A DNA stretch of 64,000 nucleotides, taken from the NCBI GenBank assembly GCA_963727805.1, contig CAVSHF010000003.1, forward strand, positions 1,952,001 through 2,016,000, read 5' to 3'. Position 1 is the stretch's first letter. Every line of letters begins with the position of its first letter. This stretch comes from an uncultured Nitrospiraceae bacterium (GTDB lineage Bacteria; Nitrospirota; Thermodesulfovibrionia; Thermodesulfovibrionales; Dissulfurispiraceae). This document shows positions 1 through 64,000 of the stretch, piece after piece. The notes under the pieces were generated by a model. It made no database searches. It was given only the letters and a program-made list of their open reading frames with translations, and was not told the DNA's origin. The position numbers and the translations under genes were made by a program.

Positions 1-122
1 GCGTTGTTTACAATAACGTGCCGGACTATCTGGGTAAAAATCTTAATCCGTATAACTATTATCGGTACCGTCAGGATCCCGATAACCCGACAAAAACAAA
101 CCACAAGGACGATAAACACTAA
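1..122 (+). CDS. 3' end of a CpsD/CapB-type tyrosine autokinase (partial, runs off the window)
   Basis: Frame from base 3 reads VVYNNVPDYLGKNLNPYNYYRYRQ...* (TAA 120-122): (G)VVxN motif plus Tyr-rich tail, directly upstream of the PEP-CTERM-type ATPase. Confidence 0.6.
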   Translation, partial: VVYNNVPDYLGKNLNPYNYYRYRQDPDNPTKTNHKDDKH

Positions 123-125
123 CCA

Positions 126-1295
126 ATGTACACATCCTTTTTTGGTCTAACCTGCAATCCCTTTCACCTTACGCCCGATCCCGAGTTTCTTTTTCTCAGC
201 AGGGATCATAAGAAGGCGCTGACTTTCCTAAATTATGGCATATCTTCAAACACGGGATTCATCCTTGTTACTGGAGAAGTGGGGACCGGTAAGACCACTC
301 TCATCAGAAAGATCTTACAAGGATTACAAAAAGATATTAAAGTGGCCCGCGTTAATAATACACTAGTGAACTCTGAGCAGCTCATATCTATGATCAATGA
401 CGATTTCGGGATCGAGACAAACGGCAAGGACAAGACCAGAATGCTCAGAGACCTCTCCGATTTTATTATCAACCAATATGCGCAGGGATTGAGAACAGCC
501 CTCATTATCGATGAGGCCCAAAATCTCTCCTCAGAACTGCTTGAAGAAATCAGGCTCCTTTCAAATCTCGAAACCGACAAATCAAAGTTACTCCAGATTA
601 TTTTGCTGGGACAGCCGGAATTGAAAAAAACCCTCGCCGTACCTGAACTAAGACAACTCAGGCAGCGAATCAGTATCAGCTGCCATATCAGTCCCCTCAA
701 CAGGACAGAATCGGAGGAGTATGTTTTACATCGCCTCGAAATTGCCGGCAATAGGAAGGCAGTCAGTTTCCTTGACGGCGCCTTCGATGCCCTTCATTCT
801 GCTACGCGGGGCATTCCGCGACTCATCAACATTTTTTGTGATTTCCTGCTTTTAGCTGCCTTTACCGAGGGAACGAAGGACATATCCGTGGACATGGTAA
901 CAGAAATAGCGGCAGATCTCGATTCCGAAAAAAACTACTGGAGCGACACCCGGATGGAAGTAGAAAAAGACAGCGGAGTGAATGTCCTGCAGCCCGTTCT
1001 CAGGAGGCTCGACAATATCGAATCAGCCATGCGCAGGCATAATGGTTCAAACGTTAATGTCGAGGAAATTGCCACGAAAGTGGCCAATTTGGAGGACATA
1101 GTTGCGACTATTGAAAAATCCAGGTCCGAGCCTCGGGGACCAGTTTCTCCCGGCGACAACAGTTTAGTACAGAACATTCTGAGTGAGATCGGAGACCTTA
1201 AAAGGAAACTTGTCGAGATTGAACATAAGCAGCTGTTGACCCTTGAGCCTCAAATCCCCAAAAGGAAGTATTTCTGGTCGAAAATATTCAATTAA
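126..1295 (+). CDS. ExeA-like AAA ATPase, XrtA/PEP-CTERM-system-associated type
   Basis: MYxxFFGLxxxPFxLTPDPEFLF start, Walker A GEVGTGKTT, Walker B LIIDEAQNL, LLGQPEL, GIPRLIN. Confidence 0.9.
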   Translation: MYTSFFGLTCNPFHLTPDPEFLFLSRDHKKALTFLNYGISSNTGFILVTGEVGTGKTTLIRKILQGLQKDIKVARVNNTLVNSEQLISMINDDFGIETNGKDKTRMLRDLSDFIINQYAQGLRTALIIDEAQNLSSELLEEIRLLSNLETDKSKLLQIILLGQPELKKTLAVPELRQLRQRISISCHISPLNRTESEEYVLHRLEIAGNRKAVSFLDGAFDALHSATRGIPRLINIFCDFLLLAAFTEGTKDISVDMVTEIAADLDSEKNYWSDTRMEVEKDSGVNVLQPVLRRLDNIESAMRRHNGSNVNVEEIATKVANLEDIVATIEKSRSEPRGPVSPGDNSLVQNILSEIGDLKRKLVEIEHKQLLTLEPQIPKRKYFWSKIFN

Positions 1296-1310
1296 GCCCA
1301 CTGATAGTCC

Positions 1311-1547
1311 ATGTGCGGGATAGCAGGAATAGTTAACATAGGACGTAATGCTGAAGTCGCCAGTTTGCTGCTCGACAAGTTGATAGCGGCTGTACAAGAT
1401 TGCGAACCTGACGGTTTCGGCCTTGATAAAGACAACAACATCTGCTTTATACCATGTCAGCCACCGAGGTCATCATACGTCTCTTATGGAAATCACAGGA
1501 CAGAATACCGGAAATTTCTTAGCGGACAGTTTGCATTTGCAATTTAG
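1311..1547 (+). pseudogene. truncated asparagine synthase (AsnB-like) N-terminal remnant
   Basis: Starts MCGIAGIV, has a degenerate RGPD-like EPDGFG and GQFAFAI, but is only 78 aa. Confidence 0.65.
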
Positions 1548-1594
1548 GAAAAAAAATGACAACAATATACCGGATCAGCCCTCTCTTTTAACTC

Positions 1595-2443
1595 ATGTTT
1601 AACGCCCTTACTATAGATGTGGAAGACTATTATATGGTATCCGCCTTTGCAGACCGGATATCCTTTGATGACTGGAGCGGCTACGAAAGCCGTGTCGAGA
1701 GGAATACACATAGAATTCTCGGCCTCTTGAATGAGCACGACGCCAAAGGCACTTTTTTCGTTCTTGGCTGGATAGCGGAACGATTTCCTGCACTGATCAG
1801 AGAGATTCATTCCCAGGGTCATGAGATTGCCAGTCACGGTTATAATCATCGGCTCGTGTACGGTCTCTCGCCTCAAGAATTCAGAGAAGATCTGAGACTA
1901 TCGAGAGATATTCTTCAAGACATTACTGGGGTGCCTGTGCTGGGGTATCGGGCTGCAAGCTATTCGATCGTCAAGCGGAGTATCTGGGCTCTCGACATCC
2001 TGATAGAAGAGGGCTTCGTCTATGACTCGAGCATATTTCCGGTCTATCACGACCGCTACGGTATGCCTGGAGCGAAGCGCCACCCGCATGTTGTCACAAG
2101 GCCGGTTGGTTCAATCATCGAATTCCCCCCCGCTACTCTGAAGGTCGGAAAGTCAGTCTTCCCGGTAGCTGGCGGAGGGTATCTGAGATTGCTCCCTATG
2201 TCTTTAACACGGCATGCTATGCGTCGGCTAAATGAACACGAAAAACAGATAGCGGTCGTTTATCTGCATCCTTGGGAGATAGATCCTAATCAGCCGCGCA
2301 TTGAAGGTAAGTTACTGTCTCGACTCAGGCATTATGTCAATCTTGATTCCACCTTTATGAAACTCGACACGTTGCTTACTGATTTTAAATTCGAGTCGCT
2401 GAGAACTCTAATGAAGCGCCACAGCCCTCAATTTATATTTTAG
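1595..2443 (+). CDS. polysaccharide deacetylase, XrtA/PEP-CTERM-locus type (DUF3473)
   Basis: NALTIDVEDY, TFFVLGWIAE, HEIASHGYNH, GYRAASYSI, YDSSIFP, PVAGGGYLR, YLHPWEID. Confidence 0.9.
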   Translation: MFNALTIDVEDYYMVSAFADRISFDDWSGYESRVERNTHRILGLLNEHDAKGTFFVLGWIAERFPALIREIHSQGHEIASHGYNHRLVYGLSPQEFREDLRLSRDILQDITGVPVLGYRAASYSIVKRSIWALDILIEEGFVYDSSIFPVYHDRYGMPGAKRHPHVVTRPVGSIIEFPPATLKVGKSVFPVAGGGYLRLLPMSLTRHAMRRLNEHEKQIAVVYLHPWEIDPNQPRIEGKLLSRLRHYVNLDSTFMKLDTLLTDFKFESLRTLMKRHSPQFIF

Positions 2444-2538
2444 ACAATGAGATGCTCTGTAGCAATGATACCCAGTTGTTTAGTTGAATAATATTGCTGA
2501 AGAGCAACCAATTGATGAAAAAAAGGAGGATTAGCCCG

Positions 2539-3576
2539 ATGATAAATAAGATTAATACACAGCTTTCACATGCGCCAAAAAAATGGCTTATTACCGGAGT
2601 GGCAGGATTTATCGGCTCGAATCTTCTAGAACAGCTACTCAGACTCGGTCAAACCGTCGTCGGTCTCGACAATTTTTCTACCGGTAAGATGCAGAATCTT
2701 CTTGATGTAAAAGAGCTGGTTGAGTCAGACGCGTGGGACAGTTTTTCACTTCTAGAAGGTGACATACGGAACGTCGATACTTGTAAGAATGCTTGCATTG
2801 GCGTCGATTATATTCTTCATCAAGCCGCATTGGGAAGCGTCCCACGATCGATAGAGGATCCTCAAACGACTCATCAATCAAACATCGATGGTTTCCTCAA
2901 TATGATTATTGCCGCCCGTGATGCACACGTTGATCGCTTTGTTTATGCAGCTTCTTCATCCACATATGGGGACAATCCGGTTCTGCCTAAAAGAGAGAAC
3001 TCAATCGGCAAGCCGCTTTCACCTTATGCCGTGACAAAATATGTGAATGAGCTTTATGCCGATGTCTTTGCCCGACTATATAATATGAAGTGTATTGGCT
3101 TGCGATACTTCAATGTATTCGGACGCCGGCAAGATCCCATGGGCGCCTACGCTGCTGTTATCCCGAAGTGGATCGTCCAACTGCTCGACCGCGAGATTCC
3201 GCTCATCAACGGTGATGGGGAGACGAGCCGGGATTTCTGCTACATTGATAACGTAATCCAGGCAAACATACTTTCAGCAACAACAGAACGGGAAGAGGCA
3301 CTTAATCAGGTCTATAATATTGCAGTCGGGGAAAGGACTACTCTGAACGAACTCTTTTTCATGATCAGGAGATTAATGTCAGCTTACGATGATGGGGTGA
3401 AAGAGATAATGCCTCAATACGGTCTCGAAAGAAGTGGTGACGTCAGACATTCCCTGGCCGATATCAAAAAAGCTACGGAACTCCTTGGATACGATCCCGT
3501 TTACTCGGTACAAGAAGGAATGCAGAAAACTGTAGAGTGGTTTTATAAAATGAGATATTCCTGTACAAATACATAA
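2539..3576 (+). CDS. UDP-GlcNAc(A) 4-epimerase, WbpP/TviC-like SDR
   Basis: [41 protein letters not shown]; start moved to ATG 2539 after an AGGAGG RBS. Confidence 0.9.
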
Positions 3577-3630
3577 AGCCCGTTGCACGCCTCCACTTAG
3601 TTTGAGCCCGGGGTGGATTAGCAGATAAAG

Positions 3631-4785
3631 ATGGCCCGTCCCTCGATGGAAATACTTTTCTTTTTATCACTACTGGCAGTCCTATATGTTTATGCGGGAT
3701 ATCCAATGATGATCTACTGTCTTTCTCTGCTGAGGAGAAAGACAGTGTTATGTGGAAACTATGAGCCATCTGTTACAATCTTGATCGCAGCCTACAATGA
3801 AGAACGTTGGATTGATGAGACGATTCGCAACAAATTGGCACTCGACTATCCGCTTCAAAAACTGGAAATCATCGTAGTTTCTGATGGGTCAACGGATGAA
3901 ACTGACATGATTGTAAAGCGTTACCTGAACCAGCACGTCAGGTTGATCAGACAGGAACCTCGTGCAGGGAAGACAGCCGCACTCAATAGTGCAGTGAAAG
4001 AGGCAAAAAGTGAGATATTGGTCTTTGCTGATGCGAATTCGCTTTATGAACGGGATGCCTTGCGTAAGCTGATGCGGAACTTTGCAGATGCCTCTGTGGG
4101 GTATGTGACAGGGAAAATGGTATATACATATTCAGATGGAACTCTTGTGGGTGACGGGTGCTCAGCCTATATGAAGTACGAAAACCTACTTCGCTTCTAT
4201 GAGACGAGGATTCATTCAGTGGTAGGGGTTGACGGAGGTGTCGACGCAATACTTAGAAAGCTGTACCGTACTATGAGGCCTGATCAACTCCCGGACTTTG
4301 TACTGCCGCTCCGTATAGTGGAACAGGGATACAGGGTAGTGTACGAGCCAGAGGCAGTTCTTAGGGAAGCTACTTTAAAAGCAGGAGCAGATGAGTACCG
4401 AATGCGTGTCAGAGTATCATTGAGAGCCCTCTGGGCGCTTTGGGATATGAGGCACTTATTGAACGTGAGAAAATATGGCATATTTTCCTGGCAATTGCTG
4501 TCGCATAAGGTGCTACGGTATCTGGCAATTCTATTTCTGATCGGGCTATTCATATCAAACATCTGGCTGTGCAGCGACAGCGCAGGCTATACCGCAGTCA
4601 TGGTTGTTCAGACGATATTTTACTCTATGGCTCTTTTGGCTGCACTTACTCAGGAACTGACATGTAAGATAAAATTATTGTATGTTCCATACTATTTTAC
4701 CTTGATCAATTTGGCTGCCGGACATGCTTTGGTGAAATTTTTGCTCGGAGAAAAACAGGTTATATGGACGCCCAGAAAGGGATAA
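3631..4785 (+). CDS. GT2 glycosyltransferase with transmembrane segments
   Basis: ILIAAYNEE, VSDGSTD, GKTAALN, FADAN; hydrophobic N- and C-terminal helices. Confidence 0.88.
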   Translation: MARPSMEILFFLSLLAVLYVYAGYPMMIYCLSLLRRKTVLCGNYEPSVTILIAAYNEERWIDETIRNKLALDYPLQKLEIIVVSDGSTDETDMIVKRYLNQHVRLIRQEPRAGKTAALNSAVKEAKSEILVFADANSLYERDALRKLMRNFADASVGYVTGKMVYTYSDGTLVGDGCSAYMKYENLLRFYETRIHSVVGVDGGVDAILRKLYRTMRPDQLPDFVLPLRIVEQGYRVVYEPEAVLREATLKAGADEYRMRVRVSLRALWALWDMRHLLNVRKYGIFSWQLLSHKVLRYLAILFLIGLFISNIWLCSDSAGYTAVMVVQTIFYSMALLAALTQELTCKIKLLYVPYYFTLINLAAGHALVKFLLGEKQVIWTPRKG

Positions 4786-4795
4786 GAATTCTCCC

Positions 4796-5986
4796 ATGAC
4801 AAGAATTCTGCACGTCATTGATAGCGGCGGGATGTACGGCGCGGAGGTCATGCTCCTGAACCTTGTTGCCGAGCAGCTACGACAGGGCATGGAGCCGGTT
4901 ATCGCAAGTATCGGTGACCCCCGTTGTGGAGAAAAACCATTGGAGACGGAGGCCCGACGTCGCGGCCTGAGGGTTGAGACCTTTCGCATGCGTCCCGGTC
5001 CCAATATTGTAGGAGTTTGCAAGGTTCTGCGATTCGCCCGGCGCATTGGGTCAGATATCCTCCACTCTCACGGCTACAAGGGGAATATACTCTTCGGAAT
5101 GATGCCGAAAAAGCTCCGCCGGATTCCCATAGTCGCCACGCTTCACGGCTGGACCTGGACCGGTGGATGGGACAGGATGCGGATCTACGAATGGCTAGAC
5201 CGCCTGAGCCTTCGTTTCATCGACCGAGTGGTGGTCGTCAACCGGGCGATGAGTGAAATGGTGAAGTTCAAAGGGTTTCATGTGGTGAACAACGGCATCC
5301 CCATTGACGCGGGTGACCTTTCGGAAATACCTGAAGAAGAGCAGTGTCAGGAACACCTGGGAATCGAGGCCTTTTGCCGGGGAGGCTTCACCATCGGCGC
5401 CATCGGACGCCTCTCCCCGGAAAAGGGCTTTCAAATTCTCCTTGACGCGGTAAAAGAAGTGGCGGAGATAAACCCGAAGGTCCGGCTGGTGATCCTTGGT
5501 GATGGTGATGAACGGGGCGTCCTGGAGGCGCGGATAAAGAGCCTGGGGATTGAACAGCGAGTGCTGATGCCGGGTTATGTGGCGAACGCAGCAGGACGTT
5601 TCTTACCCCTCTTCCGGGCATTCGTACTCTCCTCTCTGACCGAGGGGCTTCCTATCGTCATCCTTGAGGCGATGCAAGCTGGGGTGCCGATCGTAGCCAC
5701 CAGGGTCGGCGGGGTTCCCGATGTACTGGAGAATGGAAAGGCTGGTATTCTGGTAGACGCTCGTTCCTCAAAGAAGCTGGCAGAAGGGATACGGATTCTA
5801 ATGTCCGATACTACATCTGCAAAGCGAATGACTGATATTGCAATGGACTTGGTTAAAACGAAATATTCAGCCGCAGTAATGGGTCAAAAGTATAGAGAAA
5901 TATATGAGGATTTGGTGAGAATTCATAGAGCCGGGAAGGGAAATAACGGAGTCAAAATTGGAAATAAAAGTTTTATTAGTAGGTGA
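4796..5986 (+). CDS. GT4 glycosyltransferase
   Basis: GGMYGAE, GRLSPEKG, EGLPIVILEAMQAGVPIVATRVGG. Confidence 0.9.
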   Translation: MTRILHVIDSGGMYGAEVMLLNLVAEQLRQGMEPVIASIGDPRCGEKPLETEARRRGLRVETFRMRPGPNIVGVCKVLRFARRIGSDILHSHGYKGNILFGMMPKKLRRIPIVATLHGWTWTGGWDRMRIYEWLDRLSLRFIDRVVVVNRAMSEMVKFKGFHVVNNGIPIDAGDLSEIPEEEQCQEHLGIEAFCRGGFTIGAIGRLSPEKGFQILLDAVKEVAEINPKVRLVILGDGDERGVLEARIKSLGIEQRVLMPGYVANAAGRFLPLFRAFVLSSLTEGLPIVILEAMQAGVPIVATRVGGVPDVLENGKAGILVDARSSKKLAEGIRILMSDTTSAKRMTDIAMDLVKTKYSAAVMGQKYREIYEDLVRIHRAGKGNNGVKIGNKSFISR

Positions 5987-7277
5987 TAACAGTACAAACC
6001 CGAATTGGGGTGGAAGAGGCGCCAGTTTGGCTCTGCTCCAGATGCTAGATGAAAGGTTTCAGATATCAGGTACCGTCCCCGGCAGCGCTTTTCAGCTTGC
6101 AAGCGCCGGTTTTGGCTATGTCAAAACCTTTTTCCCGAAGAAATACAACTGGCTTTTCCTCAATTTAGTAGTTAACCGACACAGGAGAAAGCTATATGAC
6201 TGGTACGTGAGATTCGAGGAGCTCTGCGGGGCAAAGGATTTCATTGCCCACGACCCTGCCGAAACTGCAGAAAATATCCTCCGCTACAAAAGCAGGTATT
6301 GGGAAATCCGGGAGCTATTCGACAAGGTCGATAATGCAGATCTTATCCTGATTCATGGAGAAGGTGACATTGTTTTCACCACGCCACCGAAAAGGGAGGC
6401 TCTATTCCTGCTAGGCATGGCGGAATTGGGGCTGCGTTTAGACAAAAAGGTGGTCTTTGCGAACGGGTTGCTTTCTGATTGCCAAGCCACTGGGCGTAAT
6501 GTTAAGACACTGGAATTTGCACGAACGACACTGACACGATGCAATGCCGTTATAGTCAGGGATTACGAGTCTTTTGAGTATGTTAAGACTGAGATGCCTG
6601 AGGCGTCAAGCGCCTTGGTTCCCGATTCGCTATTCACATGGTATCCTATAATTGAAAAATTCGGGGATAGTATTCCCGCAAATGGTGACTTTATCCTCCC
6701 CTTTCCAGAAAAAAGGAGTAATTTGGGAAAACTTGATTTCTCCAAGCCATATATGTGTATAGGTGGAAGCGCCGTGGCAGCCAAGGACAAGAACAAGTCA
6801 GCAGAGTATTTCAAAAGATTAGTCGCAGTGATCCGGGAACTTGGCTATTCGGTCTACCTCACCGAAAACTGCGGTGGTGATTCGTTCTTGGAGGAGGTTG
6901 CGGCAACTGAAGGGGTGGGACTCGTTCCTGTCTATACATCAGTGTTCATGGCAGGTGCAATACTTGCAAATGCCAGACTGTTCATCTCCGGCAGGTACCA
7001 CCCTGCGATCCTCGCATCCTTGGGTGGCACACCTTGTATTTTTCTTGGTTCGAGCGGACACAAGATGCACAGCCTGCAAAAGATCCTCGAATACGAATAT
7101 ATCCGGGAATTTCCAGTTTTCCCACGCACCGAAGACATTCACGAAATCAAGGAACTGGCTAAGACATACATTGACCGAGGTGAACCTATGCGGGAAAGGA
7201 TTAAGGCGGTAGCAAAGAAGCGGTACGAAGAGGCTATCAGACTGCCTGATATGATTCTTGGCCAGCCCTTAAACTAG
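5958..7277 (+). CDS. polysaccharide pyruvyl transferase family protein
   Basis: N-terminal NxNWG, HGEG, VIVRDYES, VPDSLF, ISGRYHPAILA; TTG start uncertain. Confidence 0.7.
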   Translation: MEIKVLLVGDNSTNPNWGGRGASLALLQMLDERFQISGTVPGSAFQLASAGFGYVKTFFPKKYNWLFLNLVVNRHRRKLYDWYVRFEELCGAKDFIAHDPAETAENILRYKSRYWEIRELFDKVDNADLILIHGEGDIVFTTPPKREALFLLGMAELGLRLDKKVVFANGLLSDCQATGRNVKTLEFARTTLTRCNAVIVRDYESFEYVKTEMPEASSALVPDSLFTWYPIIEKFGDSIPANGDFILPFPEKRSNLGKLDFSKPYMCIGGSAVAAKDKNKSAEYFKRLVAVIRELGYSVYLTENCGGDSFLEEVAATEGVGLVPVYTSVFMAGAILANARLFISGRYHPAILASLGGTPCIFLGSSGHKMHSLQKILEYEYIREFPVFPRTEDIHEIKELAKTYIDRGEPMRERIKAVAKKRYEEAIRLPDMILGQPLN

Positions 7278-7349
7278 TGTCGAGATGATTCTACCGCGAC
7301 ATCAGGGCTAAGTAAATACCCCTAATATATACAGAGAATACGGACAACA

Positions 7350-8360
7350 ATGAACCTAAAAAACAGAAAAATTCTTGTTACCGGGGCCGATGGGTTTATC
7401 GGCTCCCACCTAATCGAAGAGCTAGTCCGCCGTGGTTACGATACCCGCGCGTTCGTTATGTACAATTCGTTCAATACCTGGGGGTGGCTCGACCATGCCG
7501 AACCTGAAGTGCGCAAGTCTCTCGACGTATTTGCCGGTGACATCCGCGATCCCCACGGTGTAAAACAAGCCATGAAGGGGTGCGACGCGGTTCTTCACTT
7601 GGCAGCGCTTATAGCCATTCCCTATTCGTACCATTCACCTGACACCTACGTAGACACAAACATCAAGGGCACCCTTAACGTTGTCCAGGCCGCCAGGGAA
7701 CTTGGAGTGGAAAAAGTGGTTCACACGTCCACTAGCGAGGTATACGGAACCGCACGTTTTGTCCCTATTACCGAGGAGCACCCCTTGCAGGGGCAGTCAC
7801 CTTATTCAGCATCAAAGATCGGCGCCGATCAGATTGCCATGTCCTTTTATTCCTCTTTCGATACCCCAGTCGCGATAATTCGCCCTTTCAATACGTACGG
7901 ACCAAGGCAGTCGGCACGAGCTTTTATTCCCACGGTTATAACCCAGATTGCAGCCCGAGCCCATACTCTCAAACTGGGAGCCCTTCATCCGACTCGCGAC
8001 CTCAACTATGTGGCAGACACCGTTGCCGGATTCATTGCGGTGACGGAGAGCGATAACTCTATCGGTGAAGTGATAAACATAGGCAGCAACTATGAAATAT
8101 CCATGGGAGAGACCGCTTCCATTATAGCCGATATTATGGGTGTCGATATTGAGATCATAACCGATCCGGAACGTCTAAGGCCCGGCAAGAGCGAGGTTGA
8201 ACGGCTCTGGGCCGACACTTCAAAGGCCCAAAGACTCCTGAACCACATGCCGAATTATGCCGGACGGGACGGATTGCGGAGAGGCCTGACAGACACCGTT
8301 GAATGGTTCCTGAGCAATGAGAATCTCAAGGCGTACAAGTCTCATATCTATAACATATGA
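7350..8360 (+). CDS. legB: NDP-GlcNAc 4,6-dehydratase (LegB-like)
   Basis: LVTGADGFIGSHL, YNSFNTWGWLD, HLAALIAIPYSY, HTSTSEVYG, QSPYSASKIGAD; first gene of the nonulosonate cluster. Confidence 0.85.
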   Translation: MNLKNRKILVTGADGFIGSHLIEELVRRGYDTRAFVMYNSFNTWGWLDHAEPEVRKSLDVFAGDIRDPHGVKQAMKGCDAVLHLAALIAIPYSYHSPDTYVDTNIKGTLNVVQAARELGVEKVVHTSTSEVYGTARFVPITEEHPLQGQSPYSASKIGADQIAMSFYSSFDTPVAIIRPFNTYGPRQSARAFIPTVITQIAARAHTLKLGALHPTRDLNYVADTVAGFIAVTESDNSIGEVINIGSNYEISMGETASIIADIMGVDIEIITDPERLRPGKSEVERLWADTSKAQRLLNHMPNYAGRDGLRRGLTDTVEWFLSNENLKAYKSHIYNI

Positions 8361-8379
8361 AAACCGCCAAGGTGATCCG

Positions 8380-9534
8380 ATGATACCGCTGTCAGTGCCC
8401 ACGCTTAGAGGGAATGAATGGAAATATGTCAAGGAATGCCTGGATACTGAATGGGTATCCTCTGCCGGTCAGTATGTCGACAGGTTCGAGACGGACTTTT
8501 GTACATTTACTGGGGCAAGCCACGCAGTTGCCTGCGTAAACGGGACAGCTGCGCTTCATGTGGCGCTCCGGCTTGTTGGGGTGCAACCGGGGGACGAGGT
8601 AATCGTTCCGACGCTTACGTTTATTGCCACCGTGAATGCAGTGAATTACATGGCTGCGGAACCGGTTTTCATGGACTGTGACGAATACTACAACATTGAT
8701 GTCCTCAAGACGGCTGAGTTTCTTGATCGAGAGACCGATTTCAAAAACGGAAACACCTGGAGCAGAAAAACAGGAAAGCGGATAGCCGCAATTATACCTG
8801 TTCATGTTTTCGGCAATGCTGTCAAGATGCATGAACTGATCTCACTCTGCGGCGAGCGCAACATCAAGGTGGTCGAGGACGCGACCGAGAGTCTTGGCAC
8901 CTTTTACTCCTCTGGCGATCTGAAGGGGAAACATGCCGGAACTGTGGGCGACATCGGTTGCTTCTCGTTCAACGGAAACAAGATCATCACCACCGGTGGT
9001 GGCGGAATGATCGTCACCAACGTTGTAGAGTACGCCGAAAGGGCCAAATATCTGACCACTCAGGCAAAAGACGACGAGGTAAGATATATTCACAACGAGG
9101 TGGGCTATAACTTTCGTCTGACTAATATCCAAGCGGCAATCGGCGTGGCCCAAATGGAGCTTCTTCCGGAATTCCTGCGCGCGAAGCATAACAACTATAT
9201 TGCCTACAAGAAGAAGATCGAACGGATCGACGGGCTCACCCTGGCGGAAAGCCCCCCATACGCCCGTAATAATTACTGGATGTACCCGCTGCAGATCGAC
9301 CGGGAAGTCTACGGCAAAGACCGCGAGGAGTTGATGGAATACTTGAAGGGGGAAGGGATACAGACCCGCCCTGTTTGGCATCTTAACCACTTGCAGGTTC
9401 CTTACAGCAAGTGCCGAAGTTATCACATAGAGAAGGCCCTTCACTTGCTTGAGGTGACACTGAGTGTTCCGTGCAGCGCAAACTTAAAAATGAGCGAAAT
9501 CGAGTACGTAACTGAAAGGCTGCGTCGTGGTTAG
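8380..9534 (+). CDS. legC: LegC-family PLP-dependent aminotransferase
   Basis: IPLSVP...EWKYVKECLDTEWVSSAG, NGTAALH, EDATESLG, SFNGNKIITTGGGG; start set at ATG 8380. Confidence 0.88.
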   Translation: MIPLSVPTLRGNEWKYVKECLDTEWVSSAGQYVDRFETDFCTFTGASHAVACVNGTAALHVALRLVGVQPGDEVIVPTLTFIATVNAVNYMAAEPVFMDCDEYYNIDVLKTAEFLDRETDFKNGNTWSRKTGKRIAAIIPVHVFGNAVKMHELISLCGERNIKVVEDATESLGTFYSSGDLKGKHAGTVGDIGCFSFNGNKIITTGGGGMIVTNVVEYAERAKYLTTQAKDDEVRYIHNEVGYNFRLTNIQAAIGVAQMELLPEFLRAKHNNYIAYKKKIERIDGLTLAESPPYARNNYWMYPLQIDREVYGKDREELMEYLKGEGIQTRPVWHLNHLQVPYSKCRSYHIEKALHLLEVTLSVPCSANLKMSEIEYVTERLRRG

Positions 9535-10156
9535 AATCGTCGTCATTGGTGGTGGAGGCCACGCCAAGGTGGTTATAAGCATGCTGAAAAAATCCGGCTA
9601 TGACATTGCAGGATATACTGACCGCGGGGACCGGGGTGTTATTCTTGGGATCCCGTATCTCGGCGACGACAGCATCCTTTCGGATTTCAGTGGAAATTAT
9701 CCAGACTGTGTGGCGGTTATCGGCATAGGGAAGATCGACTCATCGCGACTGAGGCTTGCCCTGCAAGACAAAATCGCAACAATTGGCTTCGATTTCCCGG
9801 TTATTGTCTCGCCCCATGCGGTTATCAACGAGACCGTGTCCATCGGTGCAGGCACGGTTGTCTTTGACGGTGTGGTGGTCAACAGCGGTACGGAGATGGG
9901 CAGGGCTTGCATCCTCAACACCAACAGCACTATCGATCATGACTGCCGGCTGGGCGACAACGTCCATATCGCGCCGGGGGTAACTCTCAGCGGTGCTGTG
10001 AACATCGGTCATAACACCATGATCGGAACTGGAGCCACGGTCATCCATTCCGTTTCTATTATTGAGGAGTGCCTGGTTGGTGCTGGCTCGACGGTAGTTA
10101 AGGACATCACCGTACCCGGGACGTATGTGGGATCTCCGGCGAAGAGGATCAGGTGA
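9527..10156 (+). CDS. NeuD/PglD-family sugar acetyltransferase (hexapeptide repeats)
   Basis: IGGGGHAKVV, left-handed beta-helix repeats, DHDC, HIAPG, VGSPAK. Confidence 0.88.
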   Translation: MVRIVVIGGGGHAKVVISMLKKSGYDIAGYTDRGDRGVILGIPYLGDDSILSDFSGNYPDCVAVIGIGKIDSSRLRLALQDKIATIGFDFPVIVSPHAVINETVSIGAGTVVFDGVVVNSGTEMGRACILNTNSTIDHDCRLGDNVHIAPGVTLSGAVNIGHNTMIGTGATVIHSVSIIEECLVGAGSTVVKDITVPGTYVGSPAKRIR

Positions 10157-11172
10157 GCAACAAAAAGAGAGCTTACATTATTGCCGAAGCCGGGGTGAAT
10201 CATAACGGATCACTGGACATTGCCAGAGGCCTCGTTGACGCCGCCAAATTGTGCGGAGCTGATGCCGTCAAGTTCCAGACTTTCAGGACTGAAAGACTCG
10301 TCACTAGAGACGCTGAAAAGGCTCAATACCAGAAACGTACCAGTTCGGGTGGTAATTCGCAGTTCGATATGCTCAAGAAACTCGAACTTAGTGAAGACAA
10401 TTTCAGGGTACTCTTCGATCACTGTAACAAGATCGGAATCGAGTTCCTATCAAGCCCCTTCGACGAAGAGAGCGCGGATCTGCTCGACTCTCTTGGAATG
10501 GCTACCTTTAAAATACCATCCGGTGAGATCACAAACCATCCGTTTCTGAAGCATGTAGCCCAGCGAGGGAAGCCAGTAATCTTGTCAACAGGCATGTCTA
10601 CACTGGGCGAGGTTGAGGAGGCCGTTGGGATTTTCAACGCCTGTGGAACGCCCCATCTCACGCTGTTGCACTGCGTCACCGAGTACCCCGCCCCCTATGG
10701 GGAGACTAACCTGAAAGCGATGATCACCCTGCGAACTGCCTTCGGGCTAGATATAGGGTATTCTGATCACACTCCCGGTATCGAGATTCCGCTGGCGGCA
10801 GTCGCCCTCGGGGCCAAGGTCATTGAAAAGCACTTCACTCTGGATAACGAAATGGATGGTCCTGACCACAGGGCGTCGCTTAATCCGGCCGACTTCGGGC
10901 GAATGGTCCTGGCGATACGGAACGTGGAGCAGGCCATGGGGGATGGGATTAAAAGGCCGGCACGTTGTGAGTTGCAAAATATCGGCATCGCCCGAAAAAG
11001 CATTGTAGCCGCCGAGACGATCAAGAAGGGTGGGATTATCTCACTTGACAAGCTGTCGATCAAACGACCGGGATACGGTATCCAGCCGAAGGACATCGAC
11101 AAACTGATCGGGCTGAGGTCAAACAGGACGATTTCAAAGGATGAAGTTTTGACATGGGATGATCTCGCATGA
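10153..11172 (+). CDS. neuB: nonulosonic acid synthase (NeuB/LegI)
   Basis: IIAEAGVNHNG, DAVKFQTF, KIPSGEITN, LHCVTEYPAP, GYSDHT, IEKHFTLD, GPDH, C-terminal SAF domain. Confidence 0.93.
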   Translation: MSNKKRAYIIAEAGVNHNGSLDIARGLVDAAKLCGADAVKFQTFRTERLVTRDAEKAQYQKRTSSGGNSQFDMLKKLELSEDNFRVLFDHCNKIGIEFLSSPFDEESADLLDSLGMATFKIPSGEITNHPFLKHVAQRGKPVILSTGMSTLGEVEEAVGIFNACGTPHLTLLHCVTEYPAPYGETNLKAMITLRTAFGLDIGYSDHTPGIEIPLAAVALGAKVIEKHFTLDNEMDGPDHRASLNPADFGRMVLAIRNVEQAMGDGIKRPARCELQNIGIARKSIVAAETIKKGGIISLDKLSIKRPGYGIQPKDIDKLIGLRSNRTISKDEVLTWDDLA

Positions 11173-12341
11173 AAAATAGAAAGATCTGCGTTGTCACCAC
11201 GACCCGGGCCGATTACGGGCTGCTTTACTGGCTCATGAAAGAGATCGACGAGGATCCCGAGCTCGAATTGAGTCTCATCGCAACAGGGATGCATCTGTCG
11301 TCCGAATTCGGTATGACTGTGAGAGAAATCGAGAAAGACGGTTTTCATATCGACAGGCGAATCGAGATGCTGCTTTCTTCAAACAGTGAGAGCGGTATCG
11401 TCAAGTCAATGGGGGTGGCTATGATCTCCTTCGCTGACGCACTGAAGGAGATTGGGCCTGACATCATTGTTCTTTTGGGAGACCGTTTCGAGATCGTTCC
11501 AGTTGCCCTAGCATCGGTTGTATTCAAGATTCCCGTGGCCCATATTCATGGGGGCGAGACCAGTCAAGGGGCCATTGACGAGGCCTTCAGGCATGCCGTG
11601 ACCAAGATGGCGAGTATTCATTTTCCGGCAACCGAAACTTATCGAAACAGAATTCTCCAAATGGGAGAGCGGCCCGATCTTACTTTCAATTTAGGGGCTC
11701 CTGGACTTGACTCCATCTACAGACTGCCCTTGTTTGATAAAAGTGAGCTGCAAGAGTCGCTCCAGTTCCGACTGGACGGGACTGTGGCCTTGGTAACCTT
11801 TCATCCAGTGACCACCGAGTCTGGAACCGCCGTGGCGCAGGTTGAAAATCTGCTGATGGCGATCGAAGATGCTGGCATCAGGGCGCTCTTCACCAAAGCC
11901 AACGCCGATGCGGACGGCAGCATCATCAACAGACGACTTGCTGAGTTCTGCCAGAACAGCCCAGATAATTTCAAACTCTTCGACAGCTTGGGACAAACGA
12001 GGTACCTGAGCTGCATGAAAAACCTAGATCTGATGCTCGGAAACTCTTCGAGTGGCCTGATCGAAGCGCCATCTTTCAGATTGCCCGTCGTCAACATAGG
12101 CGATCGTCAGAAGGGAAGAATGCGGGCCGCCAACGTGATCGATGTCGGCAACTCGGTCGCTGAGATCAAAGGCGGGATAGCCAGGGCAATTTCGATAGAT
12201 TTCAGAAAATCGATTGAAAACATGGTAAACCCCAATGACACATTCCAGGACGGGAAAACGTCCAGGCGGATAAAGGAACAACTGAAGATAATTGAAATCT
12301 CGGAACTGCTGCTCAAAAAAGAGTTTCGGGATATTCTATGA
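11169..12341 (+). CDS. neuC: hydrolysing NDP-sugar 2-epimerase (NeuC/LegG)
   Basis: TRADYGLL, TGMHLS, LGDRFE, HIHGGE, GAIDEAFRHAVTK, GNSSSGLIEAP, NIGDRQKGR. Confidence 0.93.
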   Translation: MKNRKICVVTTTRADYGLLYWLMKEIDEDPELELSLIATGMHLSSEFGMTVREIEKDGFHIDRRIEMLLSSNSESGIVKSMGVAMISFADALKEIGPDIIVLLGDRFEIVPVALASVVFKIPVAHIHGGETSQGAIDEAFRHAVTKMASIHFPATETYRNRILQMGERPDLTFNLGAPGLDSIYRLPLFDKSELQESLQFRLDGTVALVTFHPVTTESGTAVAQVENLLMAIEDAGIRALFTKANADADGSIINRRLAEFCQNSPDNFKLFDSLGQTRYLSCMKNLDLMLGNSSSGLIEAPSFRLPVVNIGDRQKGRMRAANVIDVGNSVAEIKGGIARAISIDFRKSIENMVNPNDTFQDGKTSRRIKEQLKIIEISELLLKKEFRDIL

Positions 12342-12351
12342 GAGGCCCATT

Positions 12352-13422
12352 ATGATCAATACCCTGACGATTAAGCATGGCTCACGAATCAAGGATGCCT
12401 TGAAACAGCTTGAGGAAACTGAACGGAAGACCCTGTTTGTCGTCAATGACGAAGGACGATTAATCGGCACCTTGACTGATGGCGATATTCGTCGTTGGAT
12501 ACTGGCGGAAGGGAGCCTCGATGGGGTAGTTGAGAAAGTCTGCAATAGGTCACCTCGCGTAGCTAGTGTTGATTATGATGCGGAGCAGGTAAGAAAAGAG
12601 ATGCTTGAGAATAAGATCGGATGCATTCCGATTGTAAATGCTGATAGAGAAATCGTCGATGTCCTTTTCTGGGAAAATCTCTTCGGTGAAGGAGTGTCTC
12701 GAAAGCAGGTTAAGCCAATTGAGTTGCCTGTCGTCATAATGGCAGGCGGGAAAGGGACAAGGCTCGACCCGTTCACAAAGATTCTGCCGAAACCGTTGAT
12801 ACCGCTTGGAGACAAAACAGTCATCGAGATCATCATCGACTCCTTCGTGGAGTGCGGTGTAGGAAAATTCTATATCTCCGTCAACTACAAGTCGAAAATC
12901 ATCAAATCGTACTTTGAGGAACTCGATCCAGCGTATGTGATCGAATATATATGTGAGGAAAAGCCGTTGGGCACGGCCGGGAGCCTCAGATATCTCTGCG
13001 GCAAGATCGACACCTCCCTCATAATCACCAACTGCGACGTCATCATTAAGGCCGATTATCATGATATTGTCGAACAACATCTCTCCAGCGGCAATGATAT
13101 CACGCTGGTAGCTTCCCTAAAAAATTACAGTATACCCTACGGCGTCTGTGAGATAGAAAACGGTGGAACCTTAAGCAGAATTAGGGAAAAGCCAGAATAC
13201 AACTTTCTAGTGAATACGGGTCTGTACGTGATCAAGCACGAGACACTGGAACTGATTCCCGAAAATGAGTTCTTCCATATTACGCATCTCATCGAAAAGG
13301 TAAAGGAGGCGGGGGGCAAGATCGGCGTCTATCCCATCAGTGATAAGTCGTGGATAGATACTGGTGAGTGGGCAGAATACAAAAATGCACTAAGTCAGAT
13401 CAATTCTACTTTGAATTCATAA
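12352..13422 (+). CDS. CBS-domain sugar-phosphate nucleotidyltransferase (PtmE-like)
   Basis: GTLTDGDIRR CBS pair, then MAGGKGTRL, PKPLIP, EKPLGTAG, WIDTG; start set at ATG 12352. Confidence 0.88.
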   Translation: MINTLTIKHGSRIKDALKQLEETERKTLFVVNDEGRLIGTLTDGDIRRWILAEGSLDGVVEKVCNRSPRVASVDYDAEQVRKEMLENKIGCIPIVNADREIVDVLFWENLFGEGVSRKQVKPIELPVVIMAGGKGTRLDPFTKILPKPLIPLGDKTVIEIIIDSFVECGVGKFYISVNYKSKIIKSYFEELDPAYVIEYICEEKPLGTAGSLRYLCGKIDTSLIITNCDVIIKADYHDIVEQHLSSGNDITLVASLKNYSIPYGVCEIENGGTLSRIREKPEYNFLVNTGLYVIKHETLELIPENEFFHITHLIEKVKEAGGKIGVYPISDKSWIDTGEWAEYKNALSQINSTLNS

Positions 13423-13445
13423 ACTGCATAAATAGGAATTGCCAA

Positions 13446-14159
13446 ATGCTAAGTGAAAAGAGAATAATCGCGGTGATACCGGCGCGCGGCGGGAGTAAAA
13501 CCGTTCCAGGAAAAAATATTAAGTTTCTGGATGGCAAACCGCTCATTGCGTGGTCCATTGAAGTGGCCCGGAGTGTTGTTGAGATAGATCGGGTTATCGT
13601 GTCGACCGATGATACTGCGATCAAGTCAGTCGCCCTGCAGTATGGCGCCGAGGTTTATGCTCGCCCCGAACATCTCGCAACTGACGAAGCTTTAGTCATC
13701 GATGCACTCCGCGAACTGATCACAAGACTCAGGATAGAAGGGGAGCAGGCAGAGATCATGGTACTGCTTGAGCCGACGTGCCCTTTGCGCACCGCCGGGG
13801 ATATAAGGGACTGTCTTGAGCTAATTGTCGGAGAGGGAACAGATTCGGTTGCAACTTTCAAGAAAGCCGATCTCAACCCGAACCGTGCCTGGAAAATCAT
13901 CGATGGGACACCTGAGGTTTTCATCCCTGGTGCTGTCCCCTGGATACCCCGCCAGAAACTGCCTGAAGCATATCAGCTGAATGGAGCCGTGTATGCCTTC
14001 ATTATCAATCGGCTACAGCCTGACAGTCCGTCGCTGCTGGTTGGAAAACTGGGTGCTGTTATCATGCCCTCGGAACGCTCTGTTGACATCGACGATGAAT
14101 TGGATTTCGAGATTGTTGAGACAATTATCAGAAGAAATAAGAACCGGAGGCAGTCATGA
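13446..14159 (+). CDS. neuA: acylneuraminate/nonulosonate cytidylyltransferase (NeuA/LegF-like)
   Basis: IPARGGSK...[32 protein letters not shown]; start set at ATG 13446. Confidence 0.9.
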
Positions 14160-14956
14160 GGAAAAGTGTCTTTGATCTCCTGTCCCTCAAGAACCGGACC
14201 GCCCTAGTCACCGGTGGGGCCGGCTATTTAGGGAGCGAGATGAGTTATACATTGGCGGAGCTTGGGGCGAACGTCATTATCGCCAGCCGTGACCTGAAGA
14301 AATGTCAGAAGCTGTGCGAAGAAATAGTCGAGAACGTGGGTAATGGGATTAAGACGCTTGCGATTGAACTCGATCTTCTAGACAAACAGTCAATTATCCG
14401 ATGCTTTGAAGAAATCCACAAACATTTTGATGCAATAGATATCCTGATCAACAATGCTTGGTCGGGCAACAAGAATAGTTGGGAATCAATTGACGATAAG
14501 GATTGGGACTACGACATCAATATGAGCTTGAACTCGAATTTCAGGATTACCAAAATTGCATTCCCTGATCTCGTGAAGACGAAAGGCGTTATTCTCAATA
14601 TCGCCTCGATGTACGGCCATGTAGGTCCGGACTATAGAATATACGACGGCAAGCAATTTACGAACCCACCGAGTTACGGCGCAGCGAAGGCGGGCGTGAT
14701 CCAGTTTACAAAGTACTTAGCGAGCTTTCTTTCTCCACATCAGATCAGGGTGAATGCCCTTAGCCCCGGTGCCTTTCCCCACAAGGAAACCCAGCAGCAC
14801 AAGGATTTTATGGAGCGACTCGGTGCCAAGAACCCCATGAACCGGATCGGCTACCCCCATGAACTGAAGGGGGCCGTGGCTCTGCTCTGCTCCGATGCCG
14901 GCAGCTACATTACCGGCCAGAACATCTGTGTTGATGGTGGGTGGGCTGCATGGTAA
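14156..14956 (+). CDS. SDR oxidoreductase (PtmA-like)
   Basis: [39 protein letters not shown]. Confidence 0.85.
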
Positions 14957-15873
14957 TAAAATTGGGGATAATAGGCATCAGTGAGGGTAATGGCCACCCT
15001 TTTTCGTTTTCCACGATAATTAACGGTTACTCGGAGGAAGGACTCGCCACTTCGGGGTGGCCGGGTATCCATGACTACGTTAGACGCCGAGACCCCTCCG
15101 AATTCGGCTTCGAGGGGTTACAGGTAACCCACGCGTGGACCCAGGATCCCGACGTAACAAGGAAGCTGTGCAAGGCCTGTATGATTCCAAACCCAGTCAC
15201 AAAGCCGGAAGAAATGATTGGTATCGTCGACGCAGTGATAATCGCACGGGACGACTACGAGAGTCACTTCCGCATGGCAATCCCTTTTCTGAAAGCTGGC
15301 ATGCATGTTTTCGTCGACAAGCCCCTATCTATCGATGTCGATGAGCTCGGACAATTGCGGCAGTACCTGGAGAGCGGAAAGCTCATGTCCTGTTCTGGGA
15401 TGCGCTACGCCCGTGAACTGGACGAGGCCCGTTCCTCGTTGTCGGAATACGGCGAGATCAGACTTATCCGCGGGGCAATCCTTAATTCCTGGGAACAATA
15501 TGGTGTGCACTTAGTGGATGCAATTCTCAACACAGTCCGTACCCAACCGATATCTGTAGTTGCCCTCGCAGCGCCACATGCATCGTTTGCAGTCGCGATG
15601 GATGATGGATCTCTGGTCCAACTTGATGCATTGGGAGACGTATCCAGGTGTTTCAGGGTCGATATCTTCGGGACCAGGAAGATCACATCCCATGAGATAA
15701 CCGACAACTTCTCCATGTTCCGCAGGCTTTTGTGGCACTTTATCCACTCCATTAAAACTGGTGCGCCTGCCATCGACCCGCAGCAAACCCTGACCTCCAT
15801 GCGTCTTCTCATGGCCGGCAGATTAGCCCAATCCGAAGGGAGGAAGATATTCTTAAATGAAATACATATATAA
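14950..15873 (+). CDS. Gfo/Idh/MocA-family oxidoreductase
   Basis: [26 protein letters not shown]; sits between two SDRs with overlapping start/stop codons. Confidence 0.75.
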
Positions 15874-16681
15874 GAACATGTTCGATTTGAGTGGCAAGAC
15901 AGCGATCGTTACCGGTGGTCTGGGTATCCTCGGCCGCCGGTTTTGTCAGGGGCTGGCCGAATTTGGAGCCAATGTGGCAGTAGTCGACCTGGACGGGGAA
16001 AAAGCCTCCGAGTATGCCCGGGACTTGGCAAAGCAGTTCGGAGTAGGCGCTGAAGGGATTGCCTGCAACGTCTCCGATCCACTTTCTGCGGGGGCCATGG
16101 TGCAGAAAGTGGTGGAGAGGTTCGGCAAGGTGCATATTCTACATAACAATGCTGCTTCCAAGTCTTCTAACCTGAACGCTTTCTTTGCTCCATTCGAGGA
16201 ATACTCTATAGAAGAGTGGCGTAAGGTCATGGCGGTGAACATCGACGGTATGTTTCTGGTTGCACAAGCAGTCGGCGCGCAGATGATTAAACAGAAATCG
16301 GGGGGCAGTATCATCCAGACTTCTTCTATTTATGGCCTTTACGCTTCGGACAAGCGGATCTACGAGGGATCTTTCTACATGGGAATGCAGATTAGCAATC
16401 CGGCCGTCTATTCGGCTTCCAAGGCAGCTGTCGTTGGCCTTACAAAATATCTGGCCGCCTATTGGGCAGACAAAGGGATACGGGTCAACACCCTAGTCCC
16501 TGCCGGCGTTGAAAGCGGACAAAATGAAACCTTTAAAGAGCGCTATTCCGCACGAGTTCCCTTTGGCCGTATGGCACAGGGTGAAGAGATGGTTGGCGCT
16601 TTGATATACCTTGCTTCAGATGCATCCAGCTATGTGACCGGACAGGATATCGTGATCGACGGCGGTTTGAGCGCTTGGTAA
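15857..16681 (+). CDS. SDR oxidoreductase (PtmA-like)
   Basis: TGGLGILG, HNNAA, YSASKAA, IRVNTL, VTGQDIVIDGG. Confidence 0.85.
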   Translation: MKYIYKNMFDLSGKTAIVTGGLGILGRRFCQGLAEFGANVAVVDLDGEKASEYARDLAKQFGVGAEGIACNVSDPLSAGAMVQKVVERFGKVHILHNNAASKSSNLNAFFAPFEEYSIEEWRKVMAVNIDGMFLVAQAVGAQMIKQKSGGSIIQTSSIYGLYASDKRIYEGSFYMGMQISNPAVYSASKAAVVGLTKYLAAYWADKGIRVNTLVPAGVESGQNETFKERYSARVPFGRMAQGEEMVGALIYLASDASSYVTGQDIVIDGGLSAW

Positions 16682-16903
16682 GATTTGCTGCACCACTTTA
16701 ACGATTTAGAAAGCTCGTGGGGCTGATAATTACCCAATGTTTGAGAAAATAAAACAAAAATATGACCTTCTAATTTCATCGCCGGGTGAGTATGCATTAC
16801 GCGATATCGCAAGCAATCTTAAATTTCGGTTTATTTGCGAAGCTAGAGATTTATTCAGTTCTTATCAATTATTGTCTATATAGATTACAGGAGGTATCCA
16901 AAC

Positions 16904-18697
16904 ATGTCTCGATGGTATCTAACTTCAAGCGAAGATTCATCTATCAACGCTGAATCGGTTTGTGATAAAGCCGGCCTGCGCTCGTCTGGGCATATTTCTG
17001 ACCCCAATTGTCATGCACAAGCCTATATGAAACGCGTCGTTGATGTACCCACTTTTGTTAAATGTGGCGAGAACGATTGGATATGTTCCGCAGGAACAAT
17101 TATCTATAACGGAAGACTCGGCCCTGAAGCATTTCTAGATATGTATTCAGATTTTGTTAAGAGCGGAATCCACGGTGTTCGCTCGCGTGCAATCGGGCAC
17201 TATGCCCTAGCCATCAGGCATAACAATAATGTGACGGTCTTTACAGATCCACAGGGCGCAATAACTTTGTATTACATCAATACCGGTTCGTTCTGGTTTG
17301 TCTCTAATTCACTTGACCTATGTGCCCATGTGTTACCCGTCCGTAGGATTGATCCAATCAAATTAGCTATGACCGCCTTACAAACCTGCACACCAGGAGA
17401 AGATACTTTCTACGCCGGTATTAAGAGACTGTTTGGTACCCAAGTGATAGATATCAACATTAAAGATGGAAAGTTTAGAGTTGACAACATACCAAATATG
17501 GATTCTGCCAAGGCACACAATTATTCATCTCTAGCTGATGCAATTGATCATTACAAATCTGAAGTTAGGGCTGTCTTCCGAGAGTTGGCTGGGGTTGGAT
17601 CGATAGGACTTTTTGGAACGGGGGGACTTGATTCAAGGACTGTCCTAGCTGCATTATTGGATCAGAAAGTGACCCCGCAGATTATGTACGGAGTTGGAAA
17701 CAGCAGACTGACTGACGGCCACCCAACTGATATCAGTGTTGCAAAAAATATCGCTAAAACCTTCAATCTTCCGTTTCAGCAGTTGGATTGGTCAGGAGAA
17801 CAACCATATACGCAAGAAACTTTGCAGGAACTGTTTAAAATGTACGGGTTCCAGTACGAAATATACGGAGCGTCTCAACAATTCTTGCGGAGTATAGGTG
17901 GTGGTATTTCACCTTATCCGAATCTTATCCTCGGTGGAAGTGGTCCTGTATTTACAAACAGGAAGCCATGGCAGTTAGAACAAACAAATTTTTCATTTGA
18001 TGACCTCATCGAGTATGCTATGCCCCTTGATGTTAAGCGTTCGGATTTTCTTTTGAGAGAACCCTACAAATCCTCTTTCAGTCAGGAGGTGAGAATAGGG
18101 TTGCTCCGTGGTCAGATAGACTATCCTGAGACTGGAGCATCCCTGAAAACGTTCGTAAGAGCCTTTCTTTTTCTCTACTTGCGCCCTGAGGCGAGATTCC
18201 TCAACTTTGCTAATGAGTTTTGCCATTACATAAGCCCATTCCTAATGAAGAGGTTGCATGATCCTCTAATTGACGTTCCGTTTGAGTATAGAGCGAAGGA
18301 TAAATTCCAGGTGGGGCTTATTCACGCCCTGACGCCTGACCTGCTGGATCTACCCGTATGCTCCGGTCATAGGAATGCGAGATTTAATCGTGACACATTC
18401 GAGATGATGTTTGTTGAAGAGCAAACACTCCTGGGTCGTCTTGCTAGTGCACTTTTGCCATCCAGTTGCATAGAGCCTGCAAGACAATTTTACCATCGTA
18501 TAAAGCATGCGAAAAGGGAGGAAGTCTTAAAAATACCTGATAGAGATATGCAGATTATTCAGACTTACGGACGACAGGCTATGACTGATCCTATTGCCAA
18601 CGGGTGGTTTAGCTCTGCGTCTAATTTGCACATAAAGTCAGCGGAGCGAATCGCGCACTACCTAGTCGGAGTGAATAGCCTGGGTTATTCAGAGTAG
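16904..18697 (+). CDS. asparagine-synthase-related protein (divergent)
   Basis: GGAGG RBS; Ntn-like N-half (FTDPQG..LYY); PP-loop-like TGGLDSR; no N-terminal Cys. Confidence 0.55.
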   Translation: MSRWYLTSSEDSSINAESVCDKAGLRSSGHISDPNCHAQAYMKRVVDVPTFVKCGENDWICSAGTIIYNGRLGPEAFLDMYSDFVKSGIHGVRSRAIGHYALAIRHNNNVTVFTDPQGAITLYYINTGSFWFVSNSLDLCAHVLPVRRIDPIKLAMTALQTCTPGEDTFYAGIKRLFGTQVIDINIKDGKFRVDNIPNMDSAKAHNYSSLADAIDHYKSEVRAVFRELAGVGSIGLFGTGGLDSRTVLAALLDQKVTPQIMYGVGNSRLTDGHPTDISVAKNIAKTFNLPFQQLDWSGEQPYTQETLQELFKMYGFQYEIYGASQQFLRSIGGGISPYPNLILGGSGPVFTNRKPWQLEQTNFSFDDLIEYAMPLDVKRSDFLLREPYKSSFSQEVRIGLLRGQIDYPETGASLKTFVRAFLFLYLRPEARFLNFANEFCHYISPFLMKRLHDPLIDVPFEYRAKDKFQVGLIHALTPDLLDLPVCSGHRNARFNRDTFEMMFVEEQTLLGRLASALLPSSCIEPARQFYHRIKHAKREEVLKIPDRDMQIIQTYGRQAMTDPIANGWFSSASNLHIKSAERIAHYLVGVNSLGYSE

Positions 18698-18702
18698 CAA
18701 AC

Positions 18703-19806
18703 ATGAATCATCGTTTGCTGTCGCTTGATGCTTTTCGTGGCGTCATAATCATCTGTATGGTGTTGGTCAATTGTCCGGGTGACGAATGGTTAAGATATTC
18801 GATACTGACCCATGCCGTTTGGGACGGCTGGACTATCTCTGATTTGGTTGCCCCTGGCTTTCTCTGGCTTATGGGAGTATCCCTGCCTTTTGCATTGCAC
18901 CGAAGGATGGCGCTTCCCGGAAAGAGCCAGGATATTTTCATTTATATCTTACGCCGGTCCCTCATTATTTTTCTGGTTGGGATGGCATTGAATTTTTTAT
19001 TAATTTATGACTCTCCTAATAAATGGTCAATCATCGCGTTTACGGGTATTCTTCAGCGGATTGGGATTTCCTATTTGATTGCAGCAATGCTATTTGTTAC
19101 CACAGGTATACGGGGACACATGATCTGGATTATTGCTGGGCCTCTGCTTTACTGGGTGTTAGCAATCTCCATATCGGTACCGGGGTTTGGGACAGGCAGA
19201 TTCGATCCTGAAGGTAATGTTGCTTCCTATATTGATTTTCTGCTTCTCGGTCTCCATGGGGACAACTATCATTCCATTCTGAGTCTTCTTACAACAACTG
19301 CAACGGTTTCTTTGGGAGTTCTCACAGGCTCTCTGCTTAAATTGGAATTATCATCTCAAAAAAAATTACTATGGTTGGTTCTATTCGCTATTGTATTATC
19401 CCTGCTGGGAATTCTCGCAGAAAGGTGGGTTCCTATTAACCGTCGACTCTGGACACCGAGCTTTGTTCTGCTGACAGCAGGAATATTAGATATAACTTTC
19501 TGCGTTTTTTATGTGTTTATCGATATGTTAGACTACAAAAAGTGGGCGATTCCCCTTGTTGTATTCGGCTTGAATCCACTATTCATTTTCTCTTTTTCAG
19601 AAATAGGTAGAATACTGGCTAATAAGAAAGGCTTTTTGCTGAGTGGCGGACACTGGATATCGCTCTGGGATTACGCTTATACAATGTTTTTTCTGAGGAT
19701 AGCTAATCCGCTTAATGCATCATTGTTGTTCTCTGTCACTTATGTCTGTATTTTTTTAATGATTGGGTATGTTATGTATTTTAAGCACTGGATTGTGAAA
19801 ATCTAG
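18703..19806 (+). CDS. HGSNAT-like (heparan-alpha-glucosaminide N-acetyltransferase) membrane acyltransferase
   Basis: RLLSLDAFRG, MVLVN, HAVWDGWT.SDLV.P.F, GILQRIG, FDPEG, PINRRLWTPSF, FGLNPL. Confidence 0.8.
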   Translation: MNHRLLSLDAFRGVIIICMVLVNCPGDEWLRYSILTHAVWDGWTISDLVAPGFLWLMGVSLPFALHRRMALPGKSQDIFIYILRRSLIIFLVGMALNFLLIYDSPNKWSIIAFTGILQRIGISYLIAAMLFVTTGIRGHMIWIIAGPLLYWVLAISISVPGFGTGRFDPEGNVASYIDFLLLGLHGDNYHSILSLLTTTATVSLGVLTGSLLKLELSSQKKLLWLVLFAIVLSLLGILAERWVPINRRLWTPSFVLLTAGILDITFCVFYVFIDMLDYKKWAIPLVVFGLNPLFIFSFSEIGRILANKKGFLLSGGHWISLWDYAYTMFFLRIANPLNASLLFSVTYVCIFLMIGYVMYFKHWIVKI

Positions 19807-19982
19807 TATTTTGAAACTGAGGAAGTTGCCAAGAAACCATATTTATAAGGCGTACTATCCACGCATATCAATTTAGGAATAAACTCTCCGTCATTGGCCT
19901 AATAAAATCTCTTGCTTTGTCGGCGGACAATAACTCACATGACCTTTAATCTCTATTCACACTTCCATAGCCATGCCAAAGG

Positions 19983-20972
19983 ATGCCTATGTCTAAAAAA
20001 GTAACAATTGTCATGTATCATTTTATACGGAACCTGAAAAAATCACGCTATCCAGATATCAAGGGTCTGGATCTGTATGAGTTTATTGAGCAGATAAAGT
20101 ACATTCAATCCTTTTATACTGTCATATCCATGGAAGAGCTTATAGCCGCCTCAAGCCCTGATGGAGATCCTTTGCCACCCAACGCGCTTTTGCTAACCTT
20201 TGATGATGGATATATAGATCATTTTATCAATGTATTTCCGTTGCTTGAGAAATATGGCATCCAAGGCTCATTTTTCCCTTCTGCAAAGACTATTACGGAA
20301 TGTCGCGTCCTCGACGTAAACAAGATCCATTTCATTCTCGCAACCGTGGAGGATAAGACACAAATTATCCGAACAATTTTCACCGATATCAAAGAGAACC
20401 AATCCGAGTACGCTCTTGAACAACCCGAATCCTACTATAAGAGACTGGCGCTTCCAGGCCGGTACGATACAGCGGAAGTCGTGTTTATCAAGAGAATACT
20501 TCAGAAAGGCCTCCCGGAAGAGCTCAGGGCAAGAATAGTGAACAAGCTGTTTGCGAAGTTCGTTACCCGTGACGAGGCGGCCTTTGCCACGGAATTGTAT
20601 ATGAGCGTGGAGCAGCTAGAGTGCATGCTGATAAACGGCATGTTCATCGGAAGCCACGGCTTCGGCCACTACTGGCTAGACACCCTCCCGAAGGAGACGC
20701 AGGAAAGGGAGATCGATCTTTCGCTGGAATTCCTAGACAGAATAGGATGTAACCTCGAAAATTGGGTCATGTGCTACCCATATGGTGGGTACAATGACTC
20801 TCTTCTGTCACTTCTGCAAATAAAAGGATGCAGGATCGGTTTGTCAGTAAATGTCGGGATCGCCGATCTGACGGTCGAAAACCCCTTGACTTTATCGCGA
20901 CTCGACACAAACGACCTGCCGAAGTGGGGGGAAGCTGAACCCAACGAATGGACCAGAAAGGTTATAGTCTGA
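19983..20972 (+). CDS. polysaccharide deacetylase (NodB-like)
   Basis: VMYHFIR, LTFDDGYIDH, IGSHGFGH, CYPYG, RLDTND. Confidence 0.85.
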   Translation: MPMSKKVTIVMYHFIRNLKKSRYPDIKGLDLYEFIEQIKYIQSFYTVISMEELIAASSPDGDPLPPNALLLTFDDGYIDHFINVFPLLEKYGIQGSFFPSAKTITECRVLDVNKIHFILATVEDKTQIIRTIFTDIKENQSEYALEQPESYYKRLALPGRYDTAEVVFIKRILQKGLPEELRARIVNKLFAKFVTRDEAAFATELYMSVEQLECMLINGMFIGSHGFGHYWLDTLPKETQEREIDLSLEFLDRIGCNLENWVMCYPYGGYNDSLLSLLQIKGCRIGLSVNVGIADLTVENPLTLSRLDTNDLPKWGEAEPNEWTRKVIV

Positions 20973-21018
20973 CAGAAATGACGCCGGCATTATCAGATTC
21001 AACGAAGGAACTGAAAAC

Positions 21019-22305
21019 GTGAACTTAATGATGAAGATGCTGGAGGATCTGACGCCGCTCAACAGAGTGATCTGCTCTAGCGACTATGACAAAACCATCG
21101 ACTACCTGCAGGGTATACTCCCCTTCAAGGTCATCGAATACTCGTCGCGTTCCGAACACAACGGCTGGGTGATACCGCCGAAGTGGGAAGTGAAGGAGGC
21201 GAAATTAATCAAGGATGGCAAAACCATCTATGACGGCCGGTGGCACCCGCTTGCTGTAATCGCCCTGTCCGCGAGTTTTTGCGGCAAGGTCGGCCTCGAT
21301 GAATTGAAGCGGCACCTCTATTATGACCACCGCTATGAAGACTCACTGACGTTCCATTTCCGGCAGCAGTTCAGAAGTTGGAATCGCGACTGGGGTTTCT
21401 GTGTACCCAAGACCTTCTATGACAGCCTAACGGAGGGCGAATACGAAGTCATTATCGAATCCGTCGAAAGTGAAGGTGTTTTGAAGATGCTCGAATACAC
21501 CCACCGGGGGACGCTAAATGAGTGTATCGCCATCTGCGCCAACCTTGATCACCCCGGCGTCGCTAACGACGGTCTATCGGGCGTCGTCGTCGGCATCGAG
21601 TTGATGAGGAGGCTCTCCGGAAAGACAACCAAATACACGTATAAACTTGTTCTCGCACAAGGGATCATCGGCTCGGAGTACTATCTCGGCAAAGGGAATA
21701 TCGAGGAGCGGGACAAAATCCTCGAATGCATTTGCCTCTGGATGCTCGGCTCACGCACAGGGCTCGCGCTACAAGAATCGCGTGGCGCGTGCTCCAACAT
21801 CGAGCACGCAATTGCCCGGACCATGGATGATCGGGGGATATCGTTCCGGCGCGGCGAGTTCCAGAGCATTATTATTAATGATGAGTATATCTGGGAGGCC
21901 TATGGTATCCCGACCTGCTCTTTGTCGCGCGTTCCATACCCGGAGTATCACTCTTCAAAGGATAACATTTCGATAATAAGCGATGAATGCCTTGAGGAAG
22001 CGGTGAGTGTGCTCGAAGGTGCAGTGGAACTACTTGAGTTAACTGCACTTGTTTATAAGAAATTCGAAGGGAACATCTGCCTGTCCAATCCCCGCTACGA
22101 TCTTTACATAGACCCAGGGCAGGTGTCGTTTGGAGATCACCCGAGCGATCAGAGAAAAAAATTGAGACTACTCATGGACCTTATTCCAACCCTGCTACGG
22201 CCGGTGAGCACTAGTAGATTGGCGGATATTGTAGGATTGGATCAACAAGTGGTTTCAGAGTATTTGAATAAATGGGCCGAAAAAGGCCTCCTGGAAATAC
22301 GATGA
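21019..22305 (+). CDS. DUF4910/DUF2172 aminopeptidase-like protein with C-terminal winged helix
   Basis: WVIPPKWEV, DWGFCVP, NLDHPGVANDGLSG, YPEYHSSKDN; a family commonly seen in polysaccharide loci. Confidence 0.75.
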   Translation: MNLMMKMLEDLTPLNRVICSSDYDKTIDYLQGILPFKVIEYSSRSEHNGWVIPPKWEVKEAKLIKDGKTIYDGRWHPLAVIALSASFCGKVGLDELKRHLYYDHRYEDSLTFHFRQQFRSWNRDWGFCVPKTFYDSLTEGEYEVIIESVESEGVLKMLEYTHRGTLNECIAICANLDHPGVANDGLSGVVVGIELMRRLSGKTTKYTYKLVLAQGIIGSEYYLGKGNIEERDKILECICLWMLGSRTGLALQESRGACSNIEHAIARTMDDRGISFRRGEFQSIIINDEYIWEAYGIPTCSLSRVPYPEYHSSKDNISIISDECLEEAVSVLEGAVELLELTALVYKKFEGNICLSNPRYDLYIDPGQVSFGDHPSDQRKKLRLLMDLIPTLLRPVSTSRLADIVGLDQQVVSEYLNKWAEKGLLEIR

Positions 22306-23399
22306 ACAGTGTAATAATAGTGGAGACCCCCCTTCAGCTGCTTAATGCCATAGAGGCGAGCTTCTCACTCAATCTGAGCAATATAACCCTGGTGATAGTT
22401 ACTTCCCCGCCATTTCCCAAGGAAGTCTTCAGTCCTATCTTAGCTTTTGCGAAATGGAAGCAGATTGAATTCCTCTATGTAGTTCATAACTATTCCCCTT
22501 TGAAGCTGAGTTTCCTGGGGAGGGCTGTTTCTGAGCAGTTGAATGAATATGTAAAGGAATGCAGACAGGCTGCAAAAAGGCGAAGGTTCGACCGCCTGGC
22601 AAAAAGACTTGTCAATGTGGACACCCTGGTGCTTGGCAGTTATCTTTCAGGATATATGCGCCACCTTGCCAATAAGTTGCGTCCGCGCAAACTTTATCTA
22701 GTTGACGACGGGACAGATACCCTGAGGGTCAGCAACCTGCGGAGAGAACAAGCCGTTCCTGAAGGAATTCAGCAGTTACCCTATTGGAGAAAATTAAAAA
22801 ACCTCATCCGCACTTCATTTGTTGATTGGGATACGCGGCAGGCGGATTCTGCAACCTTCTTCACTTCTTACAAGTTAACACTAATTCCGGAAGATACGCT
22901 TATAAGGAATGATCACTCCTTTTTGAAGAGCATGCTGAACCATTCAGGTGTCCTAAGCGAGGTTTATTTCCTTGGCCAGCCTCTAGTTGAAGATGGTTAC
23001 CTGCAGAGGGAAGATTATCTCGCCTATATTTCGAGGATAAGCCAGTACTACCGAAGTCGCACGCTAATCTATGTAACCCACAAGAGGGAGAGCCAACAAA
23101 TGATCGACGCAGTTAGAAACATGGGGTTGCAAGTAAGGACGTTCAACCTCCCCATTGAACTGCAGATATTGCAGGGAGGCATTCCTTCGGAGTTGGCGTC
23201 ATTCTTTTGCAGTGCCCTCGACAACTGTTTTTTAATTTTTGGCGACAACCTCAGCATCAAGGCATTTAGAATCCAGCCAAAGCATTTGAATCCGGGGTGT
23301 GAGTTTGTTCAAGATATTTATGATCATTTCAGCAGAAACGTAGGACCAAACTTTAATATCGTCCCTTTGCAAGGAAATACGGCGGGGCCATGGGACTAA
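22302..23399 (+). CDS. putative sialyl/nonulosonate transferase-like glycosyltransferase
   Basis: ETPLQLLNAIEA, LVDDGT, FLGQPLVE, HKRES, FFCSAL; lies between the nonulosonate pathway and wzx. Confidence 0.55.
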   Translation: MNSVIIVETPLQLLNAIEASFSLNLSNITLVIVTSPPFPKEVFSPILAFAKWKQIEFLYVVHNYSPLKLSFLGRAVSEQLNEYVKECRQAAKRRRFDRLAKRLVNVDTLVLGSYLSGYMRHLANKLRPRKLYLVDDGTDTLRVSNLRREQAVPEGIQQLPYWRKLKNLIRTSFVDWDTRQADSATFFTSYKLTLIPEDTLIRNDHSFLKSMLNHSGVLSEVYFLGQPLVEDGYLQREDYLAYISRISQYYRSRTLIYVTHKRESQQMIDAVRNMGLQVRTFNLPIELQILQGGIPSELASFFCSALDNCFLIFGDNLSIKAFRIQPKHLNPGCEFVQDIYDHFSRNVGPNFNIVPLQGNTAGPWD

Positions 23400-24961
23400 A
23401 CAGGGAAATATTTAAACATACCAGCATTTATAGCTTTGCCACTATTTTAGGGCGGCTCATTAGCTTTATCATGCTTCCGTTCTATGCCCATATCTTCCAG
23501 ACTGAAGGGTATGGGGTAATCGGCATGATCGATGCCAGTCTGGGGATTTTGGGGGTTTTATTTGCCAGCGGGTTCCATGTTGCCATCCTGAAAATCTTCC
23601 ATGAAGAAGACGAACAAAACAAAAAGCTAGTAATCAGCACTGCAATCCGCCTCATATGGGGTCTCAGTCTAGCCGCCGTCGTAGTCCCAATGATTTTTAG
23701 TACCCAATTGAGTAGAATCTTTCTTGGGAGCGAAAAATACAGCCTGTTGCTGCTGCTTTCCCTTATTACGTTCGTGATTGATGTAAGTGGACAAAGCGCA
23801 AGTACTTTTTTGATCATCAAGCAGAAGTCGATCTTTTATACCGTTGTGGGTCTGATCCGGCTCTTAATCGGTATCGCAATGAATATCTGGCTCGTGCTGA
23901 TATTGAACGTTGGTCTCATCGGAGTATTCATTACATCCCTGCTAATGGCTGTCGTTGCTTCGTCGCTATTCCACTATGCAGCGTTCAGGGAACACGGATT
24001 TACTTACGACAAAGCCATTGCCAAAAAACTTTTGCAATTCCAATTGCCTCTTATGCCCGGTGAGATCGTTTCCTTTGCTTCTCGACAGACCGAACGTTTT
24101 ATCGTCAGATTTATTGTTGGCATCAGTGGTGTAGGTATTTTGGAGATGGCCTACAAATTCCCTCCCCTGATTATACTGTTCATTACTGCCCCATTCATGC
24201 GTGCGTGGCGTACGAAGTCCATGGAAATTGCGGAACAGGAAGATGCTCCGTTAGTCATTGGGAAGATGTTCACGAAATATTTCTTCGTAATTGTCCTCGT
24301 AGGGCTTCTCCTTGCACTCACAATTCAGGATATTTTGAAAATAATGACTCCTCCTCAGTTCTGGGAAGCCGTAGGGATAGCACACGTCGAAATCATTACT
24401 ACCATAATTTTTGCTGCAAATGCTTTTCTGATCTTTGGTCTTTATTACAAGAAAAAAACAACCTATATTTCCACAATAAAGACAACAGTCATGCTTGTTA
24501 AGATACTTATTTCGGTAATACTAATACACTTTTTTAGGCTGAAAGGTGCTGCATACTCGGCGCTTATGGCAGAAACGGTGATGTTACTGTTTATTACTTT
24601 CAAATCACAGCAATGCTATCCCATAAAGATGGAAATACTTAAGTTATCGTTAATAACAGGCTACGGGATAAGCATATACTGTTTGGTTCATTATATTAAC
24701 CAAACTGATTATTATGCAGCTCTGACATCAAGCAATAACTTTCACGATTTGATAAGAGTACTTTTAGACTGGCCACTGTTTCAGCGGCCCGTACTTCTGA
24801 AGCTTGAAGGTATACTGACAAGCAAGATTGGAAATATCATATCCCTGCTGTTCAACTTCCTGTCTGGCTTGGCGTTTCTGTTATTAATGCTCTATTTTCG
24901 TTTCACCAAAAATACCGACGGTTTGCAAAATACCAAGTTGGTCAACAATGAGGTTTCATGA
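23390..24961 (+). CDS. wzx: Wzx-type oligosaccharide flippase
   Basis: Many TM helices; N-terminal KHTSIYSFATILGRLISFIMLPFY..EGYG typical of polysaccharide exporters. Confidence 0.8.
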   Translation: MGLNREIFKHTSIYSFATILGRLISFIMLPFYAHIFQTEGYGVIGMIDASLGILGVLFASGFHVAILKIFHEEDEQNKKLVISTAIRLIWGLSLAAVVVPMIFSTQLSRIFLGSEKYSLLLLLSLITFVIDVSGQSASTFLIIKQKSIFYTVVGLIRLLIGIAMNIWLVLILNVGLIGVFITSLLMAVVASSLFHYAAFREHGFTYDKAIAKKLLQFQLPLMPGEIVSFASRQTERFIVRFIVGISGVGILEMAYKFPPLIILFITAPFMRAWRTKSMEIAEQEDAPLVIGKMFTKYFFVIVLVGLLLALTIQDILKIMTPPQFWEAVGIAHVEIITTIIFAANAFLIFGLYYKKKTTYISTIKTTVMLVKILISVILIHFFRLKGAAYSALMAETVMLLFITFKSQQCYPIKMEILKLSLITGYGISIYCLVHYINQTDYYAALTSSNNFHDLIRVLLDWPLFQRPVLLKLEGILTSKIGNIISLLFNFLSGLAFLLLMLYFRFTKNTDGLQNTKLVNNEVS

Positions 24962-25054
24962 TCCCGCGAGCCTATAAAAAGATGGGGTGGTGATGTCTTG
25001 AAAAAAATCAAGGAGAAACCTACAGTTCACCATGAACTGTTCTAGGGCAACTAC

Positions 25055-26914
25055 ATGTGCGGTTTAATAGGCCTTTTTTTCAAAAAACAGTTATCGACCC
25101 AAGAATCTGATAGAGTCAGAAGATCATGTGGAGAGATGCTTGATACTCTGGCATTCAGAGGTCCTGACGAAAAGAGTCTCGTGCAGATGGGATCCGTTTT
25201 CCTGGGACATACACGTCTCAGTATCATTGACCTGGTTTCGGGTAGCCAGCCGATATTTAACGAAGATAAGTCGGTAGCTGTGGTTTTGAATGGCGAGATA
25301 TACAATTTCAGGACCCTTCGCGATGATTTGATAAAAAAAGGGCATCAATTTTCAAGCAAGAGTGATACGGAAGTTATAGTTCATTTGTACGAGGACGAGG
25401 GTGAGAACGTCTTTGCCCGATTGACCGGAATGTTTTCTATTGTCATTTATGATCATGCGAGAAAATTGCTGCTGGCGGCACGGGACAGGATAGGCGAAAA
25501 GCCTTTGATCTATCAGGACGACGGTGATAAATTCCTTGCAGCATCAGAGCTTAAAGCCCTTCTGAAGTTTTCCGGAGGCCGGAATGAACTTGATTCCGAT
25601 GCATTGTCTCTCTACTTAAACTGTATGTACGTCCCGGCGCCATTGACAATATTCAGGAATTTCAAAAAACTGCTGCCAGGACACTACATAAAGGTGACCG
25701 GCGATACAACTGAAATAAGAAAATACTGGTCGCCGGAACTGGAGGTAAGACGGGACTGGAAGGAAAGTGAAATCATTGATGGATTCAGGACAATATTCTC
25801 AAAGGCTGTTGAAGACCGAATTGTATCGGATGTGCCGATTGGCGTGTTCCTTTCTGGGGGGATGGATTCAAGCGCTGTAACCGCTGTTATGGCCCAATGC
25901 TGCCCAGGCAGAATAAAAACATTTTCGCTTGGCTTTGCCGAGGAAATTGATGAAAGACCGTATGCAAAATTAGTGGCGGACCGCTACCGGACAGACCATA
26001 CGGAAATACTTATCGAGGACAAGGTTGAAGACGTTTTCGCAGAGATAATCGGCTATTTTGATGAGCCGTTTGGTGATTCCTCTGCTATCCCAACATATCT
26101 TGTCTCCCGTGAAGCAAGAAAACATGTCAAAGTCATCCTGACAGGCGACGGTGGAGATGAACTGTTCGCCGGATATGATTCTTATAACGATCAAAAGTAT
26201 CAACTAAGTGGAAGAATCAGTACAAGATTGCTGAGAGAAGTAAGCAACCTGTTCAATCTTAATAACAACGGCATATTTGATATGTTGTATCCTCGGTTAA
26301 GGAGTAATAGTGCTCGCGAGCACTGGCTAGGCGTTCGCAGCGTTTTTAGTGACAGGGAAATTGCTGGACTTTTCAATAATCACCCAGTTCGAACATCAGG
26401 ATATTTTGAGAAGAACCAATGGCTGAATGTCAAAAATTCTGACGCATTATCGATTGCGTTTGCCCATGATCTGAACTTTTACTTGCCAGACGATCTCTTA
26501 AAAAAGGTCGACATGGCCTCAATGCGTGCAAGTCTCGAATGTCGGGCACCATTTCTGGATCATGCTTTAATAGAATTTTGCATGAAGATCCCCCCTCAGA
26601 TGAAGCTTAAAAATAACAACATGAAGTATTTGTTGAAAAATGCCTTCAAGAATGACCTTCCCGAGGAGATATTAAATAGACCCAAGCACGGGTTCGGTGC
26701 TCCAGTGGAAAACTGGCTAAAAAAACCCCTTCGGCAGATGACATTTGATTATCTTGCTCCTGGGTGTAAAATTGAATCCTTAATCAACAGGATTGCGATT
26801 GATTCTATAATTGAATCGGTATATAAATTGAAAAAATGTGAAGATTACAGAGTGCCGTTTAAACTTTGGTTAATTCTGATTTTGGAAGCATGGATGCGGA
26901 ATTATTGCTATTAG
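25055..26914 (+). CDS. asnB: asparagine synthase (glutamine-hydrolysing)-family amidotransferase
   Basis: MCG start, RGPD, RLSIID, NGEIYNF, SDTEV, LSGGMDSS, TGDGGDELFAGY, KVDMASM, R.PFLD. Confidence 0.92.
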   Translation: MCGLIGLFFKKQLSTQESDRVRRSCGEMLDTLAFRGPDEKSLVQMGSVFLGHTRLSIIDLVSGSQPIFNEDKSVAVVLNGEIYNFRTLRDDLIKKGHQFSSKSDTEVIVHLYEDEGENVFARLTGMFSIVIYDHARKLLLAARDRIGEKPLIYQDDGDKFLAASELKALLKFSGGRNELDSDALSLYLNCMYVPAPLTIFRNFKKLLPGHYIKVTGDTTEIRKYWSPELEVRRDWKESEIIDGFRTIFSKAVEDRIVSDVPIGVFLSGGMDSSAVTAVMAQCCPGRIKTFSLGFAEEIDERPYAKLVADRYRTDHTEILIEDKVEDVFAEIIGYFDEPFGDSSAIPTYLVSREARKHVKVILTGDGGDELFAGYDSYNDQKYQLSGRISTRLLREVSNLFNLNNNGIFDMLYPRLRSNSAREHWLGVRSVFSDREIAGLFNNHPVRTSGYFEKNQWLNVKNSDALSIAFAHDLNFYLPDDLLKKVDMASMRASLECRAPFLDHALIEFCMKIPPQMKLKNNNMKYLLKNAFKNDLPEEILNRPKHGFGAPVENWLKKPLRQMTFDYLAPGCKIESLINRIAIDSIIESVYKLKKCEDYRVPFKLWLILILEAWMRNYCY

Positions 26915-26930
26915 GAATATTGATGAGTTT

Positions 26931-27833
26931 ATGAGTGATCAAGCCAAAAAAGTAAGTGTAGTTATTACATGTTATAACTATGGGAAATACTTGGAGCACT
27001 GTTTAAATAGCGTATTGGCTCAAACATATTTAAATCATGAAATTATAGTGGTCGATGATGGTTCCACTGACAATACACCCGAAGTGATGGAATCGTTCAA
27101 ACACTTACCAAACCTAATATACTTGCGACAAAGAAATTCAGGACAAGCTAATGCAAAAAATGTGGGTATAATTAATTCTTCTGGTGAATTTGTGGCTTTT
27201 TTGGATGCCGATGATATGTGGTGTGCAGACAAACTGGATAAACAGATGCAATGCTTCGAAAATACGGACGTAGGAGTTGTCTATTGCCGGGCAAAATATC
27301 TGGACGAAGACAACAATGTCTTTTCATATGATATGACGAGCCCTTATCTTCAGCCGCAGCGAGGCATTGTTACTGAATGGTTATTTTTCGATAATTTTGT
27401 CCAGTTTTCTTCAACTGTTGTTCGAAGGGAATGTTTTGAAAGATTTGGGCTGTTTGATGAGAGTCTGAAAATGGGCATTGACTGGGATTTGTGGTTGAGG
27501 ATTTCAACTTCCTACAAGTTTGATTATGTAGATGATCGGCTTTTTTATTACCGGATGGGTCATTCAGGGCAGATGTCAAGAAATGTTGAGGAAAGGCAGC
27601 GCTGTTCTGACCGTATCATGGAGAATTTCATTGACAAGTACCCAGGAGTTCTTTCACCCTCTACTATAAAGAAGGCGTATGCAATTACGTATTACTCTCG
27701 CGGAGAGTATTATCGCAACATCGACCTGCACAAATCTTATAAATATTTTGTTGATGCCATTAAGAGAAATCCAGTTGAAATTGGTGCCTACAAAGGGCTT
27801 ATAAAAAACATATTGCATCGCCTAATAAAGTAG
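26931..27833 (+). CDS. GT2 glycosyltransferase
   Basis: VVITCYNYG, VVDDGSTD, FLDADD, DWDLWLR. Confidence 0.9.
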   Translation: MSDQAKKVSVVITCYNYGKYLEHCLNSVLAQTYLNHEIIVVDDGSTDNTPEVMESFKHLPNLIYLRQRNSGQANAKNVGIINSSGEFVAFLDADDMWCADKLDKQMQCFENTDVGVVYCRAKYLDEDNNVFSYDMTSPYLQPQRGIVTEWLFFDNFVQFSSTVVRRECFERFGLFDESLKMGIDWDLWLRISTSYKFDYVDDRLFYYRMGHSGQMSRNVEERQRCSDRIMENFIDKYPGVLSPSTIKKAYAITYYSRGEYYRNIDLHKSYKYFVDAIKRNPVEIGAYKGLIKNILHRLIK

Positions 27834-27860
27834 CCATTAAATGGCTAGTATTTGTACCTT

Positions 27861-28436
27861 ATGGAATGGAACGATTACATATTCTATGTAAAATCTGATC
27901 TTTTCAGATACTGCGGCAAGAGAGATTTTACATCATTCATTAAGTCGTATTTTTTCATTCCAGGATTCAAGTATTCATTTTTCATGCGAAGTGCTAAATA
28001 CCTTAAAACACGGGGCTTATTGTTTTTCCCAGTTTATATTTTGACTCGACTTATTCTGAATCATTACCAGTTCAAATACGGGATAAGCATTCCATACAAT
28101 ACCGAAATAGGGCCGGGTCTTTACATAGGGCATTTTGGTGGAATTATCGTGAATTCAGAAGTAATAATCGGTCAAAACTGTAACATCAATCAAGAAGTAA
28201 CCATTGGGGCTACTTATGGCGGAAAGTACCCAGGAACGGCGATAATCATGAACAACGTATATTTCGGACCGGGCTGCAAGATCATAGGTGGGATCACGAT
28301 AGGAAACCATACCGCTGTCGGAGCCAACTGTGTTGTTACCAAGCCGATTCCCGATTATAGCGTCGTCGTTGGAATCCCCGGCGAAGTAGTATCAAGCAAT
28401 GGTTCCGGCGAATATGTTGTTAACACTGTGAATTGA
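27861..28436 (+). CDS. serine-acetyltransferase-like polysaccharide O-acetyltransferase
   Basis: IGPGLYIGHFGGI, hexapeptide repeats, VGANCVVTKPIP, VVGIPG. Confidence 0.82.
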   Translation: MEWNDYIFYVKSDLFRYCGKRDFTSFIKSYFFIPGFKYSFFMRSAKYLKTRGLLFFPVYILTRLILNHYQFKYGISIPYNTEIGPGLYIGHFGGIIVNSEVIIGQNCNINQEVTIGATYGGKYPGTAIIMNNVYFGPGCKIIGGITIGNHTAVGANCVVTKPIPDYSVVVGIPGEVVSSNGSGEYVVNTVN

Positions 28437-28479
28437 ACAGAGATATGATAATTACCCTCATTCATTGATTCGAGTATTT

Positions 28480-29628
28480 ATGTCTATGAAAAAAATACGC
28501 ATTGCATATCTCATTGATACTATCAGTTCCGATAAAGCCGGTACTGAGAAGCAACTTCTCAATATAATCAAGCGCTTGGACCGGGATATATTCGAGGTTT
28601 CGCTTATTTGCCTTAGCCAATCCCCATGGATGTTGCAGAACCGTTTGCCGTGCGAAGTGGTCACGCTAGGGTATTGCGGGTTCTTGAAGCCAGGTTTTCT
28701 AACTGTGCTTTGGCGTTATCTGCAAGTACTCAAAAATGGTCGTTTCGATGTGGTGCAAACTTTTTTCGAGGAGGCAATATTTGTTGCTTTCATGGGGAAA
28801 ATAATGAGTAGCACCAAGCAGCCGTTAATCGTAAGTTGCAGGGACCTGGGGTTGGGTGTCGACGAACCAGGCTACCATCGGCTTTATAAAAAAATCAAGC
28901 CATTAATTCTGAAATCAGTCGACGGCGTCTTAACAAATGCAATCGCCATCAAGTCTGCTATGACCGAACAGGATAATGTCCCGCCGGGGAAAATTCATGT
29001 AATCGGCAATGGACTAGATTTGCCGTCGCCCCCCAAGGAAACCCCACCCCTGTTCAAAGAAAATATTGCAGATATATGGATAGGGATAGCCGCCAACCTG
29101 AAACCGGTGAAGAGGATTGATGTTTTTTTACGGGCACTGGCGCAGCTCAAGGCAAGTGGAACTGGTGAGAGAGTTAGAGCCGTTATCCTTGGTGAAGGCC
29201 GTTTGAGATCGGAGCTAGCTCAGCTTGCCTTGGATCTTGGTGTAGCCAATATGGTGCATTTCATGGGGGCAATCGATAATGTGAACGACTACCTGCAATG
29301 TATTGATATAGGGGTTCTATGCTCGGATAAAGAGGGCCTGCCCAACGCCATCCTGGAATATATGGCCTGCGGCCTACCTGTGGCAGCGACTGCTGTAGGT
29401 GGGGTAGGTGAGCTTATTGATGATGATAATGGCATTAGCGTTCCAGCCGGTGATTACGTGGCCCTGGGGAATGCTCTGGCAATCCTTGTTTCTTCGGCCT
29501 CCCTCCGAAAAGAGTTGGGAGAAAAGTCCCGTGAGAAAGTCCGAAATTACTCAACCTGGGACATAATTATGCCTCAATGGGAAAGATATTATTGTTCAAT
29601 AACCGGTATAGGAGCCTCTCCATGTTAG
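28480..29628 (+). CDS. GT4 glycosyltransferase
   Basis: AGTEKQL, ANLKPVK, EGLPNAILEYMACGLPV. Confidence 0.88.
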   Translation: MSMKKIRIAYLIDTISSDKAGTEKQLLNIIKRLDRDIFEVSLICLSQSPWMLQNRLPCEVVTLGYCGFLKPGFLTVLWRYLQVLKNGRFDVVQTFFEEAIFVAFMGKIMSSTKQPLIVSCRDLGLGVDEPGYHRLYKKIKPLILKSVDGVLTNAIAIKSAMTEQDNVPPGKIHVIGNGLDLPSPPKETPPLFKENIADIWIGIAANLKPVKRIDVFLRALAQLKASGTGERVRAVILGEGRLRSELAQLALDLGVANMVHFMGAIDNVNDYLQCIDIGVLCSDKEGLPNAILEYMACGLPVAATAVGGVGELIDDDNGISVPAGDYVALGNALAILVSSASLRKELGEKSREKVRNYSTWDIIMPQWERYYCSITGIGASPC

Positions 29629-30983
29629 ATGGCTATTGGTTTTCCCCATTTCGCCGACTGGTATTTGAACCACTTATTTCTTTAAAGAACGGCAGCCCAC
29701 TGCGGAGATACTGGAAAGATCTGGAAAAGACGCAATATTTGCCAAAAGCCGTTCTAATGGAAAGGCAATGGCAGAGGCTGGAAAATCTAATCCGGTTTGC
29801 ATGGGAGAACAATGCATTTTATCGTGCGCGATTTGAGATAGCAGGGATTACACCCGATATGGTGCAATCACCTGAAGATATGCAAAAGATCCCAGTACTG
29901 ACTAAACAGGAAATTCGGCAAAATACTCCACAAATGATTAGTCGTGGTTATGTATTGCCGGATTTACTTCAATTCAAGACCGGCGGCTCAACCGGTAAAG
30001 CCCTTGATATATATATCACTGAAGATTGCAGCGAATTGCGCAACGCCTGCGCCAGACGTCATGACAGATGGACAGGATGGGAAGTCGGTGAGCCCATAGC
30101 GGCGGTGTGGGGTAACCCTTATCTGCCTTCAAGCATCAAGGAAAAATTGAAGAACTGGCTTCTCACACCGTTCATCTATCTGGATACGATGAGTGTCACT
30201 GAAAAGTCTGTCAGGAATTTTGCGGTTGAATGGGAAAGAGTCCACCCTACGCTGCTTTTCGGGCATGCCCACTCACTCTACCTGCTGGCGCAATATGTCC
30301 GTGATTTAAACATAACCAACATCAAGCCTCGGGGAATTTTGTCCACATCGATGATGCTTATGCCCCAGGAGAGAAAAGTTATTGAGGAGGTTTTCTGCAC
30401 GAAAGTAAACGATCGATACGGGTGTGAAGAGGTAAGTCTTATTGCCTCAGAGTGTGAAAAGCATGAAGGTATGCATCTGAACATAGAGCATCTCTATGTT
30501 GAGTTTTTAAAGGAAGAAGGCGGCTACGCCGCTCCGGGCGAACCAGGGAAAATTGTTGTAACCGATTTAATGAACAAAGCCATGCCGTTTATCCGGTACC
30601 AAGTTGAAGACGTTGGTGTGCCTTCTGAAAGGACGTGCTCATGCGGCAGAGGACTTCCCCTAATGGAAACAGTTACCGGCAGGGTGGCTGACTTCCTGAT
30701 AAAATCAGACGGTTCTAAAGTAGCTGGAGTGTCATTAATAGAGAACACTCTTACAAAGATCCCCGGTATTGATCAGATGCAAATTGTCCAGGACAGGATC
30801 GACTTGATCACGCTGCTCGTTGTTCCGGGTGGAGATTTCACAGACTTTTCTCAGATCCAGTTGCAAAATTATTTCGAAAGCTTATTCGGCAAGACGGTCA
30901 CAGTCGAAATTGACTTAGTGAGTTTTATCGCACCTGAACCATCCGGGAAGTATCGTTTTTCGATATGCAGAATCTCCAATTGA
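29622..30983 (+). CDS. phenylacetate-CoA-ligase-family (CapK-like) adenylating enzyme
   Basis: TGGSTG, DRYGCEEV, VVTDLMNKAMPFIRYQVED, CSCGRGLP, GRVAD, SGKYRF. Confidence 0.88.
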   Translation: MLDGYWFSPFRRLVFEPLISLKNGSPLRRYWKDLEKTQYLPKAVLMERQWQRLENLIRFAWENNAFYRARFEIAGITPDMVQSPEDMQKIPVLTKQEIRQNTPQMISRGYVLPDLLQFKTGGSTGKALDIYITEDCSELRNACARRHDRWTGWEVGEPIAAVWGNPYLPSSIKEKLKNWLLTPFIYLDTMSVTEKSVRNFAVEWERVHPTLLFGHAHSLYLLAQYVRDLNITNIKPRGILSTSMMLMPQERKVIEEVFCTKVNDRYGCEEVSLIASECEKHEGMHLNIEHLYVEFLKEEGGYAAPGEPGKIVVTDLMNKAMPFIRYQVEDVGVPSERTCSCGRGLPLMETVTGRVADFLIKSDGSKVAGVSLIENTLTKIPGIDQMQIVQDRIDLITLLVVPGGDFTDFSQIQLQNYFESLFGKTVTVEIDLVSFIAPEPSGKYRFSICRISN

Positions 30984-31004
30984 AATGACCAGACTATTGA
31001 TACC

Positions 31005-32318
31005 ATGAATGACGTGAAGCTAAGTGAAAAGTATTCGGTAGACTATCCCAAAATTAGCATTATATGGCTGCTACTGTTCTGTGGTTATGTTATAGAGTGG
31101 TATTTGCAGCTTGGAGATAGAATACCAGTATTAGGAGAAATAAGGTTTGAGTTTATTTATGCTCTCTTTTTAATCGTTATCGCTTTCCTTTTCACCCCTA
31201 AAATAGATAGTGATTGTCCATTAAATTTTTATATTATATTATATTTTATTGTACTAGTGGTGCAGATTCCATTTTCTTATGATTTTAACACTTCATGGGA
31301 TGTATTTATTGACAGAATTATCAAATTTGCCTTCTTGGCTTTTTTTATCGCCGCATTTGTAAGAAGTCCGACACATTTGAAATATTTTCTAGCAGCTTTT
31401 TTACTGGCATGCCTAAAAATGGGCCAAGAAGGATTGGAAGGCCGAATTTCAGGTGCCCTCATATGGGAAAATCAAGGAGTAATGAGATTGCATGGAGCGA
31501 CACCAAATTACGCTCATCCAAATTCTTTCTCTGGCATGGCACTGGGTACTTTGCCATTTATCTATTATCTTTGGCCTCTGAGTAACAAATATATTCGGTT
31601 CACGCTTTTACTGATTGCACTGCTATCGCTCAATATTATACTGTATACTGGATCGAGGACTGGATACGTAGGTTTACTTGGCTTGCTTGTGTATATGTAT
31701 ATAAATACAAAAGCTAAAAGGAAACTCGTCATATATTCAATTCTTGTGGCACTCATAGCTTTGCCGTTCATCCCAGCTGATTATGCCGGAAGATTTGACA
31801 GTATATTTACTGGAAAGGAGAAAGAGGGCCACTCAGAAGAGACAAGAATCCAGATAATAGAAGACGCTTGGCAAATATTCATACAGAATCCTCTCGGCCT
31901 GGGGGTGTCTGCTTTTCCAAAAAAAAGAATGGATACCTTCGGCAGAAATCAGGATACTCATAATTTATATCTGCAGATCGCAACGAATCTGGGGGTCCAG
32001 GGTCTCATCATTGTTGGGTTACTTATTTTCAAGATTCTAAAAACCTTGAAAGGAATAAGATCTGCAGCATCAAATTTGATTAGGGAACTGGACAGCTCGA
32101 AGAGACAGCTATCTAAAGTACTTCTTGACGATTTAAGACTTATAGAGGCAGTCGCCTTTGCGACGAGTGCATTCATTATCATTCGTCTAGTATTGGGGTT
32201 ATTCGGAATGGATCTTTATGAGATTTATTGGTGGTTTGCTATTGGTATTACCTTTTCATTGTATTCTATGATTAATAGAATAGAGAAGCATTTTAATAAC
32301 ATAAGACAATATTTATGA
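31005..32318 (+). CDS. O-antigen ligase / Wzy-type polymerase
   Basis: Multiple TM helices, HPNSF, TGSRTG, periplasmic R...W, THNLYLQI..NLG..G. Confidence 0.8.
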   Translation: MNDVKLSEKYSVDYPKISIIWLLLFCGYVIEWYLQLGDRIPVLGEIRFEFIYALFLIVIAFLFTPKIDSDCPLNFYIILYFIVLVVQIPFSYDFNTSWDVFIDRIIKFAFLAFFIAAFVRSPTHLKYFLAAFLLACLKMGQEGLEGRISGALIWENQGVMRLHGATPNYAHPNSFSGMALGTLPFIYYLWPLSNKYIRFTLLLIALLSLNIILYTGSRTGYVGLLGLLVYMYINTKAKRKLVIYSILVALIALPFIPADYAGRFDSIFTGKEKEGHSEETRIQIIEDAWQIFIQNPLGLGVSAFPKKRMDTFGRNQDTHNLYLQIATNLGVQGLIIVGLLIFKILKTLKGIRSAASNLIRELDSSKRQLSKVLLDDLRLIEAVAFATSAFIIIRLVLGLFGMDLYEIYWWFAIGITFSLYSMINRIEKHFNNIRQYL

Positions 32319-32373
32319 GTTCATCTTAAGATATTTTCTCTCATTATTATCCACATGCATAGGTGAAATTTAT

Positions 32374-32528
32374 ATGTGCGGCATAGTAGGTAACTATGAA
32401 AGAAGCTTTTTAAAGTCATTTATTATAGTGATCCCGTTTGAGTTTATGCTGCTTATGCAACGCAACGTTTTTATAAAGCTGATGCAGGATAGGTGCGGTT
32501 TCGTGCAAGATTCAGGACATACCTATTA
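32374..32528 (+). pseudogene. very short AsnB-like start remnant
   Basis: AGGTGA RBS then ATG TGC GGC ATA GTA GGT (MCGIVG); similarity is lost right afterwards. Confidence 0.35.
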
Positions 32529-32545
32529 GAAAGGATTATTAATAC

Positions 32546-33520
32546 ATGAATAATTTGATATGGCTTAGTTGGGATAACCACAGACGAAGTTATGAACTTG
32601 CCAAAAAGCTTGCAGTGCGATTTCACGTTATTGGCAGAGGGTATTGGCGTATTTTTGACCCAATTATTCCCTCTTTGAGAACCTTACTGTTTCTTGCTTT
32701 TCGAAATTATAAAATCATAATAGTGCAAAATCCTTCTCTCATACTTACGTGCATAGTGTGTTTATTAAAACCTTTAAAGGGGTTTCGCATTATACAAGAT
32801 TTACATTCGTACTTTGCTAGTCATATCGATAAGGGTGTTGGTCTCCGAGGCAAAATATATCGTCTCCTTTCTATATATTGCATTATAAAATGTGATCTCA
32901 CAATTGTTACAAACGAGCCACTAAAAGAAGTGGTCGATAAATATGGAGGAAGAGGTTTTGTTCTACAAGATACAATTCCGGACATTGCCAGCATTGATAA
33001 AGCAGAATTAGTAAAAAGAAATAATGTTGTTTTCATCTGCACTTATGCAGCAGATGAGCCTTACATTGAAGTTATAGAAGCCGGAAGAGCACTTTTAAAT
33101 GAAGTCGATATATTTATTACAGGCAATCCGCGTCATGCTAATGATTTGGACAAAATGAATATTCCTCCGAATATAAAAATTACGGGTTTTCTTACTGAGA
33201 ATAATTATATAGCACTTTTGAGAAATTCAGATGCAATTATTGACCTCACAACGCTGGAGAACTGTCTTGTATGCGGTGCATACGAAGCAGTGGCCCTGGA
33301 AAAACCGTTAGTTACATCTAATACCCAAACACTTAGAGATTATTTTTACAAAGGGACAATATATTCAGACAATAATAGATATTCACTCATAGATAACATT
33401 CGTGAAGCGCTGGAAAATAAATCTAAGCTAAGAAAAGAGATGAAATTATTAAAATCTGAACTTAATAATCAGTGGAGCCAAAAATTTGAAAAGTTAAAAT
33501 CATTAATCCATGAAGAGTAA
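32546..33520 (+). CDS. glycosyltransferase (GT-B, GT4-like)
   Basis: IVQNPS, QDLHS, TYAADEP, TGFL, CGAYEAVALEKPLVTS; AT-rich. Confidence 0.75.
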   Translation: MNNLIWLSWDNHRRSYELAKKLAVRFHVIGRGYWRIFDPIIPSLRTLLFLAFRNYKIIIVQNPSLILTCIVCLLKPLKGFRIIQDLHSYFASHIDKGVGLRGKIYRLLSIYCIIKCDLTIVTNEPLKEVVDKYGGRGFVLQDTIPDIASIDKAELVKRNNVVFICTYAADEPYIEVIEAGRALLNEVDIFITGNPRHANDLDKMNIPPNIKITGFLTENNYIALLRNSDAIIDLTTLENCLVCGAYEAVALEKPLVTSNTQTLRDYFYKGTIYSDNNRYSLIDNIREALENKSKLRKEMKLLKSELNNQWSQKFEKLKSLIHEE

Positions 33521-33630
33521 TGTAGATACCCACGGGCATGCCCGTAGCCCTTACGACTTAGTTGTTACATTCACCCGCGCGGATACGCGTGTAACTCTGC
33601 CCATAGGTTAGACATAGGGAGGCAACTCAT

Positions 33631-34431
33631 ATGTACGTGTGTCCGGATTGTAAAACAAGTCTTGAACGACTATATTGTAAGTCATGTAGAACACAATTTG
33701 CTCAAGAAGAAGGAATTCCAATTCTACTCTCGCGAGAGGAACGATTACAGTCTGTCAATCAAATCAGGAATGTTTATGACAAAATATATTCAAATCGATC
33801 TCTAGTATGGGAAGATCAGGGAAGAACTCCAGAATTCTTGAGTTACTTCGCAAATTTAGCAGAGAAGTTTTCTGGAGACAGGATTCTGGAAGTTGGCTGT
33901 GGAGAAGGTTTTCTACTGAACTCTCTAATTGCCAAAAAAAAGTTTGCAGTTGATATTTCTAAAGAAGCCCTACAAAAAACAAAAAATCTTACCAACGCTG
34001 AATGTGCAGTCGCAATGGCTGAAAAGCTTCCTTTTCAAGAAAACTGGTTTAACCTTGTAGTAAGTGTGGGAGTTATGGAACATTTTTTGGATGATTATGC
34101 AGCCACATCAGAAATATCGCGTGTGCTCAAACCGGGCGGATATTATCTGGTATTGATTCATGCCAAATTAACTTTTTTGCAAAAAATTATGCAAAAACTG
34201 AATGAATATATATTTCCGCGTTTCAGACCGATAAAATTGACACGCTGGCTTATTAGCAAGATATATAAGCCTATATATCAACCAATTCAACGAAAATATA
34301 CCGTAGAAGAGTGTAAGATATGCCTGGAGCGTAGTGGATTTCATATCGACCACATTATATCAAAATCAACTGATTCATCTGCCCCATTAATTGGTACTCA
34401 TGTTAAAATATTTATTACGCGTAAGTTATGA
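33631..34431 (+). CDS. class I SAM-dependent methyltransferase with N-terminal Trm112-like Zn knuckle
   Basis: CPDC...CKSC...GIP, LEVGCGEG, VDIS, AEKLPF, VMEH, RVLKPGG; GGGAGG RBS. Confidence 0.85.
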   Translation: MYVCPDCKTSLERLYCKSCRTQFAQEEGIPILLSREERLQSVNQIRNVYDKIYSNRSLVWEDQGRTPEFLSYFANLAEKFSGDRILEVGCGEGFLLNSLIAKKKFAVDISKEALQKTKNLTNAECAVAMAEKLPFQENWFNLVVSVGVMEHFLDDYAATSEISRVLKPGGYYLVLIHAKLTFLQKIMQKLNEYIFPRFRPIKLTRWLISKIYKPIYQPIQRKYTVEECKICLERSGFHIDHIISKSTDSSAPLIGTHVKIFITRKL

Positions 34432-34564
34432 CAATATGTTTCTAGTTGGTGCAAGCAGTTAATAACGCACCCGGCCTTCAAGGTTTGGGGTTCTAGGTTA
34501 ATCGTCGGCATGATGGTCTTAATAGTACCGTGCACCTACGGCAAATAAATTTTCTTAGCGCCGT

Positions 34565-35045
34565 CCAGAAACTTAGCTATGTAATGGGCTATGCTGGCAG
34601 CCTGTTTTGCCTTGCAGAAAGGGCTGCACAAGTTGGTTTTAACCGAAGAATGAAAGGGTTTGCATCTTGGCGTGACAACCTTTACGCCCACTGTCGCAAG
34701 AAGATATAAGAGGCATTTCATTGCAAGGTCACAGATACCTATGGTTGTGGCGACGGCATACAAATAGCTGCTCAATGCGGTATGAGCAACGGTGCATTTC
34801 ACATCTTCATGCCTCACATAGTCTTTGAAATGGTGGATGATTATGGCCTCCCGGTAGAGCCTGGAGATGTTGGGAATATCCTGTTAACGCGTCTAGACGT
34901 CGGGGCTATGCCACTGATCCGCTATAAAGTAGGCGATATCGGGAGAAAAAGCACAACCGAGACCTGTCCGTGCGGGAGGGGATTGGAGATGCTCTCGAAA
35001 CAGAGGGGCGGGACACCGATATCATAGTCACTCCGAATGGAAAAG
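34565..35045 (+). pseudogene. decayed second CapK/phenylacetate-CoA-ligase-family gene
   Basis: Reads GYAGSLFCLA...KKI*EAFHCKVTDTYGCGDGIQIAAQCG...LTRLDVGAMPLIRYKVGDIG...CPCGRGL, then frameshifts into GRDTDIIVTPNGK. Confidence 0.8.
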
Positions 35046-35336
35046 GTTTTTCTACAGGTGTAACGCCAAAATGATACTGTCCTATATTGCCTAAGTGGAA
35101 ATGTCCTATTGACTATCTCCGAATAGTCGATTCTCATCCATGATGTATCATGTAGTGGGATAATTAAGAAAATTTAATTTTAATCTCGCGGTAGCATGCT
35201 ATAATGACATCGTCAACATGTGCTGCATTTTAACATTGGGGATAATCAAACGTGAGTGAAAGAATTGGCAGCTATCATTACAGTTGATAGCCAGACAATA
35301 TCTACTAATCTCTGATAGAAGAAAGAAGGTGGCTTT

Positions 35337-36290
35337 ATGAATTTTCAAGAAGTGAGATCCATCATAGGCTCGACGTTGTTGCTGATGCTCCTGATCGGGT
35401 ATGCATCGGCTGCCTCAGTCCCGCGGAATGAGTGCTCAAATCCGCCTGCCGGAACTATATTTTGTGAGGATTTCGAAGGCACCAATCCTAAGTCAGACTT
35501 TGACGACTACGACGGAAATCTCGACTCGGAAAACCAGATCGTAACGGATAGCGGACCATCGGGCGACTCATCTAACAAGGTGATTCGATTACGGGTGCCC
35601 GCCGGCCAAGGAGGTGACTCAGATCTGTTAAAGGTGTTACCAGGCAGTTACGACAAACTCTACGCCCGCTGGTATTTCAAGTACGAAGTCGGGTTCAACT
35701 TCGGTGCGCGCAATCATGGTGGTGGTCTCGCTGCCGGAGACAGGACTTTTGTCGGCCAATCGGGCATACGTCCGAATGGCACCGACTTTGCCGGGTTTTA
35801 TGTTCAGTATCAGGAGAACACAGCCATACCGTATGCTTATAGTTATTATCGCGGGATGTACCAGGACTGTGCTGACCCAAATGGCAGTTGCTGGGGCGAT
35901 TCTTTGCCCTGTGTTTATGACAATGGAGCATACTATTGCACAAAGCCGCAAGATCAACCCGTTGTTGCCCTGCCCAACTTAGTTGCAGGACAATGGTACT
36001 GCGTGGAAGAGATGCTGGATATGGGGACGCCCACCGCCACTAACCAAGCGGCTAATGGCCAATTGGCACTCTGGCTGGATTCAAACTTAATTGGCGATTT
36101 TCAAAACCTATGGATCAGAACGAATGCTAACCTTAAGATCCAGAACCTTTGGTTGAACCTGTATCACCATGATGGTACCCACTCCGTGGTTGGCGAACTC
36201 ATTGACAACGTGGTTGTTTCTACGCAACGCATCGGATGTGGTACTGCTAGTCGGCCTTCGCCGCCCGCGAGTCTTCGAGTCATCCAATGA
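35337..36290 (+). CDS. secreted beta-sandwich protein (polysaccharide-lyase/ConA-like), Cys-rich
   Basis: Signal peptide (..ASA), IFCEDFE, LYARWYFKY, GQWYCVE, GQLALWLD, IDNVVVSTQRIGC, C-terminal PSPPASLRVIQ. Confidence 0.65.
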   Translation: MNFQEVRSIIGSTLLLMLLIGYASAASVPRNECSNPPAGTIFCEDFEGTNPKSDFDDYDGNLDSENQIVTDSGPSGDSSNKVIRLRVPAGQGGDSDLLKVLPGSYDKLYARWYFKYEVGFNFGARNHGGGLAAGDRTFVGQSGIRPNGTDFAGFYVQYQENTAIPYAYSYYRGMYQDCADPNGSCWGDSLPCVYDNGAYYCTKPQDQPVVALPNLVAGQWYCVEEMLDMGTPTATNQAANGQLALWLDSNLIGDFQNLWIRTNANLKIQNLWLNLYHHDGTHSVVGELIDNVVVSTQRIGCGTASRPSPPASLRVIQ

Positions 36291-36317
36291 TAGGGAGTTG
36301 CTTTGATGATAAGCGGC

Positions 36318-36500
36318 AAAGGGATTCTGGTTGACGAACGAATTGCATTACAGGGGGTTCGCACCAAGAAGTACTAGCCTCAGGAACTCCAGCGCATTGT
36401 GTTTTATCATGACGAGCGTCAGAGGGTTTTAACGTCTTTGACAAACTATCTCAAACTGGCTACATCAACAATTCCACCAATTGATAGCTAGCGATAGCAA
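36318..36500 (+). mobile_element. IS4-family transposase remnant
   Basis: KGILVDERIALQG...Y*PQELQRIVFYHDERQRVLTSLTN...STI...*R*Q resembles the LRRV..D......FLTN....A..IA..Y..RWQ segment of IS4 DDE transposases; several stops. Confidence 0.6.
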
Positions 36501-36710
36501 AAAAGAGCCGTGTTCTTACGGAGATGTTCGTTCAGCGAAAGAGTCTGATAGATATTCTGACACTTAACCCCGATCGTCTCACTGCAGCGCGCAGACTTGC
36601 TGCAAGAGGTGTTATTTTAACCGTTCAGTAGTTGGATTGAAGTATAAACCTGAAGCCATGTATAACCAAGCTCCTTTCAAAGAATAGGATGTGCCCTCAT
36701 TGTTGAAATC

Positions 36711-36949
36711 GAAACTTTATAAACGCACCCTATTGCTCATCACGACAAACCTGATCGTCGGAGAATGGTTGCAGGTCTTTGAAGGGAGTAAGATGACAAC
36801 TGCCCTCCTGAACAGGCTCATACATCACTGTAATATCATCGAAACTGGAAACGATGGCTAGAGAATTAAGTCAGAAATTCAAATTAAAACTGACCGCCTG
36901 GAGGGATTTTTGGACGCCAACGGTGGGTTAATATTCAATGTCGATTAAC
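36711..36949 (+). mobile_element. istB: IS21-family istB C-terminal remnant plus degenerate right end
   Basis: [52 protein letters not shown], followed by IS21-like end repeats GGGATTTTTGGACGCCAACGGTGGGTTAATATTCAATGTCGATTAAC. Confidence 0.75.
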
Positions 36950-37285
36950 TTATCTGCACAAAAATAGGGCTCACTTTATTCCGAAATATCTCCCATATTA
37001 AGAATATTTAATAATTTCTTAATCGATTCTTCACCTTAGGGTGTTAGGATATATTGACTGTATATTTTAATTGCATGTAGAGCGCATGCCTTTTCAAGAA
37101 CAAGTAACTATCGCAAGCGCTTTAGATTAGTGCGCTGATACGGATAAGTATATTTCTTTATTATAAGTATTATTAGTATGGTGATCAAGATCACAAAATA
37201 TTTTCCCATTTTGACCGATATTATTAACAGAGCGTCGACTCACGTTAGTTAGCAAAGATAAAGTAACCGCACGGAGGGTAAAGTT

Positions 37286-38368
37286 ATGCATTTTGTTAAA
37301 TTGACAAAGATCACAGTCTTAATAGTTCTTGCGTTGTTAATATCACCACTTGGCGTTCACGCTGCCCCGGTAGTCTCTGCGGAAAATGGCACGTTCACGC
37401 ATGGGCAAACGGTTACGATTACTGGGTCAGGTTTCGGCACAAAATCACCTGTTGCACCTTTACAGTGGGACCCTGTCGACGGGATGTATTCAAGTATATC
37501 ACAGGGCGCCACAGTCCCCACCGGAGGTTCTAATCCTTGGAACTCTTCCGGTGGTGCTGATATGTATAACCCTACATTCATTACCACTAATCCAAGAGGA
37601 AAATGGACAGCAAAATATACAAACGCATCATCTCCTTCTTCTGTTCACAATGCGGTACTTGGGGAGAAATCGTGGGCTGCTTGTTCTACAGCTAAATTAT
37701 ATTTAAGTTATTGGCTTTATCCTCATCAAAATCCATCAAATCCCGGTGCATCTAACAAATATATGAGAATAACTGATAATGGTGGATGGTCTTCAAGTGT
37801 TAGTTGGCTTATTTGGGACCCAGGTTCCGGGGATATATCTACTTATAGTGTTGCCACCGATTATACAGGGGAAATTTATGAATCAACAGACGGGACAGTA
37901 GGCGCATGGAATAGATTAGAACTTACAATTGATAATTCTGTAAGTCCACATCCTGCTGTTTCTACAAGTATGAATAATGTTTCTCAAGGATCATTTCGGT
38001 CAAGTCAATCTATAGCTCCGTTAATTGGTATCTACACTATAGGTGCTGATTGGACTAATGCACAAAACAGTCCAATTGCTCAATTAGATTGGGGTGAGAT
38101 TTACGTCGATAGTACCTTGGCTAGAGTCGAAATCTGCAATGCAGCCACAAAAACATCGAGCAATCATTGTGAGATTCAGATACCCACGACACAATGGATA
38201 GACGGGCAGTTGCAAATACAAGTCAATCAGGGCAGTTTCGCTAATGGTTCAACTGCCTATCTCTACGTCGTCGATGCAAGTGGCAATGTAAGTGCTGGGA
38301 ATAAAATTACCTTTGGATCATCTGGAACAACTGGAACAGAGCAACCAAGCGCGCCGATTCTTAATTAG
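37286..38368 (+). CDS. secreted protein with IPT/TIG-like N-terminus and ConA-like core
   Basis: GGAGGG RBS, signal peptide (VHA/A), GQTVTITGSGFGTK, YVDSTLARVEIC, VNQGSF..AYLYVVDASG, C-terminal PSAPILN. Confidence 0.7.
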   Translation: MHFVKLTKITVLIVLALLISPLGVHAAPVVSAENGTFTHGQTVTITGSGFGTKSPVAPLQWDPVDGMYSSISQGATVPTGGSNPWNSSGGADMYNPTFITTNPRGKWTAKYTNASSPSSVHNAVLGEKSWAACSTAKLYLSYWLYPHQNPSNPGASNKYMRITDNGGWSSSVSWLIWDPGSGDISTYSVATDYTGEIYESTDGTVGAWNRLELTIDNSVSPHPAVSTSMNNVSQGSFRSSQSIAPLIGIYTIGADWTNAQNSPIAQLDWGEIYVDSTLARVEICNAATKTSSNHCEIQIPTTQWIDGQLQIQVNQGSFANGSTAYLYVVDASGNVSAGNKITFGSSGTTGTEQPSAPILN

Positions 38369-38407
38369 TTAACGATTTAGGGTTACTACTAAAAGCGATA
38401 CACTAAA

Positions 38408-38446
38408 AGAGAAGGGACCTACAGATTGCCTGCAGGTCCCTTCTCT
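38408..38446 (+). terminator. stem-loop, probable terminator
   Basis: AGAGAAGGGACCT...AGGTCCCTTCTCT inverted repeat about 40 bp after the stop at 38368. Confidence 0.6.
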
Positions 38447-38940
38447 CGAACCCGACTTTTGCCAATATTCCAGCCACCGTTCGTAAGTATATGAAATTGC
38501 CTCTGAAATCACACACCATAGCGACTACCCAAATAAATCCTGACCCGGTTACCTCTAAAATGGCGGAAAATGGCCGTATTGTAAATTTTTCTATTTGACT
38601 CTACAAGTGCGATGCAGGACAATATTGCGAGAAAAATATATTCTCATCCACTAAAGCGAATCACCAAGCGGAGGAGAAAAGAGATGTTCCGGCAAAACTG
38701 GACAGCGACAACACGGGAACTTGGTGATTATTAGACCCTTACAATGTTCGGCGGTGGCATCAAGGTCCTGACGAGCGGACACCGGATGAGATTTACTGAA
38801 CTATTCTACCTCAGAGGCAGGTGTCTTTATGAACATGAGCAGCTTATCACTTAAAAGCTCCTTTACACTGTCCAAACAACCCCGACCACCTTAAAATATT
38901 GCCTGGCATGTTTTCAAATCACCCATAATTGTTTCACAAT

Positions 38941-39334
38941 TAACGCAGTTTAGCCCCAGAAAATACCCTATGGATGATGATTTACAATTTCCCCTTAATG
39001 TGGTAGTGTTGAAGTATGTTAAAAAAATCAGTACTCAGAAGAGTTGCCATCAACCTTTAATGTTGAGGACTCGTAAAAAGTCTAATGATTCGAATATTTT
39101 TGTTTTTTAGGGGGAAAATGACTTCACCATATGCTCTACAATCGACTATTTCATATCAACACATGGTAAAGTGGCCCATAAAAAAAAACGATTTTCACCA
39201 GTCGCCGACTTTTTGCGAGGCCGTCAATCTTCATTCATCGATTTTTTGTTACGCTGCCACTGACCGTATCAAGTTACCCAAGTTGCGTTATAGAGGCGCA
39301 TATGTCAACTAACCCTTAAAAGAAGGAGGATCTT
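38941..39334 (+). repeat. upstream region of adhesin 1, duplicated at 43713-44106
   Basis: Both begin TAACGCAGTTTA.CCC.AGAAAATACCCTAT and align to AAGGAGGATCTTGTGACAAG. Confidence 0.9.
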
Positions 39335-42300
39335 GTGACAAGACGAATTTCTTTAGCTGTTTGGCTGTTGGCAGTTTTTTTAATGGTTTTTGCGAGCCCT
39401 GTGCTCACTTATGCCGAACCCTTTGCGTATATCACGAACTATTACGATGATACCGTCCAAGTCATTGATTTGTCTAACAACCAGATAGTAACTGGTGGCG
39501 ACTTACCGATTGATGTGGGGTCTGCCCCTATCGGCATAACGATGAACCCTGCGGCCAAAATCGCCTACGTAACTAATTACGGCGACGGTCTGTCTGCCAG
39601 TACGGTTTCGGTTATAGATACTTCATCAAATGAAGTGATCGGTTCGCCGATTAATGTGGGGATTGGCCCTATCGGCATCGCGGTGAACCCTGCGGGCACT
39701 TTTATCTATGTAGCCAATCAAGGCTCTAGTACAGTCTCGGTTATTAATACCTCAACTGGGTTGCCAGTACTTGGTACGCCGATTGCTTTACCTGCGGGGA
39801 GTGCGCCCAATGGCATAGCAATTGACCCCTCAGGCGCTTTTGTCTATGTAACCAATGAAGGCACAGATCTGCTGCCGGATAGTACAGTCTCGGTTATTAA
39901 TACATCAACTAACACGGTCAGTTCAACAATTCCTGTGGGGAGTAGACCTTTTGGCATAACAATAAACCCTGCCGGCACCCGCGCCTACGTGACTAATTCC
40001 GTCGATGGCACGGTGTCAGTAATTAATACTTCTTCCAAGAGCGTCATAGATACTATTACTTTGTATGACACATCAGCTAACCCGCATGGCATAGCAGTAA
40101 GCCCTGACGGGAACAAAGTCTATGTGGCCAATTACATCGATCATACCGTCTCAGTCATTGACGTACAAAATGATAATGATGTAGAAATCATTTCGAGTGT
40201 GGCGCCTATTACACCTATTGATGTGGGTGTTGGAGCCGGTCCTTATGGCATTGATGTAAAACCTGACGGGACCGAAGTCTATGTAGCTAACAGCATTACC
40301 GGTACAGTCTCGGCTATCAATACGACAACTTATCTGACAGTTCTGATTCCTTCTGTGGGGGCTGGCCCTCGTGGATTCGGTAAGTTTGTTCAAATCCCCA
40401 CCTATACGATCACGACATCGGTCCCTGGTGGAAACGGGACCATAGGCTGCACCACACCGGTAAACTACGGCGGCAGCTCCACATGCACGATCACGCCGGC
40501 TACTGGCTACCATCTGGCGACCCTGACGGATAATACCGTCAATGTGATTGGTTCGGTGAGCGGCAGCACTTACACCATAACCAACGTGACTGCGGCCCAT
40601 GCTGTGGCGGGCACCTTTGCCATCAACACCTATGCGATCACGACATCGGTCCCTGGTGGAAACGGTACCATAGTCTGCACCACACCGGTGAACTACGGCA
40701 GCAGCTCCACATGCACGATCACGCCGGCTACTGGCTACTCTCTGGCGACCCTGACGGATAATACCGTCAATGTGATTGGTTCGGTGAGCGGCAGCACCTA
40801 CACCATAACCAACGTGACTGCGGCCCATGCTGTGGCGGGTACCTTTGCCATCAACACCTATGCGATCACGACATCGGTCCCTGGTGGAAACGGTACCATA
40901 GTCTGCACCACACCGGTGAACTACGGCGGCAGCTCCACATGCACGATCACGCCGGCTACTGGCTACTCTCTGGCGACCCTGACGGATAATACCGTCAATG
41001 TGATTGGTTCGGTGAGCGGCAGCACCTACACCATAACCAACGTGACTGCGGCCCATGCTGTGGCGGGTACCTTTGCCATCAGCACGTTTACGATCACGAC
41101 ATCGGTCCCTGGTGGAAACGGTACCATAGGCTGCACCACACCGGTAAACTACGGCGGCAGCTCCACATGCACGATCACGCCGGCTACTGGCTACCATCTG
41201 GCGACCCTGACGGATAATACCGTCAATGTGATTGGTTCGGTGAGCGGCAGCACCTACACCATAACCAACGTGACTGCGGCCCATGCTGTGGCGGGCACCT
41301 TTGCCATCAACACCTATGCGATCACGACATCGGTCCCTGGTGGAAACGGTACCATAGTCTGCACCACACCGGTGAACTACGGCGGCAGCTCCACATGCAC
41401 GATCACGCCGGCTACTGGTTACTCTCTGGCGACCCTGACGGATAATACCGTCAATGTGATTGGTTCGGTGAGCGGCAGCACCTACACCATAACCAACGTG
41501 ACTGCGGCCCATGCTGTGGCGGGCACCTTTGCCATCAACACCTATGCGATCACGACATCGGTCCCTGGTGGAAACGGTACCATAGTCTGCACCACACCGG
41601 TGAACTACGGCGGCAGCTCCACATGCACGATCACGCCGGCTACTGGCTACTCTCTGGCGACCCTGACGGATAATACCGTCAATGTGATTGGTTCGGTGAG
41701 CGGCAGCACCTACACCATAACCAACGTGACTGCGGCCCATGCTGTGGCGGGCACCTTTGCCATCAACACCTATGCGATCACGACATCGGTCCCTGGTGGA
41801 AACGGTACCATAGTCTGCACCACACCGGTAAACTACGGCGGCAGCTCCACATGCACGATCACGCCGGCTACTGGTTACTCTCTGGCGACCCTGACGGATA
41901 ATACCGTCAATGTGATTGGTTCGGTGAGCGGCAGCACCTACACCATAACCAACGTGACTGCGGCCCATGCTGTGGCGGGCACCTTTGCCATCAACACCTA
42001 TGCGATCACAACATCGATCACTGGTGGAAACGGGACCTTAACCTGCACCACACCGGTAAACTACGGCGGCAGCTCCACATGCACGATCACGCCGGCTACT
42101 GGCTACCATCTGGCGACCCTGACGGATAATACCGTCAATGTGATTGGTTCGGTGAGCGGCAGCACCTACACCATAACCAACGTGACTGCGGCCCATGCCG
42201 TGGCGGGCACCTTTGCCATCAACACCTATGCGATCACGACATCGGTCCCTGGTGGAAACGGTACCATAGTCTGCACCACACCGGTGAACTACGGCAGCAG

Positions 42301-43288
42301 CTCCACATGCACGATCACGCCGGCTACTAATTACTATCTGGCGACCCTGACGGATAATACCGTCAATGTGATTGGTTCGGTGAGCGGCAGCACCTACACC
42401 ATAACCAACGTGACTGCGGCCCATGCTGTGGCGGGCGCCTTTGCCCGTTATGCGTCTCAAATCGGCGTTTTCAGAAACGGGACGTGGTATCTTGACTACC
42501 CTGGGACGGGCACATGGGTTGGCTGCGGAACAACCTCCAGCACTGATCGCTGTTACGCATTCGGGTTAACAACTGACATGCCGGTGGTTGGCGATTGGAG
42601 TGCCTCCGGTAAAACAAAGATCGGCATTTTCAGAAATGGCAACTGGTATCTTGACTACCCTGGGACGGCCACATGGGTTGGCTGCGGAGCCCCTGCCGAT
42701 CCGACGAAAGATGGCTGCATAGCCTTTGGCATCGCCAGCGATATCCTGGTAGTCGGCGACTGGAATGGAGACGGCCACTCCAAGATAGGAGTGTTCAGAA
42801 ACGGGATGTGGTATCTTGACTACTCTGGGACGTACGCTGCTACTGGCACATGGGCAGGGTGCGGAGCGCCTGCGGATCCGACAAAAGCTGCCTGCATAGC
42901 CTGGGGCGTCGCTGGCGATATCCCGGTAGTCGGTGACTGGAGTGGAAACGGCAAAAGCAGTATAGGGGTGTTCAGAAACGGGACGTGGTATCTTGACTAC
43001 CCTGGGACGGGCACATGGGTTGGCTGCGGAACGACCTCCAGCACTGATCGCTGTTACGCATTCGGCTTGCCAACCGATATTCCGGTGGTTGGCGATTGGA
43101 ATGCCTCCGGTAGCACAAAGATCGGCATTTTCAGAAGCGGCAACTGGTATCTTGACTACTCTGGGACCTACGCTGCTACTGGCATATGGGCGGGATGCGG
43201 AGCGCCTGCGGATCCGACGAAAGCTGCCTGCAAAGCCTGGGGCATCGCTGGCGATATCCCGGTTGTAGGCAACTGGAATGGTCTATAG
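39335..43288 (+). CDS. secreted adhesin-like protein: YVTN beta-propeller + 9 InlB-B-like repeats + five FG-GAP-like repeats
   Basis: GTG start after AGGAGG; signal peptide; AYVTN/YVAN blades; 76-aa tandem repeats; IGVFRNGxWYLD...VVGDW x5. Confidence 0.85.
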   Translation: MTRRISLAVWLLAVFLMVFASPVLTYAEPFAYITNYYDDTVQVIDLSNNQIVTGGDLPIDVGSAPIGITMNPAAKIAYVTNYGDGLSASTVSVIDTSSNEVIGSPINVGIGPIGIAVNPAGTFIYVANQGSSTVSVINTSTGLPVLGTPIALPAGSAPNGIAIDPSGAFVYVTNEGTDLLPDSTVSVINTSTNTVSSTIPVGSRPFGITINPAGTRAYVTNSVDGTVSVINTSSKSVIDTITLYDTSANPHGIAVSPDGNKVYVANYIDHTVSVIDVQNDNDVEIISSVAPITPIDVGVGAGPYGIDVKPDGTEVYVANSITGTVSAINTTTYLTVLIPSVGAGPRGFGKFVQIPTYTITTSVPGGNGTIGCTTPVNYGGSSTCTITPATGYHLATLTDNTVNVIGSVSGSTYTITNVTAAHAVAGTFAINTYAITTSVPGGNGTIVCTTPVNYGSSSTCTITPATGYSLATLTDNTVNVIGSVSGSTYTITNVTAAHAVAGTFAINTYAITTSVPGGNGTIVCTTPVNYGGSSTCTITPATGYSLATLTDNTVNVIGSVSGSTYTITNVTAAHAVAGTFAISTFTITTSVPGGNGTIGCTTPVNYGGSSTCTITPATGYHLATLTDNTVNVIGSVSGSTYTITNVTAAHAVAGTFAINTYAITTSVPGGNGTIVCTTPVNYGGSSTCTITPATGYSLATLTDNTVNVIGSVSGSTYTITNVTAAHAVAGTFAINTYAITTSVPGGNGTIVCTTPVNYGGSSTCTITPATGYSLATLTDNTVNVIGSVSGSTYTITNVTAAHAVAGTFAINTYAITTSVPGGNGTIVCTTPVNYGGSSTCTITPATGYSLATLTDNTVNVIGSVSGSTYTITNVTAAHAVAGTFAINTYAITTSITGGNGTLTCTTPVNYGGSSTCTITPATGYHLATLTDNTVNVIGSVSGSTYTITNVTAAHAVAGTFAINTYAITTSVPGGNGTIVCTTPVNYGSSSTCTITPATNYYLATLTDNTVNVIGSVSGSTYTITNVTAAHAVAGAFARYASQIGVFRNGTWYLDYPGTGTWVGCGTTSSTDRCYAFGLTTDMPVVGDWSASGKTKIGIFRNGNWYLDYPGTATWVGCGAPADPTKDGCIAFGIASDILVVGDWNGDGHSKIGVFRNGMWYLDYSGTYAATGTWAGCGAPADPTKAACIAWGVAGDIPVVGDWSGNGKSSIGVFRNGTWYLDYPGTGTWVGCGTTSSTDRCYAFGLPTDIPVVGDWNASGSTKIGIFRSGNWYLDYSGTYAATGIWAGCGAPADPTKAACKAWGIAGDIPVVGNWNGL
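40400..42447 (+). repeat. nine near-identical 228-bp coding tandem repeats
   Basis: Unit TYxITTSVPGGNGTI.CTTPVNYG.SSTCTITPATGY.LATLTDN...GTFAIN recurs every 228 bp. Confidence 0.95.
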
Positions 43289-43401
43289 ATGTGTTGTCTT
43301 ACGGCATCTGTTACCAGCGACATGAAATGTCGGCGGTGCATAGGATGATGGAGCGGCAGATAAATGATATCTGACGTTTAGTCTGATCGGCATTTAATAG
43401 T

Positions 43402-43449
43402 TCACTCCTAAAGAGAGGCTGACACGACATCACCTCTCTTTAGGAGTGA
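43402..43449 (+). terminator. 17-bp perfect inverted repeat with 14-nt loop
   Basis: TCACTCCTAAAGAGAGG-CTGACACGACATCA-CCTCTCTTTAGGAGTGA; paralogous copy at 50048-50095. Confidence 0.65.
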
Positions 43450-43650
43450 GAATATCTTTAGCCTCTGGGGTGTTTCTCAAGCCAATAACCTTATAACAAT
43501 CCCGGGGTACAACCAACCAATTAGAATTTACGGCGGAAATCCTCCTCGGGCTATGAATCCGAGATGAAAGCCGTTCCGTTTATCGGAGAATCATCGTAAA
43601 ACACCGTCACTTCAGGGCCGTGATTGAGGCTTGACAGATATAAGACGTTT

Positions 43651-43712
43651 GATCCGACAAAAATAGAAAAGCTTGAACGCGGTGAAAGTTACATCAAGCG
43701 TCTGCCTTCATC
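43651..43712 (+). pseudogene. 62-bp fragment of the nucleotide-sugar dehydrogenase gene at a duplication junction
   Basis: GATCCGACAAAAATAGAAAAGCTTGAACGCGGTGAAAGTTACATCAAG.. matches 50864-50925 (DPTKIEKLQRGESYIK). Confidence 0.85.
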
Positions 43713-44106
43713 TAACGCAGTTTATCCCTAGAAAATACCCTATAGATGATAATTTACAATTTTCCCTTAATGTGGTAGTCTTGAAGTATGTTAAACAAAT
43801 GAGTAAACAGAAAAGTTGCCATCAACCTTTAATCTTGAGTGGTTCATAAAAAGTCTAATGATTCGAATATTTTTGTTTTTTAGGGGAAAAATGACTTCAC
43901 CATATGCTCTGCAATCGACTATTTCATATCAAAGCATGGTAAATTGGCTCAGAAATAAAGCGATTTTCACAAGTCGCCGACTTTTTGCGAGGTCGTCAAT
44001 CTTCATTCATCGATTTTTTATTACGCTGCCAATCACCTTACCGGGTAACCCAAGTTGCGTTATTGAGGCACATATTTCAACTAACCCTTAAATGAAGGAG
44101 GATCTT

Positions 44107-47100
44107 GTGACAAGGCGAATTTCTTTAGCTGTTTGGCTGTTGGCAGTTTTTTTAATGGCCTTTGCTAGCCCAGTTCTCACTTATGCCGCCCCCTTTGCGT
44201 ATATCACAGACGCATCAGAAGGGCACGTTTACGTCATTGATTTGTCTAGCAACTCAGTAGTAACTGGGGTTGGTTACCCTATTCCAGTAGGGTCTGCCCC
44301 TATTGGCATAGCGGTGTCCCCTGCGACCAGTCGCGCATACGTGGCTAATTACGGCGACGGTACGGTTTCTGTTATAAATACGTCAACAAATTTAGTGATC
44401 GGTTCGCCGATCCCTGTAGGGTCTGCCCCTCTCGGCATAGCGGTTTCCCCTACGAACGGCCGCGTTTACGTGGCTAATCAGGGCGACAATATAAATCCCA
44501 GTACAGTTTCGGTTATTGATCCGTCAAATAATAATTCTGTAACTCCAATTAATGTGGGGGTTGGCCCCACTGGCGTAGCCATTGACCCTGCAGGCTTTGT
44601 CTATGTAACTAATACAGTCGATCATACAGTCTCGGTTATAGATACCTCAAATACAGTAACTACAATTAATATAGCGGGTATATCACTAACGGCGGCTAAC
44701 CCTTTTGGCATAGCAGTAAACCCTGCCGGCACCCGCGCCTACGTCGCTAACCAGGATAGCTCGGTGACAGTGATTGATATTACTGCTTCTCCCAAGGCCG
44801 TCATGGGTACTATTACTTTGGTGGAGTATGGTGTTCCGCATGGCATAGCAGTAAGCCCTGACGGGAAGACCGTCTATGTGGCAAATAATTCCTCTCATAA
44901 CGTCGCAGTCATTAACGTAGATGGTGATGCTAATACAGAAGGGTCGCCTATTGATGTGGTTCTTGGAAATTCCCCTTATGGCATTCAGGTAAACTCTAAC
45001 GGCAACGTCTATGTATGTGATAGCGCCGGCGGTAACGTCTCGTATATTATAGGTACTACAGTAAGTACAATTAATAGTGTGGGGACTAACCCTCGTGGAT
45101 TCGGTAATTTTATTCAATTGAGCGCGCCTTCGGTCACAACCACAGCGGTTACTGCGATTACCTCCACGACGGCAACAGGTAATGGCACTCTCAATTCAAA
45201 CGGAGGCGCCACGATTACTGGCCAGGGCGTCTGTTACGGTACAGCAGCCAGTCCTGTTTTGGGTGGTACAGGAGTCACCTGCATCACCGGCACTCTTACC
45301 GGCACGGCAATCACGGCCAGCATCTCGGGCCTCACACCTGGCCAGCTCTATCATGTGCAGGCCTATGCGACAAACTCGGTGGGCAGGACTTACGGCGGCG
45401 ACGTGCAGTTTACGGCTTCAGGGCTTGCGCCTTCGGTCACAACTACAGCGGTTACCGCGATTACCTCCACCACGGCAACAGGTAATGGCACCCTAAATTC
45501 AAACGGAGGCGTTACGATTACTGACCAGGGCGTCTGCTACGGTACAGCAGCCAGTCCTGTTTTGGGTGGTACAGGAGTTACCTGCATCACTGGCACTCTT
45601 ACCGGCACGGCAATCGCCGCCGGCATCACGGGCCTGACACCTGGCCAGCTCTATCATGTGCAGGCCTATGCGACAAACTCGGTGGGCAGGACTTATGGCG
45701 GTGACGTGCAGTTTACGGCTTTAACAATCGCGCCTTCGGTCACAACCACAGCGGTCACTTCGATTACCTCCACGACGGCCACAGGTAATGGCACTCTCAA
45801 TTCAAACGGAGGCGCCACGATTACTGACCAGGGCGTCTGTTACGGTACAGCAGCCAATCCTATTTTGGGTGGTACAGGAGTCACCTGCATCTCCGGCACT
45901 CTTACCGGCACGGCAATCGCGGCCGGCATCACGGGCCTGACACCTGGCCAGCTCTATCATGTGCAGGCCTATGCGACAAACTTGGTGGGCAGGACTTATG
46001 GCGGTGACGTGCAGTTTACGGCTTTAACAGTCGCGCCTTCGGTCACAACCACAGCGGTTACTTCGATTACCTCCACAACGGCAACAGGTAATGGCACTCT
46101 CAATTCAAACGGTGGCGCCACGATTACTGACCAGGGCGTCTGTTACGGTACAGCAGCCAATCCTATTTTGGGTGGTACAGGAGTCACCTGCATCTCCGGC
46201 ACTCTTACCGGCACGGCGATCGCGGCCAGCATCACGGGCCTCACACCTGGCCAGCTCTATCATGTGCAGGCCTATGCGACAAACTCGGTGGCCAGGACTT
46301 ATGGCGGTGACGCGCAGTTTACGGCTTCAGCGGTCGCGCCTTCAGTCACAACCACAGCGGTTACTTCGATTACCTCCACAACGGCAACAGGTAATGGCAC
46401 TCTCAATTCAAACGGTGGCGCCACGATTACTGACCAGGGCGTCTGTTACGGTACAGCAGCCAATCCTGTTTTGGGTGGTACAGGAGTCACCTGCATCTCC
46501 GGCACTCTTACCGGCACGGCAATCGCGGCCAGCATCACGGGCCTCACACCTGGCCAGCTCTATCATGTGCAGGCCTATGCGACAAACTCGGTGGCCAGGA
46601 CTTATGGCGGTGACGCGCAGTTTACGGCTTCAGCGGTCGCGCCTTCAGTCACAACCACAGCGGTTACTTCGATTACCTCCACAACGGCAACAGGTAATGG
46701 CACTCTCAATTCAAACGGTGGCGCCACGATTACTGACCAGGGCGTCTGTTACGGTACGGCAGCCAATCCTATTTTGGGTGGTACAGGAGTTACCTGCATC
46801 TCCGGCACTCTTACCGGCACGGCAATCGCGGCCAGCATCACGGGCCTCACACCTGGCCAGCTCTATCATGTGCAGGCCTATGCGACAAACTCGGTGGCCA
46901 GGACTTATGGCGGTGACGCGCAGTTTACGACTTTAACAGTGCCTTCGGTCACAACCACAGCGGTTACTTCGATTACCTCCACGACGGCAACAGGTAATGG
47001 CACTCTCAATTCAAACGGTGGCGCCACGATTACTGACCAGGGCGTCTGTTACGGTACAGCAGCCAATCCTGTTTTGGGTGGTACAGGAGTCACCTGCATC

Positions 47101-49935
47101 TCCGGCACTCTTACCGGCACGGCAATCGCGGCCAGCATCACGGGCCTCACACCTGGCCAGCTCTATCATGTGCAGGCCTATGCGACAAACTCGGTGGGCA
47201 AGACTTATGGCGGTGACGTGCAGTTTACGGCTTTAACAGCCGCGCCTTCGGTCACAACCACAGCGGTTACTTCGATTACCTCCACGACGGCAACAGGTAA
47301 TGGCACTCTCAATTCAAACGGAGGCGCCACGATTACTGACCAGGGCGTCTGTTACGGTACAGCAGCCAATCCTATTTTGGGTGGTACAGGAGTCACCTGC
47401 ATCTCCGGCACTCTCACCGGCACGGCAATCGCGGCCAGCATCACGGGCCTCACACCTGGCCAGCTCTATCATGTGCAGGCCTATGCGACAAACTCGGTGG
47501 GCAGGACTTATGGCGGTGACGCGCAGTTTACGGCTTTAGCGGTTGCGCCTTCAGTCACAACCACAGCGGTTACTTCGATTACCTCCACAACGGCAACAGG
47601 TAATGGCACTCTCAATTCAAACGGAGGCGCCACGATTACTGACCAGGGCGTCTGTTACGGTACAGCAGCCAATCCTGTTTTGGGTGGTACAGGAGTCACC
47701 TGCATCACCGGCACTCTTACCGGCACGGCAATCGCGGCCAGCATCACAGGCCTCACACCTGGCCAGCTCTATCATGTGCAGGCCTATGCGACAAACTCGG
47801 TGGGCAGGACTTATGGCGGTGACGCGCAGTTTACGACTTTAACAGCTGCGCCTTCAGTCACCACCACACCGGTTACTTCGATTACCTCCACAACGGCAAC
47901 AGGTAATGGCACTCTCAATTCAAACGGAGGCGCCACGATTACTGACCAGGGCGTCTGTTACGGTACAGCAGCCAATCCTGTTTTGGGTGGTACAGGAGTC
48001 ACCTGCATCACCGGCACTCTTACCGGCACAGCAATCGCGGCCAGCATCACGGGCCTCACACCTGGCCAGCTCTATCATGTGCAGGCCTATGCGACAAACT
48101 CGGTGGGCAGGACTTATGGCGGTGACGCGCAGTTTACGACTTTAACAGTGCCTTCGGTCACCACCACACCGGTTACTTCGATTACCTCCACAACGGCAAC
48201 AGGTAATGGCACTCTCAATTCAAACGGTGGCGCCACGATTACTGACCAGGGCGTCTGTTACGGTACAGCAGCCAATCCTGTTTTGGGTGGTTCAGGAGTT
48301 ACCTGCATCCCGGGCACTCTTACCGGCACGGCAATCGCGGCCAGCATCACAGGCCTGACACCTGGCCAGCTCTATCATGTGCAGGCCTATGCGACAAACT
48401 CGGTGGGCAGGACTTATGGCGGTGACGTGCAGTTTACGACTTTAACAGTGCCTTCTGTCACCACCACACCGGTTACTTCGATTACCTCCACAACGGCAAC
48501 AGGTAATGGCACTCTCAATTCAAACGGAGGCGCCACGATTACTGACCAGGGCGTCTGTTACGGTACAGCAGCCAATCCTGTTTTGGGTGGTTCAGGAGTT
48601 ACCTGCATCTCCGGCACTCTTACCGGCACGGCGATCGCGGCCAGCATCACGGGCCTCACACCTGGCCAGCTCTATCATGTGCAGGCCTATGCGACAAACT
48701 CGGTGGGCAGGACTTATGGCGGTGACGTGCAGGTTACGACTTTAAACTCGCCTGCGGTCACCACCACGGCGGTTACTTCGATCCACCGCACGTCTGCAAC
48801 ATTAAATGGCAACGTAACGTCAGCCGGAGGTGCTACAGTTAGTGCCAGGGGAGTCTGTTACAGTACAGCAGCTAATCCTGTTTTGGGTGGTTCAGGAGTT
48901 ACCTGCATCGCCGCTAGCACTGGTGGTACCGGCACTTTTAACATCAACATTACGGGCCTGACTTCGCACCAAACTTATCATGTGCAGGCCTATGCCACCA
49001 ACTCGGTGGGCACGTCTTATGGCGGGGACGTGTCGTTTACAGCGATAAGCGTGGTCGAGATCGGCGTTTTCAGAGGTGGCAACTGGTATCTTGACTACTC
49101 CGGGACGTACCTTGCGACGGGCACATGGGCTGGCTGCGGTGCGCCTGCGGATCCGACGAAGGCTGCATGCATACCTTTTGGAACAGCCGGCGACATCCAG
49201 ACAGTCGGTGACTGGAATGGTGACAGCCAAAGCAAGATCGGCGTTTTCAGAGGTGGCAACTGGTATCTTGACTACTCCGGGACGTATCTTGCTACGGGCA
49301 CTTGGGCTGGCTGCGGTGCGCCTGCGGATCCGACGAAGGCTGCATGCATACCTTTTGGAACGGCCGGCGACATCCCGGCAATCGGTGACTGGAACGGAGA
49401 CGGCAAAAGCAAGATCGGCGTTTTCAGAAACGGTATGTGGTATCTTGACTACTCTGGGACGTACCTTGCCACGGGCACATGGGCTGGCTGCGGTGCGCCT
49501 GCGGATCCGACGAAGGCTGCATGCATACCTTTTGGAACGGCCGGCGACATCCCGGCAATCGGTGACTGGAACGGAGACGGCAAAAGCAAGATCGGCGTTT
49601 TCAGAAACGGTATGTGGTATCTTGACTACTCTGGGACGTACCTTGCCACGGGCACATGGGCTGGCTGCGGTGCGCCTGCGGATCCGACGAAGGCTGCATG
49701 CATACCTTTTGGAACGGCCGGCGACATCCCGGCAATCGGTGACTGGAACGGAGGCGGCAAAAGCAAGATCGGCGTTTTCAGAAACGGTATGTGGTATCTT
49801 GACTACTCTGGGACGTACCTTGCGACGGGTACATGGGCTGGCTGCGGTGCGCCTACGGATCCGACGAAGGCTGCATGCATACCTTTTGGAACTACCGGCG
49901 ACATCCCGGTAGTCGGCGACTGGAATGGTCAATAG
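44107..49935 (+). CDS. giant secreted adhesin-like protein: YVTN propeller + 13 FN3-like repeats + five FG-GAP-like repeats
   Basis: GTG 44107 after AGGAGG by analogy with the paralog; almost identical signal peptide; 100/101-aa PSVTT..TATGNG..GVCYGT..GLTPGQLYHVQAYATNSVG..YG repeats; five 59-aa C-terminal repeats. Confidence 0.88.
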   Translation: MTRRISLAVWLLAVFLMAFASPVLTYAAPFAYITDASEGHVYVIDLSSNSVVTGVGYPIPVGSAPIGIAVSPATSRAYVANYGDGTVSVINTSTNLVIGSPIPVGSAPLGIAVSPTNGRVYVANQGDNINPSTVSVIDPSNNNSVTPINVGVGPTGVAIDPAGFVYVTNTVDHTVSVIDTSNTVTTINIAGISLTAANPFGIAVNPAGTRAYVANQDSSVTVIDITASPKAVMGTITLVEYGVPHGIAVSPDGKTVYVANNSSHNVAVINVDGDANTEGSPIDVVLGNSPYGIQVNSNGNVYVCDSAGGNVSYIIGTTVSTINSVGTNPRGFGNFIQLSAPSVTTTAVTAITSTTATGNGTLNSNGGATITGQGVCYGTAASPVLGGTGVTCITGTLTGTAITASISGLTPGQLYHVQAYATNSVGRTYGGDVQFTASGLAPSVTTTAVTAITSTTATGNGTLNSNGGVTITDQGVCYGTAASPVLGGTGVTCITGTLTGTAIAAGITGLTPGQLYHVQAYATNSVGRTYGGDVQFTALTIAPSVTTTAVTSITSTTATGNGTLNSNGGATITDQGVCYGTAANPILGGTGVTCISGTLTGTAIAAGITGLTPGQLYHVQAYATNLVGRTYGGDVQFTALTVAPSVTTTAVTSITSTTATGNGTLNSNGGATITDQGVCYGTAANPILGGTGVTCISGTLTGTAIAASITGLTPGQLYHVQAYATNSVARTYGGDAQFTASAVAPSVTTTAVTSITSTTATGNGTLNSNGGATITDQGVCYGTAANPVLGGTGVTCISGTLTGTAIAASITGLTPGQLYHVQAYATNSVARTYGGDAQFTASAVAPSVTTTAVTSITSTTATGNGTLNSNGGATITDQGVCYGTAANPILGGTGVTCISGTLTGTAIAASITGLTPGQLYHVQAYATNSVARTYGGDAQFTTLTVPSVTTTAVTSITSTTATGNGTLNSNGGATITDQGVCYGTAANPVLGGTGVTCISGTLTGTAIAASITGLTPGQLYHVQAYATNSVGKTYGGDVQFTALTAAPSVTTTAVTSITSTTATGNGTLNSNGGATITDQGVCYGTAANPILGGTGVTCISGTLTGTAIAASITGLTPGQLYHVQAYATNSVGRTYGGDAQFTALAVAPSVTTTAVTSITSTTATGNGTLNSNGGATITDQGVCYGTAANPVLGGTGVTCITGTLTGTAIAASITGLTPGQLYHVQAYATNSVGRTYGGDAQFTTLTAAPSVTTTPVTSITSTTATGNGTLNSNGGATITDQGVCYGTAANPVLGGTGVTCITGTLTGTAIAASITGLTPGQLYHVQAYATNSVGRTYGGDAQFTTLTVPSVTTTPVTSITSTTATGNGTLNSNGGATITDQGVCYGTAANPVLGGSGVTCIPGTLTGTAIAASITGLTPGQLYHVQAYATNSVGRTYGGDVQFTTLTVPSVTTTPVTSITSTTATGNGTLNSNGGATITDQGVCYGTAANPVLGGSGVTCISGTLTGTAIAASITGLTPGQLYHVQAYATNSVGRTYGGDVQVTTLNSPAVTTTAVTSIHRTSATLNGNVTSAGGATVSARGVCYSTAANPVLGGSGVTCIAASTGGTGTFNINITGLTSHQTYHVQAYATNSVGTSYGGDVSFTAISVVEIGVFRGGNWYLDYSGTYLATGTWAGCGAPADPTKAACIPFGTAGDIQTVGDWNGDSQSKIGVFRGGNWYLDYSGTYLATGTWAGCGAPADPTKAACIPFGTAGDIPAIGDWNGDGKSKIGVFRNGMWYLDYSGTYLATGTWAGCGAPADPTKAACIPFGTAGDIPAIGDWNGDGKSKIGVFRNGMWYLDYSGTYLATGTWAGCGAPADPTKAACIPFGTAGDIPAIGDWNGGGKSKIGVFRNGMWYLDYSGTYLATGTWAGCGAPTDPTKAACIPFGTTGDIPVVGDWNGQ
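45124..49047 (+). repeat. 13 coding tandem repeats of 300/303 bp (12 near-identical, last divergent)
   Basis: Unit starts at 45124, 45427, 45730, 46033, 46336, 46639, 46939, 47242, 47545, 47848, 48148, 48448, 48748. Confidence 0.95.
49060..49932 (+). repeat. five near-identical 177-bp coding repeats
   Basis: IGVFR.G.WYLDYSGTYLATGTWAGCGAPADPTKAACIPFGTAGDI..GDWNG at 49060, 49237, 49414, 49591, 49768. Confidence 0.95.
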
Positions 49936-50047
49936 GTATGTTCTTCAACGGTACTGTTGCCTCGACATGAAATGTCGGCGGAGTTTAGAATGATGCAACG
50001 GCAGATAAAATGATATCTGACATTTAGTCTGAGTGGCGTTTAGTAGT

Positions 50048-50095
50048 TCACTCCTAAAGAGAGGTGATATCGTGTCAGCCTCTCTTTAGGAGTGA
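50048..50095 (+). terminator. 17-bp perfect inverted repeat with 14-nt loop (paralog of 43402-43449)
   Basis: TCACTCCTAAAGAGAGG-TGATATCGTGTCAG-CCTCTCTTTAGGAGTGA. Confidence 0.65.
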
Positions 50096-50343
50096 GAATA
50101 TCTTTAGCCTCTGGGGTGTTGATCAAGCCAATGACCTTATAACGAACCCGGGGGACAACCAACCAATTAGAATTTACGTTGGAAATCCTCATCGGGCTAT
50201 GAACCCGAGATGAAAGCCGTTCCGTTTATTGGAGAATTATCGTAAAAACCGTCACTTCAGGATAGTGATATAAGGCTTGAAAAATATAAGGCGTTTCGGT
50301 TGACTTTTAGATCCGACGGGGCTATACGACTATATATATATAT

Positions 50344-50565
50344 ATGCTAGTGCGTAAGGCTTACAGAATCAGTCTTAATACCAGCTCGACAGGCGAACCA
50401 TTGTCCCAACAGTTTGCGGGCTGAAACCGTTTCATCTGAAACAAAGCACTTGCCCTTCGGAAGGAACGACTTGATGTCGGACTGAGTCGTCTCAGCGCCA
50501 ATAAGCTTGCAGCCATGTTGGTAGAATGGAAGATTGAGTACCCGTTCCTTTCGATTTCACCGTCA
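50344..50565 (+). pseudogene. tnpB: IS200/IS605-family tnpB N-terminal remnant
   Basis: MLVRKAYRISL...QQFAG*NRFI*NKALALRKERLD...LSANKLAAMLVEWKIEYPFL; OrfB HTH-like, two in-frame TGA, truncated. Confidence 0.7.
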
Positions 50566-50737
50566 TCGTATCAGGAGAAAGTGATCACTGGTGTGTCTCG
50601 ACTCGGGTAGAGATAGAAATTGCATCTCCAGTATATCCATCTGCAATGTAGGCGTCACTAAGCTGATAGCTAGAGAATGTAACGAATCCAGCCATCACAA
50701 TACAATACTAGTAAGAAAATAATTATCGGAGGATAGT

Positions 50738-52042
50738 ATGACTTTGTTAGAAAAGATTGAATCTCGGGATGCTGCAGTCGGCATTATCGGTCTCGGATAT
50801 GTAGGTCTTCCTCTTGTCTTCGAATTTTGTCGTGCTCAGTTTTCTGTGAGCGGCTTCGACATAGATCCGACAAAAATAGAAAAGCTTCAACGCGGTGAAA
50901 GTTACATCAAGCATCTTCCTTCATCGCTGGTTGCAGAAGCATCCGTAAGATTCAAAGCCACGACGGACTTTGCACAACTTGCGTCCATGGACTGTATCAT
51001 CATTTGCGTTCCAACACCATTGAACAAATACCGGGAACCCGACCTTTCCTATGTAATGAACACTACGAAAGCGATTGCAAACACTCTTAGAAAGGGACAG
51101 CTTATCGTCTTGGAATCTACAACTTATCCCGGTACCACAGATGTTGACATGCGGACAATCCTTGAAGCGACTGGCCTGAAAGCAGGTGTTGATTTCCATC
51201 TCGCCTTCTCACCCGAACGCGAAGACCCGAATAATCCGCAATTTTCGACACGCACTATTCCGAAGGTTGTGGGCGGCTACACTCCTCAGTGCCTGAATGT
51301 TGCTAAAGCCCTGTACGACAGCGTGGTGGATCGGACAGTCCCTGTTTCGTCAACGAGAGCGGCCGAGGCGACTAAACTTGTTGAGAATATTTACAGAGCG
51401 GTAAATATAGCACTGGTGAACGAGTTGAAGATGTGCTTCGACCGGATGGCAATCGACATCTGGGAAGTAATCGACGCCGCTAAAACAAAGCCTTTCGGGT
51501 TCCAGGCATTCTATCCAGGCCCGGGCCTGGGCGGACATTGCATACCGATTGACCCATTCTATCTGACCTGGAAAGCCCGTGAGTACGAGTTCACCACCAA
51601 GTTTATCGAACTCGCAGGTGAGATCAACACGTCGATGCCTTATTATGTAGTAGAAAAAACCCTGATGGCGCTGAATGAAACAGGAAAGAGCATCAATGGC
51701 GCGCGAGTGCTGATTATGGGACTCTCTTATAAGAAAGACATCGACGATATCCGTGAATCTCCATCTCTCAAGATTATAGAGCTTCTAAAAGCCCGTAAGG
51801 CCGTTGTGGATTACAACGACCCGTTCATACCAGCGACTCACAAGATGAGGAAGTACGATATCAACATGAAATCCATTCCATTGACGCCGGAGACCGTCAG
51901 GAGTTATGACTGTGTGATCATTGTAACGGACCATTCCTCTTACGATCCTCATTTTATTCTAGAACATGCGCAGCTCGTAGTAGATACCCGAAATCTTATC
52001 AAAAGAGAAATCGACAAGGAAGGGAAGGTAGTCCGAGCCTGA
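50738..52042 (+). CDS. nucleotide-sugar 6-dehydrogenase (WbpA/WecC-like UDP-GlcNAc dehydrogenase)
   Basis: IIGLGYVGLPL, ICVPTPL, LESTTYPGTT, SPEREDP, KLVENIYRAVNIALVNE, PGPGLGGHCIPIDP, RESP. Confidence 0.93.
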   Translation: MTLLEKIESRDAAVGIIGLGYVGLPLVFEFCRAQFSVSGFDIDPTKIEKLQRGESYIKHLPSSLVAEASVRFKATTDFAQLASMDCIIICVPTPLNKYREPDLSYVMNTTKAIANTLRKGQLIVLESTTYPGTTDVDMRTILEATGLKAGVDFHLAFSPEREDPNNPQFSTRTIPKVVGGYTPQCLNVAKALYDSVVDRTVPVSSTRAAEATKLVENIYRAVNIALVNELKMCFDRMAIDIWEVIDAAKTKPFGFQAFYPGPGLGGHCIPIDPFYLTWKAREYEFTTKFIELAGEINTSMPYYVVEKTLMALNETGKSINGARVLIMGLSYKKDIDDIRESPSLKIIELLKARKAVVDYNDPFIPATHKMRKYDINMKSIPLTPETVRSYDCVIIVTDHSSYDPHFILEHAQLVVDTRNLIKREIDKEGKVVRA

Positions 52043-52362
52043 AACAGGTTACAGTAAGCGCTTGCTTGGAGGAGCTGACTCTAAGCTAATAAATGCTGAT
52101 CAATGATTCTATCAACTGGCACGAACAGGCAAAGCAGATACAGTAGCATGAAAAACTATAACCTGTATGAGGCCTCCAGAAGATGCGGATACGAACGCTG
52201 CAAAGAATATTCGAAGGGACGAACTCTCCTTGTTAGACTATCGAGAGATGGCCGAATTAGACGCTCTGCGAAGCAGTAGGTAAGGTCTCAGTTTGCAGCT
52301 AGATCTGCGATACTCGGCGAGAGGTGGAGAATATAAAGTGATCGGTATCATCAGAGGGATAA

Positions 52363-52569
<207 letters not shown>

Positions 52570-52663
52570 TGACGTTCATCTGTTATGATTCCACAAAACA
52601 GATGGCAACACAACAACTCTCATCTTGACATTAAGAGAGCTGTTATGCCGCAGTTTTGCCCTT

Positions 52664-53851
52664 CTAGAAATTTGCCTGCTTTGATAGTTTGAGACCGGCC
52701 GTTACGATGTTGTTGATATAACTGCCCACATGATTCTCTTCGTTGTCCGAATTTACGTAGGAATACGAAATAAAGAGGTCCGCCCATCGAAAAAGCTTGT
52801 ACGAAATCTTGACATTACCCCCCATATCATCCCTTTTCTGGTCGGGCCCGGTATTATTTACGGCTCTGTAATGCCCGTACCAAGCAGAAATGGCGGTATT
52901 TATGGCAGCAGTCACATCTCTGTTATAGTTCACTGTGATCACTTCTTGTCTCACTGGAGCAGCGGTCTCAAGTCCGGAAATAACGCTGTTTATATAAGAC
53001 AAGCTAGCATAGCCCTTTTCAAATGTCTTTGTGACAATGAAGTTCCCGATAAAGTATGTATCATTTTTTGATGTCAGTTCGATCTCTTGTATGTCTATTC
53101 CTGCAGCTGCATCGACACTAAGTGTAGGTGTGAACTTGTGGTGCGCTCCTATGGTGAACTGCTGCTCGTAAACATTGCCGCTGATGGAATACACATAAGC
53201 GTCAAATTCAGCTTTTGCATTCAGAGTAGTCATTCCGCTAAGGAGATAGCTGGCACCCATAGCCCCGGTGTATGTCGTGATATCACTGAAGCCAGGTTGA
53301 GAATTATCGGCAATCGTATAAATCAAAGAGGGCTGCAATGTCAGTTTTTCGGAAATCCTATAGTCGACATTTGCGTTTAGGGTATTCATCGTTATTGTAT
53401 TCTGTGTTGAGACCAACGGTCCCACCGTTATTGTATTCTGTGTTGAGCCCGACGGTCCCACCGTTTCTAAATTCCTTATTGCAACCAAATCCTTTGTTTT
53501 CAAAAAGACATCGGAGATTCCGGCAGAAAGACTATCCGTCAGCTTGAAGAGGCCTCGAGCGGTGGCTGATTCAGTGGTGGTGTTCTCTTGGTGCTGTGTG
53601 CTGTAATAACTAAACGATGGAGAGTACTTAACCATAACATCTGATTTTTCCGTCTTCGTGGAGAGCGTGACCTCAGGGTTGACTTCCGTAATATAGTCGG
53701 AGGTTTTGTCTCTGTGCGTAAGGAATATATTGTCATTGTATTGTTCGAATAAAGACAGCGAGAGGTCGGCCTTGTAGTCAAGGGCAAAAGCTGTACCCGA
53801 CACCGTAAGCACTACGGCAACAAACAATGAACTGATAGATAATAATTTCAT
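52664..53851 (-). CDS. outer-membrane beta-barrel protein of polysaccharide-export loci (BBP2-like)
   Basis: Signal peptide (AFA), EQYNDNIFL...SDYIT..P motif, amphipathic strands, C-terminal Phe. Confidence 0.75.
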   Translation of the reverse strand: MKLLSISSLFVAVVLTVSGTAFALDYKADLSLSLFEQYNDNIFLTHRDKTSDYITEVNPEVTLSTKTEKSDVMVKYSPSFSYYSTQHQENTTTESATARGLFKLTDSLSAGISDVFLKTKDLVAIRNLETVGPSGSTQNTITVGPLVSTQNTITMNTLNANVDYRISEKLTLQPSLIYTIADNSQPGFSDITTYTGAMGASYLLSGMTTLNAKAEFDAYVYSISGNVYEQQFTIGAHHKFTPTLSVDAAAGIDIQEIELTSKNDTYFIGNFIVTKTFEKGYASLSYINSVISGLETAAPVRQEVITVNYNRDVTAAINTAISAWYGHYRAVNNTGPDQKRDDMGGNVKISYKLFRWADLFISYSYVNSDNEENHVGSYINNIVTAGLKLSKQANF

Positions 53852-54109
53852 GATTTTTCCTTTCGTTCATTTGATAAAGCTATTTTTTTAGTATTTAACA
53901 GAGTTTCATGAATAGTGTAGTGCAGTCGTGGCATCAAGTCAAGGAAAATTACTGGAATGTCATGAATAGTTGGAGTTTCCTGAGTTTTCATCCGAACTCG
54001 AAGGTGAATTGAAAGTCATCGCTGCTAGCGGCCGACAATCCCCGCAATGCTGTCTTATCTGGGAACAGCAGATTGTATATCCCATCGGCTATTGCATAAT
54101 TGAAGAAAC

Positions 54110-54270
54110 TCGACACTACTAATGAATAGTTTGGACACCACAAAAACACGCTCAACCAGCAATCGAAGCTTTATGTTCTGCCCAAGATACACCGCTGCAA
54201 AGTACGAAATGGCAACGACCGGCACCACGACATTTCTTATGCTGATATAGCTTCTTCCAAGAGTTCCGCC
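54110..54270 (-). mobile_element. IS4-like transposase C-terminal remnant
   Basis: RSYISIRNVVVPVVAISYFAAVYLGQNIKLRLLVERVF resembles C-termini of IS4-superfamily transposases (from recall). Confidence 0.4.
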
Positions 54271-54307
54271 AATAATAACGCCATAATTCACGCGAAGTAT
54301 TGCTGGA

Positions 54308-54568
54308 GTGGCAAGGACGGCGATTACGAAGTTGACTCGATACGTCTGTAAAAAATGGGGGGACTTTTTATGGCCTTCAAAAGTGGCAAGGCGACTTGTA
54401 CGGAAGATGGTGTATGGGATACAGGCCAGCCAGTCGGTTGTGCTGACAAAAGTCGCCAGGACGTTAGAAGAGCAGACTGCTATAAAGAAAGTTCAGAGAC
54501 GACTGTCGTGGCAACTGTTACGTAAAGTGGGTCATCGCGTAATCATGCCAGATTTCTTATGCCTATGA
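54308..54568 (+). mobile_element. IS4-like transposase N-terminal remnant
   Basis: KVARRLVRKMVYGIQASQSVVLTKVARTLEEQTAIKKVQRRLSWQL resembles transposase N-terminal DNA-binding regions; truncated. Confidence 0.5.
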
Positions 54569-54721
54569 AAACTCGATTTCTCGTTGTCCCTAGCCAATCC
54601 ATACCATTTTCATGCTGCTTCTTATCCAGTCGACACCGTGAAGATACAGCATAATTTCTTTATATCAATAATGTCGTTATGTTGTAATTCATGGCGCAAA
54701 ATATGCTAATATGTTAAGAAG

Positions 54722-55000
54722 ATGGGCATATGGGGGAGTTTTTTCAAGAAGCGGCAGGAACATATCTATTGTGAAAAAAGACGTCGGCCCAGGCGCAGAT
54801 GCGCCGTAGTGACCGAATTTGCCGATCCAAGGGGAAACATCTGGAGCTGCGAAATCCTCGATGCGAGTGAAAGCGGCTTCGGTATCTCTACGAGTGCGTG
54901 GCTCACCATGGGGCATACAGTGAACATTATTCGCCCCTCCGCAGAGGCAAAAGTGGTCTGGGTCGGAGATAATAAGGCGGGCCTCAGGATCCTCAGGTAA
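54722..55000 (+). CDS. single-domain PilZ protein (c-di-GMP receptor)
   Basis: RxxxR (EKRRRPR) and DxSxxG (DASESG) motifs, AKVVW....GLR ending. Confidence 0.8.
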   Translation: MGIWGSFFKKRQEHIYCEKRRRPRRRCAVVTEFADPRGNIWSCEILDASESGFGISTSAWLTMGHTVNIIRPSAEAKVVWVGDNKAGLRILR

Positions 55001-55219
55001 CACTGTGATATTCTTTTTTCGTGCACAAACGCGTCGACTGCAGCCAATGTGCTATATTTAACCCGGCTGGGCAGATGCCCGTCTCGGATTCCTAACAAAA
55101 TATCTCGATTAAATAACACATGAAAAATAATTGCCGATAATATTTACGGTCATAATCAATCGGCTACTCATTTCAGATTATCGATACTTGGCGTTTTACG
55201 AATGAGTAGTATTTATAGT

Positions 55220-55822
55220 AAACAACCACCGACTTTGCTGGTGGCTTTCCTAGAGAAGACAACAACTCTTGACAATGTCCTCCGCAGTTGTCCCATGGTC
55301 GTCGCTGTTCTTCCTTAATCTCTTCCTCTTGGTGCTTCCTCACGTATTCCCTTACAACTTCTTCGTTCAGCCCTACGGTATTTACACAATATCCTCTCAC
55401 CTAGATCTACATTCCCTAGTATTTCTTTGCCAGCTCAGGAAACTTACGGCCCAAATACTCCGCACTCTGCCCCTTCAATATCTTCATGACTTGAAGCGGT
55501 GAATGCTTGGGTGGTACTGAGAAATACATGTCAACGCGGTCTTCTTTGATTGCTCCTTCTAGTATTTTTATGCCATTCACATAGCTCCGTCAATATAACC
55601 TGGAGCCTCTCCCCAACCTCTGCTCCCAATACTTTGTATCTATATTTCGGCGCCCAGACAAAATGGTATTCGCACCCATAGACTACCTCAGAGGTCTTCA
55701 GAAATTTATTCATCGATTCTATGCTATGATAGGCCTCTCAGCTCGCCAACCTCCCCAGCTCACTTTCGATGTGCTGCCTCCGCCCCCACGGCCCACCACT
55801 GACATTGTCAGTGGTTTTGACC
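55220..55822 (-). mobile_element. tnpA: degenerate IS200-type element with frameshifted Y1 (HUH) tnpA and subterminal hairpins
   Basis: 55713: YHFVWAPKYRYKVL; further frames give ..LKGQSA.. and RGYCVNTVGLNEEVVREYVRKHQ with stops; hairpins CCACC-n9-GGTGG (55226-55244) and ACCACTGACA-T-TGTCAGTGGT (55795-55815). Confidence 0.8.
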
Positions 55823-55938
55823 AATTAATAAATTCATTGTGATTGCCTATTTCCAGCAGGAAAATCCACGCAGGATAATGACTCATGTAGAGCTCTCCAT
55901 GAATGTGAAATTAGGAGCTAAGTAATGCACGGCCAGAA

Positions 55939-56140
55939 GTCTGCCACGGGCTTAATCATCATCTCGGATTCAGTCCGGCAGATAAGAAGGGGACCATCCG
56001 GTGTATTGGGGAGCTAAGCTTTTTGTCGCCGTGGGGCTACCCCCGTGCTGACTGCCTATATATCTCCATGCCGGGAAGATCATGACAACGTAAGGAAGCT
56101 TGTGAAGGATAACGAATTCATCGAGGTCTGCATCAAATAA
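55939..56140 (+). pseudogene. cysC: adenylyl-sulfate kinase remnant
   Basis: VCHGLNHHLGFSPADKKGTIRCIGE / KLFVAVGL / VLTAYIS / DHDNVRKLVKDNEFIEVCIK across frameshifts, matching CysC RHGLNxDLGFSxxDRxENIRRIGE..KLF..AG..VLTAFISP...FIEV. Confidence 0.7.
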
Positions 56141-56316
56141 GTTTCACATTCAAAATATTTTCACATCTACTTCCGCCTCGATTACTTTTTTTTGCCTTTT
56201 CTTGTTAAACTTTTCCTCATGGGTATGATTCTCCTTTTCTCTCTTTGAGAGATTTCTTTCCCCTATGATTGTACCCATTTTTCTTTTACAGAATTGAGCT
56301 TACACTATCATCATGA

Positions 56317-57300
<984 letters not shown>

Positions 57301-57354
57301 TTAAGTCCCTTCTGGTCCCATAAAGCTTTCAGTAGGAGCACTCCATGACTGCTC

Positions 57355-57567
57355 TTACTGAAAATATTTAAAAACTCCCAACCCAATAATAAGTTCAAAC
57401 GCGATGAAGGCCAAAAGCATCCGCCCCAGCACAAAAGGGTCTTCTTCAAGACCAGTCATCGTGTCTCTTGATAGACATCCCATGACAAAAGACTCTTCTT
57501 CATGGCTGGTCACTGCATAATTTGGTGTCTGCCCCAGTACAAAGACGTTATCTTTTACGTTAGCCAT
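57355..57567 (-). CDS. small protein with one C-terminal TM helix, unknown function
   Basis: GAGGAGG RBS 6 nt before ATG; 70 aa ending MLLAFIAFELIIGLGVFKYFQ. Confidence 0.6.
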   Translation of the reverse strand: MANVKDNVFVLGQTPNYAVTSHEEESFVMGCLSRDTMTGLEEDPFVLGRMLLAFIAFELIIGLGVFKYFQ

Positions 57568-57647
57568 TGTAAACCTCCTCTTTCGCTATACAGATAGTGA
57601 TTCATTCTTTTCATTCAACGTTCTACCCCATAAATATATGCTATTTC

Positions 57648-57702
57648 AATTAAGATTTAATTAAGATTTAATTAAGATTTAATTAAGATTTAATTAAGAT
57701 TT
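57648..57702. repeat. perfect tandem repeat (AATTAAGATTT) x5
   Basis: Five exact 11-bp units seen directly. Confidence 0.95.
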
Positions 57703-57846
57703 CTTCATTATTCTTTGTGACCGCAGAAAGGGACTCAACAACATGCTCCAGATGTTTTGCCTCAGACTCCGCGATTCTCGGAGCAGGGTATCTTTAATCT
57801 TCAATAAGAATATAGACAATTGCTATCATATATAGTATAATAAATC

Positions 57847-58443
57847 ATGAAATTATCGACATACGCAAAGCAATTAGGCATCAGCTATCAGACGGCATGG
57901 CGGCTATTCAAAGACGGCAAGCTCAATGCCTACAAGCTGCCCACGGGGACGGTCATTGTCCGCGAAGAAGAGTCCCAGGGTTCGGAACAGGCAGTTGGCG
58001 TTTACTGTCGGGTCTCTTGTTCTGAAAACAAGAACAACCTGGAATCACAGAAGCGCCGTCTTTTGGATTACTGTGCTGCAAAGGGATACAAAGTGAGCAG
58101 GGTTATAACCGAAGTAGGGTCTGGTATCAACGACACCCGTAAGCAATGGCTGTCTTTGCTACAGGATCGGACGGTAAGGATTATCGTTGTGGAGCACAAA
58201 GACAGGTTTACGCGGTTCGGGTTCACCGGATACAAGACCCTGCTGAATGCCGATGGGCGCGACATCCAGGTAGTCAACGAAGCGGACAATGGCAAGGAGG
58301 ATCTACTTCAGGATCTGGTGGCTATTATTACCTCCTTCTGTGCCAGACTTTATGGTCAGAGACGCTGCAAGAGAAAAACGGAAAAGATCATACAGGAATT
58401 GACAGCTGGCAAGCAGCAAAGCGTGGATGGACAAGACATATAA
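57847..58443 (+). CDS. tnpA: IS607-family transposase (N-terminal MerR-like HTH + serine recombinase)
   Basis: MKLSTYAKQLGISYQTAWR, YCRVS (catalytic Ser), EVGSGINDTRK, VEHKDRFTRFGF, DLVAIITSFCARLYGQR. Confidence 0.95.
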   Translation: MKLSTYAKQLGISYQTAWRLFKDGKLNAYKLPTGTVIVREEESQGSEQAVGVYCRVSCSENKNNLESQKRRLLDYCAAKGYKVSRVITEVGSGINDTRKQWLSLLQDRTVRIIVVEHKDRFTRFGFTGYKTLLNADGRDIQVVNEADNGKEDLLQDLVAIITSFCARLYGQRRCKRKTEKIIQELTAGKQQSVDGQDI

Positions 58444-60586
58444 GCTAAAACATCTTGCCAACAAAGGCAAGCAGGTGAAGGTCATCCAGACGATACGGGC
58501 TTATCGGGACACTGCCAGTCTTATTGCGTGGGATCAGTGGCGTTGCTTCTATGAGTCTGCTCAACCCTTCAATAAGCAATGTGACATCAAGCGTATTGAA
58601 ACACTACTATCTGAGCGCTTCAAGCAGACCTGTCAGTATCAGGTGGTTGGGGCACTGGATTCCTTCATTACCAATAGGCAGAATGATTTTATTTTTCATG
58701 TCCATCGCAGCAGTCTTGACCAGAACAGTAAACACCGGATGTTCACTATCAACAAGTATGGGTTGTGGTACAACAAGTACCCCTTCTCTATGTTGTTTGT
58801 GGCCAAAAAAGCGAAAAAGCGTGCGCAGAGTGATGACAAAGAGTATCTATATACGATCAAGCAGGGACTTACCATCGAGTCGGATGATCTGAAACTCTCC
58901 CGTAAGATATTCAACCACATCCTGTCCAAGCACCGTAAGCCTTCGTTTCAACACATCAATATGAATCTTGATAACAAAGTGGCGGTGATTTCGGGGAAGA
59001 TCCATGGCAAGGCAAGTGCTTTTGACTACTGGGTGCGGCTTTCCACTTTGGAGAAAGGCAAGCCCGTCTACATGCCTGTGGAGTCCAATGCGTATTTCGA
59101 TGACATTGCCGGCAGGCAGAAGAAGTTCTGTCAGGTGAATCTCAACGACAAAAACGAGATATCCATAAGCTTCATCAAAGACGTACCCGATCACAAGAAT
59201 GACTATGTCCCGGCGATTGACAAGATATGCGTGGACATCGGTCTTGTCACGGCAATGGCAACTGACAAGGGAGACCGGTTTGGCAGGGACTTTATGGGTC
59301 GGCTCCTGTATTACGACAACCGCATCAGTCCGCTTGCCGCAAACAGGCAGCGCCAGGGCTTGCCGGTGCGGAGCCCGAGGTACGACCACAGAGTCTCTGA
59401 ATTGAGGGATTACCTGAAGAACGAGATCAACAGGTTGTTCAACCGTATTAAAGAGATATATCTTCCCGCAGAGATAGTCGTCGAGAAGTTGGACTTTCGT
59501 AACCTCAATCTCTCAAAGAGAATGAATCGGCTGCTGTCCCGCTTTGGCAAGTCCTGTATTGTTGCCAAATTGAAGTCGCTGGAAGAAGAATTCGGGATTG
59601 TCACCAGATATGAGAATCCCGCATACACCTCTCAGCAATGCTCAGTATGCGGGTATGTGGACAAGAATAACCGTAAGTCTCAATCTGTTTTTGAGTGTAA
59701 GTTTTGTTTGTGCTGCGAGGTTGCAAAAGAGATGAAGGAAGGCCCTTCGGAATCGGCATGCAGGTGTTGATTTCAAACCGCCTCACGCTGCTTTAGATCG
59801 AAAGACTACGGTAGTGAACGGTTGAGGAAAAGGCGTACTAGATACGTCAGGTGTGGATCAAGAAGGTGAATGTTAAGTGAACCAATGTAAGCGTCGAAAT
59901 ACATTAGATGATGTCAAAATTGGAGTCTGCAAAATGCTCCAAGATTAGCTTAGGGGAAACCTGTTTACTGCCTAAGTGACATCCGGCGTAGAGTTGGCAC
60001 GAGCTTGATTCTGGCTCTTTTGTAAAACGTAGGAACTCTTTATGTGATGCTAAGGGAAAACTTTATAAGTGGCATCCCCACGAAGGAGGAAAGTACCGAT
60101 GCACATAAAGGGGGCGGATCATCTTGTAGTACCGATGAAGCGGTGATAATAAGCCGCGGAGGGAAGGAGATGAGCCAGTCCACAGAGAGTAACTGTCAAC
60201 TGGGCAACCAGGAGGAACTATCACTCAATGTGTAGTCTTGGGTCTAAGAGGATCTTAGAAGATGGCTGGCACGAGCCGGATGATGGGAGACTATCATGTC
60301 CGGTTCTGTGAGAGGCTGGAGGTGTAATTCCTCCGGCCTACTCGGCCATAGTATCATGCATGCGGATGTGAACGCCCCGCGAAACCTCAGCAAGAGAAGT
60401 TCTCTTGTTACTGCCCTTCCACTCTACATGTCTCATGCAAATATCCTTCGTGTCCTGACAAAGAGTTTTATCGACTCTTTATCAAGCATGGAGCGAAAGT
60501 ATCACCTGCGGCATAGTGACGCAGTCAGCTTACTGTCGGCCAACCCTTATTTCTCAGGGAATCTGGCACAGCTAAAAGGGTCGTAG
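58427..60586 (+). CDS. tnpB: TnpB RNA-guided nuclease, two exons (58427-59707 + 60347-60586; 506 aa spliced)
   Basis: RuvC-I CVDIG, RuvC-II VVEKLDF, PAYTSQQCSVCG...FECKFC in exon 1; HADVNA.RN (RuvC-III) in exon 2; joined exons are in frame. Confidence 0.88.
59708..60346 (+). mobile_element. ORF-less group II intron (IIB, RmInt1-like bacterial class D), 639 nt
   Basis: Domain V GAGCCGGATGATGGGAGACTATCATGTCCGGTTC (60273-60306, AGC triad); domain VI with bulged A60340, 7 nt from the end; 5' TTGTGCTGC; EBS1 GCAAAAT (59929-35) pairs exon GTTTTGT (59701-07); no RT ORF in domain IV. Confidence 0.9.
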
Positions 60587-61042
60587 TGGTCAATGAGATA
60601 TTTGACTATGAAAATTCTTACTATAAGCTTTTAACTTGAGGACAGCGTCCCAGAGGGTCATTATGCTTCTCAATCAACTGTCCAGCAAGCAGGGGGAAAG
60701 ATCTATGAGAAAATGCTGTTAAACATTCGGCTTACTCATCAAAACATGACGTGATCGGTCTGACTCGAAAAACGTTGACAAGGGGCCTCGATTAACTTCA
60801 AAAAGACGGCCTTATTTCGCCCCAAAAAAACAGAAGAATATGCCTCCAACTTTCCTTTTAAAAAGAATTTTCCCTTAAGAATTCGAAAATCTAATTAGAG
60901 GCACCGGAGTTCTCTGAGGCTAGCGCATTCTTCTTTTCTCAAATAATAAGGGAGTCCCGAAATAGCCAGAGTGTGATTGCTATCACGGAAACCATCTGCA
61001 TTATCTTTTATACTCCAATTTAGAGAGACGGATTTTATCCGT

Positions 61043-61136
61043 TAACCCGAAAAAGGCAAACCATCCGAAATGATGGGACGCAAAGCCACGGGCCTAAATC
61101 CTGTATGGACAAGGCAGCCGGGTTGCCGGGAGGTTA
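61043..61136 (+). promoter_or_regulatory. c-di-GMP-I (GEMM) riboswitch aptamer
   Basis: GGCAAACCATCC-GAAA-TGATGGGACGCAAAGCCACGGGCCTAA...GGCAGCCGGGTTGCC matches the GEMM consensus; lies in the 5' UTR of 61185. Confidence 0.92.
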
Positions 61137-61184
61137 GAGCACCTCCCATGGTCTTTAATCCCCAGTGGAGTCATGGAGGTGCAT

Positions 61185-63728
61185 ATGGTAGCAGAAAGTA
61201 TCACAGGACGAAGACTAAGCAAGGTATCATTTCGTATTTGCAATCCTGTGCTGGCTCTTCTGACCGTATTGATGCTTACTTTACCGATGTCCGTTGAAAA
61301 TGCCTTTTCAGCAGTAACCCTGAACTGGACTGCTCCGAGCACGAACACAGATGGAACACCGCTGACAGACCTTTCTGGATATAATCTTTATTATGGAACT
61401 TCTTCCGGTACTTACACTAATTCAATTACTCTCACCAATGTAATAACCTATACGCTTAACAACCTCTCCAACGGCACATATTATTTTGTTGTAACTGCAT
61501 ATACAACCGCAGGATTAGAGAGTACCCCCTCGAATGAGGTTTCAAAAACGGAATCATTGCCTTCTGACACAACTCCTCCGACAGTGAACGCTTTCACTAT
61601 TCCGCCCACTGCAACGTCTTTGCCCGTATCGATCACCAGTTTTACTGCAACGGATGACGTCGGGGTGACGGGTTATCTGGTAAACGAATCCGCCACCACA
61701 CCAGCCGCTTCAGCAGCTGGATGGTCTGCAACCGCTCCCACTTCCTACACCTTCACTACCGCTGGCACCAAAACACTCTATGCCTGGGCTAAAGACGCAG
61801 CCGGTAATGTATCGACCAGTCTCAGTGCTTCGGTTACCATCACCATTGACACTACGGCTCCCACAGTGACTGGTTTCACTATTCCGGCTACTGCAACCTC
61901 TTTGACCGTATTGATCACCAGTTTAACAGCAACTGATAACATCGGAGTGACCGGTTATCTGGTAAACGAATCGGCCACGGCGCCAGCCGCTTCAGCCGCA
62001 GGATGGTCTGCAACCGCTCCCACTTCCCACACCTTCACTACCGCTGGCACCAAAACACTCTATGCCTGGGCTAAAGACGCAGCCGGTAATGTATCGACTA
62101 GCAGAACCGCAAGCACTACCATTACATTGCCCGATACAACTCCTCCGTTAGTGACAGTTTTCACTATTCCGGCTACTGCAACCTCTTTGACCGTATCGAT
62201 CACCAGTTTAACAGCAACTGATAACGTCGGAGTGACCGGTTATCTGGTAAACGAATCGGCCACGGCGCCAGCCGCTTCAGCCGCAGGATGGTCTGCAACC
62301 GCTCCCACTTCCCACACCTTCACTACCGCTGGCACCAAAACACTCTATGCCTGGGCTAAAGACGCAGCCGGTAATGTATCGACTAGCAGAACCGCAAGCA
62401 CTACCATTACATTGCCCGATACAACTCCTCCGTTAGTGACAGTTTTCACTATTCCGGCTACTGCAACCTCTTTGACCATATCGATCACCAGTTTAACAGC
62501 AACTGATAACGTCGGAGTGACCGGTTATCTGGTAAACGAATCGGCCACGGCGCCAGCCGCTTCAGCCGCAGGATGGTCTGCAACCGCTCCCACTTCCCAC
62601 ACCTTCACTACCGCTGGCACCAAAACACTCTATGCCTGGGCTAAAGACGCAGCCGGTAATGTATCGACCAGTCTCAGTGCTTCGGTTACCATCACCATTG
62701 ACACTACGGCTCCCACAGTGACTGGTTTCACTATGCCTGCCACTGCAACTTCACTCAATGTTCCGATTACCCTTTTCACCGCCACGGATAACATAGCAGT
62801 AACTGGATATATTGTTACAGAGACTGCAACTGCGCCTGCTACCTCCGCTGCAGGATGGTCTGCAACCGCCCCGACATCGCACACGACCTCTGCAGCAGGC
62901 AGCAGAACCTTCTATGCCTGGGCCAAAGATGCAGCTGGCAAAGTGTCGACAAGCATGAGCGCTACGGTTTCGATAACTGCCAAACAATCATATAGAGGTG
63001 TCTTTAGAAAAGGTATATGGTACATGGATATGAATCAAAACGGTATTTGGGATGCAAGTGCGGACACTGCTAGTCCCTTTGGAACAGCCGGAGACATACC
63101 AGTCATGGGTGATTGGGACGGCACTGGCACGAAAAAGATCGGCGTATTCAGAAACGGCATGTGGTATCTCGATATGAATGGGAATAATGCATGGGATCCG
63201 GGTGTTGATGTAGCAATTCCCTTCGGTACAGCCGGGGATATCCCCGTTGTCGGCGACTGGAATGGTGACGGAAGAACCAAGATCGGCGTCTTCAGGAACG
63301 GGATGTGGTATCTTGACTATTCTGGCACGTACCTTGCCACGGGCACATGGGCTAGCTGCGGAGCGCCTACTGATCCGACGAAAGCGGCCTGTATATCTTT
63401 CGGTGTGGCCGGTGACATCCCCGTTGTCGGCAACTGGAATGGCAGTGTAGATGGCAAGTCCGAGATCGGCGTCTTCAGAAATGGGTATTGGTACCTTGAT
63501 ACCAACGGGAATAATGCATGGGATCCGGGTGTTGATGCAGCGATTCCCTTCGGTACAGCTGAGGATATCCCTGTTGTCGGCGACTGGAATGGTGATGGAA
63601 AGACAAAGATCGGCGTCTTCAGAAATGGGTATTGGTACGTTGATACTAACGGAAATAATGCTTGGGACCCGGAGATTGATTCTGTGATGACTTGGGGAAT
63701 GGCAGGGGACAAGCCAATCGTAAAATAA
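61185..63728 (+). CDS. secreted protein: FN3 domain + five Ig-like repeats + five FG-GAP-like repeats
   Basis: ATG 61185 after GGAGGT; signal peptide; VTLNWTAP..DLSGY..YYGT..TYYFVVTAY..ES..SNEV; DTTxP..ATDNVGVTGY..YAWAKDAAGN x5; GVFRNG.WY.D..GDIPVVGDW repeats. Confidence 0.85.
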   Translation: MVAESITGRRLSKVSFRICNPVLALLTVLMLTLPMSVENAFSAVTLNWTAPSTNTDGTPLTDLSGYNLYYGTSSGTYTNSITLTNVITYTLNNLSNGTYYFVVTAYTTAGLESTPSNEVSKTESLPSDTTPPTVNAFTIPPTATSLPVSITSFTATDDVGVTGYLVNESATTPAASAAGWSATAPTSYTFTTAGTKTLYAWAKDAAGNVSTSLSASVTITIDTTAPTVTGFTIPATATSLTVLITSLTATDNIGVTGYLVNESATAPAASAAGWSATAPTSHTFTTAGTKTLYAWAKDAAGNVSTSRTASTTITLPDTTPPLVTVFTIPATATSLTVSITSLTATDNVGVTGYLVNESATAPAASAAGWSATAPTSHTFTTAGTKTLYAWAKDAAGNVSTSRTASTTITLPDTTPPLVTVFTIPATATSLTISITSLTATDNVGVTGYLVNESATAPAASAAGWSATAPTSHTFTTAGTKTLYAWAKDAAGNVSTSLSASVTITIDTTAPTVTGFTMPATATSLNVPITLFTATDNIAVTGYIVTETATAPATSAAGWSATAPTSHTTSAAGSRTFYAWAKDAAGKVSTSMSATVSITAKQSYRGVFRKGIWYMDMNQNGIWDASADTASPFGTAGDIPVMGDWDGTGTKKIGVFRNGMWYLDMNGNNAWDPGVDVAIPFGTAGDIPVVGDWNGDGRTKIGVFRNGMWYLDYSGTYLATGTWASCGAPTDPTKAACISFGVAGDIPVVGNWNGSVDGKSEIGVFRNGYWYLDTNGNNAWDPGVDAAIPFGTAEDIPVVGDWNGDGKTKIGVFRNGYWYVDTNGNNAWDPEIDSVMTWGMAGDKPIVK
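61566..62985 (+). repeat. five 282/285-bp coding repeats
   Basis: Units start at 61566, 61848, 62133, 62418, 62700. Confidence 0.92.
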
Positions 63729-63748
63729 GCTGAATTCTTTAAGCTGAT

Positions 63749-63784
63749 AAGGAGGCAAAGTCGTTAGACTTTGCCTCCTTTTTA
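63749..63784 (+). terminator. rho-independent terminator
   Basis: AAGGAGGCAAAGTC-GTTA-GACTTTGCCTCCTT followed by a T-run, 20 bp after the stop at 63728. Confidence 0.85.
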
Positions 63785-64000
63785 TGTATTACCGAAAGTC
63801 TGTGCGGAATGCCCCATCGCTTGCCGCAGAGATCATACCCTTCATATGTGGGTATAGCAAATATCAGACTCGTTCGAGTATGCTAAAGGGACAGGAATAG
63901 ATTCCTTGCTTCTTCTCTTTTATTAACGTCACTGTTTTTGTATTCTTGAAGAAATTCTCTTTGTAACGGGAGGACTCTTCTATCATTTATTGTAATTGCA

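Follow-up and report, generated by a model that had tools for sequence, protein, structure and literature searches.

Does the intron that splits the tnpB gene of an IS607-family element in an uncultured Nitrospiraceae genome act as a switch on an RNA-guided nuclease, or is it one selfish element lodged in another? In the window, by which we mean the whole 64,000-nt stretch of DNA that was analysed, the preliminary description had noted a 447-aa open reading frame (58427-59770) and a separate 96-aa frame (60296-60586), both of which are present, and had proposed that an ORF-less group II intron lies between the coding parts, that its removal restores a complete TnpB, and that splicing could switch the nuclease on. 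The element and its genes are arranged as follows:

57811..60625, + strand: IS607-family element, 2176 nt without the intron, with TATA at both ends
57813..57841, + strand: candidate sigma-70-like promoter at the left end, upstream of tnpA-tnpB (consensus match only, 11 of 12 bases)
57847..58443, + strand: tnpA, intact IS607 serine transposase of 198 aa (NCBIfam NF033518, 182.5 bits, cut-off 110; Pfam Resolvase)
58427..59707, + strand: tnpB exon 1, 427 codons, with RuvC-I Asp (59234), RuvC-II Glu (59483) and both CxxC pairs
59708..60346, + strand: group IIB intron of 639 nt without an ORF, RmInt1-like and, judging from its relatives, probably of class D, with ends UUGUG...GC
60347..60586, + strand: tnpB exon 2, 79 codons and stop, with RuvC-III Asp (60365) and the C-terminal helices

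The element limits (57811 and 60625) are the positions at which identity to a second IS607 copy in the same genome (5 contigs) begins and ends; comparison of the two copies by eye revealed neither terminal inverted repeats nor a target duplication of the IS607 element. This sister copy (G000:C3:307884-305709) has no intron, and its continuous tnpB lies under the same promoter region as the interrupted copy; the search that yielded the sigma-70-like promoter found 4 sites vs. 4.6 expected in shuffled sequences. The tnpB gene overlaps tnpA, downstream of it, and encodes the RuvC D-E-D residues and a zinc ribbon; NCBIfam TnpB models match it with scores below their cut-offs. The structural model of the sister TnpB, with a pLDDT of 92 and 102 sequences in its alignment, is similar to structures of Cas12f and TnpB, among them that of the IS607 TnpB ISFba1. 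Around the element, an 11-base AT-rich unit is repeated head to tail about five times at 57647-57702, 110 bases to the left of the element; two short minus-strand ORFs (55173-55713) may be pieces of an IS200-type transposase; and a c-di-GMP-I-GGC riboswitch (61046-61131) stands ahead of a secreted-looking 851-aa protein (61173-63728) with fibronectin III, Ig-like and FG-GAP-like repeats.

The sister allele fixes the intron to the base. Its sequence corresponds to exon 1 until C3:305988 and to exon 2 from C3:305987, with zero bases gained or lost; because this junction is base-exact, the boundaries 59708 and 60346 are unique and there is no target duplication. Other boundaries (a start at GUGCU, 59710, and an end at ...CCAU) were considered and excluded, as the sister permits 59708-60346 only. 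Removal of this segment joins 427 and 79 codons in frame into the predicted 506 aa, and the catalytic codons GAC (59234), GAG (59483) and GAT (60365), as well as both CxxC pairs in exon 1, are where the preliminary description had placed them. The sister TnpB has 505 aa, the joined exons differing from it by a one-codon indel. Identity between the two copies is 94% in one exon block and 97% in the other, and near the junction they differ at exon positions -9, +3 and +8; the exon 1 protein is 91.8% identical to the sister TnpB, and exon 2 carries 3 synonymous and 4 non-synonymous changes. No decay was seen in the exons of the interrupted tnpB, which fits a recent insertion and also continued use. 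The 96-aa frame was rejected as a gene of its own: its ATG lies within intron domain V, and the frame is an ORF-calling artefact.

In the unspliced message, the tnpB frame stops 20 residues into the intron, and its product lacks the RuvC-III aspartate (Asp in 96 of the 102 aligned homologues) and an invariant arginine (102 of 102). By the sister model, exon 2 encodes the RuvC-III helix and three C-terminal helices, all missing from the 447-aa product. Exon 2 probably also overlaps the guide-RNA scaffold, as judged from the 39 nt between its end and the right end of the element and from a weak fold signal (z -2.41); no Rfam family of guide RNA matched at the right end, and the reach of the scaffold was not apparent from an alignment of six right ends.

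The intron lies in sense orientation in tnpB, after the zinc ribbon and ahead of the RuvC-III aspartate. The Rfam family group-II-D1D4-2 (RF01999) matches at 59734-59852 with 95.1 bits (gathering 36), and the Intron_gpII scan (RF00029) suggested by the preliminary description gives a match of 59.9 bits at 60271-60346 (gathering 40). No group I intron family of Rfam matched in the window, so the locus falls outside the definition of an IStron: its intron is group II and internal to tnpB. The predicted fold of the intron region beats 20 of 20 shuffles (z -4.98). A public DNA contig (run X1) is identical to 59669-59819, with 0 differences across the 5' junction, and is not independent support, since X1 may be the source sample. 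The ribozyme and its target in exon 1 can be divided as follows:

59694..59699, + strand: IBS2, positions -14 to -9, 6 of 6 pairs with EBS2
59702..59707, + strand: IBS1, positions -6 to -1, 6 of 6 pairs with EBS1, one of them G-U
59713..60032, + strand: domain I, closing helices I(i) and I(ii) with 5 of 5 and 11 of 11 pairs
Domain I elements, + strand, placed from alignments: epsilon-prime 59818-59819, EBS2 59900-59905, delta-prime 59906, delta 59928, EBS1 59929-59934, EBS3 59991
60036..60173, + strand: domain II (60036-60112) and domain III (60119-60173) with the J2/3 linker, closing helices with 11 of 11 and 7 of 7 pairs
60175..60269, + strand: domain IV, short and without an ORF, retaining a DIVa-like stem and a ribosome-binding-like motif
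60273..60346, + strand: domain V (AGC triad 60274-60276) and domain VI (bulged branch A 60340)

The six-domain group II structure is complete, domains V and VI are regular, the closing helix of domain IV is fully paired, and the branch A is the seventh base from the intron end. Because domains I to VI, the branch A and the pairings with the exons are all preserved, the intron probably homed here and probably can splice, the likely aid being an RT supplied in trans from elsewhere in the genome.

The register of the EBS/IBS pairings was taken from the ten target sites of a ten-copy intron family in the same genome and from alignments. EBS3 of the tnpB intron pairs (1 of 1) with exon position +1, and its delta pairing is present as well. 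In an alignment of 20 introns, EBS3 and the opening base of exon 2 are Watson-Crick partners in all 20, with all four pair types represented, and this speaks for the 3' ends; the epsilon pairing, likewise possible in all 20, speaks for the 5' ends. Only 3 of the 2132 other genome sites with the IBS1/IBS3 motif match equally well at IBS2, which indicates that the intron is fitted to its tnpB site. The sister allele has an IBS2 mismatch at -9, a position invariant in 10 of 10 sites of the ten-copy family, and this may be why the sister stays uninvaded. The EBS match to a site common in the IS607 tnpB family suggests a tnpB specialist and not a stray landing, a point that we count against reading the locus as simple parasitism; a second occupied site for this intron was not found.

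Besides the tnpB intron, which is single-copy, the genome holds other introns, with 15 matches to RF00029 in all. Ten are 638-nt ORF-less copies at most 1 base apart, at unrelated sites with a common target consensus:

G000:C3:611977, 743947, 793991, 887189, 1320471, 2248043, 2274162; C5:35426, 63431, 400663: sites of the ten-copy intron family

Domain IV of this family is nearly the same as that of the tnpB intron. The family presumably represents a very recent burst driven by two introns that encode a 412-aa RT and are 99.9% identical (C3:1128094 and C5:46945); the other residents are one more ORF-less intron and one with a 490-aa RT. The 412-aa RT is 57% identical to the RT of a multi-copy intron of Sinorhizobium meliloti plasmids (77 Sinorhizobium records among 455), which we take to be RmInt1 of class D. 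RT-encoding relatives with the same ends as the tnpB intron are 43-55% identical to the 412-aa RT. The presence of RT-encoding introns together with ORF-less copies makes mobilisation and splicing of the tnpB intron in trans plausible, and a review reports that ORF-less bacterial introns nearly always reside beside such helpers (PMC4424553). At the ribozyme level, the tnpB intron is 64% identical to the 412-aa-RT intron and 76% to the ten-copy family, and the ten-copy family is 80% identical to the 412-aa-RT intron. To judge from its single copy and this identity of 64% vs. 80%, the resident RT may be unsuited to the tnpB intron. An RT-encoding intron with UUGUG...GC ends is absent from the genome.

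These ends, about which the preliminary description was silent, depart from the group II consensus: UUGUG...GC, as fixed by the sister allele, vs. GUGYG...AY, which is a consensus with published exceptions and not a strict criterion. The first and penultimate intron nucleotides are reported to interact in the second splicing step, and in RmInt1 a penultimate G combined with G1 is reported to impair that step strongly (PMC4238363). U1 together with a penultimate G is thus a paired change of two interacting terminal nucleotides. A GTDB scan for ...RGC ends returned at least 122 stretches; of the 80 examined, 41 had a 5' domain (33 TTGTG, 1 GTGTG and 7 undecided), and some genomes contribute several of these copies, so that the stretches are not independent. 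Among introns not selected by their 3' end, a penultimate G was found in 6 of 6 with U1 and in 0 of 7 with G1, the six U1 introns being the query, the inner intron of locus L186, L180, L181, L020 and L396, five of which belong to one clade. In a tree of 32 ribozymes, built with the end bases left out and with a poorly supported backbone, U1 introns are spread over a number of well-supported subclades, whose members come from Bacteroidota, Planctomycetota, Actinomycetota, Pseudomonadota and Acidobacteriota. On this tree the U1/G1 label requires 4 changes; well-supported branches force at least 2 of them, one being that of a lone G1 intron (L063) that retains the penultimate G. A repeated origin of U...G ends is possible on this phylogeny. 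The widespread RmInt1-like introns with these ends (L058-L137, L180-L188, L020, L396) are either ORF-less, of about 620-665 nt, or RT-encoding, of about 1.9 kb. In the open literature we found one published example of U1 with a penultimate G, and others may be known to specialists: UHB.I2, a single CL1 intron with ends UUGCG...GU, reported as a lone oddity (PMC7923331). It is likewise a IIB intron with U first and G penultimate, but is of class CL1, encodes an RT and sits in an integron array (PMC7923331).

Related introns occupy repeated sequences of several kinds. A metagenome scan with the 5' motif returned 9 loci, 3 in a palindrome and 6 directly behind a hairpin that, from its motif, we take to be an IS605-like end; at 0 of these 9 loci was a related intron found at a tnpB zinc ribbon. 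The three introns in the palindrome (L180, L181, L183) are full-length, with 76-77% identity, and their EBS1 is complementary to a palindrome arm. The palindrome is also scattered in 2 of the 5 genomes searched, where empty repeats occur (L390-L393) and no obvious transposase lies beside it; we read it as REP-like. The six loci behind the hairpin are L182 and L184-L188, three of them with a tnpB remnant downstream. Several introns at such hairpin ends (L182, L184-L188, L021, L056) are truncated or hold a second intron. The closest relative of the tnpB intron (86% identity) belongs to a twintron inside one of the six hairpin-end loci, and U...G-end introns L064, L065, L097, L128, L132 and L136 lie directly behind domain V of other group II introns, again as twintrons. 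From their flanks, some relatives in the genome collection appear to lie in dispersed repeats. These relatives follow the pattern of introns redirected, through changes in their EBS, to DNA that is repeated and dispensable, as has been shown for Thermosynechococcus (PMC2882425).

Comparison with homologous loci shows that the interruption is rare. The 447-aa product is recorded on one contig only. Its cluster has 23 members, and among the 15 listed, the other 13 continue uninterrupted across the junction. None of the 120 homologues listed has a tail resembling intron read-through, and the junctions in two kin genomes (G003 and G004) are intron-free. Such an intron was found at 0 of 80 tnpB loci on viral contigs. 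With the query and a single fragment that precedes a tnpB remnant set aside, the count among kin loci was 0 of 20. The 5' pattern of the intron occurred in 0 of 400 other genomes of the phylum, a sample that excluded G004, which matches by sequence, and none was found in viral contigs. A TnpB profile gave no match to the 80 genome loci with ...RGC intron ends, and tnpB was nearby in 0 of 80. A loose pattern (any group II intron end followed by a RuvC-III motif), applied to viral contigs only, gave at least 120 matches, and 0 of the 80 examined encode TnpB. A position conserved across relatives, the mark of a regulatory or domesticated intron, was thus not observed. One TnpB relative (P0005, 432 aa, 79% identical) ends after the first CxxC in an unrelated tail, which points to another insertion near the same place in this gene family. 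One viral contig (L341:2700-4900) carries two different tnpB genes back to back.

Public sequencing runs were searched for the junction in 4 of the 24 listed, all four in the form of contigs, with word shares of 0.09-0.27. Joined forms in the RNA runs X15 and X16 were considered as evidence of splicing and rejected, as they also occur in the DNA runs X1 and X2 and mostly carry sister-type bases; the joined forms in public runs are intron-free alleles or indistinguishable from them. Intron-free alleles prevail in the kin genomes and in all 4 runs.

The nesting of a group II intron in a mobile element is of a known kind, with the unusual intron ends as its variant feature. The "reversed" IStron nesting inferred in the preliminary description has precedents, as group II introns within IS605 transposons (PMC4810608) and within an IS200-family element (PMC2882425) had already been published; in our search of the literature on group II introns with TnpB, IS605 or IS200, we came across no description of an IS607 tnpB that carries an ORF-less intron at this position. 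The IS605-borne introns share with the present one their nesting in a TnpB-type transposon, but are reported to encode an RT-HNH protein, whereas the intron described here is ORF-less and in IS607 (PMC4810608). RmInt1 of Sinorhizobium meliloti (class D / IIB3) is reported in ISRm2011-2, where the IS gene product needs splicing (PMC4238363). It belongs to the same broad IIB ribozyme class and likewise lies within an IS gene with a splice-dependent product, whereas the tnpB intron has no ORF, has UUGUG...GC ends (against a final CC in RmInt1) and lies in the gene for the accessory nuclease TnpB instead of that for the transposase. The TeI3 introns of Thermosynechococcus elongatus, of which family F4 is reported in the IS200-family element ISEL1 and F3 in twintrons, are also ORF-less, depend on a driver RT in trans and were retargeted to introns and IS elements by EBS change; they differ in their origin, which lies in cyanobacterial RT introns that possess an endonuclease domain, the 412-aa RT of the present genome being RmInt1-like, and splicing in trans is shown for TeI3, whereas for the tnpB intron we infer it (PMC2882425). 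In the mitochondrion of Chaetomium thermophilum (mS1247), a group IIA1 intron lies in the ORF of the homing endonuclease I-CthI, which is likewise a selfish endonuclease made only after group II splicing; that nuclease is protein-guided and fungal, and its tunability was reported from E. coli constructs (PMC4801052). IStrons of the IS607 type also combine a self-splicing intron with TnpA and TnpB in one locus, but there a group I intron takes the whole element out of the host message, whereas the group II intron described here excises only itself from the tnpB message (PMC10690162).

Taken together, these findings lead us to regard the locus as probably one selfish element parasitising another, a mobile ORF-less intron in one of two IS607 copies, with the splice dependence of TnpB as a by-product and not a regulated switch. 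The locus itself displays a precise insertion, an intact ribozyme, a matched target, the loss of RuvC-III from the unspliced frame and an intact sister gene. On this parasitic reading, an RmInt1-like ORF-less intron would have retrohomed, with a borrowed RT, into one of the two copies, at the tnpB codons for the zinc ribbon; the IS promoter would transcribe it, and the RT/maturase of another intron, or self-splicing, would remove it at low efficiency, yet often enough for persistence. Low splicing is assumed by analogy with RmInt1, for which 0.07% is reported in ISRm2011-2 (PMC3035460). The tnpB allele would then be mostly silenced, with a trickle of full-length enzyme, and the cost would be small if the sister supplies uninterrupted TnpB, a complementation made plausible by the report that guide RNAs can be served in trans (PMC10055086). 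That the insertion is instead a dead end, the intron having come with the IS or with a now-absent helper RT and one tnpB allele having been inactivated with no splicing here, strikes us as unlikely. The lack of a resident RT-encoding intron with the same ends, the identity of only 64% to the RT-encoding intron and the impaired second step of RmInt1 with a penultimate G beside G1 (PMC4238363) all speak for it; however, every helix and long-range pairing is preserved, DIVa hardly differs from that of the recently spread ten-copy family, and the penultimate G accompanies U1 in many multi-copy relatives, so that the pair is evidently workable.

The preliminary description was right in that the interrupted copy can give a complete TnpB only via splicing, but an evolved switch, in which regulated splicing turns the RNA-guided nuclease on under some conditions to the benefit of the IS or its host, seems to us very improbable. 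The interrupted allele is a singleton among prevailing intron-free alleles, the viral-contig tnpB loci (0 of 80) and the other genomes of the phylum (0 of 400) gave no second case, the closest introns lie elsewhere, and the sister gene would bypass any such control; these points outweigh the splitting off of the third catalytic residue by the intron and the intact state of both exons and of tnpA. A further point in favour of a switch is that a group II intron occurring naturally within the ORF of a homing endonuclease is reported to be magnesium-tunable in E. coli (PMC4801052). An engineered intron switch for Cas12 has reportedly been made. We give hardly any credence to a two-product locus, in which the unspliced 447-aa protein would bind guide RNA and DNA as a nuclease-dead, TldR-like competitor or repressor and the spliced form would cut: exon 1 does retain the N-terminal lobes, RuvC-I/II and all four zinc cysteines, but what the short product loses is the RuvC-III helix and three more helices, not one residue, and it is known from a single contig. 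The IStron and TldR readings were thus considered and ranked low.

As posed, the question of the switch carries little weight, the locus being one more intron in a mobile element. What could matter is that the intron is small (639 nt) and divides TnpB at the final catalytic residue, while a nearly identical copy without an intron is at hand in the genome as a control; the pair is a convenient natural test of whether introns damp TnpB-driven transposon retention. More tentatively, and as a reading that we hold to be less likely than not, the U...G-end introns may be an undescribed but widespread RmInt1-like set that underwent a joint G...A to U...G switch, possibly more than once, and was retargeted to other selfish repeats, its tnpB member being a zinc-ribbon specialist that splices enough for a splice-dependent RNA-guided nuclease. 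U...G introns are missed by boundary callers that expect GUGYG...AY, and the natural combination of U1 with a penultimate G could serve ribozyme specialists for testing the contact between the first and penultimate nucleotides on which exon ligation depends.
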